64,000 nucleotides of DNA from assembly GCA_965205975.1 (NCBI GenBank), contig OZ242195.1, positions 3,936,001-4,000,000 of the forward strand, given 5' to 3'. This DNA is from Candidatus Latescibacterota bacterium (GTDB lineage: Bacteria; Latescibacterota; UBA2968). How positions within the stretch are numbered: position 1 is the stretch's first letter; the number at the start of each line of letters is the position of its first letter. This document shows, one piece after another, positions 1-64,000 of the stretch. The notes beneath the pieces were generated by a model. That model searched no databases and had not been told where the DNA came from. It worked only from the letters and a program-made list of their open reading frames with translations. Position numbers and translations under genes: made by a program.

Positions 1-41
1 AATAGAAACTGCATAACCCAACAAAAAAGGAGTCACCCGCC

Positions 42-1514
<1,473 letters not shown>

Positions 1515-1524
1515 GGACCCTATA

Positions 1525-2655
1525 ATGAGCACCTCTGAAGCGCGGCTCATGATCGCCGCCAGCGAAACCGACGCCGACATGTATTACGCCACGCGCTTTC
1601 TCGCACCCGACCCCTTTATCTTTTTTCAAATCGGCGAGGAAAAACACCTCCTCATGTCCGACCTGGAACGCGACCGTGCACGCGCGCAAGCCCAGGTCGA
1701 TCATGTACTCTCCTTATCTGAATACCAGGAAAAAGCAAAAAAAAACGACACCGACGAAGAACCCTCTCAAATCGATGCCTTACACGAAGTACTACAAGAA
1801 AAAAATATCACCCACCTGAACGTCCCCCGCGCCTTTGCCATAGCCACGGCAGACGACTTGCGCGAACGCGGCTACACAGTGGCATTTCCAGAAGGCGCGT
1901 ATTGGCCCGACCGGGAAATCAAAACCCCTGATGAAATCGAACACATCCGCGAAGTCCAGCAACACACCGAAGCCGCAATGGACGCCGCCATAACCCTCAT
2001 CCGCAACGCGGAAATCCGCGGCGACCTCCTCTACCACAGCGGCGAACCCCTCACATCGGAAACCGTCAAACGCGAAATAAAATTTCTCCTCCTCGAACGC
2101 GACTGCACAGCCGGTCACACCATCGTCGCCGGCGGCGATCAAGCCTGTGACCCCCACAACGAAGGCACCGGCCCCCTGCACGCGCACCAATCCATCATCA
2201 TCGACATCTTTCCGCGCTCAAATATCACCGGCTATTTCGCCGACCTCACCCGCACCGTCGTCAAAGGCGAACCCTCTGCCGACCTCCAGAACATCTACGA
2301 CGCGGTCCTCGCCGGACAAAACCTCGTCCTCGACAGCGTCCGCGCAGACGCAGACGGCCAGGCCATCCACCGATCACTTACAGAACTATTTGAAAACCGC
2401 AACTTCGAAACCGGCAACATAGACGGCCGAATGCAGGGCTTCTTCCACGGCACGGGCCACGGCCTGGGCCTTGAAATCCACGAACCCCCGCGCATCGGCA
2501 AAACCCCGGGAAATCTCCGCGCAGGGCACATCGTCACCGTTGAACCGGGCCTCTATTATCCCGGTCGAGGCGCCGTACGCATCGAAGACCTCGCCGTCGT
2601 CACCGAAGACGGCCTCGAAAACCTGACCACCTATCCGAAGTTTCTCACCTTATGA
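1525..2655 (+). CDS. Xaa-Pro aminopeptidase / M24 family peptidase
   Basis: DLTRT, HGTGHGLGLEIHE and TVEPGLY..GAVRIED metal-binding motifs. Confidence 0.92.
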   Translation: MSTSEARLMIAASETDADMYYATRFLAPDPFIFFQIGEEKHLLMSDLERDRARAQAQVDHVLSLSEYQEKAKKNDTDEEPSQIDALHEVLQEKNITHLNVPRAFAIATADDLRERGYTVAFPEGAYWPDREIKTPDEIEHIREVQQHTEAAMDAAITLIRNAEIRGDLLYHSGEPLTSETVKREIKFLLLERDCTAGHTIVAGGDQACDPHNEGTGPLHAHQSIIIDIFPRSNITGYFADLTRTVVKGEPSADLQNIYDAVLAGQNLVLDSVRADADGQAIHRSLTELFENRNFETGNIDGRMQGFFHGTGHGLGLEIHEPPRIGKTPGNLRAGHIVTVEPGLYYPGRGAVRIEDLAVVTEDGLENLTTYPKFLTL

Positions 2656-2664
2656 ACGCAAAGA

Positions 2665-2758
2665 CGAATCAACGAATCAGCGAATCAGCGAATCGGGATT
2701 AGCACTGACTTTGGGTGGTTGGGCAGGGTTCGTCTATTCGTCTATTCGTCTATTCGCC
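2665..2758. repeat. Inverted pair of octamer tandem arrays between convergent genes
   Basis: CGAATC(AA/AG/AG/GG) x4 at 2665-2696 and (TTCGTCTA)x3 TTCG at 2729-2756. Confidence 0.8.
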
Positions 2759-2760
2759 CT

Positions 2761-4491
2761 TCACATCGCATTCTCCACCCGAGCCGTAATAACATCGATC
2801 CCCTCATACTTCCGATGATGCACCGATGAAGCGTAATGCCGCAAAAGCCGGATCGAAAACTCGTGATCATCCTCGGCATACGCATCCTCACCCAAATACG
2901 CGATCTGGTCTTCGATATTCTCGCCATCCGAAGCCGCCAGAAATTCAACCTCTGCTGCCCCATTATCCATGCGAATACCCATGATCAGTTGCCGCGGTGT
3001 ACTGGAAGATTCCTTTTCATCCTCAGTCACAAGACTCACCAGCATCTCTTCCCCTACCGAACGCAGGCGGTATTGCCCGCTCTCCGTCCAACCGTATTTC
3101 TCGGCAAACGCAACGAGAAACTCGTCAATCGCGGGCAATGCAGACAACTCCAGCGGCACTTGAATTTTTCTCCGCCGCGAACCGGTCAATTCCACCAAAA
3201 GCGTCATGCCAATAACCGTCAGGCTTCCCACCGTAACCCCGCTATTGAGCAACTCGCGCACAAACCCGTCAAAAAATCCAGCAATACTCCCAGAAGAAAG
3301 CCCAACCATTATCGATACCGCGATGACGATACTCTTGCGATGATCAATCTTATCATCTAACGCCACCTTTGCCCCTTCCACGAAAAGCCCGCCAAATACG
3401 ATGATATAGACAGCTGCCAGAACCGAACTCGGAATCGCAATGAGAAAAGCCCCCAACTTGGGCAAAAATGCCGCCCCGATCATAAACAACCCCATGTACA
3501 CACCCACCATCCGCGTAGCCACGCCTGTAAGAGAGACATACGTTGCAGTGAGTGCCCAGGGCGTCGTGGCAGAGGGAATGCCCAGAAAGCCCACGATCAA
3601 ATTGCCCACGGAGTAGGCATTGAGACCGCCTTGAACAACTCTGAAATCCTGTGCCTGTACCTCTCGGTGCGAAGCTCTTTGGATCACGCCAATATCCCCA
3701 ACAGCCTTCACAAAAGTCACCAAACCGACAAAGATAAAAGCCGGCAGAAGTCCCCAAAATTCAACGCCAAAGGTCAAATCCAAACCTTCCCAGACGGGAA
3801 CGGGAAAACCAATATAGGCAGCTTCGACCACACCGTTGTTATCGTACAACCCCAAAGGCACTGCGACAATCAGACCTGCCAAAATGGTGATACCGACTAT
3901 CCACAGCCGCCAGGTCTGTGGCGCACGCAAAATTATCAGTACCCCAACAAGCAAAGATATTGTCAGGGTCGCGATAACGCGATCAACGGGCAAATCCTGT
4001 GTCGATTTCACAACATCGTTAAACAGGAAGGGGGCTGCCGTAGCTGCGACCAACATCACAATTGTGCCACTGACGGTTCGCGTAAATATTCGGCGCAACA
4101 GCGGAAGGTACATCGTGAGCACCAACTGAACGAGCGTCGAGACAACGGTCAAAATCGCCAGCAAACCCGGTCCGCCTTTTTCTAAGGCAAGCGTAGAGAT
4201 CGCAATAAAAGGGATATTGAAACCCGTCAAAATGAGAAGTCCAGTCCCAATTCGACCACGGGAAGCCTGAATAATTGACGTGAATCCGCACGTTATCAAG
4301 GCCATAAACACGGCCCACGGCAAATAGGCCCCGGTCTCGCCCGATGATCGAATGACCACAGTCGTAAACACCACGACCATGACGATATTTGGCGATGCCA
4401 TCTGAACGGCAGAGAGTATGGCTACAGACCGGGGACATTTGTCCTCTGGTTCGTAGCGAATACCCTCATTTACCTGCCTGCCTGCCGCCAT
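2761..4491 (-). CDS. NCS2/xanthine-uracil-family permease with C-terminal degenerate HATPase_c (RsbW-like) domain
   Basis: ~430 aa multi-TM region with NCS2-like segments (IQA..GRIGTGL, LTGVATR, PKLGAFLIAIPSSV), then ~135 aa soluble tail. Confidence 0.8.
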   Translation of the reverse strand: MAAGRQVNEGIRYEPEDKCPRSVAILSAVQMASPNIVMVVVFTTVVIRSSGETGAYLPWAVFMALITCGFTSIIQASRGRIGTGLLILTGFNIPFIAISTLALEKGGPGLLAILTVVSTLVQLVLTMYLPLLRRIFTRTVSGTIVMLVAATAAPFLFNDVVKSTQDLPVDRVIATLTISLLVGVLIILRAPQTWRLWIVGITILAGLIVAVPLGLYDNNGVVEAAYIGFPVPVWEGLDLTFGVEFWGLLPAFIFVGLVTFVKAVGDIGVIQRASHREVQAQDFRVVQGGLNAYSVGNLIVGFLGIPSATTPWALTATYVSLTGVATRMVGVYMGLFMIGAAFLPKLGAFLIAIPSSVLAAVYIIVFGGLFVEGAKVALDDKIDHRKSIVIAVSIMVGLSSGSIAGFFDGFVRELLNSGVTVGSLTVIGMTLLVELTGSRRRKIQVPLELSALPAIDEFLVAFAEKYGWTESGQYRLRSVGEEMLVSLVTEDEKESSSTPRQLIMGIRMDNGAAEVEFLAASDGENIEDQIAYLGEDAYAEDDHEFSIRLLRHYASSVHHRKYEGIDVITARVENAM

Positions 4492-4607
4492 GATTACATC
4501 CTCTAATATTGCGTGGTGCGAAAACGGTTAAAGCTACTCATGGCTGCGCTTCAAACGCAGCCATGAGCGATGGAGTTTTGTCGCCTGCTAAGGCTTTTAC
4601 GAGCAAC

Positions 4608-6221
4608 TCAATCGTCCGCCGGTTCGCCAAAGTAGCTCGACCCGAAAATCAGACCATCGTAGCGAATCACCCATGCATGTGCATCCAGGATTACGCCGGT
4701 TCTCACGTTGGGCCGCTGGTAGTGAATCCAGTGCCCCTCCTCGGTCGCACGCACTATTTCTTTGCCAAGTTCAAATCCGGTGCTGGGTATCTTGACAACT
4801 TCGATGTTGAGACCCACCGCTCCGGGCGCAACGAGGAAGACAGCGATGCGGCCATTCTCGTCAATCAGGAACAGGGACGATTGGCCTTCGATGCTCTCCC
4901 GGCTGCTATAGTAGGCGACTGTAGCTTCCAGGCCCTCCTGTTTGTACTTGTCTATGGCAGCCTGCACGTATGCCTTAGTGCCCGCTTCGGGATTCTCCGG
5001 GGCAGGGTAATAGCCCGAAGCGAAAATCATCCCATCGCGCCGGATAGCGTAGCCCACCTTGGGAACCTCCGCCAGCGTCACCGGATGCGGCCACAGGTAT
5101 TCTACCCAAACACCCACGCCTTCCCCCGCCTTGACCAGCGCCTTGCCCAGTTCGTAGCCATCGGAACCCACCACATCCTTGAGGTCCGTGCCGATCAGTT
5201 TGGAAATCAGCGGGTGGACGTGATACATGTCGTCCGCGTCGGTGGCGAACAAATACCACTCGCCCTCAATGGAGGCCACGCTGTTGTAGTAGGCCTTCAT
5301 CGCCTCCAGGCCATCGCGCTCGTAGCGATCAATGGCCCGTTGCACGTACGCCTCGGTGTACTCCCTCGGGTCGGCACCCTGCCAGGACGGCGGTCCCGCC
5401 TCGATGTCCGAGGTGTAGTAGCCCGAGGCGAAGATCAGCCCGTCGTGGCGCACCACCCAGGCCGCCTTGTGTTCTTCCCGTAGTGTTACCGGATTCGGCC
5501 ACAGGTATTCCACCCAGTGACCTTCCTCAGTGGCTTGGGCGATTTCCTTGCCCAACTCTTGACCATCAGAGCCGACCACGTCCTTGATGTCCGTGCCGAT
5601 CAGGTGCGGGAAAATGGGATGTGCCAGGTAGAGATCATCGGCCCCGATGAGGAACAAATAAAAATGCCCATCCACGCTTTCCCGGCTGTTGTAATACGCG
5701 GTGGTCGCTTCCAGGCCCTCTCGATCGTAGTGCGCGATCGCTTTGGCGATGTAATTGCGGGTGACGTCGGCCAGATTTTCTTGCAACGTGAAATGCCCGG
5801 CCATGAAAACGAGATCATCGTGCCGAATGAGGAAGTTGCGCATGGGGCCTAACTGTCGGGTTCTGGGATGAATACCTTGATGATCCATCCAGATGCCTTC
5901 CGGAGTGACTGGACCGAGGGCGGGCGCGGGCGCACCGACGCGCGTGGATAAACCACTTGCCAGTATGATGCTTTGCTGCGGGTCAATGATAAGCATGAGC
6001 CGCTCGCCTTCGATACTTTCTCGGCTACTGTAGTATGCGAGTGTGGCTTCCCGGCCATCGCGCTGGTAACGCTCAATGGCCTTCATTACATAAGCTTTTG
6101 TGAGCGCATCCTCGTCATCGGCGGCCATCGCGGAAGAACTCGTGACCTGTGCATTACCACCAACCCACATCGCACCAGCCACCAGTGCCAACGCGAACAC
6201 GCGACAAATATCTCGAAACAT
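4608..6221 (-). CDS. Secreted protein with four tandem single-Cache (sCache_2-like) domains
   Basis: Signal peptide; four repeats of T.AYV..AI..Y...G.EAT.AYY.S.ES..G ... GHW..Y.WP.P ... R.DGLIF.SGYY; no further TM or kinase domain. Confidence 0.82.
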   Translation of the reverse strand: MFRDICRVFALALVAGAMWVGGNAQVTSSSAMAADDEDALTKAYVMKAIERYQRDGREATLAYYSSRESIEGERLMLIIDPQQSIILASGLSTRVGAPAPALGPVTPEGIWMDHQGIHPRTRQLGPMRNFLIRHDDLVFMAGHFTLQENLADVTRNYIAKAIAHYDREGLEATTAYYNSRESVDGHFYLFLIGADDLYLAHPIFPHLIGTDIKDVVGSDGQELGKEIAQATEEGHWVEYLWPNPVTLREEHKAAWVVRHDGLIFASGYYTSDIEAGPPSWQGADPREYTEAYVQRAIDRYERDGLEAMKAYYNSVASIEGEWYLFATDADDMYHVHPLISKLIGTDLKDVVGSDGYELGKALVKAGEGVGVWVEYLWPHPVTLAEVPKVGYAIRRDGMIFASGYYPAPENPEAGTKAYVQAAIDKYKQEGLEATVAYYSSRESIEGQSSLFLIDENGRIAVFLVAPGAVGLNIEVVKIPSTGFELGKEIVRATEEGHWIHYQRPNVRTGVILDAHAWVIRYDGLIFGSSYFGEPADD

Positions 6222-6415
6222 AACAACCTCCCTTGTAAAATGGCTTTCTCTGCGAATACTGCGAATACGGAAAAAATAAGGTAAAATATTTCTCTTGCAA
6301 TATAAAAGCGCAGAGGCTCTGGAAGCACCTGTTTTTTTATCAATCCATCTTCACAGTGAACTGGTCTGAACTGCGACCAGTCATGCTCGATTTACTCCCC
6401 TTCATACACCGTTCC

Positions 6416-6463
6416 CTACTTCACACTTCCTACTTCACACTTCCTACTTCACACTTCCTACTT
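6416..6463. repeat. 14-bp tandem repeat (alternating heptamers)
   Basis: CTTCACACTTCCTA x3 at 6419-6460, just downstream of xerD. Confidence 0.9.
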
Positions 6464-6467
6464 GCCT

Positions 6468-7388
6468 TTAAGCCCTCGGATGAAACGTCCGATGCACCTC
6501 CTTCAAATACTCCCGATCCACATGCGTATAAATCTGCGTCGTTGAAATATCCGCATGCCCCAGCATCTCTTGCACCGCCCGCAAATCTGCCCCACCCTCC
6601 AGCAAATGCGTCGCAAAAGAATGCCGCAGCGTATGCGGACTCACCTTCTTCTTCAACCCCGCCAGCACCACATATTGCCTCAGCAACTTCCACACGCCCA
6701 TCCGCGACAACGGACCACCGCGAAAATTCAAAAACACCTCCGATCCCGTACGCGGCTTAGCCAGACCTGGACGCACCGTATCCAAATACTCAGACACCCA
6801 CTCGATACCCTCTGACCCAATCGGCACCACCCGCTCGCGCCCGCCCTTGCCCAGCACCCGAACCACCTCCACATCAAACAGCAAATCCATCAGCGACAAC
6901 CCGATCAACTCCGACACCCGCAACCCCGCCCCATAAAGCATCTCTATAAGCGCGCGATCGCGCAACCCTAAGGGCGTCTCCACATCCGGCGCCAGCATCA
7001 ACCGCTCAACCTCGTAAATATTCAGCACCGACGGCAACTTCCGCCCCAACTTGGGCGGCTTCAAATGCTCTGTCGGATCCCGATGTGCAAGCCCTTCCCC
7101 CATCAAAAACCTGTGAAACATCCGCACCGCCGTCAAATTCCGCGCCACACTCGACGCCTCCAGCCCCATCTCCGAAAGCAAATTCAACAGCGCGGACACC
7201 TCCGCCTGAGAAATCGCATCCGGCGCATTGATCCCCAAATCTGTCAACAGCGTCAAATACCTGCTCAAATCGCGTTGATATGCACGCGCCGTATTATCCG
7301 ACAACCCGCGCTCCAGCGTCACAGAATCGAGAAACCGCTGCAACGCCCGCTTCAATTCCGGGGCAATTTGTATCTGGTCTATAGACAT
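6468..7388 (-). CDS. xerD: Site-specific tyrosine recombinase XerD
   Basis: RDRALIEMLYGAGLRVSEL, HTLRHSFATHLLEGGADLRAVQEMLGHADISTTQIYTH, C-terminal HPRA; ATG overlaps uvrC stop (TAATG). Confidence 0.93.
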   Translation of the reverse strand: MSIDQIQIAPELKRALQRFLDSVTLERGLSDNTARAYQRDLSRYLTLLTDLGINAPDAISQAEVSALLNLLSEMGLEASSVARNLTAVRMFHRFLMGEGLAHRDPTEHLKPPKLGRKLPSVLNIYEVERLMLAPDVETPLGLRDRALIEMLYGAGLRVSELIGLSLMDLLFDVEVVRVLGKGGRERVVPIGSEGIEWVSEYLDTVRPGLAKPRTGSEVFLNFRGGPLSRMGVWKLLRQYVVLAGLKKKVSPHTLRHSFATHLLEGGADLRAVQEMLGHADISTTQIYTHVDREYLKEVHRTFHPRA

Positions 7389-9196
7389 TATTTCAACCCC
7401 GCACAAATCACCTCAGCCAGCCTCAGCCCCACCCCATCGACCTCTGCCACCTCTTCGACCTCTGCTTCTCGAATCCGCTTCACCGAACCAAAATGCTTCA
7501 ACAATGCGACGCGACGCGACGGACCCACCCCGGGAATCTCATCCAACTCCGACGTCAGCGTCCGCTTATCGCGCAACTTGCGGTGATATGCAATCGCAAA
7601 ACGGTGCGACTCATCGCGCAACATCTGCAACAACTTCAGTGCCGACGACGTCTTGGGAATATTCTGCGGATCGGACAAACCCGGCACAAACACCTCCTCC
7701 AGCCGCTTCGCCAGCCCAATCACCGGCTGGTCTTCAATCCCCAACGCTCGCAGTGCCTCAACCACGCTCGAAAGCTGACCCTTACCCCCATCGACCAACA
7801 GCAAATCGGGAAACGACTTACCCTCCTCCATCAACCGCTTAAACCGCCGCGTCACCACCTGCTGCATCATCGCAAAATCATTGGGCCCCTCCAACCCCGT
7901 AATTTTAAAATGCCTGTACTCGCGCTTTCGCGCCCTACCATCCACAAAACACACCAGCGACGCCACCGGATCCGACCCCTGAATATTTGAAATATCCACC
8001 GCCTCAATCCACCGCGGCGGCTTCTCCAGATGCAAATCGCGCTGAAGCGCCTGCACTGCTGCCGGTGCTTGCGACCTGCGATTCTCGCGCTTCAAACGCC
8101 GCTCTGTCAACAACAGCCGCGCATTATTCTCCGCCATCTTCACCAACCGGAACTTATCCCCCCGTTGGGGCACGCGCATCTCAACCCCGCCCTCTGAACG
8201 CTCTGTAAGCCAATCGAGCACCGTCTCTCGATCCTCGATATCACCCGGCAGGCACACCTCTCGCGGCACAAACGTAGCCGTCGCGTAAAACAACTGCACA
8301 AATTTTGAAACCACCTCCTCTTCGGACGCATCCAGCACCCCGCCGAGAAAATAATTCTGCCGCCCGATCAACCGCCCATCGCGCACCTCCATCACCACCC
8401 CGCAAGCCTCGTCATCTTCCCGCGCAACCGCAATCGCATCCCAATCCGTCAAATCATTGGACACCACCTTTTGCCGGCTCGAAGCCTGCTCCAGCGCCTG
8501 AATGCGATCCCGATAAATCGCCGCCTCCTCGTACCTCAGCGCCTCTGCCGCCCGCTTCATCCGCTCTTTAAGGGTCACCATAACCTGCGTATGCCGCCCC
8601 GTCAAAAACAACACCGCTTCATCCACGATCTTTTGATACGCCCCTGCCACAATCAACCCCTCACACGGACCGTCGCACCGCTTGATCTCGTAATCCAGAC
8701 ACAGCCGCACATTGGCCTTTGGCAAATCGTAATCACAACTCCGAATCCGAAACAACCTGTGCATCGTCTCCACCATGCGCCGCATCGCCCGCACATCCGT
8801 ATAAGGACCCAAATAGCGCGACCCATCCTTCACCACATCGCGCGTCACCACAACGCGGGGAAACGCCTCCTTTGTAATGCGGATATACGGATACTTCTTG
8901 TCGTCCTTCAAACTGATATTGTAGCGCGGCTTGTGTGCCTTGATCAAATTCGCCTCTAAAATCAACGCCTCCAACTCCGTATCCGTAACAATATATTCCA
9001 AATCGCGCACATTGCGAACCAGTGCCCGAAACTGCCGCCGCCCATCATGGGCATTGGGACGAAAATATTGCTGCACCCGGCTGCGCAACACCTTTGCCTT
9101 CCCGATATAAATAATCTGCCCCTCATCGCCCTTCATCATGTACACACCAGGCTCTCTGGGCATCAATGCAACAATACCGTCGATATGTTCGTTCAT
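7388..9196 (-). CDS. uvrC: Excinuclease ABC subunit C
   Basis: PGVYMM..IIYIGKAK GIY-YIG domain, UVR domain, DISN, LVDGGKGQ, RDESHRFA, HhH; GAGGTG RBS before ATG 9196. Confidence 0.97.
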   Translation of the reverse strand: MNEHIDGIVALMPREPGVYMMKGDEGQIIYIGKAKVLRSRVQQYFRPNAHDGRRQFRALVRNVRDLEYIVTDTELEALILEANLIKAHKPRYNISLKDDKKYPYIRITKEAFPRVVVTRDVVKDGSRYLGPYTDVRAMRRMVETMHRLFRIRSCDYDLPKANVRLCLDYEIKRCDGPCEGLIVAGAYQKIVDEAVLFLTGRHTQVMVTLKERMKRAAEALRYEEAAIYRDRIQALEQASSRQKVVSNDLTDWDAIAVAREDDEACGVVMEVRDGRLIGRQNYFLGGVLDASEEEVVSKFVQLFYATATFVPREVCLPGDIEDRETVLDWLTERSEGGVEMRVPQRGDKFRLVKMAENNARLLLTERRLKRENRRSQAPAAVQALQRDLHLEKPPRWIEAVDISNIQGSDPVASLVCFVDGRARKREYRHFKITGLEGPNDFAMMQQVVTRRFKRLMEEGKSFPDLLLVDGGKGQLSSVVEALRALGIEDQPVIGLAKRLEEVFVPGLSDPQNIPKTSSALKLLQMLRDESHRFAIAYHRKLRDKRTLTSELDEIPGVGPSRRVALLKHFGSVKRIREAEVEEVAEVDGVGLRLAEVICAGLK

Positions 9197-9208
9197 ATTA
9201 CACCTCAC

Positions 9209-9703
9209 CTACAATTCCACAATCTCCACATCCATCGCATTCAAATTTAGAATCCCCACCGTCTCCCTGCCCGTTGTCCAGCCGCACGCCTCTCCCGGAT
9301 TAATCACCAGCGTATCTCCTCTGCGAACATCAATCTCGTGCGTATGCCCGTAAAAGATCACATCATAAGCACCGCTCTGTGATAGGGCATCCACCTCATC
9401 GGGTTCGTGCAACATCAAAATGCGCTTGCCCTCCCACTCGTGTACATAAGGCGGGCGGTGAATCGGTCCCAGATCTTCAAAAAGTGCCCGCAAACCGAAC
9501 TTCTCCCCATCATTATTCCCAAAAACCCCGACAAAAGGCACCGTCAAATCACTCATCCAGCGCGCATTAAACGGCGCGATATAATCGCCCCCGTGCAGCA
9601 CCAGCCCCACATCCCGCGCGTTAAAAAGTGCAACGGCCTTCTCAATCGCGTGTTTATTATCATGTGTATCCGTAATCAAACCGACAAGATGCGATTTTCC
9701 CAT
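9209..9703 (-). CDS. Metallophosphoesterase (YfcE/MJ0936 family)
   Basis: DTHD, HGGD, GNND, GHTH and NPGE motifs. Confidence 0.9.
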   Translation of the reverse strand: MGKSHLVGLITDTHDNKHAIEKAVALFNARDVGLVLHGGDYIAPFNARWMSDLTVPFVGVFGNNDGEKFGLRALFEDLGPIHRPPYVHEWEGKRILMLHEPDEVDALSQSGAYDVIFYGHTHEIDVRRGDTLVINPGEACGWTTGRETVGILNLNAMDVEIVEL

Positions 9704-9904
9704 GGTTAGGCTCCTGTTTTTAGATCAATTCTTCTGAGATAACTCAATTTTCATAATTATAGGCATTAAATTTCCCAAAAAAAACAAAAAATCTTATCTT
9801 ATACAGATGTAGATGTAGTAAATGAAAAAAATAAATCAGGGGTGTGTATAATTCATTTGTTGTAGTACAGCGAAGTATAAAGTTTTTTTCATGCCTTCGG
9901 CGAC

Positions 9905-9950
9905 TTCATTTTTTTGCGCGCCAAAAAAATGAAGCAAAAAAAGGGCGCCC
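9905..9950. repeat. Palindromic hairpin in the divergent intergenic region
   Basis: CTTCATTTTTTTG-CGCGC-CAAAAAAATGAAG inverted repeat followed by CAAAAAAAGGGCGCCC. Confidence 0.55.
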
Positions 9951-10109
9951 CTGCGGGGGGGCTTGCACAGCGCGAATCGTTCTTGTGACAATACGCCATA
10001 CAGTGGCCTTCAGATTGCAATGCCATAAAGATGTCCGCTGCGAATCGGACTTGCGCGCTGTGCCCAATGGCTCATCTGATTTATGTGTTAATACAGGAGC
10101 AGATCCCTT

Positions 10110-10988
10110 ATGCCCATACTAAAAATCGGCCTTCCCTCTGGAAGCCTGCAGGAATCCACGCTCACCCTATTTGCCAAAGCCGGTTATCGCATCCGCGCCA
10201 GCCACCGGTCCTACACGCCCGTCATCGACGACCCCGAACTCGAGGGCTTATTTCTGCGCGCCCAGGAAATCGCGCACTACGTCGAACGCGGCGTCCTCGA
10301 CATAGGCCTCACCGGCATTGACTGGATCCGCGAAAACGAAGCCGACATCATTGAAATCGCCGAATTTGCCTACAGCAAAACCTCATCGCAACCCGCGCGC
10401 TGGATCATCGCAGTCCCCGAAGACTCGGATATCCAGACCGTACAGGACCTGCAGGGCAAGCGCATCGCCACCGAACTCGTCACAGCCACGCGCAACCACC
10501 TCAAAAACCACGGCATAACCGCCGAAGTCGAATACTCCTGGGGATCCACCGAAGCCAAAGTCCGCGTACCCGGCCTCGTCGATGCCATAGCCGAACTCAC
10601 CGAAACCGGATCGTCTTTGCGCGCCAACAACCTGCGCGTCATAGACACCATGTTTGAAACCACGCCCAGACTCATAGCCAACAAAAATGCCTATAACAAT
10701 GCATGGAAACGCGAAAAAGCGCAACACATCGCCACCTTGCTCATCGGTGCATTCAACGCCGAAGACAAAGTCGGCCTCAAAATGAACGTACGCCGCGACG
10801 ACCTCGCGCAAATCGTCAAAAACTTACCCGCGCTCAACAACCCCACAATCGCCAACTTACTCGACGAAAACTGGGTCGCCATCGAAGTCATCGTCGATGA
10901 GCGCGTCGTGCGCGACCTCATCCCAAAACTCAAAAAAGCAGGCGCCGAAGGCATCATCGAATATCCCTTAAACAAAGTGATTTATTAA
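10110..10988 (+). CDS. hisG: ATP phosphoribosyltransferase, long form
   Basis: LKIGLPSGSL, DIGLTGIDW, RIATE, DAIAELTETGSSLRANNL; C-terminal regulatory domain. Confidence 0.96.
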   Translation: MPILKIGLPSGSLQESTLTLFAKAGYRIRASHRSYTPVIDDPELEGLFLRAQEIAHYVERGVLDIGLTGIDWIRENEADIIEIAEFAYSKTSSQPARWIIAVPEDSDIQTVQDLQGKRIATELVTATRNHLKNHGITAEVEYSWGSTEAKVRVPGLVDAIAELTETGSSLRANNLRVIDTMFETTPRLIANKNAYNNAWKREKAQHIATLLIGAFNAEDKVGLKMNVRRDDLAQIVKNLPALNNPTIANLLDENWVAIEVIVDERVVRDLIPKLKKAGAEGIIEYPLNKVIY

Positions 10989-11004
10989 CTTCTAAATAGA
11001 CGAT

Positions 11005-11103
11005 TAGGGCGAGGCATGCCTCCGCCCCTACATTCATCTCATCTGCGTCCATCTGCGTCCATCTGCGAAAAACGCTCAAATTATTCGCGTTTTTTTCTGC
11101 GGA
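11005..11103. repeat. REP-like palindrome plus ATCTGCGTCC tandem and 45-bp dispersed repeat
   Basis: TAGGGCGAGGCATGCCTCCGCCCCTAC at 11005-11031; 11059-11103 is an exact inverted copy of 52465-52509. Confidence 0.85.
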
Positions 11104-11113
11104 ACTTTTATCC

Positions 11114-12406
11114 ATGATCGAACTCATCACATACAACCGCGACAAAACACCCCCAAAACTCGACGCCATCCTCTCGCGCAGCCCTGATTTCTCCGCCGAA
11201 CAGGAAGCCACCGTGCGGGAAATCGTCACCACCGTAAAAAAACAGGGGGATCGCGCCCTGCTCGCGTACACCAAAAAATACGACGGCATCGACATAATCG
11301 ACATCCGCGTGCCCGAAACCGAAATCAAAGCCGCCCATCGCAACGCCGACCCCAAATTCATCGAAATCATAGACGCAGCCGCGACAAACATCCGCAAATT
11401 TCACGAAACCCAGCGACAAACATCCTACTTCATCGAAGACGGCGACGGCGTCATCCTCGGCAAACGCATCCTCCCCATCGAACGCGTTGCCCTGCTCATC
11501 CCCGGTGCAAGTGCCCCCTTATTCTCCACCCTGCTCATGGCCGCCATCCCCGCGCAAATCGCGGGCGTCCCGCACCTCTGCGTCGCCACGCCCCCTCAGG
11601 CAAACGGCACCATACACCCCGCCGTCCTCGCCACAGCCCATCACCTGGGCATACGCGAAATCTACAAAGTATTTGGCGCGCAAGCCATCGCCGCACTCGC
11701 CTATGGCACCGACACCATACCCCGCGTTGACAAACTCGTCGGACCCGGCAACCCTTATGTACAAATCGCAAAAAAACTCGTTTTCGGAACCGTTGACATC
11801 GACATGATCGCCGGACCCAGCGAAATCGTCGTCATCGCCGACCACACCGCAAACGCCAAACACATCGCCGCCGACCTCCTCTCACAGGCCGAACACGGCA
11901 GCGGCTTTGAAGCCGCGGTCTGCATCACGCCCTCTGCCGACCTCGCAACGCAAATCGCCGACGAAATCGCCCATCAAGCCGCCGACCTGACGCACCGCGA
12001 AGCCATACAAAAAGCACTCGACCGATTCGGCGCAATCGTCGTCGTCCGCGACCTCGCCGAAGGCATTGACCTCGCCAACCGCATTGCACCCGAACACCTC
12101 GAACTCATCGTCGCCGACCCCTGGGCGCATCTACAATCGGTTCGCCATGCCGGCGCTGTATTCCTCGGCGCGGCATCATCCGAACCCGTGGGCGACTACT
12201 ACGCGGGCACCAACCACATCCTGCCCACAGCTGGCGCTGCCCGATTCGCGTCATCCGTTGGCGTTGACACCTTCACCAAAACCATCAGCATCTTGCAATA
12301 CACCGAACAACGCCTGCAAAAAACCGCGGGCCACATCATCAGCATGGCCGAAACCGAGGGCCTCGACGCACATGCCAATGCCATCAGGATCAGGATGGGA
12401 AAATGA
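11114..12406 (+). CDS. hisD: Histidinol dehydrogenase
   Basis: GPGNPYV, DMIAGPSE, DLLSQAEH, APEHLEL, GDYYAGTNHILPT. Confidence 0.97.
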   Translation: MIELITYNRDKTPPKLDAILSRSPDFSAEQEATVREIVTTVKKQGDRALLAYTKKYDGIDIIDIRVPETEIKAAHRNADPKFIEIIDAAATNIRKFHETQRQTSYFIEDGDGVILGKRILPIERVALLIPGASAPLFSTLLMAAIPAQIAGVPHLCVATPPQANGTIHPAVLATAHHLGIREIYKVFGAQAIAALAYGTDTIPRVDKLVGPGNPYVQIAKKLVFGTVDIDMIAGPSEIVVIADHTANAKHIAADLLSQAEHGSGFEAAVCITPSADLATQIADEIAHQAADLTHREAIQKALDRFGAIVVVRDLAEGIDLANRIAPEHLELIVADPWAHLQSVRHAGAVFLGAASSEPVGDYYAGTNHILPTAGAARFASSVGVDTFTKTISILQYTEQRLQKTAGHIISMAETEGLDAHANAIRIRMGK

Positions 12407-13467
12407 CCTATCTCCAAAACATAAAACCCGAAGTCCGCGCCCTGCACGGATATCATCTCACAGCCTATGACTGTCCCATCAAGCTCAACCAGAACGAAAG
12501 CCCTTATGACGTACCCGACAGCTTGAAAGACGACATCTTGCGCGCCGTCCGCGACAAATCCTGGTCGCGCTATCCCGAACCCATGCAAATGGACCTCGTC
12601 GAAGCACTCGCCGACCACGTAGGCGTCCAACCCGAAGGACTCATCGTCTGCAACGGATCGAACACCCTCGTGCAACTCGTCCTCGGCGTCGTATCTGCCC
12701 CCGGTGTCCAGGTCGTCATCCCCTCACCCTCGTTCTCTCTTTACGGTCTCTACACCGACATATTCAGCGGACGCATCCTCGACGTTCCCCTCACAGAAAA
12801 CTACGGCTTCGACATCCCGGCTTTATGCCGCGCTACCAGCGAAAAAAACGTGCGCCTCATCATCCTCTGCTCCCCCAACAACCCCACGGGATGTGCCATC
12901 TCAAACGCGGACCTCGACAAACTCCTATCCAGCACCAGCGCCCTCGTCATGGTCGATGAAGCCTACGGCGAATTCTACAACCAAACCGCCATCGACCTCT
13001 TGCCCAAACACCCCAACCTCATCGTACTCAAAACCCTCTCCAAAGCATTTGGCGCCGCTGGCATCCGCATCGGATATCTCATCGCCCATCCCGACTTGCG
13101 CGACGAAATCATCAAAGGCAAAATCCCCTTTGACATCAACATCTTCTCGCACACAGCAGCCATGGCCATCCTCAACCACAAAGACCTCATACAAAAACGC
13201 ATCGCATTTATATGCTCAGAACGCGAGCGCGTCTTCCAATCTCTCACCCAAATAGATGGCGTCACACCCTACCCATCACACGCCAACCTCATCCTCTTTG
13301 AAGTCGCCGATCCAGACCTCGTCTTCACCGGACTAATCGAACAAGGCGTACTCATCCGCAACGTCACATCCTATCCCATGCTCGACAGGGCGCTGCGCGT
13401 ATCCATCGGCACAGAACGAGAAAACGACCGTTTTTTAGACGCTCTAAAAAGAACATTGGAACAGTGA
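12403..13467 (+). CDS. hisC: Histidinol-phosphate aminotransferase
   Basis: KLNQNESP, CSPNNPTG, VDEAYGEF, KTLSKAFGAAGIRIGY; ATGA overlap with hisD. Confidence 0.93.
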   Translation: MTYLQNIKPEVRALHGYHLTAYDCPIKLNQNESPYDVPDSLKDDILRAVRDKSWSRYPEPMQMDLVEALADHVGVQPEGLIVCNGSNTLVQLVLGVVSAPGVQVVIPSPSFSLYGLYTDIFSGRILDVPLTENYGFDIPALCRATSEKNVRLIILCSPNNPTGCAISNADLDKLLSSTSALVMVDEAYGEFYNQTAIDLLPKHPNLIVLKTLSKAFGAAGIRIGYLIAHPDLRDEIIKGKIPFDINIFSHTAAMAILNHKDLIQKRIAFICSERERVFQSLTQIDGVTPYPSHANLILFEVADPDLVFTGLIEQGVLIRNVTSYPMLDRALRVSIGTERENDRFLDALKRTLEQ

Positions 13468-13476
13468 GACAAACCC

Positions 13477-14883
13477 ATGCCAAAACCAACAGACATAAAA
13501 ATCAAAACCGTCGCCACCTACTTCCTCCCCGTACAAACGCGCATACCCTATCGCTTTGGCACCGAACAACTCGACAGCGTCACCTGCGTCAGAGTTCGCA
13601 TCGACATTGAAGACAAGCGCGGCAACACCGCTTCAGGTTGGGGAGAAACACCCTTAAGCGCGCCCTGGGCATGGCCATCGCCACACCTTACTTATGCCAT
13701 CCGAGAAACGGCCATGAAAAACTTCTGCCTCAAAATCGGACGCGCATGGGCAGATATCGACACAACCGGTCACCCCATCGAAATCGGCCACACATTCCAG
13801 GAAAACATCCTCCCCAATCTCCTATCGGCCTTCAACATCGAACAACAAAATACCACAGGGGACATGCCCCGCCTATCCGCGCTCGTCTGTGCCTCGGCTT
13901 ATGACCTCGCCCTGCACGACGCTTATGGCATGTGCCACAACATCGACATCTACGACACGTACAACGCAGACTTCATGAACGCCGACCTCTCGCACTACCT
14001 CGACCCCGCCGACGACATCGACGACAACTTCGCCGGTCGCTATCCCGAAAACTATCTCATCCGCCCGCGACCAAACCACCTGCCCGCATGGCACGCCGTA
14101 GGCGGCAACGACCTCCTCGACGACGCCGAACGCACGGGCGATGAACCCGACGACGGCTATCCCGTAGTCCTCCCCGACTGGATACGGCGCGACGGCATCA
14201 CCTGCCTCAAAATCAAACTCACCGGACAAGAACCCGGGTGGGATTACGACCGCATCGTCCGCATCGGACAAATCGGCATCGAACACAACGCCATGTGGTT
14301 GTGTACAGACTTCAACTGCACCGTCCAACAAGTCGATTACGTCAACGACATCCTGGACCGCCTCCTCACCGACCACCCGCGCATCTATCAAATGATCCTC
14401 TACGTCGAACAGCCCTTTGCCTATGAACTATCCGACAACCCCCTCCACGTACACAGTATCTCTGCGCGCAAACCCCTCTTCATGGACGAAAGCGCGCACG
14501 ACTGGCGCGTGATATGCCTGGGGCGGCAACTCGGCTGGACCGGCGTAGCCCTCAAAACCTGCAAAACCCAGACCGGCGCCCTGCTCTCCCTTTGCTGGGC
14601 GCGCGCACACGGCATGACACTCATGGTACAGGACCTCACAAATCCCATGCTCGCGCAAATCCCCCACACCCTGCTCACCGCGTATGCCGGAACCGTCATG
14701 GGCTTTGAAACCAACGCCATGCAATTCTACCCCGACGCCTCAATCCCCGAAGCCGCCGTACACCCCGGCGTCTATCGCCGGCAAAACGGCCACATCGACA
14801 TCTCCACAGTCGAAGGTCCCGGCTTTGGATACAAACACGACCAGATCGACCGCACACTACCGGAACCTGCTGATGAGAATTAA
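13477..14883 (+). CDS. Enolase-superfamily (mandelate racemase/epimerase-like) protein
   Basis: KIK motif (LKIKL), TDFN, YVEQP, MDES metal ligands, ALKTCK, GPGFG. Confidence 0.8.
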   Translation: MPKPTDIKIKTVATYFLPVQTRIPYRFGTEQLDSVTCVRVRIDIEDKRGNTASGWGETPLSAPWAWPSPHLTYAIRETAMKNFCLKIGRAWADIDTTGHPIEIGHTFQENILPNLLSAFNIEQQNTTGDMPRLSALVCASAYDLALHDAYGMCHNIDIYDTYNADFMNADLSHYLDPADDIDDNFAGRYPENYLIRPRPNHLPAWHAVGGNDLLDDAERTGDEPDDGYPVVLPDWIRRDGITCLKIKLTGQEPGWDYDRIVRIGQIGIEHNAMWLCTDFNCTVQQVDYVNDILDRLLTDHPRIYQMILYVEQPFAYELSDNPLHVHSISARKPLFMDESAHDWRVICLGRQLGWTGVALKTCKTQTGALLSLCWARAHGMTLMVQDLTNPMLAQIPHTLLTAYAGTVMGFETNAMQFYPDASIPEAAVHPGVYRRQNGHIDISTVEGPGFGYKHDQIDRTLPEPADEN

Positions 14884-14886
14884 AAG

Positions 14887-14958
14887 GCAAAACCTTCTGG
14901 ATTGCGGCTTACACCCTGCCGCGATGACACACGGGACGGCACGGGGGCCGTCCCCTAC
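14887..14958. repeat. Two adjacent palindromic REP-like units
   Basis: TGGATTGCGGCTTACACCCTGCCGCGATGAC (related copies at 23557-23630 and 35943-35975) and GGGACGGCACGGGGGCCGTCCCCTAC (related copy at 38444-38496). Confidence 0.75.
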
Positions 14959-14977
14959 ACAAAAAGGCACATATCCA

Positions 14978-15568
14978 ATGTCCTCACGCACCGCACACAT
15001 CCAGCGCAAAACCTCTGAAACCGACATCGACCTCACCCTCGCCCTCACGGGCACGGGAGAATCGCACATCGACACGGGCATCGGCTTCTTTGACCACATG
15101 CTCACAGCCCTTGCCCGCCACGGCTTATTCGACCTCACCGTCACCTGTAAAGGCGACCTCGAAGTCGATGCCCACCACACCGTCGAAGACGTCGGCATCT
15201 GCCTCGGTCAAGCACTATCCAACGCACTGGGCGACAAAGCCGGCATCGCGCGATTCGGCGCTGCGTACGTACCCATGGACGAAGCCCTCGCCCGCGCCGT
15301 CGTCGATCTCTCTGGCCGCGCGCACCTCATCTATAACGCCGCATTCGCCGAAGAACGCATCGGCGCATTTCCCACGGCACTGGGCCTCGAATTTTTCACC
15401 GCACTCGCGCACAACAGCCGCATGAACCTGCACATCGACCTCATCCGCGGCAACAACGCGCACCACGGCATGGAAGCCATCTTCAAAGCCGTCGCCCGAT
15501 CCCTGCGACAAGCCGTCACCCTCGACAACAGGATCAGCGGCATACCCTCAACCAAAGGAAGCCTGTGA
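14978..15568 (+). CDS. hisB: Imidazoleglycerol-phosphate dehydratase
   Basis: RKTSETDI, TGIGFFDHML, DAHHTVEDVGI, PMDEAL, NAHHGMEAIFKA, PSTKGSL; start set at ATG 14978. Confidence 0.97.
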   Translation: MSSRTAHIQRKTSETDIDLTLALTGTGESHIDTGIGFFDHMLTALARHGLFDLTVTCKGDLEVDAHHTVEDVGICLGQALSNALGDKAGIARFGAAYVPMDEALARAVVDLSGRAHLIYNAAFAEERIGAFPTALGLEFFTALAHNSRMNLHIDLIRGNNAHHGMEAIFKAVARSLRQAVTLDNRISGIPSTKGSL

Positions 15569-16131
15569 ACGCAAAACCCGCAGCATTCATCGACCGCGAC
15601 GGCACAATCAACATCGAGGTCCACTACCTCAACCGCGTGGAACAACTCCAACTCATCCCACGCGCGGGAGAAGCCATTGCGCGCCTCAACCAGGCCGGTT
15701 ATCCCGTCATCGTCATCACCAACCAATCCGCCATAGGTCGCGGCCTGCTCACAGAAACCGGACTCTCTGAGATCCACCGCGAACTCAAACGTCAATTATC
15801 AGCCTACAACGCCTCCATCGACGCCATCTACCATTGCCCCCATCACGAAAGAGACAACTGCACCTGCCGCAAACCCGCGCCGGGCATGATCTTGCGCGCC
15901 GCCAATGAACACAACATCGACCTCGCGGGTTCTATCATGATAGGCGACAACGCAACCGACCTCGAAGCCGGATGGAACGCCGGCTGTCGCGCAGCCCTCG
16001 TGCGAACCGGCTCTGGCGAAGATGCCCTGAAAAAAATCGACCGACAAACGCGCGACCGCATAAGCTATATTGGCAACGACTTATTCGACGTCGTAGAAGA
16101 ATTCTTAAACATTAGTCGCACATTGCAATGA
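15565..16131 (+). CDS. HAD IIIA phosphatase (GmhB / histidinol-phosphatase-like)
   Basis: FIDRDGTI, ITNQSAIGRG, CPHH..CTCRKPAPGM, MIGD..TD; GTGA overlap with hisB. Confidence 0.88.
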   Translation: MNAKPAAFIDRDGTINIEVHYLNRVEQLQLIPRAGEAIARLNQAGYPVIVITNQSAIGRGLLTETGLSEIHRELKRQLSAYNASIDAIYHCPHHERDNCTCRKPAPGMILRAANEHNIDLAGSIMIGDNATDLEAGWNAGCRAALVRTGSGEDALKKIDRQTRDRISYIGNDLFDVVEEFLNISRTLQ

Positions 16132-16207
16132 CCGACGACCTTTACATTCCAACGCGAAATAGGTAAATTACATATAAGAAAAAATATCATAAAAAGGAGA
16201 ATATATC

Positions 16208-16447
16208 ATGAGCGCAATTAAAGAATCTCTCTACCAAACGATAGACCAATTAAATGAAGGCGAACTCCTTCAGGTGTTAGAGTTTGTCCATAAAATCAAC
16301 AAAGTAAGCGAGATCTCTCAAATCAAAACATCATTGGCTAATGATCCAGCTATAAAATTTCCTGCAGATAATAGTTTTAGAAAGGTTAAACCCGTGTGCG
16401 GCAAGGGTACCTCTGCATCTGAACTTTTATTGAAAGATCGTAAATGA
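16208..16447 (+). CDS. Small antitoxin-like protein (DUF2281-like), no toxin partner
   Basis: AGGAGA RBS; AT-rich; IDQL.E.EL.QVLEFV N-terminus and ASELLLKDR C-terminus recall VapB-type antitoxins. Confidence 0.55.
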   Translation: MSAIKESLYQTIDQLNEGELLQVLEFVHKINKVSEISQIKTSLANDPAIKFPADNSFRKVKPVCGKGTSASELLLKDRK

Positions 16448-16457
16448 TTATTTTTTA

Positions 16458-17564
16458 ATGAAAATTCTACACACCTTATACGACGACATCGACAACCCCT
16501 GGTGTGGTGGGGGTGGTGCTCTGCGCACATGGGAAATAGCCCGTCGCCTGTCGCACAAACACCAGATCACCATTATAACAGGCGCGTATCCCAACGCACC
16601 CAGAGAAGAAACCCGAGAAGGCGTACACATCCGCCGCGTGGGATCAGACCGCTCGTATCTCCGGAGCCGAATGAGCTTTGCCCACCACGCCTCCCGCGAA
16701 ATCGCCCGCGCAAACCCCGACCTGTGGGTGCATCAATTCTCGGCCTTTGCCCCCCTCTTCGTCTCCGCAAAAAAAAGACGCGACAGCCTCCTCGAATTCT
16801 TCCACTTCATGGACGACCACGCCATTGCAAAATATCCCCTGCTCGGCCACATTGCCCGCAAAGCCGAACAGCGCGCCCTGCGCCTTCACCCGCACATCCT
16901 GACCATCTCGCCCACCGTCACGCGCCAGCTTGAAAAACGCGCGACAAACGCGCAATTTCACCTCGTCTATACCGGCGTCGATCAAATCTGTTTTGAAGCA
17001 CCCTGGGCAGAAGAGAATTACATCCTCTATTTTGGACGCATGGACATCCACAACAAAGGCATCGACGTCCTCCTATCCGCCTTTGCCAAACTCAACGCAC
17101 CCGACATCCGCCTCATTCTCTCAGGTCGCGGAACCCCGCAAAGCAAACGCGAAATACGATCCATCGCCAATGATCTCAACATCGCAAACCGCGTCGAATT
17201 CACCGGCGCCGTCACACCCGAACAAAAAAATAGCCTCATAGGCCATGCCCTCTTCGTCTGCACCCCCTCGCGCTACGAAGGCTGGGGCATCGTCGCCATC
17301 GAAGCCGCTGCCGCAGCCAAATCCGTCATAGGCACAAATATCCCCGGATTGGCAGATGCCATCCGCGCCGATGAAACCGGTCTCCTCGTCCCCCCCGAAA
17401 ATCCCCAGGCACTCGCCAGCGCCATGAACCGCCTGCGCAGCGACGCCCTCCTGCGCAAACGCCTGGGAACAGCAGGGAGAAAATGGGCCGCCCAATTCAC
17501 CTGGGACCGCACGGCACAGGCGCAAGAAGAAGTCTATTTGAAAGTTGCCAAACAACAGGTTTAA
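16458..17564 (+). CDS. Glycosyltransferase family 4
   Basis: GGG start motif, YFGR..HNKGID, PSRYEGWGIVAIEA. Confidence 0.9.
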   Translation: MKILHTLYDDIDNPWCGGGGALRTWEIARRLSHKHQITIITGAYPNAPREETREGVHIRRVGSDRSYLRSRMSFAHHASREIARANPDLWVHQFSAFAPLFVSAKKRRDSLLEFFHFMDDHAIAKYPLLGHIARKAEQRALRLHPHILTISPTVTRQLEKRATNAQFHLVYTGVDQICFEAPWAEENYILYFGRMDIHNKGIDVLLSAFAKLNAPDIRLILSGRGTPQSKREIRSIANDLNIANRVEFTGAVTPEQKNSLIGHALFVCTPSRYEGWGIVAIEAAAAAKSVIGTNIPGLADAIRADETGLLVPPENPQALASAMNRLRSDALLRKRLGTAGRKWAAQFTWDRTAQAQEEVYLKVAKQQV

Positions 17565-17624
17565 ATACATCTTTAAGACATTGATGGATTTATGGACGAA
17601 ACCCAAAATACAGGAGGTGCGATC

Positions 17625-18908
17625 GTGAAACTGAAATCCGTAACAATTGAAAATTATCGCGCCATAGAAAACCTCGTACTACCTCTTGACCAAAAACTAA
17701 CCGTGTTGCACGGAGCCAATGGGCACGGCAAAACGAGTGTTCTGAGCGCGATTGCTGTGGGTTTGGGAGAGTGGCTGGGATCTTTTCTCAATGAATTGTC
17801 CTTTGATCTTTCCGAGGAGGATTGGCGTGAGGGCGCAGGACCTCCGCAGATCATCGTCGAGTCAATAGATGGAATCATAGGGGAACGACAAGGAGATAAA
17901 GCGACAGATGAACGAGAGGAAGCGCAGAGAATAGCTATCAATGATGCGATGCGGTCGGGATTAGAAGAAGCTCTTGCTACAAGAGAGGAAGATATGCCGA
18001 TAGTCGCCTTCTATGGCACTGATCGCATGTTATCCGATATACCGGACTGGGTATTGTCACAACGTGGTTCCCAATACAAGCCCTCTCGTCGTGACGCACT
18101 GAAGGGTGCCCTTGCCCACACAGATTTCGAGGATCTCTTGACCTGGTTTTATTTTAAAGAAAACGAAGAGCTTCGAGAACGGAGAGAGCGGCGCGATTTC
18201 GATTATCAACTCAAAGATGTATCCATAATTCGTCAGGCGATCTCCTCCATGCTTCCGGAAGTGTCCGACCCACGTATCGAGTTAAACCCACTTCGTTTTG
18301 TGGTATCCCAGAAATCCGAGGAAGGCCGGGCAGAAAAACTCTCCCTCAACCAATTGAGCGGCGGCTATCGCATCGTACTCGCGCTCGCGGCGGATCTCGC
18401 GCGGCGCATGGCACAGGGCAACCCGCACATGGACGACCCGCTCCAATCCGAAGCCATCGTCCTCATCGACGAAATCGAACTCCACCTGCATCCGGCGTGG
18501 CAGCAGCGCATCCTCAACGACCTCATGCGGACATTCCCCAACGCGCAATTCATCGTCACCACCCACAGCCCGCAGGTGCTAACGACAGTCGAGCCAGAGC
18601 GCATTGTAGAACTGTACCGAGATGGTGAAAACATTGTTGCCGAGCCACCTCCAGCAGCAACTTATGGTGCCGAAGCCGGAGATGTTCTCGCTGCGGTAAT
18701 GCATGTGAGCGAAAGACCCGATAACAAATTCACAAAAGTTCTGGATGAATACCGGCGTCTGGTCAGCGAAGGACAGGGCGAAACAACAGACGCCTTGAAG
18801 CTCAGGCGCAGGCTCGAAAAACTCTCGCCCCACGATTACGCCCTTATCAGTGCCGACCTCGAAATTAAGCAACGCAAACTATTCGAGCAAATGGCCGAGT
18901 CCCAATGA
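17625..18908 (+). CDS. ABC/AAA_15-21-type ATPase, PtuA (Septu / retron type I-A effector)-like
   Basis: IENYRAI, Walker A GANGHGKT, QLSGGYR signature, Walker B LIDEIELHLHP.WQ, TTHSP; AGGAGG RBS before GTG 17625. Confidence 0.85.
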   Translation: MKLKSVTIENYRAIENLVLPLDQKLTVLHGANGHGKTSVLSAIAVGLGEWLGSFLNELSFDLSEEDWREGAGPPQIIVESIDGIIGERQGDKATDEREEAQRIAINDAMRSGLEEALATREEDMPIVAFYGTDRMLSDIPDWVLSQRGSQYKPSRRDALKGALAHTDFEDLLTWFYFKENEELRERRERRDFDYQLKDVSIIRQAISSMLPEVSDPRIELNPLRFVVSQKSEEGRAEKLSLNQLSGGYRIVLALAADLARRMAQGNPHMDDPLQSEAIVLIDEIELHLHPAWQQRILNDLMRTFPNAQFIVTTHSPQVLTTVEPERIVELYRDGENIVAEPPPAATYGAEAGDVLAAVMHVSERPDNKFTKVLDEYRRLVSEGQGETTDALKLRRRLEKLSPHDYALISADLEIKQRKLFEQMAESQ

Positions 18909-19633
18909 AGAAAATCCGAGAAGTGAACGAATCTACACCCGGCCTTGCTGAATATCTCAATATTGTGAGAGCCAATGCGAATTGGACCGAATTCTGCTCT
19001 CACAATTCGGGAGCGTCACGCAATGAACTCATGGATGCGCTGGCCCAAAACCAGCATGGACTTTGCGCCTACTGCGAGATTGCAATCCCAGCATGGCCTC
19101 GTCAGATTGAACATGTGATCCCGCAGAGCGACGACGAAATGGGTAAATCAAAGGCCCTCGATATAGCCAATCTGGTCGCCTGTTGTGTAGGTGGAACAGA
19201 ATCGAAGGCCAGTAAGCGCGGGGGAACAAGCTGTGGCCAGGCAAAGGGGAATCAGAACGACGAAAACTTTATTGACCCCCGGCTACTACCCGCCCGACCA
19301 TCGCTTATCAAGGTCCTTAGCGATGGCCTTATCGAAGTTGATGAAAAAGCGTGCGAATCTGAAGGTATTCCTACCGCTCGCGTTAGGAGAACTATTGATG
19401 ATATACTGAACCTCAACGCGGAACGGCTCCGGTTAGCGCGAACAAAATACTGGAACGAACTTGTCGAACGGTCAGGACAATTTGACGGTCCAGATAAAAT
19501 GAACGCCTGGATACGCTCTGTGTTGATACCGGAAGAGGAGGGACAATTGACGCCTTTTTTCACGACGACCCGATCTTACTTTACCCCACGCAGCGAATCC
19601 ATCCTCGCGCAACAACCTCAAACATGGATATAA
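18905..19633 (+). CDS. HNH endonuclease, PtuB / TIGR02646-like
   Basis: QHGLCAYCE..IEHVIPQS..NLVACC..SCGQAKGN..LNLN; ATGA overlap with the ATPase. Confidence 0.82.
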   Translation: MKKIREVNESTPGLAEYLNIVRANANWTEFCSHNSGASRNELMDALAQNQHGLCAYCEIAIPAWPRQIEHVIPQSDDEMGKSKALDIANLVACCVGGTESKASKRGGTSCGQAKGNQNDENFIDPRLLPARPSLIKVLSDGLIEVDEKACESEGIPTARVRRTIDDILNLNAERLRLARTKYWNELVERSGQFDGPDKMNAWIRSVLIPEEEGQLTPFFTTTRSYFTPRSESILAQQPQTWI

Positions 19634-19636
19634 ACT

Positions 19637-21997
19637 ATGCCTCCTCGCCGTTCTTCCCAACCAAAACCCCCATCTACACTCACCAACCTCCTATCCCGCC
19701 CCTGGGTACCCGTTGTATTCTTTGCCCTCCTCACAACCGGCTATTTCTATCACATCTTCATCACGGGCGACGTAATCTACGGCACCGACACCGGTGCAGA
19801 ATTTCACAGAGGCAACGAACCCTTTGCAGAAGCCCTGAGCAAATTGCCGCCAAAAAACTGGAGTCGATACATGGGTGGCATGCCAGAATCCGCCGCGCTG
19901 CGCGCCCAATACTATCCCCTCATCGTCATCGACCTCTTCACCAGCCAACACCGCTATTTTGGCTGGCGTTACATCTTTGCCATGTTCACAGCGGGCTACT
20001 TCATGTACCTCTGCGCGCGCAGCTTTGGCCTCCATCCCCTCGCCGCCCTCATCGCGGGTGCGGCCTATGCCTCTGCCCCGGCATTCCTCTCCTTCTCGCA
20101 TGCCGGGCACTATGCAAAAATGACCGTCATCGGCCTCTTCCCCCTCATGTACTGGGCGCTCAACCGCGGCATGGACACGCGGCGCATCATCTACTTTTTA
20201 ATCCTCGGCGGCACCGTCGGCATCGCCATCTACAGCCCGCACCTCCAGATGGCCTACTTCGCCCTCTGGGGACTGGGCCTGCTCTTCCTCTACAAACTCT
20301 TATGGGGCCTGTCCCGCAATGGAACAAAAACCGCCCTCTATCAAACCCTCTTATCAGCAGGCGCGATCTGCCTGGGCCTCGCCATCGGCGCAGAAGGCGT
20401 CATCCCACAATACTGGAACACAAAAACCGCCTCAAAACGCGCCTTCACCGAACAACAAACCGACGAAGGGTATGAATTTGCCTCATCCTGGTCGCTTCAT
20501 CCCGAAGAAATATTCGCCCTCGTCATCCCCGAATTTGTCGCCTTTGACACCAACACAACAGCCCACAAATACTGGGGACGCAACGCCTTCAAAATCAACT
20601 CCGAATACGTCGGCATCGTCCCCCTCTTCTTCGCCATCCTTGCCCTCTCGCGCACGCGCAAAAAAACCCACATCGCATTCCTCCTCGGCCTCTTCATACT
20701 CTCAGTCGCCTACGCACTCGGACCCCACACCCCCTTGCACAAACTCCTCTACCACCTCGTCCCCGGCGTCAGCACATTGCGCGCACCCGGCATGATCGCC
20801 TTCCTCTTTGCCTTTGCGCTGTGCGCCCTCGGCGCGTACGGTCTTCACCGCCTCATAACCGACGACATCACCCCGGAAGCAGCAAAAAAACTCGGCATCG
20901 CAGGCGGGATATGCACCGCAATCCTCCTCTTATTTGCCTTCGTCCCCTCCGCACTCTTATCCTTATGGCAAAACATCGTCTGGACAGACATACCCTCCTC
21001 CCGTCAGCAAATCGCCCAGGCGAACCTCACCCATACAGGACAGGGCGCATTGCTCGCCGCACTCTTCGTCGGCACACTCACCGCCATCTCGTATCTCCGC
21101 GCACAAAACAAACTCCAAATCCACACCTTTGCCCTTGTGCTCCTCACCGTCCTCCTCATCGACACATGGCGCATCGACAAACTATTTCTCAACTATGCCA
21201 ACCCCAACCGCGTTCTACCAGAAGAGCGCGTCAATGCCGACGCCGTTGCCTTCCTCAAACGGGACAACAGCCTCTTCCGCGTACTCGCCCTACCCGACCA
21301 CAACCAGATGCCCTTGCCCGGCATAGACCTCGTAACCGGATTTCACGACTTCGCCATCAGGCGTTATGATCACATCCTCAAATCCGGAGCCATCAACAAC
21401 CCCGCGATCCTCAACCTCCTCAACACCAGATACATCGTCGCACCCTCTGAACTGAACATCCCATATCTCGAAAAAATTGCCGGACGCCAGGGCCTGCACA
21501 TCTACCGCAACCCCGGTGCGCTACCGTGGTTTTATCTCGCGCCCCAATACGAAATCATCCCCGATGAAAACCAGATCCTCCAAAAACTGACCGACCCCAA
21601 CACCAACCCCATGCAAACAGCAATCATCGAAGAAAACCCCGGCATCACCCCCGACCCCAACGCCAGCGAACCGGGCAGCGTCAAACGCCTCGAATACAAC
21701 GAACACCAGGGCCATCTCAAACTCAGCACAACAGCCCCCGGACCCCGCATCCTCGTCATCTCGCAAAACCACCACCCCAACTGGACTGCCACCGTCAACG
21801 GCGAACCCAAACCCCTCATCCGCGCCAACTACCTCTGGACCGCAGTCGCGCTTGAACCCGGCGAACACATCGTCGAACTCACCTACCGCGACCCCATCGT
21901 AGCCACCACGCGCTGGATCACACTCGGCGGCGTTATCATCCTCATCGCGGCAATCGCGCTGAGCCTGTACAAACCCCATGAAAAAACCCACAACTGA
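19637..21997 (+). CDS. YfhO-like polytopic membrane protein (GT-C fold)
   Basis: ~12 TM segments, W..Y.GGMP, EYVG, and C-terminal ILVISQNHHPNWTATVNG..IRANY..AV.LEPGEH.VELTY domain. Confidence 0.85.
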   Translation: MPPRRSSQPKPPSTLTNLLSRPWVPVVFFALLTTGYFYHIFITGDVIYGTDTGAEFHRGNEPFAEALSKLPPKNWSRYMGGMPESAALRAQYYPLIVIDLFTSQHRYFGWRYIFAMFTAGYFMYLCARSFGLHPLAALIAGAAYASAPAFLSFSHAGHYAKMTVIGLFPLMYWALNRGMDTRRIIYFLILGGTVGIAIYSPHLQMAYFALWGLGLLFLYKLLWGLSRNGTKTALYQTLLSAGAICLGLAIGAEGVIPQYWNTKTASKRAFTEQQTDEGYEFASSWSLHPEEIFALVIPEFVAFDTNTTAHKYWGRNAFKINSEYVGIVPLFFAILALSRTRKKTHIAFLLGLFILSVAYALGPHTPLHKLLYHLVPGVSTLRAPGMIAFLFAFALCALGAYGLHRLITDDITPEAAKKLGIAGGICTAILLLFAFVPSALLSLWQNIVWTDIPSSRQQIAQANLTHTGQGALLAALFVGTLTAISYLRAQNKLQIHTFALVLLTVLLIDTWRIDKLFLNYANPNRVLPEERVNADAVAFLKRDNSLFRVLALPDHNQMPLPGIDLVTGFHDFAIRRYDHILKSGAINNPAILNLLNTRYIVAPSELNIPYLEKIAGRQGLHIYRNPGALPWFYLAPQYEIIPDENQILQKLTDPNTNPMQTAIIEENPGITPDPNASEPGSVKRLEYNEHQGHLKLSTTAPGPRILVISQNHHPNWTATVNGEPKPLIRANYLWTAVALEPGEHIVELTYRDPIVATTRWITLGGVIILIAAIALSLYKPHEKTHN

Positions 21998-23519
21998 AAA
22001 ATCCGCCATCCAGCGCATTGCCCGCGGCACAATCCAGACCTTCGGCAGCACCTACCCCGCGCGACTCATCAACTTCGCGGTCCTCCTCCTGCTCTATCAG
22101 ATCCTCGTCCCCGAAGACTTTGGCGCCATCGCAACAGCCTATTCCATACTCGTCCTTATAATCGCCATCCGCGACCTCGGCTTGCACTACGCCCTCTTGC
22201 ACGAACACGACAACGTCCACGACCTCGCCCCCACACACTTTGTACTCAGCGTCAGCCTGGGCAGCATCAGCACACTCCTCGCCCTGTGCATCGCCCTCTA
22301 TTCCGAGCACCTGTTTGAACTCACCCGCACATTCAACACCTACATCACAGACACCGATACAGAACAAACCTACCCCAAAGTCGCCATCGCTCTGGGCATA
22401 CTGGGCGCATTCGACCTGATCCGAACAGCCGCTCTCACCGCCGAAACCCAACTCCAGCGCGACCTCGAATTCGGGCGCCTCGCCTTTGCACATGCAGGCG
22501 GAACCATCCTCGCAGCCCTCGTCGGCCTCGCCGTTGCCTACCTCGGATACGGCAAATGGGCACTCATCTTCGGATTCTTCCCATACAGCGTCACCTACAT
22601 CCTCTTCTATTGCACCGTCGTCTGGCTCCGCCATCCCCCGCCCCTGAACCAGCTACACACCTTCAACGCACAAGCCGCGCGGCGCATGATCCGCTACGGC
22701 TTATGGTTCTGGATCGGCGGCATACCCAAAATCTTCATTCAACACTACGACAAACTCATCATCAGCCTGTTCTTCGGACTAAGCCTGCGCGGCATATACG
22801 ACGCCGCACACAATTTTGCACAGATACCCACCGGAGCCATCACCATGGTCATGGTACGCATCACCGCCACAGTGTACGCGCGCTACCAGAACAACCGCGA
22901 CCAACTCTCCGCAGCATACCGCCGAACCTCGCGCCTCATCCTCCGCACCACAGTCCCCATCTCCCTCGTGCTCGCGCTCGAAGCCAACCGATGGATCCAC
23001 ATCTTCAAACCCGACTGGGCACCTGCCGCCCCCCTCCTCCAATGGCTCATCATCTACGCCCTCTGTCGCCCCATACTCGACGATATACACGCCCTATTTT
23101 ACAGCGCAGGCAGCCCCAAAAGCATCGCAAAATTCTCTGCGGCGCAAGCCCTCATCCTCCTCATCCTCGCCCCCTATCTCGCCCATCACATGGACGCCAC
23201 AGGCATCGCCATCAGCATGAACGCCATCGCCCTCGTCGGCCTCATCCTCGCACTCATCCTCGTACGCGCACATGTCGATATCCCCATCGCCAAAACTTAT
23301 GCCCCCCCGCTCATCGCCGCAGCCATTGGCACGGGCCTGCACTTTGCCAGTTCCGAATGGCTCAACACATTGCCAATACTGCTGGGCGTCCTCGCAGGCA
23401 GCGCGATCTTCACCACAGGTTATGGCTCGGGCCTCCTCATCCTCGAACGCAAAACAATAATCGACGAAATCAAAACCGTCATCCGCGCCATCAAACCTGG
23501 ATCAGGATTTACAGGATGA
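21978..23519 (+). CDS. Wzx-type oligosaccharide flippase
   Basis: L.PEDFG, DLGL, YGKWALI, DKLII..FG...GIY; 12+ TM segments. Confidence 0.85.
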   Translation: MKKPTTEKSAIQRIARGTIQTFGSTYPARLINFAVLLLLYQILVPEDFGAIATAYSILVLIIAIRDLGLHYALLHEHDNVHDLAPTHFVLSVSLGSISTLLALCIALYSEHLFELTRTFNTYITDTDTEQTYPKVAIALGILGAFDLIRTAALTAETQLQRDLEFGRLAFAHAGGTILAALVGLAVAYLGYGKWALIFGFFPYSVTYILFYCTVVWLRHPPPLNQLHTFNAQAARRMIRYGLWFWIGGIPKIFIQHYDKLIISLFFGLSLRGIYDAAHNFAQIPTGAITMVMVRITATVYARYQNNRDQLSAAYRRTSRLILRTTVPISLVLALEANRWIHIFKPDWAPAAPLLQWLIIYALCRPILDDIHALFYSAGSPKSIAKFSAAQALILLILAPYLAHHMDATGIAISMNAIALVGLILALILVRAHVDIPIAKTYAPPLIAAAIGTGLHFASSEWLNTLPILLGVLAGSAIFTTGYGSGLLILERKTIIDEIKTVIRAIKPGSGFTG

Positions 23520-23630
23520 AAGGATGGACAGGATGAAAGGATGGACAGGATGAAAAGCAAAAACCTTCTGGATCGCGGCTCAACTTCATAGCCTGCCCCT
23601 GTATGCTTTAAGCAGGGGCCGCGATGACGG
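23499..23630. repeat. 17-bp tandem repeat plus REP-like unit with nested hairpin
   Basis: ACAGGATGAAAGGATGG x2.6 from 23511, then TGGATCGCGGC...GCCGCGATGAC enclosing CCTGCCCC...CAGGGG. Confidence 0.8.
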
Positions 23631-23720
23631 CTCTACCCTTAATTGTATTGACATGAAAAAAACAGGGACGAACACACAGACTCGCCCCCACCATTTACCT
23701 GACACAATTTCAGATCGGGA

Positions 23721-24068
23721 TTACACAGCAGCCTCTGAAGATCTTTCGCGCTCCAAAAGCTGTAAACACAACGCACGTATCTTTTCCAACTCGTGCAAAA
23801 ATTCGCGCTGGGCTTCTTCAGCGGGCAAACTCTCAAATAAATCTGGCAACTGCACCCCGCGGCTCATAACCATATTGGCTTCTCGGCTCTGGAAATGCTT
23901 GCGGACATAGAGACAGTTATCCGCGTGATAAAAGCGTCCAATCGCCTCAGAAGGACTCAAAGCACCACTATGTAAGGACTGCACAAGCCCCAGATTCAAA
24001 AATGCAAAAAATGCCAACCCAGACTCCCCATTGGAATCTGAAAGAAGAATGCGATGATGTGCTTTCAT
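23721..24068 (-). CDS. DUF3969-like putative immunity/antitoxin protein
   Basis: LNLGLVQSL.SG.LS..EA..RF...GVQL.DL.ESL...L..IR..CL.LL pattern (recalled); ATGA overlap with upstream ORF. Confidence 0.55.
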   Translation of the reverse strand: MKAHHRILLSDSNGESGLAFFAFLNLGLVQSLHSGALSPSEAIGRFYHADNCLYVRKHFQSREANMVMSRGVQLPDLFESLPAEEAQREFLHELEKIRALCLQLLERERSSEAAV

Positions 24069-24307
24069 AAATTCACCGAAAAGTATTTTACACCTGCAAC
24101 ATGGCCAGATTCGTGTTCAAAATAATGGACCTCGCCAGTGTTGCCTTTTTTAATAACCTTTTGCCATCTTCCGGCCCGTAAGTTTCTCAATACATGCATA
24201 ACAGAACGATTGCGAACTGGATATTTAACTGTTCCACCTCGAATAGGGCTCCATCCCAAAGGCACTGATCCAGATGCATAGACATTTGGATAGAGATAGA
24301 GCGGCAT
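24065..24307 (-). CDS. 80-aa basic protein resembling a polymorphic-toxin C-terminal tip
   Basis: LR.LRAGRWQKV...EVHYFEHESGHV.GVK; translationally coupled to the DUF3969-like gene. Confidence 0.5.
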   Translation of the reverse strand: MPLYLYPNVYASGSVPLGWSPIRGGTVKYPVRNRSVMHVLRNLRAGRWQKVIKKGNTGEVHYFEHESGHVAGVKYFSVNL

Positions 24308-24487
24308 TCAAAAGACCTCACACGAGCAATATATCTCTTATTCTTATCAAAATACATCTATAATGTATATATATCAAGCCCATCTCGGACGTTTTTTTGC
24401 ATATCGCCATCAACTCCTGAACCGCTATTGACATTTGCCCCTATTTTCATTATTATTCTAAAAATAATTATTATTGAAAGAATAATA

Positions 24488-25894
24488 ATGAAATTCTACG
24501 ACAGAGAAACAGAACTCGCACTCCTGCGAGAACTCACCGAAAGATCAACCCAATATTCTCAATTCACCGCAATCTTTGGGCGACGTCGCATAGGAAAAAC
24601 AGAACTCGTGCGCCAGCATCTCCAGAATCGCGGCATCTATTTCTTTGTCGAAAAGCGCCCTTCAAATGCCCTCCTCGCCGAATTCTCCGCCACCCTCAAA
24701 TCGCACATTGCCCACGCGCCCACTTTTACAGATTGGAAAGACTTTTTCGTATTCCTCTTTGCCGAAACCCAGCGCCAGCCCCTGATCGTCGTCTTCGATG
24801 AATTTCAAAACTTCCTCACCATCGAACCCGCCATCTATTCCATCCTCCAGGACGTGTGGGACACATGGCAAAAACAATCCAGAATCCATCTCATCGCCAT
24901 AGGTTCTGTCGTCGGCCTGATGAAAAAAGTCTTCCAGGACGCCAAAGAACCCCTCTACGGCCGCCTCACCCGGGAAATAGACCTCAGCCCCTTACCCATC
25001 GACGCCATCTATCAAATCGCCACAGAACTCGACTTTCAATCGCCCACAGACATCCTGACCCTCTACGGCATCTTCGGCGGCATGCCCCGGTACTACGAAA
25101 TCATAGAAAGCATGGACCTGGGTGGCAACACCATCCCCCACATTCTCCATCACGCATTATTCACCCCCTTTGCCCCCTTTCGCAATGAAATGCGCGACAT
25201 CATCCTCTCCGAATTTGGAAACACGGCCCACACCTACCTAGCAATCCTCGAAGCCATCGCCACGGGCAAAACCCGCCGATCTGAAATCGCAGGTCCCGTC
25301 GGACTACCAGCCACGAGCCTGTCCAAATACCTGCGCGAATTATCCGACCTATTCGACCTCATCGAACGCGAAGTACCCGTCACCGAACGACCATGGAAAA
25401 CAAAAAAAAGCCGCTATAAAATCCGCGACCCCTTTATCACATTCTGGATGCGATTCATCTACCGGCAATTGAGCATCTACGAATCGGGCAATTTTCCGTA
25501 CTTCCTCAATCGCCTCGACACTTACATATCGGAATTCATGGGCTTTGCCTTTGAAAACATCACGCGAGAACTCTTAATCCAACGCAACCACCAAAACGCC
25601 GCGCCCTTCTACTTTCACAGAATCGGACGCTGGTGGGACAGACAAAGCGAAATAGACCTCGTCGCCCACAACTCCGAAACCCGGCAAACCCTCTTTGTCG
25701 AATGCAAATGGACATCCACCCCCGTTGGCACAGACGTCCTGCAAACCCTCAAACACCGCGCCCAAAAGCTCCCAACCTCGGAGGCTTTTTATCTCATCAC
25801 CTCCAAATCCGGATTCACCGACACCCTCAAAAATCTCCGCGACCCGTACCTCCACCTCTGGGACCCAGACGACATCGCGACATTTTTGATTTAG
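24488..25894 (+). CDS. Archaeal-type ATPase (ATPase_2) with wHTH and DUF234 PD-(D/E)xK domain
   Basis: FYDRETEL, GRRRIGKT, VFDEFQ, GGMPRY, GRWW..EIDLVA..FVECKW; start at ATG 24488. Confidence 0.88.
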   Translation: MKFYDRETELALLRELTERSTQYSQFTAIFGRRRIGKTELVRQHLQNRGIYFFVEKRPSNALLAEFSATLKSHIAHAPTFTDWKDFFVFLFAETQRQPLIVVFDEFQNFLTIEPAIYSILQDVWDTWQKQSRIHLIAIGSVVGLMKKVFQDAKEPLYGRLTREIDLSPLPIDAIYQIATELDFQSPTDILTLYGIFGGMPRYYEIIESMDLGGNTIPHILHHALFTPFAPFRNEMRDIILSEFGNTAHTYLAILEAIATGKTRRSEIAGPVGLPATSLSKYLRELSDLFDLIEREVPVTERPWKTKKSRYKIRDPFITFWMRFIYRQLSIYESGNFPYFLNRLDTYISEFMGFAFENITRELLIQRNHQNAAPFYFHRIGRWWDRQSEIDLVAHNSETRQTLFVECKWTSTPVGTDVLQTLKHRAQKLPTSEAFYLITSKSGFTDTLKNLRDPYLHLWDPDDIATFLI

Positions 25895-25975
25895 AATTTG
25901 ACCTTTCCCGATCAAAACCCTATTTTTTCCATTCGCAAAATCACCAACTGATAGCGGAATGCTGGAAGCACATCC

Positions 25976-27028
25976 ATGAAAACCCTCCTCGTCACTGGCT
26001 CATCGGGCCTCATAGGCTCGGAAGTCTGCATCTATTTTTCCGAACAGGGATATATTGTCCACGGTATAGACAACAATCAACGCGCCGTCTTTTTTGGTCC
26101 CCAGGGAGACACGCGCTGGAATCAAAAACGTCTGAACAGCGTCTTAAAACACTTCCACCACCACGAAATAGACATCCGCGACCGTATGGGCATCTGCGAA
26201 CGCCTCTCCCAAATAAAACCCAACGCCATCATACACGCAGCCGCCCAACCCTCGCACGACCTCGCCGCACGCATCCCCTTTGACGACTTTGACACCAACG
26301 CCGTCGGCACGCTCAACCTCCTCGAAGCCGCGCGTCAAACCTGTCCCGAATCCCCCTTCATCCACATGTCCACCAACAAAGTCTATGGCGATGCCCCCAA
26401 CCACATCCCCTTAAAAGAATTAGACACCCGCTATGATTACGACGACCCCGCGTACAAACACGGCATCCCCGAAACATTGACCATCGACCAGTCCGTACAC
26501 TCCCTCTTTGGCGCATCCAAAGTCGCCGCCGACATCATGGTACAGGAATACGGGCGTTACTTTTCCATGCCCACCTGCTGCCTGCGCGGCGGATGCCTCA
26601 CCGGACCCAATCACAGCGGCGTTGAACTCCACGGCTTCTTGAGCTATCTAATCAAATGCAACATGGAAAACCACACGTACACCATCTTCGGTTACAAAGG
26701 CAAACAGGTTCGCGACAATATCCACGCCCTCGACGTCGCCCGCTTCATGTGGGCCTTTGTCCAATCGCCCCGATGCGGCGAAGTCTATAACCTCGGCGGC
26801 GGCAAAAACAACAGCTGCTCCATCCTCGAAGCATTCGATCTCGCCGCCCGGTATTCCGAAAAAAAAATGCAATACACCTATACCGACCAGAACCGCGAAG
26901 GCGACCATATATGCTATTACAGCGACCTCCGCAAAATGAAATCGCACTACCCCAACTGGGACATCACAAAAACCCTCGAAGACACCTTTGCCGAAATTGT
27001 CGCAAGCTGGCAGAAACGGCTCGTATAA
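25976..27028 (+). CDS. NAD-dependent epimerase (CDP-paratose 2-epimerase-like)
   Basis: [36 protein letters not shown]. Confidence 0.88.
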
Positions 27029-27043
27029 TCGGAGAACCTAATT

Positions 27044-28000
27044 ATGAAAATCCAGGTCTATGCCGCTCACGAAGGCGTACAGGAAAGTTTGTTTCGCGAA
27101 TGGGTCGCATGCGGCCACGAAATCTACCTCACCGAAGGCTTTGGAAAATGGGAGGAGATACATGCTGCGTTACCCAAAGGGGTTAAACGCGGATACTCGA
27201 ACAACCCCGATGTCGTATGGGTTGGGATAACACAGGATATGCGCAACGCCCTGCTGTACAAATGGAAAAAACTCCGCCCGGGTATTCCCATAGTACTCAC
27301 GCACTGGTGGGTACCCTCAATCAGGCGATTTGCGGGAACCGTGTACAAATTTGCCCATCAAGTCAGCGTGTGCGAATGGGGACGCGAATATCTTTTGAAA
27401 CACCATAACATGGACTCCGCAGTCATGTATTGCCCGGTAGATCCAGACATCTTCACCTTAAGAGAAGAAGACCCCGACCCCAAGCGCGTCCTGTGCATTG
27501 GCCATCACTTTGTCTCACGCGACATCATGGGCTGGGAATACCTAAAACCCATCATGCACAAAGTCTATGAACAAGACCCCGAAGTACACTTCGAATTCCT
27601 GGGCATCAATCCCGAAATCGACCCCAACAACTATCCCAATGTCTCTACACGCGCAGTCCTCCAAAACGAAATGCCCGATTACGAGGCCAGAGCGCGGTGT
27701 GTCGTCATCACCACCACCTTCAACCTCATCCCGCACTCGCTATTGGGCGCAATGGCACTGGGACGCAATGTTGTCGCATTTGATCTTCCATCGCTACGCG
27801 AAGTCATCGAACACGAAAAAAGCGGGTACCTCATCCCGCGTTACGACACCGACGCCTTTGCCAAACAGATCCTCGAACTCACCAGCACACCCGTCAACCC
27901 GAAAATAGGCCGCAAAGCACGCGAGAGTGCATTGGGCAAAGCCGACCATCGACTCGTGGCATCGCAGTATGAAGCATTTTTTGAAAAAATTATAAAATAA
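27044..28000 (+). CDS. Divergent glycosyltransferase family 4
   Basis: C-terminal GT-B segment SLLGAMALG..VVAFD..LREVIEHEKSGYLI. Confidence 0.72.
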   Translation: MKIQVYAAHEGVQESLFREWVACGHEIYLTEGFGKWEEIHAALPKGVKRGYSNNPDVVWVGITQDMRNALLYKWKKLRPGIPIVLTHWWVPSIRRFAGTVYKFAHQVSVCEWGREYLLKHHNMDSAVMYCPVDPDIFTLREEDPDPKRVLCIGHHFVSRDIMGWEYLKPIMHKVYEQDPEVHFEFLGINPEIDPNNYPNVSTRAVLQNEMPDYEARARCVVITTTFNLIPHSLLGAMALGRNVVAFDLPSLREVIEHEKSGYLIPRYDTDAFAKQILELTSTPVNPKIGRKARESALGKADHRLVASQYEAFFEKIIK

Positions 28001-28013
28001 GAGGATTCATATC

Positions 28014-29156
28014 TTGTCTGTGCCAGAGACAATTTTAATCGGATCATTGCCACCCCCTATCACTGGACAAACCATTGCATTTCAGATGACCTGCGAGGGG
28101 TTTCAAAAGCGCGAGTTGCCATATCGGATCATCAACCTCAGCGGGGGAGAACACATACGGCCAGAGGGCGGCTTCTCTCTAAAACGGTTGATGCAACTCC
28201 TCAAACCCTTCTTCAAAGCACTTATCCTTTTATTTGGCAAAAAAAATTTATACCTCAGTGCCACTCAAAATTGGGTGGGATTTCTCAGAGACAGCATATT
28301 CATACTCCTCGCCACCATCGGCAGGCAACGTATTGTGATTCACTTCCAGGGGGGAAATTACGACGGCTTCTATGCCTCCCTCTCGCCCTTGCAACAGTAC
28401 GCGGTGCGCGCCTTTTTCAAACCTGTGGACAAAATATTGATCCTTGGAAAAAGTTTATATAGCATGTTCGATTTTGAACCTGCTCTGCGGGATAAAATAC
28501 AGGTCGTCTTCAATGGCCTGCCGTATGAGAGAGAGGACCTATCCCTTGAACCAAAACATCTGCCATCGGGAGAACGCCCAAAGCTCCTCTTCCTCTCCAA
28601 CCTGATCGTGAGCAAAGGCTACCTCCAGGTACTCGAAGCACTGCACACTCTGGTACATGACTTGAGAATTGACGCCGAATGTCATTTTTGTGGCAGCTTT
28701 GTCCTGGCATCCGACATCTGCCCTTACGCAACCCCCGAAGAAGCGGAAACCGATTTTCTGCACCGGATTGAAAAATTGGGACTGGGCGAACACGCATTCT
28801 GGCATGGTCCCGTCGATGGAAATAAAAAACTTCGTTTCCTGCAAGAAAGTCACTTCTTTTTGCTTCCAACCCGCTATGTGTACGAAGGTCAACCGATATC
28901 CATCATCGAAGCACTCGCATTCGGACTGGTTGTGATTACAACACCCCATCGCACGATACCGGAAATGGTAAAAGATGGTACGGTCGCGGAATTGATCCCC
29001 TTTGGTCAACCCGAGAAAATCGCACGCGCAATCGAATCTTACATCCGAAATCCAGACAAGTTTGAAGCGATGAGTCGCGCATCCATTGACCGATACCGCA
29101 AGACCTTTACCCGCGAACAACACTTGAAGAAATTGATCCCTCTTATTTTGGGATAA
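28014..29156 (+). CDS. Glycosyltransferase family 4
   Basis: LPPP.TGQ, LFLSNL..SKG, PT.Y.YEGQPISIIEALAFGL. Confidence 0.9.
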   Translation: MSVPETILIGSLPPPITGQTIAFQMTCEGFQKRELPYRIINLSGGEHIRPEGGFSLKRLMQLLKPFFKALILLFGKKNLYLSATQNWVGFLRDSIFILLATIGRQRIVIHFQGGNYDGFYASLSPLQQYAVRAFFKPVDKILILGKSLYSMFDFEPALRDKIQVVFNGLPYEREDLSLEPKHLPSGERPKLLFLSNLIVSKGYLQVLEALHTLVHDLRIDAECHFCGSFVLASDICPYATPEEAETDFLHRIEKLGLGEHAFWHGPVDGNKKLRFLQESHFFLLPTRYVYEGQPISIIEALAFGLVVITTPHRTIPEMVKDGTVAELIPFGQPEKIARAIESYIRNPDKFEAMSRASIDRYRKTFTREQHLKKLIPLILG

Positions 29157-29202
29157 AAGTGGCATCGCCCTGTATTTTCCACCTGACAATGCCAATTAAG
29201 AC

Positions 29203-30726
29203 ATGAACCAAAAACACCAACAAAAGGCATCCTCTCCCCTCTTTAACCTCGCGCAACACGAACGCAAACTCTATTTCTTGCTTGCGCTGAGCCTGTGCGG
29301 TTTGCTCATGGGCATCCTCCTTTTCGACGCCAACCTCTCCCTCACTGGCGACAATGCCCAATTCATCAACCTGGGGCGATCCCTTGCCGATGGGTATGGA
29401 TTCTCGGAAACCATCGAAGGCGAACCCATTCCACACACCAAATACCCCTTTGGATTTCCGCTCCTCCTCGCCATAGTTCACATCCTCTTCCCCGACAACC
29501 TCATCGCGCTCAAAAGCCTCGTCGTCCTCCTCTACGCCATCTCGATCCCGCTCACCTATCTCCTCATCCGCCGCTTTGCGCCTCCCCCCATGGCACTCGG
29601 CGCAAGCGCACTATGTCTCGCATCCCCTCTCCTGTTGGATTACTCGCACCAGGTCATGTCCGAAATCCCCTTTCTCCTGTGCTCTCTCATAGCGCTCCTC
29701 CTCCTCCACCGCGCACGTGAATCCAATACCCTATCTACACTCGCACTTGCAATCATCGCCATAATCGCAGCCTACTACATCCGCAGCGCGGGCATCATCC
29801 TCATCGCCACAGGCATCATCTTCTTTGCCCTGCACAAAAAATGGAAAGAAGCGGGCCTCATCGCCACAGGCAGCTTCCTCCTCGCCCTGCCCTGGCAAAT
29901 CCGCAACGCATCGCTCGGCGGCACCCCCTACATCAAACAACTCCTCAGCATAAACCCCTATCGCCCGGAAGAGGGCATGATCACATTCACCGCCCTGATC
30001 GAACGCATCATCGCAAACCTCGAACTCTACGGCCTACAAATCATTCCCTATATCTTTCTGCCCAGTTTTATCGACGCCAACTACTTCGTCGGCCTCTTCT
30101 TCTCCAGCCTGATCCTCTACGCCCTGATCGCAGGACTCATAAAACGGCACTTGCTCATCGTATATCTCACCTGCTATCTGACCCTCTACATCCTCTGGCC
30201 CCAGGTCTGGTCCGACACGCGCTTTCTCGTCCCCGCCATCCCCATCCTCTTCTACACCATCCTCACCAGCCTGGACGAACTCCTCCACCTTCTCGCCCGA
30301 GCACTAAAAAAACCCGCCTCGCGCGCGGGTGTCGTACTCTTCTTCCTCTTCCTCCTCGGCTCAAATATCTATGAGACCAACAACCTCGCCAAATACACCG
30401 GGAGGTTGCCAACCGAGTGGAACAATTACTTTATCGCTGCAGAATGGATCGGAAAAAACACCGAACCCGACGTCAAAATCGCCTGCCGCAAACCCTTTCT
30501 CATGAACGCCATTGCCAGCCGCAAAGCCACGGGCTACGCCTGGAAAACACCCGATGAGGTCATTGCCGACTTTGAGCAAAAAAGCATCGAAATCGTCGTT
30601 ATCGACCAGATCGGATTCCGCTCCACACCCGAATTTCTCGTCCCCGCGGTCCGGGCACATGAAAACCGCTTTAAAGTCCTCCTCATCGTCCGCAATCCCG
30701 ACACCTACGTCTTAAAATTCAAATGA
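29203..30726 (+). CDS. GT-C (PMT/ArnT-like) membrane glycosyltransferase
   Basis: GDNAQF..LG.SLA.G.G, YPFGFPLLLA, MSEIPF, R.LVP; multiple TM segments. Confidence 0.82.
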   Translation: MNQKHQQKASSPLFNLAQHERKLYFLLALSLCGLLMGILLFDANLSLTGDNAQFINLGRSLADGYGFSETIEGEPIPHTKYPFGFPLLLAIVHILFPDNLIALKSLVVLLYAISIPLTYLLIRRFAPPPMALGASALCLASPLLLDYSHQVMSEIPFLLCSLIALLLLHRARESNTLSTLALAIIAIIAAYYIRSAGIILIATGIIFFALHKKWKEAGLIATGSFLLALPWQIRNASLGGTPYIKQLLSINPYRPEEGMITFTALIERIIANLELYGLQIIPYIFLPSFIDANYFVGLFFSSLILYALIAGLIKRHLLIVYLTCYLTLYILWPQVWSDTRFLVPAIPILFYTILTSLDELLHLLARALKKPASRAGVVLFFLFLLGSNIYETNNLAKYTGRLPTEWNNYFIAAEWIGKNTEPDVKIACRKPFLMNAIASRKATGYAWKTPDEVIADFEQKSIEIVVIDQIGFRSTPEFLVPAVRAHENRFKVLLIVRNPDTYVLKFK

Positions 30727-30810
30727 CCATCCCATTCGCATTTGTCAAAAAACGCGCCCTTTGCTATCTTTGTCATAATTCTCATCTTCTAATCTCAACA
30801 ATACGCGACC

Positions 30811-31737
30811 ATGGACCTCAGCCTCGTCATACCCCTGCTCAACGAAGAAGAAAGCCTGCGCCCACTCATGGAACAAATCCGCGGCGTACTCTCTACCCAG
30901 AACCGCACCTACGAAGTCATCTTCATCGACGATGGTAGCACCGATGGGTCAATCACCGTATTGGAAGACCTGCACAACACCTATCCCGAAGTCAAAGTCA
31001 TCCAATTCCGACGCAACTTTGGCAAAGCCGCGGCTTATACCGCCGGATTTCAACGCGCACGCGGCACGTATATCATCACCATGGACGCCGACCTGCAAGA
31101 CGACCCCGCAGAAATCCCCAACCTCCTATCCAAAATCGAAGAAGGCTATGACCTCGTCTCCGGATGGAAGAAAAAACGCTTTGATCCCCTGGGCAAAACC
31201 CTCCCCTCCAAATTCTTCAACTGGGTCACGGGCTTTGTATCGGGCATTGACATACACGACTTTAACTGCGGCCTCAAAATCTATCGCAGCGAAGTCACAA
31301 AAGACTTATGCGTACTCGGCGAACTCCACCGCTACATCCCCGTACTCGCCCACCTGGAAGGGTATCGCATCGGTGAAATCCCCGTCCAGCATCACCCGCG
31401 ACAATACGGCGTAACCAAATACGGCTGGGGACGCCTGTTCAAAGGCTTTTTTGACCTCCTCACCGTCATGTACATCGGCAAATACATGGGCCGTCCCCTT
31501 CACCTCTTTGGCACAGTGGGCCTCATCTTTGGCATCACGGGCATGCTCGTCAACGCATATATCGCATCCCTCTGGTTCCAAACCGGCACCATTCAATACC
31601 GGTATCCCCTGCTCATGCTCGGGGTCTTCCTCACCGTACTCGGCGTACAATTCATCTGCACGGGCCTCCTCGCCGACATGTTGACCCGGGGTCCCCAGCC
31701 CAGTGAAAAATTCAACATTCGAAAAATTTTGGAATAA
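30811..31737 (+). CDS. GT2 polyprenol-phosphate glycosyltransferase (ArnC/GtrB-like)
   Basis: VIPLLNEEE, IDDGSTD, RNFGKA, MDADLQDDP, HDFNCGLK; two C-terminal TMs. Confidence 0.92.
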   Translation: MDLSLVIPLLNEEESLRPLMEQIRGVLSTQNRTYEVIFIDDGSTDGSITVLEDLHNTYPEVKVIQFRRNFGKAAAYTAGFQRARGTYIITMDADLQDDPAEIPNLLSKIEEGYDLVSGWKKKRFDPLGKTLPSKFFNWVTGFVSGIDIHDFNCGLKIYRSEVTKDLCVLGELHRYIPVLAHLEGYRIGEIPVQHHPRQYGVTKYGWGRLFKGFFDLLTVMYIGKYMGRPLHLFGTVGLIFGITGMLVNAYIASLWFQTGTIQYRYPLLMLGVFLTVLGVQFICTGLLADMLTRGPQPSEKFNIRKILE

Positions 31738-32862
31738 ATGACCACCAAAAACATCCTCGTCACCGGCGGCATGGGATTTGTAGGCTCCTACCTCGTCGAT
31801 GAACTCGTACAGCGCGGACACCGCGTCCGCATCTTTGACAACCTGGACCCTCAGGTACACCCCAACCGCGAATTGCCGGACTACGCCAACCCCCATGCCG
31901 AATTTATCCAGGCCGACATCCGCGATCGCGACGCCTTAAAAAAAGCCCTTCACGGCATTGAAATCATCTTCCACAAAGCCGCCGCCGTTGGCGTGGGACA
32001 ATCGCAATACGAAATCAAAAAGTACGTTGACATCAACACCGGTGGCACCGCAAACCTGCTCGACATCCTCGTCAACGACAAACACAACATAGAAAAACTC
32101 ATCGTCGCAGCCTCGCAAACCAGCTATGGCGAGGGCCGCTACACCTGTGCAGAACACGGCACACAACACCCGGGTCCCCGGCCAGAAAACCAGCTAAAAA
32201 GAGCCAACTGGGAACACAGGTGTCCCCTGTGCAACCAGAACATGCACCCGGCACCTGTACCCGAAAACACCGCACGCTTATGCCACACCATCTACGCACA
32301 AACCAAAACGCATCAAGAAGACATGGTCCTCAACATCTGCCGCGCCTACAAAATCCCCTCAATAGCCCTGCGCTACTTCAACATCTTTGGACCCCGGCAA
32401 TCGCTCTCCAATCCCTATACGGGTGTCACTGCCATCTTCATGAGCCGCCTCAAAAACAACAAACGACCCGTCATCTACGAAGACGGCAAACAATCGCGCG
32501 ACTTCATCTCCGTCCACGACATCGTAAGGGCCAACATCCTCGCCATGGAAAAATCCGAAGGAGATTATCAGGCCTTCAACGTCGGCAGCGGAATCGGCAC
32601 ATCCATCGAACACATCGCCCTGACCCTGTCCAACATCCTGGGCACGGAACACCTCGCGCCCGACATCCCCGGCACCTATCGCCAGGGCGACACCCGCCAC
32701 AGCATTGCCGACATCTCGCGCATAAAAAAAACACTGGGCTTTGTGCCCAGTGTCAGTTTTCAACACGGCATGGAAGAACTCGTCGAATGGGGACGAAACC
32801 GCGAAGCCATAGATGGCTTTGCAAAAGCGCAAGACGCACTACAGCAAAGAGGTCTCATTTAA
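31738..32862 (+). CDS. NAD-dependent sugar-nucleotide epimerase (WbiB-like)
   Basis: TGGMGFVG, YAQTK, LRYFNIFGPRQSLSNPYTGV, EDGKQSRDF. Confidence 0.88.
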   Translation: MTTKNILVTGGMGFVGSYLVDELVQRGHRVRIFDNLDPQVHPNRELPDYANPHAEFIQADIRDRDALKKALHGIEIIFHKAAAVGVGQSQYEIKKYVDINTGGTANLLDILVNDKHNIEKLIVAASQTSYGEGRYTCAEHGTQHPGPRPENQLKRANWEHRCPLCNQNMHPAPVPENTARLCHTIYAQTKTHQEDMVLNICRAYKIPSIALRYFNIFGPRQSLSNPYTGVTAIFMSRLKNNKRPVIYEDGKQSRDFISVHDIVRANILAMEKSEGDYQAFNVGSGIGTSIEHIALTLSNILGTEHLAPDIPGTYRQGDTRHSIADISRIKKTLGFVPSVSFQHGMEELVEWGRNREAIDGFAKAQDALQQRGLI

Positions 32863-33020
32863 GCCAGAACAAATTCACGAGTGGAAACCCGTTCCCGTGT
32901 CTCGTGATCCCAGCGCAGCATTGACCGAATTTTTTCAGACCGGTCAACATCACCGTGAATCGCATAAAACAGCGCGCGATACGCCATTTGGTCGCGTTTT
33001 TCCAGATCGATGCACATCAT
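32859..33020 (-). CDS. 53-aa hypothetical protein absent from the ORF track
   Basis: AAGGAGA RBS then ATG; MMCIDLEKRDQMAYRALFYAIHGDVDRSEKIRSMLRWDHETRERVSTREFVLA; stop overlaps the epimerase stop (TTAA). Confidence 0.6.
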   Translation of the reverse strand: MMCIDLEKRDQMAYRALFYAIHGDVDRSEKIRSMLRWDHETRERVSTREFVLA

Positions 33021-33269
33021 GTCATATCTCCTTCTATGGGTGACAGTATTTCGGTATCTTCAGGTATCTTTATCTAAAGCAAATCCCGTGCCACTTTTAC
33101 TATTTTTTATAATATTTTATTTAATACCTGATTTTACAGAACTTATCTCGAAACGTTCATATCTAACTAAAAAATTCATGTGGCAAAAATGGAACATTAT
33201 GGTCAAAATGACCACCTGTAACCCAACAAATTGGCACATTTTTTCTATTCTCTTCAGGAGTAATCCTTC

Positions 33270-34559
33270 ATGCTCGACATCAACCTCATTCGCAAAAACC
33301 CCGAATACGTCATCCAGGCATTGAAAAAACGCATGGACGACATCGACTTCACAGACCTGCTCGTCTGGGACGAAAAACGCCGCGCGCACATCGCAGAAGC
33401 CGGGCAACTCCGCGCAAAGCGCAACAGCGTCTCCGCCCAAATCCCCCAGATAAAAAAAGCGGGTGGAGACATCGCCCAGATACAAACGGAAATGCGCGAC
33501 GTCTCGACCCGCATCAAAACCATTGAAACCGAACTCGCGGAAATCGAGCAAAACATCCATACATTTATCGAAAGCCTCCCAAACATACCCGCAGACGACG
33601 TACCCCCCGGAGACAAAGAAAACAACCGCGTCGTACGCACATGGGGCGAAAAACCCGAACCCGACTTTGACCCCCAGGACCACGTCGAACTCGTCACCCA
33701 CCTTCGCCTGATCGACTACGAACGCGGCGTCAAAATGGGAGGAACCGGCTTCTGGATCTATATCGGCGACGGCGCACGCCTCGAATGGGCCTTGCTCAAC
33801 TACTTCATCGACAGCCACATCAACGACGGCTACGAATTTGTACTGCCCCCACACATCCTCAACGAAGCCTGTGGCTTTACCGCCGGACAATTCCCAAAAT
33901 TTGCCGACGACGTATTCCACCTCAAAACCGGCGACGACAAAGTGCAATTCCTCTTGCCCACCTCAGAAACCGCCTTAATCAACCTCTACCGGGACGAAAT
34001 CATCCCCGAACAAGACCTGCCCAAAAAATTCTTCTCCTACACCCCCTGTTATCGCAAAGAAGCCGGCAGTTATCGGGCACAGGAAAGGGGCATGATTCGC
34101 GGTCACCAATTCAACAAAATCGAAATGTTCCAATTCACCCGCCCCGAAGACTCCGAAGACGCGCTCGAAGAACTCATCCACAAAGCCGAAAAACTCACCC
34201 GGGACCTGGGCCTGCATCACCGCGTCTCCATGCTCGCCGCAAAAGACGTCAGCGCATCCATGGCCAAAACTTATGACATCGAAGTCTGGATCCCGAGCAT
34301 GAACGAATACAAAGAAGTCAGTTCCGCCTCCAATGCCAGCGACTATCAGGCCAGACGCGGCAGCATCCGATTCAAACGCGCAGAAACCGGCAAAAACGAA
34401 CTCGTACACACCCTCAACGCCTCGGGCCTGGCGACCAGCCGCATCATCCCCGCAATCGTCGAACAAAATCAAAACAGTGACGGCAGCGTCACCATCCCCG
34501 AAATCCTGCGCCCCTATCTGGGGGGAAAAGAAATTTTTGAACCCGTCCTATCCACATAA
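33270..34559 (+). CDS. serS: Serine--tRNA ligase
   Basis: MLDINLIR, coiled-coil arm, LPTSE, CYRKEAG..RGMIRGHQFNKIE, EVSSASN, HTLNASGLA. Confidence 0.97.
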   Translation: MLDINLIRKNPEYVIQALKKRMDDIDFTDLLVWDEKRRAHIAEAGQLRAKRNSVSAQIPQIKKAGGDIAQIQTEMRDVSTRIKTIETELAEIEQNIHTFIESLPNIPADDVPPGDKENNRVVRTWGEKPEPDFDPQDHVELVTHLRLIDYERGVKMGGTGFWIYIGDGARLEWALLNYFIDSHINDGYEFVLPPHILNEACGFTAGQFPKFADDVFHLKTGDDKVQFLLPTSETALINLYRDEIIPEQDLPKKFFSYTPCYRKEAGSYRAQERGMIRGHQFNKIEMFQFTRPEDSEDALEELIHKAEKLTRDLGLHHRVSMLAAKDVSASMAKTYDIEVWIPSMNEYKEVSSASNASDYQARRGSIRFKRAETGKNELVHTLNASGLATSRIIPAIVEQNQNSDGSVTIPEILRPYLGGKEIFEPVLST

Positions 34560-34560
34560 A

Positions 34561-34602
34561 CAAAGCCCGCCGGAAAAACCGACGGTTTATTATTCTGGTA
34601 GC
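34561..34602. repeat. Copy 1 of tRNA-Met 3' end plus terminator repeat
   Basis: CGCCGGAAAAACCGAC core at 34568-34583 followed by TTATTATTCTGGTAGC (reverse complement contains GCTACCA). Confidence 0.8.
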
Positions 34603-34616
34603 CCAACTGATCCACT

Positions 34617-35038
34617 ATGCAAAAAATGCTTAAAGGCTTGCATAAAAATGGAGTAACGCCAGTGTTTTCATTTTTCAAGCACATCATCTTTTTTTTCTCG
34701 GTGTGCTTTTTCTTTTTTAATTCTGTAACGTATGTACAGGCGCAGAACAATAATACGCCTAATCTTACGATACAAGAGTTAGTTATACGCCGCCTGGACA
34801 GCCTATAGGTGATCCCATTTCAGCGAGGAGTGCCGAAGGTGAAACTCTCATGTATAGCCTGTGGGGTGTGGATGCCGAGTATTTTGCGATTGATGCGAAC
34901 ACAGGCCAGCTTGAGACGAAAGCGGCGCATAATTACGAGGCCCGGAACTGGTATTCTCCCATCGTGCGGGTCGGTGATGGCAAGGGTGGACAGGTGAGTG
35001 TGGTGGTAGGTGTTGCTATCATTGATGTTGTCGAATAG
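34617..35038 (+). pseudogene. Frameshifted secreted single-cadherin-domain gene
   Basis: Signal-peptide frame ends ..LVIRRLDSL*; another frame reads TPPGQPIGDPISA..LMYSLWG.DA..FAIDANTGQLETKAAHNYE..V.DGKGG..IIDVVE. Confidence 0.7.
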
Positions 35039-35070
35039 ACACAGCAGGATATAGCAGGTAGAGTACAAAC

Positions 35071-35110
35071 AAAAGCCTCGCCGGAAAAACCGACAGGCTT
35101 TTTAGGTAGC
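35071..35110. repeat. Copy 2 of tRNA-Met 3' end plus terminator repeat
   Basis: Same 16-bp core at 35079-35094, followed by TTTTTAGGTAGC. Confidence 0.75.
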
Positions 35111-35124
35111 AATGTGGCCTATTG

Positions 35125-35385
35125 CTAAATCATTTCAAACGCTAACTTTGGGCGATAGCCAAGAGCTTCCAACATTGACCTGGCCTCTTCCCACGTCAAG
35201 CCGAAAGCAGCAACATCTGACACGCCCAACCTTGCAACAATATCTCGCATCAAAACCAAATTATCGGCCTCAAACTCGCCTTCCATCATCACATCCTCTG
35301 CCCAGGACACAAGCGATTCAAGGGCGATTTGTCCATTCAGATAACGTTTTAGATGATCAGCTAACACATCGCGCGTAATTTTCAT
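35125..35385 (-). CDS. 86-aa acidic helical protein, immunity/antitoxin-like
   Basis: ITR..L...L..YL.G.I..E.LV.WAE..MMEGE; ATGA overlap with upstream ORF. Confidence 0.6.
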   Translation of the reverse strand: MKITRDVLADHLKRYLNGQIALESLVSWAEDVMMEGEFEADNLVLMRDIVARLGVSDVAAFGLTWEEARSMLEALGYRPKLAFEMI

Positions 35386-35639
35386 GGTCTATCCTCTAAA
35401 CGTTGATGTCCCGTATCTTCCGGAAACTTTTGATGAATTTCAACCAGCTTTCCATGTTCATCATAAATTTCCTGCCAAAAACGTACCGTTTCCTCTTCCA
35501 CATTCACATCTTTGATATATCGAGCTTTCCAACCACCCCTTCGACTTAAAACTTCATAAAAATAACGCCGCCCACCGTCTGGCAACGATTCCCACTGACC
35601 AAACTTGCGTTCATTTTCCCGTCGCTTTCGTTCATTCAT
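35382..35639 (-). CDS. 85-aa protein, putative small toxin
   Basis: GGRRY..EV..R.GWKARYIK.V..EE.T.RFWQEIYD..G.LVEIHQKFP.DTGH; start set at ATG 35639. Confidence 0.6.
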   Translation of the reverse strand: MNERKRRENERKFGQWESLPDGGRRYFYEVLSRRGGWKARYIKDVNVEEETVRFWQEIYDEHGKLVEIHQKFPEDTGHQRLEDRP

Positions 35640-35720
35640 AAAAAGAATATGGTCTAAAAATGTCAACTAATCAAGCCAATAAGTAGGATACCCCTGGTTG
35701 GATGAACAGGCTTTTATACC

Positions 35721-35752
35721 AAAAACCCGCCGGAAAAACCGACGGGCTTTCT
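35721..35752 (-). terminator. tRNA-Met intrinsic terminator (copy 3 of the repeat)
   Basis: Minus strand GCCCGTCGG-TTTTT-CCGGCGGGT followed by T-run. Confidence 0.8.
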
Positions 35753-35760
35753 TATTATTG

Positions 35761-35836
35761 TAGTAGCGGCAGAGGGACTCGAACCCCCGACCCATGGATT
35801 ATGATTCCACTGCTCTACCAGCTGAGCTATGCCGCC
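35761..35836 (-). tRNA. tRNA-Met (CAT), probably elongator; 3' end reads CTA rather than CCA
   Basis: GGCGGCATAGCTCAGCTGGTAGAGC..GTGGA-ATCATAA-TCCAT..GGTTCGAGTCC..TGCCGCTA cloverleaf. Confidence 0.92.
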
Positions 35837-35855
35837 ACATAATATCAGAGCGAGA

Positions 35856-35884
35856 AAAATACAGGAAAACCCGCATAGTGTCAA
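35856..35884 (-). promoter_or_regulatory. Sigma70-type promoter of tRNA-Met
   Basis: TTGACA-17 nt-TATTTT on the minus strand. Confidence 0.6.
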
Positions 35885-36096
35885 GCATTGGGAAAACAAG
35901 CTATCAGCGGTCAGCGGTCAGTCCCGCCCTGCCACCACCCAATGGATCGCGGCTTACACCTTGCAGCGATGACGGTGTTCCTCTGTGAACTGGTCTGCAA
36001 CCTATCCCCCTTACCACGCATCAAACCTCAAAACCATTGACAACCACCTCAATATAAGGTATTCATGGAATAATATATACATGGAGGCCCTTATTG

Positions 36097-37431
36097 ATGA
36101 AACCCGTATTCACATTCCTCGTACTCCTTCTGGGACTCGGTTTGCCCACCCGGGCAGAAGAAGTACACGTCGCCAAAATCAACGGCACCATTGAAGGTGG
36201 CGTTGCAGCTTTTGTCACGCGCGTCATGAGCGACGCAGAAGACGCGGGCGTCAAAGCCGTCATCTTCGAAATCGACACCCCCGGTGGTGCCCTCGATGCC
36301 GCGCTCACCATCCGGGACGCCATCCTCTACAGCGAGACCAAAACCATCGCCTTCATCAACCCCCGCGCAATATCTGCAGGTGCTCTCATCTCTCTCTCTG
36401 CCGACCACATCATCATGGTCGAAGGCGGCACCATTGGCGCGGCCACAGCCGTTGATATGCAGGGCAACAAAGCCAGCGAAAAAATCATCTCGTACTTCCG
36501 CAACGAAATGAAAGCCACAGCCGAAAAAACCGGGCGCTCCCCCAAACTGGCCGAAGCCATGGTCGATGAAGACGTCGATATCGAGGGCCTGGCGCCCAAA
36601 GGCAAGCTCCTCACCCTCACCACTGAAGAAGCCATTGAACAAAACATCGCCGACCACAAAATCTCCGAAAAAAACGAATCGGAAAAACTCATCGCCGTAC
36701 TCAAATACTACGACCTCGTGCAAGCCAGCGTCATCCACCAATCGACCAACTGGGCCGAACAAGTCGTGCGCTATCTCACCAACCCCTACCTGGCGTCGCT
36801 GCTCATGACCCTGGGATTTCTGGGCCTGATCTTCGAAATCCAGAGCCCGGGCTGGGGCATCGGCGGCACCATCGGCTTAGTCTGCCTGGGACTCTTTTTC
36901 GGCAGCCACCTGCTCGTCAACCTCGCTGACTGGTCTGAAATCCTCATCTTCCTGATCGGCATCGCGCTCATCCTCCTCGACCTGTTCTTTGTCATGGGCT
37001 TTGGCCTGCTCGCCATTCCCGGCGCAATCCTGATCTTAACCAGTTTGTTCTTAAGCCTCATGGGGCGCTATGACCTCTGGACCTGGAACGACATCAACGC
37101 CGCGCTCACCCCCTTGCTCCTCTCTGTGATCCTCACCGGTGTCCTGGCCATTCTCATTTTGCGTTCCCTCCCAAAATCCAAAATGTGGAACCGCCTCGTA
37201 CTCGACACCGAAGAAAAATCCTCCGAAGGATATGTCGCGGCACCCTACAGCGACCTCTTAGGCACATCGGGTATCGCATTTACAGACCTGCGCCCCGGCG
37301 GCACCGGCGTATTTGACGGTCGCCGCATCAGCGTATCGACCGAAGGCGAATACTTAACCAAAGACACACCCGTCACAATCATCGAAATCGAAGGCAGTCG
37401 CGTCATTGTGCGAAAAATAGAAGACACATAA
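36097..37431 (+). CDS. nfeD: Long NfeD-family membrane-bound serine protease (YqeZ-like)
   Basis: IDTPGG, AISAGALISL, GAAT, KLLTLT, TM region, C-terminal OB fold DLRPGG. Confidence 0.9.
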   Translation: MKPVFTFLVLLLGLGLPTRAEEVHVAKINGTIEGGVAAFVTRVMSDAEDAGVKAVIFEIDTPGGALDAALTIRDAILYSETKTIAFINPRAISAGALISLSADHIIMVEGGTIGAATAVDMQGNKASEKIISYFRNEMKATAEKTGRSPKLAEAMVDEDVDIEGLAPKGKLLTLTTEEAIEQNIADHKISEKNESEKLIAVLKYYDLVQASVIHQSTNWAEQVVRYLTNPYLASLLMTLGFLGLIFEIQSPGWGIGGTIGLVCLGLFFGSHLLVNLADWSEILIFLIGIALILLDLFFVMGFGLLAIPGAILILTSLFLSLMGRYDLWTWNDINAALTPLLLSVILTGVLAILILRSLPKSKMWNRLVLDTEEKSSEGYVAAPYSDLLGTSGIAFTDLRPGGTGVFDGRRISVSTEGEYLTKDTPVTIIEIEGSRVIVRKIEDT

Positions 37432-37458
37432 GACCGACCATTTTTTAAGGAGCTTTTC

Positions 37459-38442
37459 ATGGACGCCATTTTTCTCCTCCTCATTGTTGTAGCCGTTATT
37501 CTGGGGCTCTCCCTCTTCTTATACTTCATCCCCGTTGGCCTCTGGATCTCCGCCCTTGCCGCGCGCGTGCGCATCGGCATTATCGAACTCATCGGCATGC
37601 GCCTGCGTCGCGTGCCCCCGCGCATCATCCTCGGCTCGCAAATCAACGCAACCAAAGCGGGTCTCGACATACCCACTGCATTTCTCGAAGCCCACTACCT
37701 CGCCGGGGGTCATGTCGAAAACGTCGTCAACGCCCTCATCGCCGCAGACAAAGCCGGCATTGGACTGACCGGCGAACGCGCCGCCGCCATCGACCTTGCC
37801 GGGCGCGACGTCCTCGAAGCCGTACAGGTCAGCGTCAACCCCAAAGTCATCTCCACCCCCATGGTCACCGCCGTTGCCAAAGACGGCATACAGGTCAAAG
37901 CCACCTCTCGCGTCACGGTTCGCGCCAACATAGAACGCCTCGTTGGTGGCGCAGGTGAAGAAACCATCATGGCCCGCGTGGGCGAAGGCATCGTCACCAC
38001 CATCGGCTCCTCGGAAACCCACAAAGACGTACTCGAAAATCCCGACATGATCTCCAAAACCGTACTCGACAAGGGCCTCGACTCGGGCACCGCCTACGAA
38101 ATTCTCTCCATCGACATCGCCGACGTCGATGTGGGCGACAACATCGGTGCAAAACTCCAGACAGACCAGGCTGAAGCCGACAAAAACATCGCACAGGCAC
38201 GCGCCGAAGAACGCAGAGCAATGGCCGTTGCACTAGAACAAGAAATGGCAGCCCGCGTCGAAGAAATGCGCGCCCGCGTCGTCGAAGCCGAAGCCGAAGT
38301 ACCCCTCGCAATGTCCGACGCATTTCGCAGTGGCAACATGGGCATTATGGACTACTACCGCATGCGCAACATCGAAGCCGACACACAAATGCGCGAAGGC
38401 ATCGCTGGTGAAACCGAAGAAGACGAAGACAACAACCAATAA
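37459..38442 (+). CDS. floA: Flotillin-like protein FloA (YqfA)
   Basis: [44 protein letters not shown]; follows nfeD. Confidence 0.95.
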
Positions 38443-38443
38443 A

Positions 38444-38541
38444 GGGACGGCACAGGGCCTGCCCCGTAATGTCTCTATACGGGGACCGTCCCCTACGATG
38501 ATATTGTGACTTGTACGGGCGACCCTTGTGGTCGCCCGTAC
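38444..38541. repeat. Two REP-like palindromes
   Basis: GGGACGG..[nested CCTGCCCCGTA..TACGGGG]..CCGTCCCCTAC and GTACGGGCGACC-CTTGT-GGTCGCCCGTAC. Confidence 0.75.
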
Positions 38542-38570
38542 CATAACCCCATAACAAATGGTCTTACATC

Positions 38571-39137
38571 ATGGAACTTGAAGTACTCTTACCGCTAATC
38601 GTGTTTCTCTTCTTCAGCCTTATCGCGCCGCTCATAAAAAGGCTGCGGGGGACCAGAGAACCCGACGAAACCAAACTCCAGCGCAGGCAAACGTCCCGCG
38701 ACGCAGGTGCCGACGACCCCTTTGAAGAGGAGTTTGACCTCTCTGAATGGGAAGTCATCTTCGGACCTCCCGAACCTGAACCCGAACCAAAACCCCCTTC
38801 GGAATTTCAGGAGGTACAGGGCAAGCGTCCCGTCTCTGAAGCAGACACCGGACCAGAGTTTCGGGAAGTTGAAGGCAAGCGTCCCGTTTCCGAAGCAGAC
38901 ACCGGACCGGAATTTCAAGAGGTTGAAGGCAAGCGTCCGGTCTCTGACAAATCGTCTTACATCGAAGGCAAAACCCTATTTACACGCGCATCTGAAACCG
39001 AAATACTCCTGCGCCCCAAACGCAAAAAACGACGCATAAAACTCGATTTTGAACCCAACACCATCCGCAAAGCCATCATCTACAACGAAATCATCGGACC
39101 GCCACGCGCAGAAACTGATCACTTCAAAAACCCTTGA
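38571..39137 (+). CDS. Membrane-anchored hypothetical protein at the yqfB-like position, with 18-aa repeats
   Basis: N-terminal TM; EF(Q/R)EV(Q/E)GKRPVSEADTGP x2.7 (54-bp units from 38802); C-terminal IRKAIIYNEIIGPPRA. Confidence 0.75.
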   Translation: MELEVLLPLIVFLFFSLIAPLIKRLRGTREPDETKLQRRQTSRDAGADDPFEEEFDLSEWEVIFGPPEPEPEPKPPSEFQEVQGKRPVSEADTGPEFREVEGKRPVSEADTGPEFQEVEGKRPVSDKSSYIEGKTLFTRASETEILLRPKRKKRRIKLDFEPNTIRKAIIYNEIIGPPRAETDHFKNP

Positions 39138-39181
39138 CACGCAATCCCGCGTTTGGGATATTGTTGGCCACGGCTACAAGT

Positions 39182-39268
39182 GCCGAAGTGGTGGAATTGG
39201 TAGACGCGCTGGACTCAAAATCCAGTGGCCGCAAGGCCGTGTGGGTTCGAGTCCCACCTTCGGCACCA
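39182..39268 (+). tRNA. tRNA-Leu (CAA)
   Basis: GCCGAAGTGGTGGAATTGGTAGAC..CTGGA-CTCAAAA-TCCAG, long variable arm, GGTTCGAGTCC..CACCA; TTGACA-17-GATATT upstream. Confidence 0.97.
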
Positions 39269-39280
39269 TAAAAACACAAG

Positions 39281-39313
39281 GGCTTACGTCGGAATGGCGT
39301 AAGCCCATTTTTT
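39281..39313 (+). terminator. Intrinsic terminator after tRNA-Leu
   Basis: GGGCTTACG..CGTAAGCCC plus T-run. Confidence 0.75.
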
Positions 39314-39327
39314 AATTCAAATGCAAC

Positions 39328-39353
39328 CACAGATGAACACAGATGAACACAGA
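39328..39353. repeat. 10-bp tandem repeat
   Basis: CACAGATGAA x2.6; related to the ATCTGCG/CAGATG arrays at 11041 and 52501. Confidence 0.75.
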
Positions 39354-39457
39354 GTAAACGGCTCACAGGTAGCGATCAGCTAACTGCTCGTATCGAGGCT
39401 GTGCCTGTGCTGAAGTGACTGTATTCAGTAATGCCTCTCTTACAGGTCTAAATAGCC

Positions 39458-40435
39458 ATGCCAGACAACAAACAAATCGTCCGCCAACTGGACATCCTCC
39501 GCACACTCCTCGCCCAGACTTATGGTGTGTCTTATCGAAAACTCGCCGACGAATCAGGCGTTGACAAGCGCACCATACAACGGGATCTCGATGATCTCCG
39601 AGAAGTGGGTTTCATCATCGACGAAGAAAAGCGAGAATATGGGAAAAAATTCTTTAAACTCGTCAAAAACAACTTACCACCCCTGAACTTTCCCACCGAC
39701 GAAATCATCGCCTTGACCTTCATTGAAGGAATCATCAGTCCGCTTGAGGACACGCCATACAAAGAAGCATTTCAGAAAACCCTGAACAGAATCAGAACAA
39801 CGCTCCCAGAGCCGATGCAAGCATTTTTGGAAGAAGCAGGCGCGGCTTATTATCCCCATCATCGCGGACAAAAAGCACTGATATCTCCCCAAATATTCGA
39901 AACCGCTCATCGCGCAATCGACGAACGCAAAGTGTGCAACATCACCTATCGCGCCATCACAACCGGAGAAACCAAAACCTATCCCATCACACCTTTTAGA
40001 TTATTGTACTATCACAACGGCTATTATCTACTCTGTCGCAATCCAAATTACGACGACTTACTCACACTCGCGGTAGAACGCATTCAGCACCTTGAAATCA
40101 CATCCCAAACCTTTGAGCCACCCGATGATCTGGACATCGAAAACCGCATCCAACAGGCATTCGGTATCACACTCGAAGACCCCATAGATGTCAAAGTCCG
40201 CTTCTCCGCCTGGCAAGCCCGCTACATCCAACAGCGGATCTGGCACCCCTCAGAAAAAATAGAAGAACTGGACACCGGCGAAATAATCCTCTCCTTTCAA
40301 GCCAGCGGTTCTTACGAAATAAAATCCTGGATACTGAGCCATGGCGCAGATGCAGAAGTCCTCGAACCAGCCTCCCTGCGCCAAGAAATAATCGAGGAAC
40401 TCCAAAAAAATCTGACTTTTTACAAAAAAACCTGA
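39458..40435 (+). CDS. HTH-WYL-WCX transcriptional regulator
   Basis: wHTH LA...GVDKRTIQRDL..L; WYL region ITY..P.RL.Y.NGYYL..LAVERI; WCX SWILSHGADAEVLEPASLR. Confidence 0.92.
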   Translation: MPDNKQIVRQLDILRTLLAQTYGVSYRKLADESGVDKRTIQRDLDDLREVGFIIDEEKREYGKKFFKLVKNNLPPLNFPTDEIIALTFIEGIISPLEDTPYKEAFQKTLNRIRTTLPEPMQAFLEEAGAAYYPHHRGQKALISPQIFETAHRAIDERKVCNITYRAITTGETKTYPITPFRLLYYHNGYYLLCRNPNYDDLLTLAVERIQHLEITSQTFEPPDDLDIENRIQQAFGITLEDPIDVKVRFSAWQARYIQQRIWHPSEKIEELDTGEIILSFQASGSYEIKSWILSHGADAEVLEPASLRQEIIEELQKNLTFYKKT

Positions 40436-40440
40436 CCACC

Positions 40441-40459
40441 TGCGACATACCCTGTCATA
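40441..40459 (+). promoter_or_regulatory. Candidate WYL (DriD-type) operator
   Basis: TGCGAC-ATACCCT-GTCATA imperfect palindrome (GAC-N7-GTC), followed by TATCTT at 40469-40474. Confidence 0.55.
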
Positions 40460-40573
40460 CCTCTTATTTATCTTTGAGACGCATTGCAATGAATGCGTCT
40501 CTTTTTTTTAAAAAATCATAACTCCGACGACAAATCAGATCCCGACACACAACATAAGGAGATAAAATACACC

Positions 40574-43375
40574 ATGAGAAGAGATCACAGACACCACAGA
40601 CATTTAAGGCAGTTTCGATCTGTAAATGAATATAGCCTGTACAGGAATCGCATCTACCTCCTGAACGCGATTCGCGCTGCCCAGCAGAACCTCGCCGTGC
40701 GGGAGAACCTATTGGACTGGTTTAGACGCAATAAGGAAGAACTGGAAAGCATGGACGCCTTCCTCATGCAAGAATATAACAAAACGATAAGTGGACAGAT
40801 AGTAAAGGACCTGACTCAGCGAAAAGTAGCCCATTTCCTCAACTCCTCAGTTAAAACTCTTAAGGAGAAAACCCGAAAAGCACCGACGCTAAGTCCCATC
40901 CAGACAGCGGTCCACCTGGTCATCCAGCGTTTTTCCCTAACGCCAATAGCAGGATCGCTACTCCAACTCGCGTGCTGTTATGAGCATATCAATAACTCTA
41001 TTGCCGCAAGCCTGTGGGATCAAGTTCAGAACGCAGTTATTGGACATCTTGAAACGACCGCGACCTTGTTGGGCTGCTCTCGCGACGAGGTGGAGGACGC
41101 ATTCCGCGAACTGGCCGATGTGGGCATCACTGATCTGGAAGATCTGAACAGGGTACATACCGACCCCGGCAACTACATAAATACCAATTTTTGCCGGATA
41201 TGGAATCCGCCGGTGCGGGACATGGAAGAATTGATGGCGCGTCTGGTTGGTCAGCCATGCGAGGCCACGCTGGACCTGAAAGACTTCGCGCACCTCGATA
41301 ACCGGGACAATGTCGTACGTCTCCTCAGCGCAGCGATACAGGAGCGACGCAAAGAAAAACCTGCAACAGGCGTGAACATCCTGTTATACGGTCGTGCGGG
41401 AACCGGCAAAACCGAATTTGCCAAAACCCTATCCCGCGCCGCTGGCGCGTACCTCTATTCCATCGGCGAACCGGGCCGGAACGATAAGGAAAAGGCCGAT
41501 ACCGAACGCGATTGCCGCACCCGACGCCGCAATCAGATACGCATGGCCCAGGCTCTCCTGCGCTCCGTTCCCAACGCCGCGATCTTGTGCGACGAAGCAG
41601 AAGATGTCCTGGACTCCGGTCACGGCACCCGCCTCCTCAACCACCGCCTGCTGGAAAACACCCCCGTACCGGTCATCTACACAGCCAATCGCCTGGACCA
41701 CCTGGACGAAAGCATGCTGCGGCGTTTCACGTACATCCTCAAATTCACCGTCCACAGCCCCATCCGCCAGACCGCGATTCTGCAGCGAATGCTCAAGGAA
41801 AGTGGTATTGAGGACATTGATACGACCGCGTGTGCGCGACGCCTCGTGGATCAACTCGAATGCCCCCCTGCCATCCTGGCAAAAGCCATTGAAACAACCC
41901 GCCTCATAAACGGCAACGAGAACGACATCTATCACTTCTGCGAACAACTGGAACGCACCATCGCCACCCATTGCACACGCCCACGCCTCGGACCTCCCAT
42001 CAAACCACAACTTCCGTGGGAGGCATTTTCACACATAGGACAAGACGCCGAAGACATCCGGCGCACCCTCGCCGCAGTGCTCGGTAAAAACAGAAAAGGC
42101 GTCAACATTCTCCTGTACGGACCCCCAGGCACCGGCAAAACCGAATTTGCTCGCACCCTCTGCGGCGAAATCGGCGCGCAATTATACGCCATAGGACACG
42201 GCCCAGACGCACGCCCGAGCGCAGACCGCACAAAAACACTGGACTACGCCCTCGAAGCCCTATCAGACGAACCAAACGCCGCGATCCTCTTTGACGAAAT
42301 GGAGGACTTCCGCCAGCAAGAAAAACTCTATCTGAATCGCATCGTCGAAGAAAACCCCGTCCCCATCATCTGGACCTGCAACTCCATTGCCTACTACCGC
42401 GCGTTTGAACCCTTCTTCATCGACCGCATGCTGCACGCCATTGAGTTCCGCCACCTGCCCACCCGGGCGCGGGAACACCTGTACTCCAGCATCCTGCACA
42501 ACGCGCATATTCCAGACACTGAGACCCGTCAACTCGCCCAAGCACTGGCACACAACAACAAAATAACCCCTCGGCAGGTCGCCCTGGCAGCCAAACAGGC
42601 TACTCTCGTCAGTGGAAACACTCAGACCATCCAGCGCAACATAGCCCAAAAGGAAAAACTGCGCCACGGCGTCCGCCCACCTGACATGCGCCCGATAGAG
42701 CAATACGACCCGACCCTCATCCACGCCGACATCAATCTGGAGGTGTTAGCTGAGCAAATGGTCGCACGCGGCACGCGTCGATTCTCGCTTTGCCTGTGCG
42801 GGCCTCCGGGAACGGGCAAAACAGCTTTTGTGCGCTACATCGCCGAACAAATGGGCATAGACATCCTACCCAAACGGGCATCCGACCTCCTGAACAAATA
42901 CGTCGGAGAAAACGAGCAGAACATCGCATCAGCCTTTGCCGAAGCCCTCCAGACCAGCTCATTTCTCGTATTTGACGAAGCGGATTCGCTCCTCATGGAC
43001 CGGCAATCCGCCCAACGCTCATGGGAAGTCAGCCTGGTCAACGAAATGCTCAGCCAGATGGAGCGGCATCCCCTCCCTTATGCCTGCACCACCAACCAGT
43101 GGGACATAATCGACCCGGCAGCCGCACGCCGCTTCGTATTTCGCGCCGAGTTTTACTTCATGGATCAACCGCGCATCAACCGCGCCTTCGAGCTATTCTT
43201 TGACCATAAAGCACCCACCTCTACACTCGCACTGACCAAACTCACCCCCGCAGACTTTGCCAACGTACGGGATCGTGCAGAGATACTGGGCTACCTGAAC
43301 GACCCCGAGCGCATCGCGCACGCTCTCGCCGAAGAATGCCGTCAAAAACCCGGTAGTGCCTCCCTCGGCTTCTGA
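40574..43375 (+). CDS. AAA+ ATPase with three tandem AAA modules
   Basis: Walker A GRAGTGKT / GPPGTGKT / GPPGTGKT; Walker B LCDEAE / LFDEME / VFDEAD; C-terminal LGF; AAGGAG RBS favours ATG 40574 (frame open from 40493). Confidence 0.9.
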   Translation: MRRDHRHHRHLRQFRSVNEYSLYRNRIYLLNAIRAAQQNLAVRENLLDWFRRNKEELESMDAFLMQEYNKTISGQIVKDLTQRKVAHFLNSSVKTLKEKTRKAPTLSPIQTAVHLVIQRFSLTPIAGSLLQLACCYEHINNSIAASLWDQVQNAVIGHLETTATLLGCSRDEVEDAFRELADVGITDLEDLNRVHTDPGNYINTNFCRIWNPPVRDMEELMARLVGQPCEATLDLKDFAHLDNRDNVVRLLSAAIQERRKEKPATGVNILLYGRAGTGKTEFAKTLSRAAGAYLYSIGEPGRNDKEKADTERDCRTRRRNQIRMAQALLRSVPNAAILCDEAEDVLDSGHGTRLLNHRLLENTPVPVIYTANRLDHLDESMLRRFTYILKFTVHSPIRQTAILQRMLKESGIEDIDTTACARRLVDQLECPPAILAKAIETTRLINGNENDIYHFCEQLERTIATHCTRPRLGPPIKPQLPWEAFSHIGQDAEDIRRTLAAVLGKNRKGVNILLYGPPGTGKTEFARTLCGEIGAQLYAIGHGPDARPSADRTKTLDYALEALSDEPNAAILFDEMEDFRQQEKLYLNRIVEENPVPIIWTCNSIAYYRAFEPFFIDRMLHAIEFRHLPTRAREHLYSSILHNAHIPDTETRQLAQALAHNNKITPRQVALAAKQATLVSGNTQTIQRNIAQKEKLRHGVRPPDMRPIEQYDPTLIHADINLEVLAEQMVARGTRRFSLCLCGPPGTGKTAFVRYIAEQMGIDILPKRASDLLNKYVGENEQNIASAFAEALQTSSFLVFDEADSLLMDRQSAQRSWEVSLVNEMLSQMERHPLPYACTTNQWDIIDPAAARRFVFRAEFYFMDQPRINRAFELFFDHKAPTSTLALTKLTPADFANVRDRAEILGYLNDPERIAHALAEECRQKPGSASLGF

Positions 43376-43490
43376 CCCCATGACACGCAAAGGAGAGATA
43401 CAATGTTCAAGAACATCTTCACCTGACCGATCTAAACCCTTTCTCTATTCCCCTTTCAAAGCCACACACCAACAAACAATGGAGGTTTTA

Positions 43491-44042
43491 ATGTCACGCA
43501 TCATAGTCGTATTTTCAATCCTGTCTCTCACCCTTCAGGGCGTTCACGCCCAGGATCAAGCCAAACGTATCGAAGTCTTTCTCGCACTGAGTGGACACAC
43601 CATACTCAACGAAATGGAACCGTCACCTCCGGGCACCGCAGGATATATCGGCGCCCAACTCATCTACAACCTGACACAGACCCAGGCCATTGGCGTGCGC
43701 TATGGCGCCGCAGCTTATGAGATCACCAGCAGTCTGGGCAACACAGAAACCTGGATGGGCGATATATTCGCGACCTACCGATACAGTTGGCGGGCGGGAA
43801 AACCCACGCGCATCTATATTGAAGCCGGAATGGGCGCAAGCGACCCTATCCCGCTTTACGACACAGGCACCAAATTTGCATTTACCGCGGCACTGGGTGT
43901 AAAACGATTTATAGGCGAGCGATTTTCATTGGGACTGGAATCCAGAGGCGTGAGCTTCACGCAAAAAGAGAGCTTGCTGAGCACACAAAATGTGACCGCA
44001 GCCATCAATGAATTTTCACTCGTATTGGGATATCTGTTTTAG
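43491..44042 (+). CDS. Small outer-membrane beta-barrel protein
   Basis: GGAGG RBS, signal peptide, alternating beta-strand pattern, C-terminal LGYLF. Confidence 0.75.
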   Translation: MSRIIVVFSILSLTLQGVHAQDQAKRIEVFLALSGHTILNEMEPSPPGTAGYIGAQLIYNLTQTQAIGVRYGAAAYEITSSLGNTETWMGDIFATYRYSWRAGKPTRIYIEAGMGASDPIPLYDTGTKFAFTAALGVKRFIGERFSLGLESRGVSFTQKESLLSTQNVTAAINEFSLVLGYLF

Positions 44043-44142
44043 CGTTCAAATCGCAGGGGTTGGTGCTGTCGATAAAAAATTACAATACACAGCCAGCTCC
44101 TGCTCGCATTTTATTTATAACGAAATGAATGGGAGTTTTACC

Positions 44143-44517
44143 ATGCGGGTTTTGATGATAATAATGATTTGGATGATAATGGCTTGTGAAGAAGAAAATA
44201 ATAATCCTCTCAAAAGTGATCCTGAATTAGAGGGTAGATTCAGTGTTCTTTCAGTTACCTATTATCCACCTGACCCTCCAACAGAATCTAAAGCCACAGA
44301 TGTAAGAGTATCTTTCGCTAATTGGGGTGAAACCATATATGACCGTAGTATTTATATTCAGGTGGCTTTGATTGACTTCAACAATCAAAGGTATATCAGC
44401 GGATTGACACTGCCAGGGATACAAGGGGGCGGGGCTATAACAAGATTTGAAATAACTATTTGGGGTGTTGAACACCAACAAGTCAACCTATATGAAGTTG
44501 CGTTCACGTACAATTAA
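44143..44517 (+). CDS. Putative lipoprotein
   Basis: MRVLMIIMIWMIMA-C lipobox-like N-terminus; AT-rich. Confidence 0.6.
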   Translation: MRVLMIIMIWMIMACEEENNNPLKSDPELEGRFSVLSVTYYPPDPPTESKATDVRVSFANWGETIYDRSIYIQVALIDFNNQRYISGLTLPGIQGGGAITRFEITIWGVEHQQVNLYEVAFTYN

Positions 44518-44684
44518 AAACCAATCCTCTCAGGAGACGCAAGCACAAAGACACGCAACAGGCTTATCGAGACTCTGGTCTGCGTTTAAGAAAATGCTCA
44601 CAAAATCTCCTGGTCAGGCTTGATCTTCTGAGGGTAAAAATTATATTGTATAGGAACCGTTTGTTTGAGTAGGGATTACAAAAA

Positions 44685-45752
44685 ATGAGGGCACCGATGT
44701 TATTCAAACTGATTCGCAAGAAGCAACAGACCGCATTTCAGCCGTTTATGAGACGGGAGGCTTCAGATTTGAAACTCAAAGAGAAGGATTTGGAGAACTG
44801 GATCGCGGAGAACCCAGAGTTGTTGTTTGGAACCGAACAGATATTGGTGATCAGTCAATCCGTCAGCGGTAAGCGCATGGCCGATATATTGGCTTTAGAC
44901 GCTGAGAGGCGTTTGGTCATTGTCGAGATAAAACGGGACTGGGCCGATAGAGAGACGGTTGGTCAATTGCTTGAGTATGCGGCAAACATGGCCGGAAGCC
45001 GCTATAAGGATCTGGAAAAACTGCACGAGTCCCACTGGAAACAGCACCACGGGAATAATCAATATGTTTCCTTGCTCAAACGGTTTCAAGATCTGACCGA
45101 TGACGAAGCTACAGAAGATGACATTCCGAAAGGTCAGCGGATTTGTATTGTAGCCCCTAGATCTGATGAGGGTCTGTCTCGAATTGTAAAATGGCTAAAA
45201 GAGTATGGTGTGCCGATTAACTTCGTACCTTTCACGCTCTATACAGATGACAATAATGTGGATATTCTATTAGAGATGAAGCCGATCCCTATGATTCAGG
45301 TGGAACAAAGAAATGTTGCAGCCGAGGAGAGAGATCGGTTTTTTAATACGAACGAAACTAACGCATCGGGCGCATATCAGAATATGTTTGATCACGGCGT
45401 AATTGCCATCTATGGTTACGCGAACGGACCATCGAATCTGGAAGGAAGCACCACAGATCAGCGAGTATTTGCCTACGTTAATAAAAAGGGCATCCTGGCG
45501 ATGGGACGTATCGTTGACGGTCAAGTTGTTCCTGGCAACATAGTCTTTGGAAAGCCTAACGAGTACCATGTAAGGGTCGAGTGGGAGACAATTGTACCTG
45601 ATCACATGGGTGTCAAGTTGCAGGAAGTTGAACAGCAGTTCGGCTACCAACTCCCTGTCCGCAGTGTCTTTTGCCAAATGTATTGTCCCCCTAATGTCAC
45701 AGACTGGATCGCGGGAGAGCTTCTACACAGGGCTAGGGGAAACCCGCCCTGA
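44685..45752 (+). CDS. NucS-like PD-(D/E)xK endonuclease with C-terminal EVE/PUA-like domain
   Basis: EKDLENWI..NP, ADILALD..LVIVEIKR..GQLLEYA; C-terminal DQRVFAYV..KGI.A.G..V.W. Confidence 0.75.
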   Translation: MRAPMLFKLIRKKQQTAFQPFMRREASDLKLKEKDLENWIAENPELLFGTEQILVISQSVSGKRMADILALDAERRLVIVEIKRDWADRETVGQLLEYAANMAGSRYKDLEKLHESHWKQHHGNNQYVSLLKRFQDLTDDEATEDDIPKGQRICIVAPRSDEGLSRIVKWLKEYGVPINFVPFTLYTDDNNVDILLEMKPIPMIQVEQRNVAAEERDRFFNTNETNASGAYQNMFDHGVIAIYGYANGPSNLEGSTTDQRVFAYVNKKGILAMGRIVDGQVVPGNIVFGKPNEYHVRVEWETIVPDHMGVKLQEVEQQFGYQLPVRSVFCQMYCPPNVTDWIAGELLHRARGNPP

Positions 45753-45819
45753 AGTCTTGAACAGCGAAATTTGCGTAGTAAGGACAATAAATTTGTTTGT
45801 GCTCTGAAGGAGTATCTCA

Positions 45820-46083
45820 ATGGCTGATTCGATCCTCACTGATGTGCCGGAATCTTGTCCGACAATAGTCAGGCAGCCTGAAAACGTACAAAGAGAACTC
45901 CGGGAAGCATTTGAAATTGCTGTTGTAAAAGCTCAAAAACAGGGCATTCCAGAAGAAGAAATTTTTCAATTTTTGGAAGACGTGATTGACAACCGAGCAG
46001 CAGATCAAGCGTTAAAAGAAATGGAACGAACAGGAAAAAAATCCATTCCATGGGAAAAAGTGAAAGGAGAGGCAGGGTTGTAG
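45820..46083 (+). CDS. Orphan antitoxin-like protein
   Basis: AAGGAG RBS; C-terminal LED.ID...A..AL.E......IPWEKVK.E.GL typical of RelE/ParE-cognate antitoxins; no toxin follows. Confidence 0.6.
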   Translation: MADSILTDVPESCPTIVRQPENVQRELREAFEIAVVKAQKQGIPEEEIFQFLEDVIDNRAADQALKEMERTGKKSIPWEKVKGEAGL

Positions 46084-46240
46084 CTTACGCAATCGACTTC
46101 TGTGAAATTATTTTCTGGTATTATAATTTCTGGTTTGTTCATAAGGATTTTTTTCGTATATTTGTCAAGTTTATGTTGACATTGCTTCAAAATCATCTTG
46201 TTTGAGTAGTTCTGTTTTTCATTGTAACCGGAGGAGAGTT

Positions 46241-46429
46241 ATGTCCCAAAGTCAGCCCCAAAATGAACCCGTTACACAACAGACACCTCAAACCATATTT
46301 CTTCGCACTCCCAAACCCGAAGATCTTGAGTTGACCCCTGAAGAAAAACAGGCCCTTAAGAATTTTTTGGATTGGGAAAAAAGGTCTGCAAAAACGCATT
46401 GGATCCTGGGGCAACCGGTGGGAAGATGA
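46241..46429 (+). CDS. 62-aa peptide of unknown function
   Basis: Strong GGAGGAG RBS; MSQSQPQNEP...FLDWEKRSAKTHWILGQPVGR. Confidence 0.7.
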   Translation: MSQSQPQNEPVTQQTPQTIFLRTPKPEDLELTPEEKQALKNFLDWEKRSAKTHWILGQPVGR

Positions 46430-46456
46430 GTCATTATTAACTTATAGCCAAAAATC

Positions 46457-46486
46457 AAAAGCCTCGTGTGTTTACGAGGCTTTTTT
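46457..46486 (+). terminator. Hairpin/terminator between the peptide gene and the peptidase-like gene
   Basis: AAAAGCCTCGT-GTGTTT-ACGAGGCTTTTTT. Confidence 0.75.
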
Positions 46487-47931
46487 GATGTGTAAAAATA
46501 AGGATCCGCCTATGAAAGACGCTTTCGCAAAAGAACAAAAACTACTGGAATCATGCCAAGTACCCTTCTCGTTTTATCAACTTGTGGAAGATATCTGGCA
46601 TCCGAAAAGCAATATCGGATCAGACCCTATGAACCGTCTATGTACACTAATGAGAAAGATGAAGGTCAAATCGTTTATCAGAGAGGAATTGGAATTAAAC
46701 GAAGAATTGTTAGAAGAACAGGATATGGCCACTGAGCGATGTAAACAAAAGGTAAGCCTCACTGCGACACGCCTGACATTCTTTCGGTCATTGCCTTCTC
46801 CCCTAAAATGGAACGATCCAGATAAGTTACTGGACGACCATCTCCTGGGTTACGCTGTGATAGCAACGCTTGAACTACCGGGTGACAAATATACAACGTA
46901 CCTATTGGAATCCGTGGTCCGGCCTCCCTCCATCTGGGTGCGCGATACAGAAGACCGCATTTCCATTGAACCCATCACGAATTACTACGTACATAACAGA
47001 AGAAATTTTGAGACACACATCGGCACAAAAGAAAAATCGAGAACCTTTACTCTGCCGGGCAGTTTTTTTGCCCAACAAAATAACCTTACCCATGTCTGTG
47101 CTCATGCCGCCTTGCGAATGGCCATAAATAGCTCAGATACGGTTACCTCTGAAAAGCTCACAAATCGAAAGATCAATGAGATTCTGGGAATTGACTTCAG
47201 CAGCCCTGAAAAATGCGTAGGCCATATAGACAGTGATCCCCCAGGAACCAAAAGAGGCTTGGGTCAACAAGAGTTAGAAGACGTTGTTAGCCAATTGGGT
47301 GGGAGAACAATATCAGCAGATTTTGTACAAGACACTTCCGTTGAATACGACCAATTTATCTATCCATTTGTCGAGTCTGCCTGTCCCGTGATATTGGGAA
47401 TAGAAGGTCGGGATTCTCGTAATGAAATAATTAACCATGTGGTTTCCGTTTTAGGACATACACTCAATTCCGACCGGTGGGAACCTGAAGCCCGAGTCGG
47501 ATATAGTGGATTGCAAGCGCAACCTTATATCCCAGCTACTGGATGGACTGGACACTATATCATCAATGATGATAATTTTGGTATGTACTTGACTTTGCCA
47601 TCTGATATGTTGAGAAATTTCCTTGTTCCGTCAAAAAATCCGAACTTACACGCCAGAATAGCAGTTGCCATAGTACCTTATGGTGTGCAGTTCTCGGGCC
47701 TTTGGGCAGAAGGGATAGCGGTAAGGATTACCCAATTTCTTATCAAAATCACAAAAATACAACATCCCCCTATTTGGCTTAAAAGATTAGCTCAACAATC
47801 CGGCAAAATCGTAAGTCGAACGCTGCTTCAAACAAAAGAATCTGAGGTGCGCCCCATTATTTGACCCGGTATAAAGGCTAATTGACATTGGGTGTCAGCG
47901 TGGTATTTTCTCACCAACAGGAGGAGATACC

Positions 47932-48216
47932 ATGGGTAAGAAAACCAAGAAGTCCTACTCGGCAAAACTCAAGTTCCAGATCGTGTTAGAGGCATTGACC
48001 TCGGAGCAAGAGGATGCAGAAATCGCTCGCGCTTACGGTGTGCATCCGGTGAGTCTATCAAACTGGAAACGTCAGTTTATAGACAGTGGTGCAGAGATTT
48101 TCTCTGGTAATGATACCGTCAAGACGTATGAAGCGCGTGTGTCTGATCTGGAGCGCCTGTTAGGTCAGAAAGAAGTCGAACTGGCCTTGCTCAAAAATTT
48201 TTTAGGCAACCGTTGA
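47932..48216 (+). CDS. IS3 transposase OrfA (HTH)
   Basis: YSAKLKFQIVLE..IARAYGVHP..L.NWK; slippery AAAAATTTTTTA near the end. Confidence 0.9.
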   Translation: MGKKTKKSYSAKLKFQIVLEALTSEQEDAEIARAYGVHPVSLSNWKRQFIDSGAEIFSGNDTVKTYEARVSDLERLLGQKEVELALLKNFLGNR

Positions 48217-49121
48217 GCGTGTCAGACAAAGTAGAACTGGTCGAAAAGCATAAGGACAGGTATGGTCTGAATATGTGCTGCCGTGCCTTAGGCTTGTCAA
48301 AAGGGACGCTTGCCTATCGTCGCGGTCGGGCCTCTTGTTCTCAGGCAGATAAACAGATAAAGGCTGAGATCGTCACCACAATCCGGCATCACCCCGATTA
48401 TGGGTATCGTCGCATCAAGGAAGACCTGATAGCGCGTGCTGGCATCGTGGTCAATCATAAGCGGTTACGTAAGATATTGTCAACGTATGAGTTAGACTTA
48501 CCTCGTCATCTGCCAAAACGCGGCAAGAATCCGGTATTGAAGCTGATAAGCGAGGTGGGACAAGACGCCAATTTAGTTCAGAACCGCACCGTTGATCCCT
48601 TGCGAGTCTTTTGCACCGACTTTACAGAATTGCTCTATTGCCAAGGACAGAAAAAAGCGTGGTTAATGGCGTTTTTGGACATCCACACCAGGTGGATCGC
48701 AGGCTTTGGCGTGGGCGCACATCGCAACCGTGACCTGGCGATTTATTGTTTGGATCAGTTACAAAACAACCTGAGTTGTTTGGACAGGAGACTGTCTGAC
48801 ATCCTCATCCATCACGACCGCGATTCGGTTTATACCTCATACGACTGGTTACATCGTGTGTTGATTGAAGAACGTGCAGGGATTTCTTTTGCGATGAATG
48901 GGGCAAAAGATAATCCGTGGATAGAGTCCTTTTGGGGACGTTTTAAGACGGAAAACAAGACTTTGATTATGCACGCAGAATCTTTGACAGAACTTATCTG
49001 TGTGATTGGGCAACAAATGACGTATTACAATCAAGATCGAAGGCATTCTGCCTTGAGCTACCAGACGCCACAAGAAGTGGTGCAGGCCATTCTTATGAGA
49101 AATATCACGGCTGACCCTTAG
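48213..49121 (+). CDS. IS3 transposase OrfB (DDE)
   Basis: YGYRRI, TDFTE, HHDRDSVY, DNPWIESFWGRFKTE, YYNQDRRHSAL; -1 frame relative to orfA. Confidence 0.92.
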   Translation: MSVSDKVELVEKHKDRYGLNMCCRALGLSKGTLAYRRGRASCSQADKQIKAEIVTTIRHHPDYGYRRIKEDLIARAGIVVNHKRLRKILSTYELDLPRHLPKRGKNPVLKLISEVGQDANLVQNRTVDPLRVFCTDFTELLYCQGQKKAWLMAFLDIHTRWIAGFGVGAHRNRDLAIYCLDQLQNNLSCLDRRLSDILIHHDRDSVYTSYDWLHRVLIEERAGISFAMNGAKDNPWIESFWGRFKTENKTLIMHAESLTELICVIGQQMTYYNQDRRHSALSYQTPQEVVQAILMRNITADP

Positions 49122-49547
49122 TGTAAATTAGCCTGATAACTGGTTCAAATTTTGGGTTACAGATCCATCCTATAGACAATATATTGATAGTCTGGTTCAA
49201 GATGGCCATATAACATTAACTCCAGAAATTGAACAGAGATTCGAGAATATGCCGGAACATATCTGGGTATCTGAAATCACTCTGCCTCACCTTTACACTG
49301 GCAATAAACACAAACTCGGGGATGTAATCATTCGCGCAAATGCCACTGACGAGGAACACAACGCAGTGAAAAGTTTTGAATTAGCCTGGTTTCCAGGCTT
49401 CATATATTTTGGATCGGATCATCAGATTCTTCCCTGGGATGTGCGTACTCATGTTCCACTTATAAGAGAAGAAGAAACAGTTCCATTACTCGAATGGTAA
49501 TATTACTTTTGCTCTAAAATTGATACCCATCCCAAACGCCTGACAAA

Positions 49548-49727
49548 TCACTCGTTTTTTCCATAGACGACACGTAACTGTGTCATATCGCAGTCATCAA
49601 GCGTGAGGGTATCGAGATCGGCTTTTATCGCCTGATCAATCTCCTCATCTGTCACGCGATCCAAATAATCAAAGTCTGTCCGCGACTTCTCGTTTTTAGA
49701 CTTTCGACCAGAAAAGCTCTCGTTCAT
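49548..49727 (-). pseudogene. Truncated BrnA-like antitoxin fragment
   Basis: SRTDFDYLD..TDEEID.AI..D resembles BrnA N-termini; C-terminal DNA-binding part absent. Confidence 0.5.
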
Positions 49728-49873
49728 CTTTGACCTCGCTATCCTTTGCTCAGTGTGACTGTGCAATATACCAAAAAAATCTTGATTGCTGTGGGCATAT
49801 AGGGTATTATTTCCGCGATAGATTTTATTTAAAATGTATTCGCGCATTCGTCAGATAAGGTGGTATTGATCCT

Positions 49874-50131
49874 ATGGAAACGATCCGATTGTCCAATGAG
49901 ATTTTGGAAAAACTCGGCAAACTATGTCAGGCTGGCGGGTATGAAACCATTGCGCAAGGTTTGGAACATGCCATTGACCATCACCTTTTAGAACTACGCC
50001 GTCAAAGAGCAGAAAAAAGAGGTAAAAAAATAAGAAAAAAATTACAAGAAAAAAATTTGACAGAGGATGAAATTCTCAAAGACTTTGAAATATTTCGAGA
50101 GAATTTGAGGCAAGGGAATGCCGCGACTTGA
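49874..50131 (+). CDS. Putative antitoxin (RHH/CopG-like)
   Basis: Short ORF overlapping the downstream PIN gene. Confidence 0.6.
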   Translation: METIRLSNEILEKLGKLCQAGGYETIAQGLEHAIDHHLLELRRQRAEKRGKKIRKKLQEKNLTEDEILKDFEIFRENLRQGNAAT

Positions 50132-50504
50132 GCTTGCCGTTGATGCAAACCCATTGATTTCTGCACTCCTGGGTGGGCAAGCATTAAAATTGCTATACAG
50201 TCCATTATTTTTATTTATTACAACAGAACGCACAACCTGGGAAGTCAAAAAATATATACCAGAAATAGCAGAGCGTCTTGACATCTCAGAAATTGAAATG
50301 CTGGAGACATTTGAAGACTTTCCATTAGTTGCTTATCAATCAGGTCTGTATAGCTCTGCTATTAGTCGAGCAAAAAATAAAATTAGTCTTCGCGATCCAA
50401 AAGATGTAGATATTCTCGCTCTCGTATATCATCTCGGGACGCCATTGTGGACTCATGATCTCGATCTTATAAACATTGAAGACATTCAAACTGTTACCAC
50501 GTAA
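50118..50504 (+). CDS. PIN-domain (VapC-like) toxin, possibly shortened by a nonsense codon
   Basis: VDANPLISAL, E, RDPKDVDILAL, LWTHD.D acidic motifs; frame continues TT*DLLTIIATNE*. Confidence 0.8.
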   Translation: MPRLELAVDANPLISALLGGQALKLLYSPLFLFITTERTTWEVKKYIPEIAERLDISEIEMLETFEDFPLVAYQSGLYSSAISRAKNKISLRDPKDVDILALVYHLGTPLWTHDLDLINIEDIQTVTT

Positions 50505-50588
50505 GATTTACTAACCATCATAGCCACAAATGAATAGTCCGCATATGTCTCCGCACAAAGGAGGCGACATCACAACATGTCACCTCTT

Positions 50589-50669
50589 TTTTCTTTGCCT
50601 TGACAGCGGGAACAAACTGTATTAGGATGCATCCCGATATTTACAGGAGAGACAGAATGTCTGACCATT
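50589..50669 (+). repeat. 81-bp direct repeat, copy A (promoter, RBS and first codons of the flavoprotein gene)
   Basis: 79/81 identical to 52609-52689. Confidence 0.92.
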
Positions 50670-51029
50670 TCATTACCCATTGGACTTAATTTTTTGCAAG
50701 GGCAAATTATCTTGCTACGTAGCCCAATTCTGGGCAGAAAATGCGATTTTTTTCACTTCTCAAAAAGGGTCTGTCATGAGTAATATGCAAGAAGAAATCA
50801 ATCAGTATTACCGGAGTGCTGATATTGCGCCCTTGGGGGGATATGGACATGATAAATATAAAAAGAAGTATCAAGAGAAAGAATCGTTGGAAGAGCGAAA
50901 AGAGATAATCCGCGAGATGTACATCGCGAGGTACGACAAGTTCACTTGTAAAAACAAGAAAGGCTGTCGGTGTGCCTGCTATAACCGAGCAAAAAACAAT
51001 AACCAAGCAGAAAACTTTCTCTTTTCCTC

Positions 51030-51240
51030 TCATTGCGCCCGGCGCAACTCCTTCAGGGTCATGTAGGTAGCCTGAAGGTGTGCTTTTTCGGCCTTAATCC
51101 TCGCCTGTCTCTCAGGAGGCAGAGACGCTATTTTTTCTTTTAGAGACGTTCCCATTAGATGTTTCCTTTCAATCTCCTAAAATGGTCATCGAAACGGTCC
51201 TCGGCTTGAGCAATAAGCCGCCTGTAGAAGCGGTTTTCTC
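51030..51240 (-). pseudogene. Remnant of HigB/HigA-like (RelE/XRE) TA junction
   Basis: Toxin C-terminus ENRFYRRLIAQAEDRFDDH..* overlaps (TAATG) antitoxin N-terminus MGTSLKEKIASLPPERQARI..MTLKELRRAQ* (51155-51030). Confidence 0.7.
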
Positions 51241-51293
51241 TTTGCGCCTCCTTACGCAATGTCCTGTATCTCGTCAGGCTTATGGAAATCACG

Positions 51294-52274
51294 TCACGCA
51301 TCTAACACGCGCTGAAATGCCTCGAGATTGGGCACCTGTATCGCCGCACGGAGCACCTGCTTGAGACGGTGCAAATCGTCAATGGCCGCAATGCGAGTGG
51401 ATAGGGGGTGCGCTTCGCTCAGGTCAAATCGAATCTCCAACACATCAAGGATAGCTTCGATCGTGCTTCTTCTTTCGCCTTGCTCAATGCCTTGCTCAAT
51501 GCCTTGCTCAATGCCTTGCTCAATGCCTTGCTCAATGCCTTGCTCAATGCCCTGCTCAAAACCTTCCTCTCTGGCTTCCTCTCTGCTTTGTTGGGTAAGG
51601 GATTGAAAAAGTGATGATTCGCGCAAGATGTCCATGATGCCCTCCTTGAAAATAATACCAGAAATCGTTTCAGAATCATATACCAACTCGCTCAACGCCA
51701 CCATGCCTGCCAGATAATCCGCCCTATATGACCGATCTATAGAGCGCGTCCGAGCCGTGTGAATACACTGATGCAACCACGCATCCGAGGCCATCCCTTC
51801 TGGCGGCTTCATCAATGGCGTGAAAGGGATCAGACCCGATTGCCCCGATTCAAGGACGCGCTCGCCTTCTATCTCAATCAGCCTGATCACGCGATACCGA
51901 ATCGTGATTTCGTAGTCGAGATGCGCCTGGACATAGTACCCGGTATCGTGTTGCCCTGCATTGGGACGCAAGTAGATCACATTGGAATAAATCGGCAGGC
52001 CGTATTGCCGAATCGCATGTCCAATATAGCCCGCCATGCGACGCTCCATAGGCGGATTGGTGCTGTCAGTCGTTTGAAACTCGTTGTGGACCAATACCTC
52101 CTCGTCACCCATACGCACGCGAATCAGGCTATCGGTTTGGCGTGCTTCAACAGTGTATTGCTCTGTGTCAATAACTGCAAGAACTTCAACGTCCTCGCGT
52201 CCGAGGGTAAAGCCAGCAAAGTCATTGGGGTATTTCTGAATCAGATGTTTGGAAATCGTATCAAATTCAGCCAT
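51294..52274 (-). CDS. Rpn-family PD-(D/E)xK protein with GIEQ repeats
   Basis: FD.ISK.LI..YP, RQTDSLI..LVHNEFQT..M.RRMAGY, C-terminal LEIRF..I..I.D...L; GAGG RBS before ATG 52274. Confidence 0.85.
   Translation of the reverse strand: MAEFDTISKHLIQKYPNDFAGFTLGREDVEVLAVIDTEQYTVEARQTDSLIRVRMGDEEVLVHNEFQTTDSTNPPMERRMAGYIGHAIRQYGLPIYSNVIYLRPNAGQHDTGYYVQAHLDYEITIRYRVIRLIEIEGERVLESGQSGLIPFTPLMKPPEGMASDAWLHQCIHTARTRSIDRSYRADYLAGMVALSELVYDSETISGIIFKEGIMDILRESSLFQSLTQQSREEAREEGFEQGIEQGIEQGIEQGIEQGIEQGIEQGERRSTIEAILDVLEIRFDLSEAHPLSTRIAAIDDLHRLKQVLRAAIQVPNLEAFQRVLDA
51477..51560. repeat. 12-bp coding tandem repeat
   Basis: GCCTTGCTCAAT x6 plus one variant, encoding GIEQ on the minus strand. Confidence 0.95.
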
Positions 52275-52464
52275 GTGAAATGCCTCGCGTCTGGTGGAGT
52301 GAGTGCGTGGGACACGCGCAACACTCAGACACAAAGCAAATATCAGGCCAAAAATTCAATTATCACAGAATTGAGCGATGTTGCATTGGCATGGCAAGAC
52401 GCCTGAACACTGCATTGTGCTTTAAATATGCTGTATTGCACACTTGTTCACAACCTGAATTTAA

Positions 52465-52520
52465 TCCGCAGAAAAAAACGCGAATAATTTGAGCGTTTTT
52501 CGCAGATGGGCACAGATGAA
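52465..52520. repeat. Dispersed repeat, inverted copy of 11059-11103
   Basis: 45 bp identical, followed by GCACAGATGAA. Confidence 0.85.
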
Positions 52521-52608
52521 AGGCGAGAGGGTACATTTTGAGCGATGAATGAGAGATCAGTTGAAAGATATGTACCGCTCTGAGGAGGTGTGATTATCTC
52601 ACCTCCTC

Positions 52609-52689
52609 TTTTCTTTGCCTTGACAGCGGGAATAAACTGTATTAGGATGCATCCCGATATTCACAGGAGAGACAGAATGTCTGACCATT
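52609..52689 (+). promoter_or_regulatory. Sigma70 promoter and RBS of the flavoprotein gene (direct repeat copy B)
   Basis: TTGACA-17 nt-TAGGAT, AGGAGA, ATG at 52677. Confidence 0.8.
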
Positions 52690-54023
52690 ACGACGTCATT
52701 GTAGCGGGCGCGGGCATAGGCGGATTGTGTGCGGCGCTGCGCGCTCGGGAAAAAGGCGCATCCGTTGCCATCGTCGAAAAAGCCGAAACAATTGGCGGAT
52801 CTGCCGCTGCATCGGGCGGCACAATCTGGTGTGCAAAAAACATCGACGAATGGCTCAAAGTGCAGCCCAATGGCGACACAGCACTCGGCACCGCGCTCAT
52901 CGACCGCTTCTACACAGGCATCGAATGGCTCCGCAAACAGGGCGTATCCCTACAAGCGCGTGAAGACAAACCGTACAAATTTCAACGCACCATCTACCAG
53001 TTCACACCCGACGCCCGCACCGCAATGGAAATCCTCGGTTATCAGTTCCAACACAGGGGCGGCACCATCCGCACACACACCGGCCTGACCGGCCTCATCG
53101 GCGGCAACGGCAAACCCATCACCGGCGTCAAAACCACACACTCAAAAATAACAGCCCAATCCGTCATCCTATCAACCGGCGGATATCAGGCCAACCCCAA
53201 ATTGCGCGCGCAGTATTTCGGCGCAGAATCCGATCACATGATCGTCCGCGGCGTACCTCAAAACACCGGCGGAGGCTTTCAAAGCGCACGCGAAGCAGGC
53301 GCCCAACCCACAGAACCCCTCAACCGCTTCTACGGCCACCTCCTCCCCGCACCCCCCGCACGAGTCGGCCTCCACAACTTCCTCAAAGTCAAACCCGACT
53401 TCAGCGAATACGCCATCTTAATCAACCTCAAAGGCGAGCGATTCGACGACGAATATCTCGGCGACGAAGTCACCTGCCACACCCTCGTCCAACAACCCCG
53501 GGCGACAGCCATCCTCATCTTTGACCAGCACATCCGCGACAACCAGAACGCACTCTCGCAATGGCCCACCCCGGACAACGACCGCGTCAAAAACATCCGC
53601 GAAGCAGGCGGCGAAGTCATCGAAACATCCTCCTTGCCCGAACTCACCCGCGCACTGACCAACCGCTGGCACATCCCCGCCCACACATTCGAAAAAACAA
53701 TGGCCGAATACGCCACTGCATGCGCCACCGGCAATGGCCAAACCCTCTCAATACCAAAAACCGGCGGCCTCATCCCCCTCAACACACCGCCCTATTACGC
53801 CATCCGCACCCTGCCCGGCATCACCTTTACCTACGGCGGTGCCAAAGTCAATGCCCAGGCGCAAGTCATAGACAAAAACGACCGCCCCATCCCGGGCCTC
53901 TACGCAGCCGGCGCCGACTGTGGCGGCATCTACACCCGGGGCTACACAGGCGGCCTGTGCATGGGCCTCGCCTATGGCCTCATCGCGGGCGAAGCCGCGG
54001 CCAAATACACGACACAGAAATAG
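52677..54023 (+). CDS. FAD-dependent oxidoreductase (FAD_binding_2; fumarate reductase/TcuA-like)
   Basis: DVIVAGAGIGG, GGSAAASGG, LSTGGY, GERF.DE, TFTYGG, IPGLYAAG. Confidence 0.88.
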   Translation: MSDHYDVIVAGAGIGGLCAALRAREKGASVAIVEKAETIGGSAAASGGTIWCAKNIDEWLKVQPNGDTALGTALIDRFYTGIEWLRKQGVSLQAREDKPYKFQRTIYQFTPDARTAMEILGYQFQHRGGTIRTHTGLTGLIGGNGKPITGVKTTHSKITAQSVILSTGGYQANPKLRAQYFGAESDHMIVRGVPQNTGGGFQSAREAGAQPTEPLNRFYGHLLPAPPARVGLHNFLKVKPDFSEYAILINLKGERFDDEYLGDEVTCHTLVQQPRATAILIFDQHIRDNQNALSQWPTPDNDRVKNIREAGGEVIETSSLPELTRALTNRWHIPAHTFEKTMAEYATACATGNGQTLSIPKTGGLIPLNTPPYYAIRTLPGITFTYGGAKVNAQAQVIDKNDRPIPGLYAAGADCGGIYTRGYTGGLCMGLAYGLIAGEAAAKYTTQK

Positions 54024-54056
54024 GCATTCAACATCCACACCAAAAATGGAGACCCC

Positions 54057-55601
54057 ATGCAACCCAACATCCTCTTTGCTTTTGCCGACGACTGGGGGCG
54101 TTATGCCAGCGCATATCAGCGCATTGAAGGCCCCAACTCACTCAACCAACTCATCGACACCCCCAACTTTGACCGCATAGCCCGCGAAGGCGCGTTATTC
54201 ACCAACGCCTTTGTACCCGCGCCGAGTTGCACCCCCTGCCGAAGCGCCATCCTCTCTGGACAATACTTCTGGCAAACCGGCCTCGGCGCGATCTTATCAG
54301 GTGCGATATGGGACGAAAGCATCCCCACCTACCCCCTCGAACTCGAAAAAGCCGGATACCACATCGGCTACACCTACAAAGTCTGGTCCCCTGGAAAAGC
54401 CGCCAACGCCCCTTATGGCGCCGACCGAACCCGCTATGAAACTGCCGGCACCAACTACCGGAGATTCTCCCACTGGGTCACCCAACACGCCGATGAATTA
54501 GGCGTTGAAGGTGCCAAACAAGCACTCCTGAACGAAACCCGCGACAACTTCAACACATTCCTCAACGCCCGTCCAGAGAACACACCCTTCTGCTACTGGT
54601 GGGGACCCACCAACACCCACCGCTCCTGGGAACGCGGCTCCGGCAAAGCCCTATGGGGTTTAGAACCCGACGACCTCAAAGGCCGCTTACCCGGCTTCCT
54701 GCCCGATGTACACGACATCCGCGAAGACGTAGCCGACTACCTGGGCGAATGTCAGGCCGTTGACGCTGGCCTGGGCGTCTTGATCCAGTGCCTCGAAGAA
54801 ATCGGCGAACTCGACAACACCCTCATCGTCGTCAGCGGCGACCACGGCATACCGGGCTTTCCCCGCGGCAAATGCAACCTCTACGACATCGGCTGCGAAG
54901 TCACCCTCGCCGCGCGCTGGCCCAACAACATCCCCGCGGGACGCACCGTTGAAGACTTTGTCAACCTCATGGACCTCGCCCCCACATTTCTCGAAGCCGC
55001 AGGCGCAGACATCCCCGATACCATGACCGGCAAAAGCCTGCTCCCCGTCCTCAAAAGCGACCAGAGCGGCCTCATCGATCCCGACCGCACCTTTGTCATC
55101 ACCGGACGAGAACGGCACGTTGGCACCGCAAGAGAAGGCCAGCTACCCTATCCGCAACGCGCCATCCGCACGGCCGACTTTCTCTACATCCACAACTTTG
55201 CACCCGACCGCTGGCCCATGGGCGATCCCCAGGGACTCGACGACCTCCATGCAGAAGCCCCTTCTGCCGAAGACCTGACAGGGAAAACCTTCATCGCCTA
55301 TCCCGACATGGATGCCAGCCCCACAAAATCCTATATGATCCTCCACCGCGCAGAAGAAGACGTACAGGAACTATTCGAAATCGGCTTTGGCAAACGTCCC
55401 CAGGAAGAACTCTACGACCTGCGCGTGGACCCACACTACATGAACAATATCGCCGACGACCCCGAATACGACCCCATCCGCAAAGAACTCTCCACCGCAC
55501 TCATGCAAGTCCTCCGCGAACAAAATGACCCGCGCCTCGTGGAATCACCCTGTCGATTCGAACACGCGCCCTATGCCGGACCAGTTGACGAAAATTGGTA
55601 A
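54057..55601 (+). CDS. Formylglycine-dependent sulfatase
   Basis: PNILFAFADD, CTPCR (CxPxR) SAILSG, GDHG, ELYDL..DP. Confidence 0.92.
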   Translation: MQPNILFAFADDWGRYASAYQRIEGPNSLNQLIDTPNFDRIAREGALFTNAFVPAPSCTPCRSAILSGQYFWQTGLGAILSGAIWDESIPTYPLELEKAGYHIGYTYKVWSPGKAANAPYGADRTRYETAGTNYRRFSHWVTQHADELGVEGAKQALLNETRDNFNTFLNARPENTPFCYWWGPTNTHRSWERGSGKALWGLEPDDLKGRLPGFLPDVHDIREDVADYLGECQAVDAGLGVLIQCLEEIGELDNTLIVVSGDHGIPGFPRGKCNLYDIGCEVTLAARWPNNIPAGRTVEDFVNLMDLAPTFLEAAGADIPDTMTGKSLLPVLKSDQSGLIDPDRTFVITGRERHVGTAREGQLPYPQRAIRTADFLYIHNFAPDRWPMGDPQGLDDLHAEAPSAEDLTGKTFIAYPDMDASPTKSYMILHRAEEDVQELFEIGFGKRPQEELYDLRVDPHYMNNIADDPEYDPIRKELSTALMQVLREQNDPRLVESPCRFEHAPYAGPVDENW

Positions 55602-55633
55602 AAAAAACGGCTCCTTGTAAGGAGCCGTTTTTT
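55602..55633. terminator. Bidirectional intrinsic terminator
   Basis: AAAAAACGGCTCCTT-GT-AAGGAGCCGTTTTTT between convergent genes. Confidence 0.85.
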
Positions 55634-55913
55634 AATATACCTCATCGTGAGTGCCAAGAGTCTGGAGTAAAATAGCCTCTTGACCTTCGTAATCTACAAA
55701 TTGAAAAACAATTCTCAAATCATATCCAACACTGCAAGCCCAAGATCTCCTGAGTTTACCTTTTAATTTATGAGTTCTCAAATTTACATGAAAAGCATCA
55801 TCAGCAAGGAGTATTAATGTCTCTTGAATAGCACGCTCCATGAAAGGGCGCTGTCTGACATATTTTCTGAAAGCCCGGACAAAAGAACTGGATCTCAACA
55901 ACCGCCGTTTCAC
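55632..55913 (-). CDS. RelE/YafQ-family toxin
   Basis: F.RAF.K, LRTHKLKG.L..SWACSV.YDLRIVF, LGTHDEVY. Confidence 0.88.
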   Translation of the reverse strand: MKRRLLRSSSFVRAFRKYVRQRPFMERAIQETLILLADDAFHVNLRTHKLKGKLRRSWACSVGYDLRIVFQFVDYEGQEAILLQTLGTHDEVY

Positions 55914-56125
55914 GCTGTAATCTCTTTCATGAGATCATCTGGCGTTATTGGCAGAGCCTTTCCTTCTTGAAATTCTCGATTTGCCTCCTCAATATCCCGG
56001 GCGAGCTCATCTCGGCGTGCTTCAATAATTCGTCGGTTCAGCACTTCAATCAATGCTTCTTTTTCGCCAAGGGACAATTGATCGGCCGCTTCAAGCACTT
56101 CTCCAAAAAGCATGACATGAGCCAT
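55910..56125 (-). CDS. Cognate antitoxin
   Basis: GGAGG RBS; 71 aa acidic; GTGA overlap with the toxin. Confidence 0.8.
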   Translation of the reverse strand: MAHVMLFGEVLEAADQLSLGEKEALIEVLNRRIIEARRDELARDIEEANREFQEGKALPITPDDLMKEITA

Positions 56126-56202
56126 GATTTAACACCTCCAACCGAATAGTAATATAGCGGACGAGGTGCGCACTTATGTTAAGTACGCACCTTATCGATG
56201 CC

Positions 56203-57612
56203 TTAATGAAACACCACCATCTTCGTCTCCGTCATCTCCTCCACGGCGTACTTCGGTCCCTCCTTGCCCATCCCGCTATCCTTCAGCCCGCCGTAGGGCA
56301 TCAAATCCGCGCGCCACTGCGTACCCCAATTGACGTGAATATTGCCCGAATGGACCTCCCGCGCAAACCGCATCGCCCAGTGGATATTCTCCGTAAACAA
56401 CGCCGCACTCAAACCGTAATTCGTATCATTGGCCATCTCAATAGCCGCGTCAATATCGTCAAACCGCGTAATACCCACCGCGGGACCAAACAACTCATCG
56501 CACGAAATTTTCATACTCGGATCCACATCCGCGAGAATCGTCGGTTGATAAATCGCACCATCGCGCTCTCCGCCCGTCACCAGACGCGCTCCAGCCCCCA
56601 CCGCATCCTGAATCCACGTCTGCACGCGCTCGGCATCGCGCTCTCTCACCATCGGCCCCATCATCACGCCATCAGCAATGGGATCGCCCGTCGTCAGTGC
56701 CTCGACCTTTGGCGTCAACGCATCGATAAAATCGCCGTAAACCGCATCATTGACAATCACCCGCTGCGCTGAAATACACACCTGCCCGGCATTGGCAAAA
56801 CCCGTCGTCGCCGTCGCAGCAGCCACCTGATCCAGATCCGCATCCGGCATCACAATCAAAGGCGCATTAGAACCCAACTCCATCGTCACCTTCTTCAACC
56901 CGGCCATATTGCAAATCTCCTCACCCACATCGCGGCTACCCGTAAAACTAATCTTGCGCACGCGGCTATCCGAACAAAGCGCACTGCCCAATTCATTCCC
57001 CGGACCCGTAATACACTGCACTGCCTCGGCAGGCACACCGGCCTCCACCAAAATCTCCACCAACTTCAGCGCCGAAAGCGGCGTATCCGTAGCCGGCTTC
57101 ACAATCACTGCATTGCCCGCAGCCAGCGCGGGACCCACTTTGTGACACACCAGATTCAGGGGAAAATTAAACGGCGTAATCGCCAGCACCACCCCACACG
57201 GCACGCGCAGCGTAAAACCAAACTGATCGCGCACCCCCGAACCGCCATCCAGCGGAATGGTCTCGCCGTACAAACGCTTGGCCTCCTCTGCAGACAGCGT
57301 CATCGTCTCAATCGCCCGCCCGGCCTCGCCAATACCCTCTGCCAGAACCTTGCCCTCTTCCAGCGTAATCGTACGTCCCAAATCCTCGACCCGTTCATGC
57401 ATCAAATTCACGGCCCGGTGCAAAATTTCATACCGCTCATAAGCCGTCAAAGCCGCCATCGCTCTGGCACCGCGCACGGCCGTCGCAACCGCCACCTCCG
57501 CATCTGCGGCATCGCCTTTTGGCACCGTATCCACCACCGAATTGTCAAATGGATTGATCACATCGATCTTCTCAGCCTTATCCACCCATTGACCACCAAT
57601 ATGCATCTTCAC
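56203..57612 (-). CDS. Aldehyde dehydrogenase
   Basis: ITPFNFP, VKPA, SFTGS, MELGSNAP, AGQVCIS, ELFGP, PYGG.K.SG.GKEG. Confidence 0.95.
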   Translation of the reverse strand: MKMHIGGQWVDKAEKIDVINPFDNSVVDTVPKGDAADAEVAVATAVRGARAMAALTAYERYEILHRAVNLMHERVEDLGRTITLEEGKVLAEGIGEAGRAIETMTLSAEEAKRLYGETIPLDGGSGVRDQFGFTLRVPCGVVLAITPFNFPLNLVCHKVGPALAAGNAVIVKPATDTPLSALKLVEILVEAGVPAEAVQCITGPGNELGSALCSDSRVRKISFTGSRDVGEEICNMAGLKKVTMELGSNAPLIVMPDADLDQVAAATATTGFANAGQVCISAQRVIVNDAVYGDFIDALTPKVEALTTGDPIADGVMMGPMVRERDAERVQTWIQDAVGAGARLVTGGERDGAIYQPTILADVDPSMKISCDELFGPAVGITRFDDIDAAIEMANDTNYGLSAALFTENIHWAMRFAREVHSGNIHVNWGTQWRADLMPYGGLKDSGMGKEGPKYAVEEMTETKMVVFH

Positions 57613-57724
57613 GACAAACCTCCTTAAATCAGTTAAAAATTACCATTCTCGAACTTCTATTTCATCTCAGAACACTCATCATGCACAGCGACACCCTGCA
57701 AGTCAACAAAATTCATCCCAACCC

Positions 57725-58783
57725 TCACCGCAACCACTCATCTATATGTTCCGCCACAAATGCGTCATCATTCAAATGCGGATAAGCAACATACACGCGA
57801 TCAATCTCATCCGCTTGTCCCGGCGACAGACCCTCCTCGGGATTCAGACACCAGACCCCCTCCAAAAGCCCCTGCCTTCGCAACACCTCGTGAACCCCGG
57901 CAATACACCCGTGAAAATCATTGGGCACATCAAAAAACGCCGCATTGCAATCCGTCACCTCAATCGCCCGCGTCAGCATCTCCCCTGGCACCGTATCCAA
58001 CTGCGCGATCTCGTGACACTTTCTCAATATTTCCACCGCTCTCTTTGTCCACACCGCCCAGTGCCCCAAAAGCCCACCCACAACGCGCACATCCACACAC
58101 GCGCCATCGCACACAAATCGATGTGACGTCAGCAAATCCATCACAATATTATCGTCATTCCCCGTATAGAGCGCAATATCCTCCACCCGCCCCGCAGCCA
58201 CAACCCCTCGAATCACATCCAGCGTCTGGTACCGATTAAAAGGCGCGATCTTAATCCCCACCACAGACTCAATCTCTGCAAAACGCCGCCAAAAATCAAA
58301 CGGCAATACACATCCCCCCACAGCTGGCTGCAAATAAAACCCCATTACCGGAATCACATCGGCTACGGCGCGGCAGTGTGCAACCATCGCATCGACACTC
58401 GCATTGGCAAAAGCGCGCAAACTTACCAACCCGATCTCATAGCCGCAATCGCGCGCTATTTCTGCCTCTGACACGCCTTGTCGCGTATTGCCCACAATAC
58501 CAGCCACGCGGATAAAATCAGCCGGCGCATCGGCATCCATCACACCGGCAGTTAGTTCCAAAACGGGCCGATACAAATCCCATTTGGGATCGCGGATTTC
58601 AAATTGTGTCGTATGCACTCCCACGGCCAATCCCCCCGCACCAGCGGCAATATAATAGCGCGACAACGCCTGCTGCCGCCGCGCGTCCAACTTCCGCTCG
58701 GCAGTCAGAGCCAATGGATGTGCGGGAATCACCTGCCCTTTCTTCAATGCAATCTCGACATCTTTTGAAAGCGTGTTCGACAT
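57725..58783 (-). CDS. Dihydrodipicolinate synthase-family aldolase-like protein
   Basis: IPAHPLAL, GVHTTQF, GFYLQPAVGG, GIKIAPFNRY, LYTGNDD; start set at ATG 58783. Confidence 0.85.
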   Translation of the reverse strand: MSNTLSKDVEIALKKGQVIPAHPLALTAERKLDARRQQALSRYYIAAGAGGLAVGVHTTQFEIRDPKWDLYRPVLELTAGVMDADAPADFIRVAGIVGNTRQGVSEAEIARDCGYEIGLVSLRAFANASVDAMVAHCRAVADVIPVMGFYLQPAVGGCVLPFDFWRRFAEIESVVGIKIAPFNRYQTLDVIRGVVAAGRVEDIALYTGNDDNIVMDLLTSHRFVCDGACVDVRVVGGLLGHWAVWTKRAVEILRKCHEIAQLDTVPGEMLTRAIEVTDCNAAFFDVPNDFHGCIAGVHEVLRRQGLLEGVWCLNPEEGLSPGQADEIDRVYVAYPHLNDDAFVAEHIDEWLR

Positions 58784-58859
58784 CTGATATGCTCCGTACC
58801 ATGCCGCAATGACGCATGCCTCGCCCCTACGGTTGTTCACCCTTCTCACTTCACCCTTC

Positions 58860-59462
58860 TCACTTCCCTCGCCTCTCCAACTCAGCCCGATAATCTTCTG
58901 GCGTATCCAGATCCCGCAAAATACCCTCATCATCGACCGACACCTCCCTCGTATCTTGCGGGTGCCCCCGCATAATCGGCTTGAGACCCTCATCCCCAGA
59001 AAGCTCCAGAATCTCGCTCTGGTAACGCGACAAATTTATCAGCACTGGATGCCCGCGCTTGCCACCCGATATGGGAATCACAATACCCCTATCGCCTTCG
59101 CGGTATGCCCGCACCACAGCCTGAACAACGTTCAATTCAATCTGAGGCTGATCGCCAAGCGCGACAAGCACCGCATCTGCATCTGCAGGCAAATGTTGGA
59201 GACCGCAAAGAACACTGGAAAACATCCCTTCGCGGTAGGCATCATTCACACAACACAGCACGGGCCGACCGCATAAACTCTCGCGTACAGCATCTGCATC
59301 GTGCCCCAAAACCACCACCACACCAGCCAGATCAGCACCTGACAGCGTATCAACCACTGTTTGAAGAATCGTTCTATCGCCAAAAGGCAACAACTGTTTG
59401 GTTGACCCCATGCGCCGAGCCATACCCGCGGCCAGCACAAGACCGTAAATTTGCTCGTTCAT
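58860..59462 (-). CDS. MocA-like nucleotidyltransferase
   Basis: VLAAG.ARRMG..KQLL, GMFSS, LGDQP, RGHPVL, GDEG, DLDTPEDY. Confidence 0.88.
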   Translation of the reverse strand: MNEQIYGLVLAAGMARRMGSTKQLLPFGDRTILQTVVDTLSGADLAGVVVVLGHDADAVRESLCGRPVLCCVNDAYREGMFSSVLCGLQHLPADADAVLVALGDQPQIELNVVQAVVRAYREGDRGIVIPISGGKRGHPVLINLSRYQSEILELSGDEGLKPIMRGHPQDTREVSVDDEGILRDLDTPEDYRAELERRGK

Positions 59463-59653
59463 AATACCTCGGTACTATAAAGATAAGACCCACGATTGAC
59501 AAGTGCATATTTTAACAGCTTATATACCATTTCATAAACTTATAATAAAACAATAATTTATTAAAATACCTTGACTTTTTCTATTCAGGCATTAAATTTT
59601 TCGGGGTTATAAACAAACGGAACGCGGGCATCTTAAAACGCGAGGTCACACCA

Positions 59654-59887
59654 TTGATTTGCGAACAATGTGGCAAAGTTCCGGCAACAAAAGCACAAAC
59701 GCATATCGAAAACGGCATAAAGCGCGTCCTTTATCGCTGCGATACCTGCGCGACCCTTACCTCCCCGAAATTAGACCGTCCGTGCGCGCAGTGCAAACAG
59801 CGAGAAGGCGAGATTAAACTCACCCGTATTCGCCCGCATGGCCGGGTAGTTACATATATATGTCAAGCCTGTGCTGACGTAAACTAA
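59654..59887 (+). CDS. 77-aa protein with four CxxC motifs (duplicated McsA-N-like Zn ribbon)
   Basis: CEQC..PAT...I.NG..CDTCA and CAQC....I.LT.I...CQACA; GAGG RBS, TTG start. Confidence 0.65.
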   Translation: MICEQCGKVPATKAQTHIENGIKRVLYRCDTCATLTSPKLDRPCAQCKQREGEIKLTRIRPHGRVVTYICQACADVN

Positions 59888-59888
59888 T

Positions 59889-62800
59889 ATGAACCCTAAA
59901 AATTTCATTACCCCTCCTGCTGCTGACCGCCTCGTTCCATTTTGGATATGGAATGGCATAATAGAAGAAAACGAACTCGTTCGCCAAATCCGCGAAATGA
60001 GCGAAAAAGGACTTGGTGGATTTTGCCTATCAACAGGTCCTGGGCTAAAAACGCCTTATTTGTCTCACATATGGTTCGATCGCGTAAAATTGGCACTCGA
60101 AACAGCAGAAGAATGTGGCCTCCATGTCTGGATCCACGACGAATACCGCTATCCAAGTGGTATTGGATCAACCCAAATCACCTTAGATCACCCCCAATTC
60201 ATCGCACAGCAACTCACCTTTCGCGAAACCGTTGTACAGGGCGGGCAACAAGTTGACCTTACGTTGCCCTGGGCACCCGTGTTACATACACTTGCTGTTC
60301 CCTTGCGAAGAGACCGTTGTCTGTGGGAAGACAAACAAGATATCAGTGCTTATCTGGGAGTCAATCATCAACACCACGCACTGCGCGACAACAAAGCGGT
60401 ACCCGCCTACCGTCCCCACACTTATGTATCTTTTAATCCCACCCGCCGACTGTACTGGAAAGCACCTGCCGGACGTTGGCGCGTGCTCGTGTTTTTGCAA
60501 GAACCCTCGGCAACCAGCGACTGTCCTGGATCACACCTCGATAGGTTCAATCCAGAATCTGTCCGCACCCTGCACCAGACCGTTCAGCAACCCTATATCG
60601 AGCGATTTTCCGCTTATCAGGGCAAAACCTTAAAGGGCATTTTAACCGCAGAAACGCATTTCCCTAACGATCGCCTGCCCTGGTCACCCGCATTGCCCGA
60701 ATACTTCAAAACGCGCAATGGCTACGATCTCCTCTCTTGCTTGCCTGCCCTCATAACCTACTTTGGTCCCAACACGGGCCGCATTCGCTACGATTATTTT
60801 CAAACCCTGGGCGAACTGCAACAGCGACACGACAGCGCGCGTAGCGCCGACTGGTGCAAAGAGCACGACCTCAATTATGCGAGCGATATAACCCCGCTCC
60901 GCAATGCCCATCGCGCCTCTATATCCATACCTGGTACAAGCGGGGACCTCGGCGTTGAACGCGCCCAAGAATACACCGTATCATATCGCCACAGCCCGGA
61001 ATTTGCAACAGCACTCGCCGCGCAAACAAGCACTTCTCGCGTGCTCAATACCTGTTTCCAAAACGCGGGCTGGGCAACCACGCTGCAAGATATGAAAGCA
61101 CACCTCGATACTCTTGGAACCCACGGAACCAACTTCTTTGCACCTCAGGCCCTCTACTACACACTCGACGGGTTGCGCAAACACGCCACATCTCTGTTCC
61201 ACCAAAACCCCTACTGGGAACACTTCCGCCTGCTATCTGACTACGCAGGGCGACTGGCCTATCTCTTAAGCCAGGGTCATCAAGTAGCCGATATTGCACT
61301 CCTCGACCCCGTCACCAGCTTGTGGGCACATCTCGCACACCCGCTTCACAACTGGTCTTATGTCGGCTATGATCCCGATGAAGAAACACTGACCAATCAC
61401 CTTGTTGCCGACTGGGCCTGTATTGCCCGCGCCCTGTATCAGATGCAGCGGCCATTTCAAAGCCTTGACCCGGCCCTCCTTGCCCAGGCGGAAATCATCG
61501 ACCGCCAATTGCAGATCGGCAAAACGCGTTATAAAGTCCTGATCATTTCCCCCATCACCAATCTGGAACGCGAAGCTTTTGATAAGCTACGCGCATTTAT
61601 CAATGCAGGCGGTCTCGTCATCGCCCTGGGATTATTGCCCATCGAGGATATTCAAGAGGGCACATCGGTCGTCGAGGGATTTTCGCGGTTGACCGACATG
61701 GACCCCGGGCGGATGATCCGCGATTATACCGGCCACGAATCGGGCGTCCACTTGCTGAGTCGAGACAACTTCATGTTTATCCGCACGGGGGGTACTGTAG
61801 AAAAAAATCAGGCGTCCTCCATGCTGGAACGCCTGCTCGACGAAATACTGCCTCGGCGAGTACACATCATGTCAGACGGGAAAAGCGCCGACACAATACA
61901 ATATCACCACCGAACAGATGAAAAGCATCGCATATTCTTTTTTGCCAATCGGGGAAATTCGCCCGTTACAACACAAATTTTTATACCCGCCTCCGACGGA
62001 CATATAGAGAAATGGGATTTAGAAACGGGCAAACGCACACCACTTGTGGTCGAACCTGCCGGAGAAATGAGTCGCATTAACCTCTCCTTTGATCGGCTGC
62101 AATCACATATGATCGTAACCTCTCCGGGCCACCCGAAAAAAGAAAAAGAAGAGCCTCTGGTAGAAACTCTCAAACTCAATTTAACAGGTCACTGGAAAGT
62201 TGATCCAGAAGAAGATAATGCCTTGCGCCTGGACAAATTCAAAACGAAATTCGACCCGTCTAACACGGGCGTGCATCAGGGCTGGCATCAACCAGCCTAT
62301 AGCGACAGCAGGTGGCCCGAAACGCGCCCGCAATCTTTTGACAATCCAGAAGAAAAAACAATTTGTTGGTACCGAACAACCTTTGTCTCGGACATCGTCC
62401 CCAACAAACTATCTCTGGTCATGGATCGAAGTGCCATTCAGGGAGAGCACCAGATCTACATCAACGGTTCCAAATTGCCGAGCAATGCTTTTCGCCCCAC
62501 CTTCCGGTTCGATCACGCCAATGCCACATGCTCCATAGGACAACACATAAACAAAGGCAAAAATGTGATTGCCATCCGCGTGGAAGTCAACAGCCCGGGC
62601 GATGGCCTCGCCGATGCCATGTATCTCTTTGGACGTTTTCAGCTCAAATCCTGGCGAAACATCTATCCCAGGCTCACACCCTCTCAAGATAGCGGTCCAG
62701 TTTTTGACTTCAACGCGCAGGGGCTACCCTTCTATGCTGGCACCGTGTCATATACCCGAGACATCGATATCAAAACCCTGCCCACGACCACGCGTTTCAA

Positions 62801-63032
62801 AATTGACCTCGAACACACGGTAAAAAACCTCGCCGACATAGTCGAAATAATCATCAACGGCCAATCTCTGGGCGTGCGCGCCTGGGCACCTTATTGCTGG
62901 ACTGGCAAAACCGCCTATCTCAAACAAGGCAAAAATCGCGTTGTCTTCCGCGTCACCAACACACTCGAAAAACTGCTCACTGGCATGGTATATCAGCCGA
63001 AAACGCGGAAAATGGTCCCGGTTGAGATCTAA
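59889..63032 (+). CDS. GH106-like (alpha-L-rhamnosidase-like) multidomain glycoside hydrolase homolog
   Basis: PFWIWNG..E..RQI.EM...GLGGF, YLS..WF, W.HDE..YPSG, HQNPYW, C-terminal GLPFYAG.VSY and VING..LG.RAWAPY. Confidence 0.75.
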   Translation: MNPKNFITPPAADRLVPFWIWNGIIEENELVRQIREMSEKGLGGFCLSTGPGLKTPYLSHIWFDRVKLALETAEECGLHVWIHDEYRYPSGIGSTQITLDHPQFIAQQLTFRETVVQGGQQVDLTLPWAPVLHTLAVPLRRDRCLWEDKQDISAYLGVNHQHHALRDNKAVPAYRPHTYVSFNPTRRLYWKAPAGRWRVLVFLQEPSATSDCPGSHLDRFNPESVRTLHQTVQQPYIERFSAYQGKTLKGILTAETHFPNDRLPWSPALPEYFKTRNGYDLLSCLPALITYFGPNTGRIRYDYFQTLGELQQRHDSARSADWCKEHDLNYASDITPLRNAHRASISIPGTSGDLGVERAQEYTVSYRHSPEFATALAAQTSTSRVLNTCFQNAGWATTLQDMKAHLDTLGTHGTNFFAPQALYYTLDGLRKHATSLFHQNPYWEHFRLLSDYAGRLAYLLSQGHQVADIALLDPVTSLWAHLAHPLHNWSYVGYDPDEETLTNHLVADWACIARALYQMQRPFQSLDPALLAQAEIIDRQLQIGKTRYKVLIISPITNLEREAFDKLRAFINAGGLVIALGLLPIEDIQEGTSVVEGFSRLTDMDPGRMIRDYTGHESGVHLLSRDNFMFIRTGGTVEKNQASSMLERLLDEILPRRVHIMSDGKSADTIQYHHRTDEKHRIFFFANRGNSPVTTQIFIPASDGHIEKWDLETGKRTPLVVEPAGEMSRINLSFDRLQSHMIVTSPGHPKKEKEEPLVETLKLNLTGHWKVDPEEDNALRLDKFKTKFDPSNTGVHQGWHQPAYSDSRWPETRPQSFDNPEEKTICWYRTTFVSDIVPNKLSLVMDRSAIQGEHQIYINGSKLPSNAFRPTFRFDHANATCSIGQHINKGKNVIAIRVEVNSPGDGLADAMYLFGRFQLKSWRNIYPRLTPSQDSGPVFDFNAQGLPFYAGTVSYTRDIDIKTLPTTTRFKIDLEHTVKNLADIVEIIINGQSLGVRAWAPYCWTGKTAYLKQGKNRVVFRVTNTLEKLLTGMVYQPKTRKMVPVEI

Positions 63033-63988
63033 TCCTCACCTCCCAGCAAATATTTCTGCACCAGATACTGATAAATTTGCACAAAATCGCCTCGCCCATT
63101 ATCCGCGTTATAAAAATAACATATAGGATTGGGATTCACTTCCAAAACAAAATACCCATTGGAACCGGCGATCAAATCAATCGCGTAAAAACCCAAATCC
63201 AACACCCGATTTAACGCCTGTGTCAAAGCGCGAAAATCCTCCAACAATCCGTCATCCACGACCGCAATTGCTCTGCCTCCTGCCCGATGCAGCGGATTGA
63301 TATCCTCTCCCTCAATATCCGAATCATTTTGCTTTTCATATGCGAGCAACAACTCATCCTCACTGCCCACAATGCGATACTCAGGTCCCTCAACATAAGC
63401 CTGGATCAACAACACATTGTCAAATCGGCTACTTTCCTCACACAACGCTTGCAAACGCGATTGCAAATCCTCCGCATTCGCTTCCAAATACACGCCCTGT
63501 GCCATAGAGCCGTGATTGCGTTTCAGCACAACGGGAAAAGACATATGTTGCACCACATCGCTCACAATATCTGCGACAGAAGCATGCGTCTTATACCGAT
63601 CAAACCGCCGGTCAGATAGAGGATTAAACACCGTCATCGTCCTGGGCACTGTGATATTCGCTCGATCAAACAACTCGTATTGATATCCTTTATCTTCGGC
63701 CAACTTCCCAGAAACATAATCGTTAAACGGATGTTTATTTCGCAAAAAATACAGCGGCTTTCCGTCTCTCGCCACTCGAATCACATTGCCATTTGCCGAT
63801 ACCGCCTCATACCCGACGCCCAAATTGCGACACGCGATTTCAAGACATTGCAAACTCTCTAAAATCACATCCTCCCCAAAACTATCCACCTCTCTGGGCA
63901 AATCCAACACCTCGCGTGCCAACGCCACCAGATGCAGCGACCCGAGTACACACGTAGGCTGTTGGGACACCTCAGTCAAAAAATCCAA
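63029..63988 (-). CDS. ATP-grasp protein (RimK/cyanophycin-synthetase-like); start uncertain at window edge
   Basis: DK, FPVVLK.N.GS.AQGV, LIQAYVEG.EYRI, AIDLI..VLEVNPNP. Confidence 0.82.
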   Translation of the reverse strand: MDFLTEVSQQPTCVLGSLHLVALAREVLDLPREVDSFGEDVILESLQCLEIACRNLGVGYEAVSANGNVIRVARDGKPLYFLRNKHPFNDYVSGKLAEDKGYQYELFDRANITVPRTMTVFNPLSDRRFDRYKTHASVADIVSDVVQHMSFPVVLKRNHGSMAQGVYLEANAEDLQSRLQALCEESSRFDNVLLIQAYVEGPEYRIVGSEDELLLAYEKQNDSDIEGEDINPLHRAGGRAIAVVDDGLLEDFRALTQALNRVLDLGFYAIDLIAGSNGYFVLEVNPNPICYFYNADNGRGDFVQIYQYLVQKYLLGGED

Positions 63989-64000
63989 TCCCCCAGTTTC

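Follow-up and report, generated by a model that had tools for sequence, protein, structure and literature searches.

Known classical AAA+ unfoldases form one or two stacked rings. The type II members Cdc48/p97, VAT, Rix7/NVL and AFG2 have two modules, and the N domain of p97 is a double-psi barrel. IetA/IteA of the IetAS anti-phage system carries a single AAA module. ATPases of the ClpX/ClpA type dock on ClpP through the motif [LIV]-G-[FL]. WYL proteins are known as repressors of defence operons.

DriD of Caulobacter crescentus and DdaA of the Moraxellaceae are homodimeric wHTH-WYL-WCX activators, and the available parts of the reports describe their regulons as DNA-damage regulons (PMC9186387, PMC12392091, PMC13010146). 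The available part of the DriD report gives the site as ATACGAC(X)7GTCGTAT, at a fixed distance from the -10 element, with activation in which DriD bound at this position recruits polymerase (PMC13004042); by our own reading of the DNA printed there, DriD promoters consist of the box, 9 nt and an nAnnnT hexamer. The ARG-centred systems (Iyer et al. 2022) join WYL proteins to ADP-ribosylglycohydrolase (ARG), phosphatases and nucleases. The one section considered here predicts WYL- or Nudix-regulated systems under repression and names no AAA+ ATPase (PMC9503650, section 31).

We analysed a window of 64,000 nt from a Candidatus Latescibacterota genome of 5.56 Mb, in which a WYL gene and a gene for a three-module AAA+ ATPase lie behind the tRNA-Leu recognized in an earlier sequence-only reading. 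We propose, at even confidence, that this is a three-tier unfoldase switched by a DriD-class WYL protein and belonging to a small local defence/DNA-stress regulon. The features are as follows (window coordinates).

39182..39268, + strand: tRNA-Leu(CAA), left border of a variable hotspot; context, outside the system
39458..40435, + strand: wHTH-WYL-WCX transcription factor of the DriD/DdaA class, 325 aa (P0002), with Pfam HTH_11, WYL and WCX
40424..40430, + strand: A-tract upstream of the operator, within the 3' end of the WYL gene; no variation among 10 aligned loci
40441..40459, + strand: DriD-type operator TGCGAC-N7-GTCATA at the -35 position
40469..40474, + strand: predicted -10 hexamer TATCTT, 9 nt past the operator (TAnnnT at spacer 9)
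40476..40509, + strand: intrinsic-terminator-like hairpin (10 bp) followed by T8, overlapping the predicted start site
40574..43375, + strand: three-module classical AAA+ ATPase, 933 aa (P0001); AlphaFold2 pLDDT 80.7, pTM 0.57
40619..41269, + strand: N-terminal region, residues 16-232, helical bundle and winged-helix-like domain
41270..41998, + strand: module 1, D1-type; Walker A GRAGTGKT at 41390; aromatic pore loop absent
41999..42688, + strand: module 2, D1-type duplicate; Walker A at 42119; DR replaces RR at the arginine finger
42689..43372, + strand: module 3, D2-type; Walker A at 42800; pore loop K-Y-V-G; x-G-F tail

The ATG of the ATPase is preceded at 12 nt by AAGGAG; a longer ORF of 960 aa, whose start falls within the hairpin, is unlikely. 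The sequence-only reading had described three complete AAA+ modules, and P0001 indeed contains three PF00004 stretches, with Walker A codons at exactly 41390, 42119 and 42800, a Walker B DE in each module and a terminal LGF. When Walker A K, Walker B DE, sensor-1 N and arginine finger were scored per module, the motifs were kept in 111-113 of 113 full-length three-module relatives. The aromatic pore residue (W/Y/F) of module 3 was kept in 111/113, G932 and F933 in all 113, and dN/dS was 0.14-0.26 per module. Motif conservation and purifying selection led us to reject neutral decay of the extra module, and all three modules are apparently active.

By sequence and fold, the closest solved relatives of P0001 are VAT, Cdc48/p97, Rix7(/NVL) and AFG2, with which it shares Walker A/B, sensor-1 N, arginine fingers and an aromatic pore loop in the last module. 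P0001 differs in having three modules rather than two, in lacking this loop from both D1-type modules (module 2 as well as module 1), and in an N-terminus that is helical and winged-helix, unlike that of p97. Membership in the Cdc48/p97/VAT family was rejected on the three modules and on a TIGR01243 (CDC48) score of 93.9 against a cut-off of 802.65 bits. The N-terminal model is well defined (pLDDT 92.9) and its winged-helix matches were generic (Z 6.5-7.0), as was the top match from VIA (Z 7.8); Foldseek returned nothing for this model at E<=0.001. PF22977 (WHD) matched 21 of 51 family N-termini (E<=0.1), P0001 itself not among them. Foldseek matched two-ring unfoldases at an rmsd of ~16 Å, so these matches do not show how the modules are arranged.

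The parent of the three-module form is a widespread two-module family with the same helical bundle and winged helix, D1, D2 and x-G-F tail, operator and WYL link, annotated as 'ATP-binding protein', 'AAA family ATPase' or SpoVK/Ycf46/Vps4 family. It also occurs in this genome, and 3726 proteins reached E<=1e-30 among 8000 scored. P0001 adds one D1-type module to this plan and has a narrower spread: when clustered at 50% identity, the best 150 included 5 full-length clusters of the three-module form, with x-G-F near the C-terminal end in 130 of the 150 representatives. The sequence-only reading had called modules 1 and 2 duplicated, pointing to 20 identical nt. The shared run is present and peculiar to this gene, yet it is no sign of a recent event: in 21 other three-module genes identity at the corresponding place is unbroken for no more than 6-17 nt, and the two modules are 35% identical, so the 20 nt are a by-product of Walker A conservation. 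On these grounds we rejected a recent duplication as the source of the extra module. The duplication is ancient, and the three-module form apparently arose once, from the first module of the two-module family.

An assembly artefact was likewise rejected, because 113 of 120 homologues among the matches listed carry three Walker A motifs and a 2645-nt contig from another sample (run X4) covers 40432-43076 with zero differences. Such read support for the extra module had been named as a check. RNA run X22 held almost no ATPase sequence, with one contig joining 40031 to 44025, and was uninformative on expression.

The ATPase is found in 10 of 19 other genomes of the genus and missing from 9, several of them near-complete; its distribution is patchy, with repeated deletions, also in co-occurring strains. 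A three-module paralogue in the same genome (C1:4138338-4135453) has neither WYL gene nor box. Among phage records a single unannotated match at E<=1e-20 covered half of the query, which does not support phage carriage. The two-module form occurs on plasmids of cultured Proteobacteria. We found no description of the three-module ATPase in the literature, in line with its earlier designation as undescribed, although family lists in supplements may hold it (possibly PMC12392091, PMC9503650, PMC4012209 or PMC13069673). A search for literature on the two-module parent found none.

All three domains of P0002 exceeded their own Pfam cut-offs, and its best PDB match was DriD (E 1.5e-10) in a full-length alignment. 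Domain order and length are those of DriD and DdaA, and by its architecture P0002 is a wHTH-WYL-WCX protein of this class. The recognition-helix residues R38 and R42 are kept in 43/44 and 44/44 neighbouring WYL proteins. Of five alignable ssDNA contacts of DriD, Y168 and Y192 are retained and R204, W206 and R207 are L, L and A in P0002, the alignment of the DriD R176/R178 loop running across a gap. With three of five contacts replaced, the ligand may differ from that of DriD; an R-to-A change is likewise seen in DdaA, going by the available text. Linkage of WYL genes to the ATPase, posed earlier as a check, was found within 1.3 kb at 8 of 21 loci with the three-module form and at 31 of 41 with the two-module form, and a WYL gene was annotated near the ATPase in 8 of 10 plasmid regions examined. 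Where a three-module genome had no WYL nearby, 4 of 5 searched carried one elsewhere. At two loci a divergent HTH-IrrE/CapP-like protein holds the position of the WYL.

The palindrome read earlier between the two genes lies at 40441-40459 and occurs once in the genome. Its likeness to the DriD operator holds up, given that DriD is the best PDB match of the regulator and that box and -10 spacing are conserved across phyla. Conservation before homologues was also borne out: operator, 9 nt and TAnnnT precede 15 of 21 genes for the three-module form and 23 of 49 for the two-module form, against 0-2 at spacers 5-8 and 10-14, and of 142 operator-like sites 41 have TAnnnT at spacer 9, against 0-3 at any other spacer, tallies that overstate independence because the loci are interrelated. 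Eight three-module genes without a nearby WYL retain a degenerate box and -10; the pattern matched in 0 of 9 plasmid loci scored. As far as the available text on DriD and DdaA goes, this locus shares with them the CGAC-N7-GTC box, the fixed -10 distance, the lack of a -35 consensus (none was found at the ATPase promoter) and a regulator gene without a box of its own. In its elements the regulation looks like activation of the DriD/DdaA type rather than repression of the BrxR/CapW type. Only three perfect sites of box, 9 nt and -10 exist in the genome; besides the one described here, both others belong to a second WYL/two-module locus. A genome-wide regulon is not supported, since 165 operator-like sites show no excess of spacer 9, which has 8 of them just as spacer 14 does. 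The A-tract, a possible UP-like element, is also present in duplicated cassettes not preceded by a WYL gene.

The predicted start near 40481 falls within the terminator, an arrangement not described for DriD/DdaA in the available text. The hairpin folds at -16.3 kcal/mol (z -5.3), and at -5.3 kcal/mol when RNA starts at 40481. The hairpin covaries across loci, its pairing being maintained in 90/90 cells, with double changes at 4 of 10 pairs. From its folding, the terminator likely shields the ATPase from read-through.

Gene content behind the tRNA (terminator at 39280-39306) varies between genus relatives. An element integrated at tRNA-Leu was rejected: the tRNA 3' end is not duplicated within the window, and the downstream ORFs scanned included no integrase. 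The sequence-only reading had seen no nuclease partner, whereas a NucS-like nuclease gene, without an operator of its own, lies 1.3 kb downstream (44685-45752). Nucleases are, judging from gene neighbourhoods, common co-regulated cargo in relatives. Cassette copies precede DnaB and DUF2779-type genes in genus relatives and a PD-(D/E)XK gene in this genome; a DUF2779 search of this genome gave no match, but its control likewise matched nowhere, so that absence does not follow. The targets here lie close to the regulator (ATPase, nucleases, helicase), in contrast to recA/didA for DriD/DdaA in the text available. Genes of the ARG-centred kind also occur in two-module loci, with no ARG gene at this locus. 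No substrate or partner gene is conserved across loci; the cargo differs.

Because a conserved promoter of the damage-sensor type precedes its gene, the ATPase is likely an alarm-induced protein-remodelling machine. We propose that the WYL protein likely senses nucleic acid as an alarm signal, with single-stranded DNA the likeliest form, and, to judge by the geometry, would bind the box at -35 and activate. The transcript would start inside a terminator that otherwise likely blocks read-through into the ATPase gene. Family and linker spacing suggest that the ATPase forms a hexamer with stacked modules, a predicted three-tier ring that would pull apart proteins, probably those on foreign or damaged DNA. 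From the pore loops, module 3 alone would thread, with modules 1-2 as ATP-dependent scaffold or entry rings, and the winged helix may contact substrate or DNA. The x-G-F tail, invariant at G-F in 113/113 relatives, could bind a partner protein, ClpP for instance; ClpP genes are present in the host genome, and a search of 75 loci turned up no ClpP-like gene. In its boldest form the proposal would make this the first classical AAA+ unfoldase with three tiers, a stacked hexamer of 18 sites whose two D1 rings, devoid of pore loops, are an ATP-gated antechamber over the threading ring, with x-G-F tails in ClpP, an ssDNA alarm and a start inside the insulating terminator, destroying phage or plasmid DNA-bound proteins. 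We regard this complete version as unlikely.

The same switch could instead serve host DNA repair or replication restart, with the ATPase clearing, for example, stalled replisome or repair proteins. The DNA-damage regulons of DriD and DdaA would fit this, as would the extra DnaB driven by the cassette in two genus relatives, the host-like GC of the ATPase gene (0.56 against 0.43 in the island behind it) and its location at the same place behind the tRNA in several genus genomes. Against this, the genome has LexA-family genes and no perfect box and -10 site beyond the two WYL loci, the ATPase is missing from near-complete genus genomes, and the cargo across loci is mainly nucleases and ADP-ribose enzymes, of the kind usual in conflict loci. 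We consider a repair function doubtful as the full explanation and lean slightly towards a defence-island role over pure repair. It is quite improbable that the ATPase is a toxic or abortive-infection effector like IetA, held silent at the terminator until the alarm sets it free. Module 3 scores best on IetA profiles, and tight insulation with repeated deletion would suit a costly gene, but the IteA score was 97.9 bits against a cut-off of 510, no S8 (IetS) peptidase was found among the neighbours scanned, so that IetAS membership was rejected, and the promoter-less paralogue persists.

Two subunits could also place six modules in one plane (3 x 2 = 6), as a pseudo-hexamer like dynein or midasin rather than a three-ring stack, and dynein entries appear among the Foldseek rows at TM-scores of 0.15-0.17. 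This is less likely than stacked rings because the added unit retains the D1-to-D2 spacing of the parent family (median M1-M2 245 aa against D1-D2 244 aa in 50 two-module proteins). Moreover, D1- and D2-type modules are just 17% identical, and exact in-frame loss of one module, natural in P0041 and seen as a joint of 41398-42128 in run X5, restores the two-module plan; we therefore hold a planar ring to be very unlikely. Repression released by a signal, as in BrxR or CapW, would suit a box that covers the -35 position and is predicted for ARG-centred operons in the section cited (PMC9503650, section 31), but with no -35 consensus and with the box and 9-nt spacing of DriD, whose binding there recruits polymerase in the available text, we find it scarcely credible.

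Taken together, we conclude from the comparisons above that the system is a variant of a far larger two-module WYL-ATPase family. The locus also extends the DriD/DdaA type of response by an accessory arm, in which the operator, -10 and terminator form a portable cassette that in many phyla recruits ATPases, nucleases and a helicase. A natural protein with three catalytically intact modules, together with two-module parents and revertants, offers a direct test of ring coupling and of the part played by a ring that lacks a pore loop. Since the two-module form is carried on plasmids of cultured Proteobacteria, the family is testable now.

The locus follows a tRNA-Leu and comprises these elements:

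39458-40435, wHTH-WYL-WCX regulator gene (P0002), from domain search
40441-40459, DriD-type operator (box), TGCGAC-N7-GTCATA, occurring once in the 5.56-Mb genome
40469-40474, predicted -10 element TATCTT, 9 bases past the box
40476-40509, 10-bp hairpin plus T8, starting two bases past the -10 (-16.3 kcal/mol, z -5.3)
40574-43375, 933-aa ATPase gene, Walker A motifs at 41390, 42119 and 42800

All elements named in the sequence-only reading (the WYL gene, box, three Walker A motifs and tRNA-Leu) were present in the sequence, and the third module was supported by a contig assembled from a different sample of the source study, which covers 40432-43076 with zero differences. The nearest titled records are Candidatus Latescibacterota genomes at 83-87% identity. 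We conclude that the locus is a real, conserved, accessory module joining a DriD-class switch to a three-module classical AAA+ ATPase, and that this ATPase is a variant of a large two-module family without a name.

The count of three modules was upheld, as three Walker A motifs were found in 113 of 120 listed homologues and persisted to ~42% identity; of the other seven, one was a motif variant and the rest were either fragmentary or carried internal deletions. Among the 113 rows longer than 870 aa, with 7 shorter matches left out, modules 1, 2 and 3 retained the Walker A lysine in 113, 111 and 113 rows, the Walker B glutamate in 112, 112 and 113, and the sensor-1 asparagine in 113, 113 and 112. 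Arginine fingers read R-R in modules 1 and 3 and D-R in module 2 (R618 in 113/113), and the module 1 P-loop carries an arginine, GRAGTGKT, in 112 rows. Comparison with five relatives gave dN/dS values of 0.14-0.26 for the modules, against 0.30-0.41 for the N-terminal region. We conclude that the third module is genuine and of ancient origin.

Of the 63 loci, 21 carried three-module genes, under record titles naming Latescibacterota, Gemmatimonadota and Acidobacteriota. These genes made up 5 full-length clusters within the 150 best representatives, and 139 of the 150 had two Walker A motifs. A quick tree of 165 modules (L007, L032, L048, L049 and L054 excluded) gave one cluster for each position, first, second and third, with 23 modules apiece (SH-aLRT 99, 99 and 86); it carries a long-branch warning and does not settle a sister relationship between modules 1 and 2. 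Set against the first (D1) and second (D2) modules of two-module proteins, modules 1 and 2 grouped with D1 and module 3 grouped with D2 (both support 100). At 35% identity, modules 1 and 2 resemble each other no more closely than they resemble D1 (34-35%). The proposed duplication of modules 1 and 2 stands in that both are D1-type, but the 20 identical nucleotides offered as its mark shrink to 6-17 nt in 21 other three-module genes. Given the groupings, identities and short runs, a single origin of the three-module form appears likely. Six relatives (P0247, P0249, P0250, P0267, P0272 and P0283) have a separate architecture of Sel1 repeats and two intact D2-type modules, preceded by a degenerate third module in the four sequences read; four of the six end in a trypsin-like peptidase, a D2-type motor fused to a protease.

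The N-terminal 230 residues are predicted to form a helical bundle and a winged-helix-like domain (pLDDT 92.9); structure searches with this model gave generic matches only, and PF22977 matches 21 of 51 family members. The closest solved relatives of the ATPase are VAT, Cdc48/p97, Rix7/NVL and AFG2, and it falls far below the family cut-offs of the CDC48 and IteA profiles. An aromatic-hydrophobic-Gly pore loop occurs solely in module 3 (111/113 rows) and is missing from the D1-type modules. The median M1-M2 spacing is 245 aa, against 244 aa for D1-D2 in 50 two-module proteins, and exact in-frame losses of one module, joined inside Walker A, were found in sequencing run X5 (41398-42128, depth 2.6) and in the homologue P0041. 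Because of this spacing and these losses, we regard a stack of rings as a more probable assembly than an in-plane pseudo-hexamer. The C-terminal G-F is invariant in the 113 rows and resembles the ClpP-docking motif; the source genome has two clear ClpP genes, and zero were found among 75 loci examined.

Among 142 operator-like sites from 85 loci, TAnnnT stands at spacer 9 in 41; the count never exceeds 3 for the other spacers between 3 and 19. The palindrome recurs upstream of homologues: the relaxed pattern of box, 9 bases and TAnnnT precedes 15/21 three-module and 23/49 two-module genes (other spacers, 0-2); among plasmid loci the count was 0/9. A degenerate box and -10 are retained by eight three-module genes of the acidobacterial clade that lack a nearby WYL gene, and four of five such genomes searched encode a WYL protein elsewhere. 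Excerpts of PMC13004042 place the DriD site, ATACGAC(X)7GTCGTAT, at the -35 place at a fixed distance from the -10 and describe DriD as an activator; in promoter DNAs from its methods we counted 9 nt between box and nAnnnT hexamer. DdaA recognises a similar box, according to portions of PMC12392091 and PMC13010146. DriD was the top PDB match of P0002, which keeps Y168 and Y192; however, R204, W206 and R207, named as ssDNA contacts in part of PMC9186387, are replaced by L, L and A, substitutions that speak against simple ssDNA as the ligand. Among 44 neighbouring WYL proteins, around half or more retain R and W at the first two of these three sites.

RNA from a start near 40481, predicted from spacing alone, would on folding keep only 5 bp of the hairpin (-5.3 kcal/mol), at a distance from the U-tract. 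Across 9 distinct sequences, 90/90 alignment cells pair with double changes at 4/10 pairs, counts that relatedness inflates. The hairpin is likely a read-through block ahead of the ATPase: transcription from the WYL gene would halt there, and the activated transcript alone would reach the ATPase gene.

A WYL gene, whether upstream, downstream or divergent, lay within 1.3 kb at 8/21 three-module and 31/41 two-module loci. WYL was annotated in 8 of 10 plasmid regions inspected (17 plasmid matches in all). At two two-module loci, a divergent gene for an HTH_3 plus IrrE/CapP-like M78 peptidase protein takes its place (L037:3620-4633, L056:4433-5389). With 86 of 159 neighbour clusters scanned, other neighbours varied: DUF2779, PD-(D/E)XK, ADP-ribosylglycohydrolase, NUDIX, NYN, macro, Sir2, HEPN and RtcB. 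Some three-module genes are followed by a 1156-aa ankyrin protein (L013:9030-12500) or a 619-aa RNase-H-like protein (L016:9002-10861; L016-L018). In genus relatives, copies of the cassette (A-tract, box, -10 and hairpin) also precede an extra full-length DnaB gene (L081:388-1857, L082:3237-4702) and genes starting like the DUF2779 protein (L002, L089, L090).

The source genome has only three perfect box-9-(-10) sites: this one and two at L064 (C1:763179-768355, minus), one behind a second WYL gene and before 142-aa and PD-(D/E)XK genes, one before the two-module ATPase P0122. At L064:3180-8356 the WYL paralogue is 47% identical and the PD-(D/E)XK gene PDC-S26-like by PADLOC. A three-module paralogue (66%) at L065 (C1:4135453-4138338, minus) overlaps a downstream TPR gene, a layout shared by L004 and L005; WYL and box are absent at it and two orthologues. 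A third, distant WYL gene (C1:34521-35516) adjoins what looks by eye like a type I CRISPR-Cas operon. The genome also has LexA-family genes.

Of the 19 other genomes in the genus, 10 yielded the ATPase; across the phylum, 33 of 151 genomes had at least some member of the family; the WYL gene was found in 14 of 20 genus genomes (one copy broken). Two genomes (G067, G013) keep WYL and lack the ATPase, G073 has remnants, and G033 and G070 have neither at the site; strains in runs X2 and X4 join 40509 to 43279. An outer-membrane beta-barrel gene directly 3' of the ATPase (43356-44042) is retained in several genus relatives. The stretch behind the locus has a lower GC (0.43) and contains transposase-like genes, gene pairs resembling toxin-antitoxin systems and a NucS-like gene; in this variable region (44050-52400) lie a PDC-S11 match at the NucS-like gene, a RelB-like antitoxin, a 459-aa protein, a transposase-like pair (47932-49121), an Rpn-like gene and a probable PIN-type pair (49874-50504) that gave no scores from the profile libraries tried. 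Short intergenic sequences at 38440-38540 and 39315-39360, with many dispersed genus copies, are probable REP-/MITE-like repeats.

Our literature search found no description of a WYL and three-module ATPase system, and the available sections of PMC4012209, PMC13069673, PMC11090510 and PMC9503650 (section 31) describe other systems. A repair or restart role for the ATPase ranks second, and we consider it rather improbable. The best reading, to which we give about an even chance, is alarm-induced protein remodelling, in which a stacked three-tier ring would act within a defence-type regulon.
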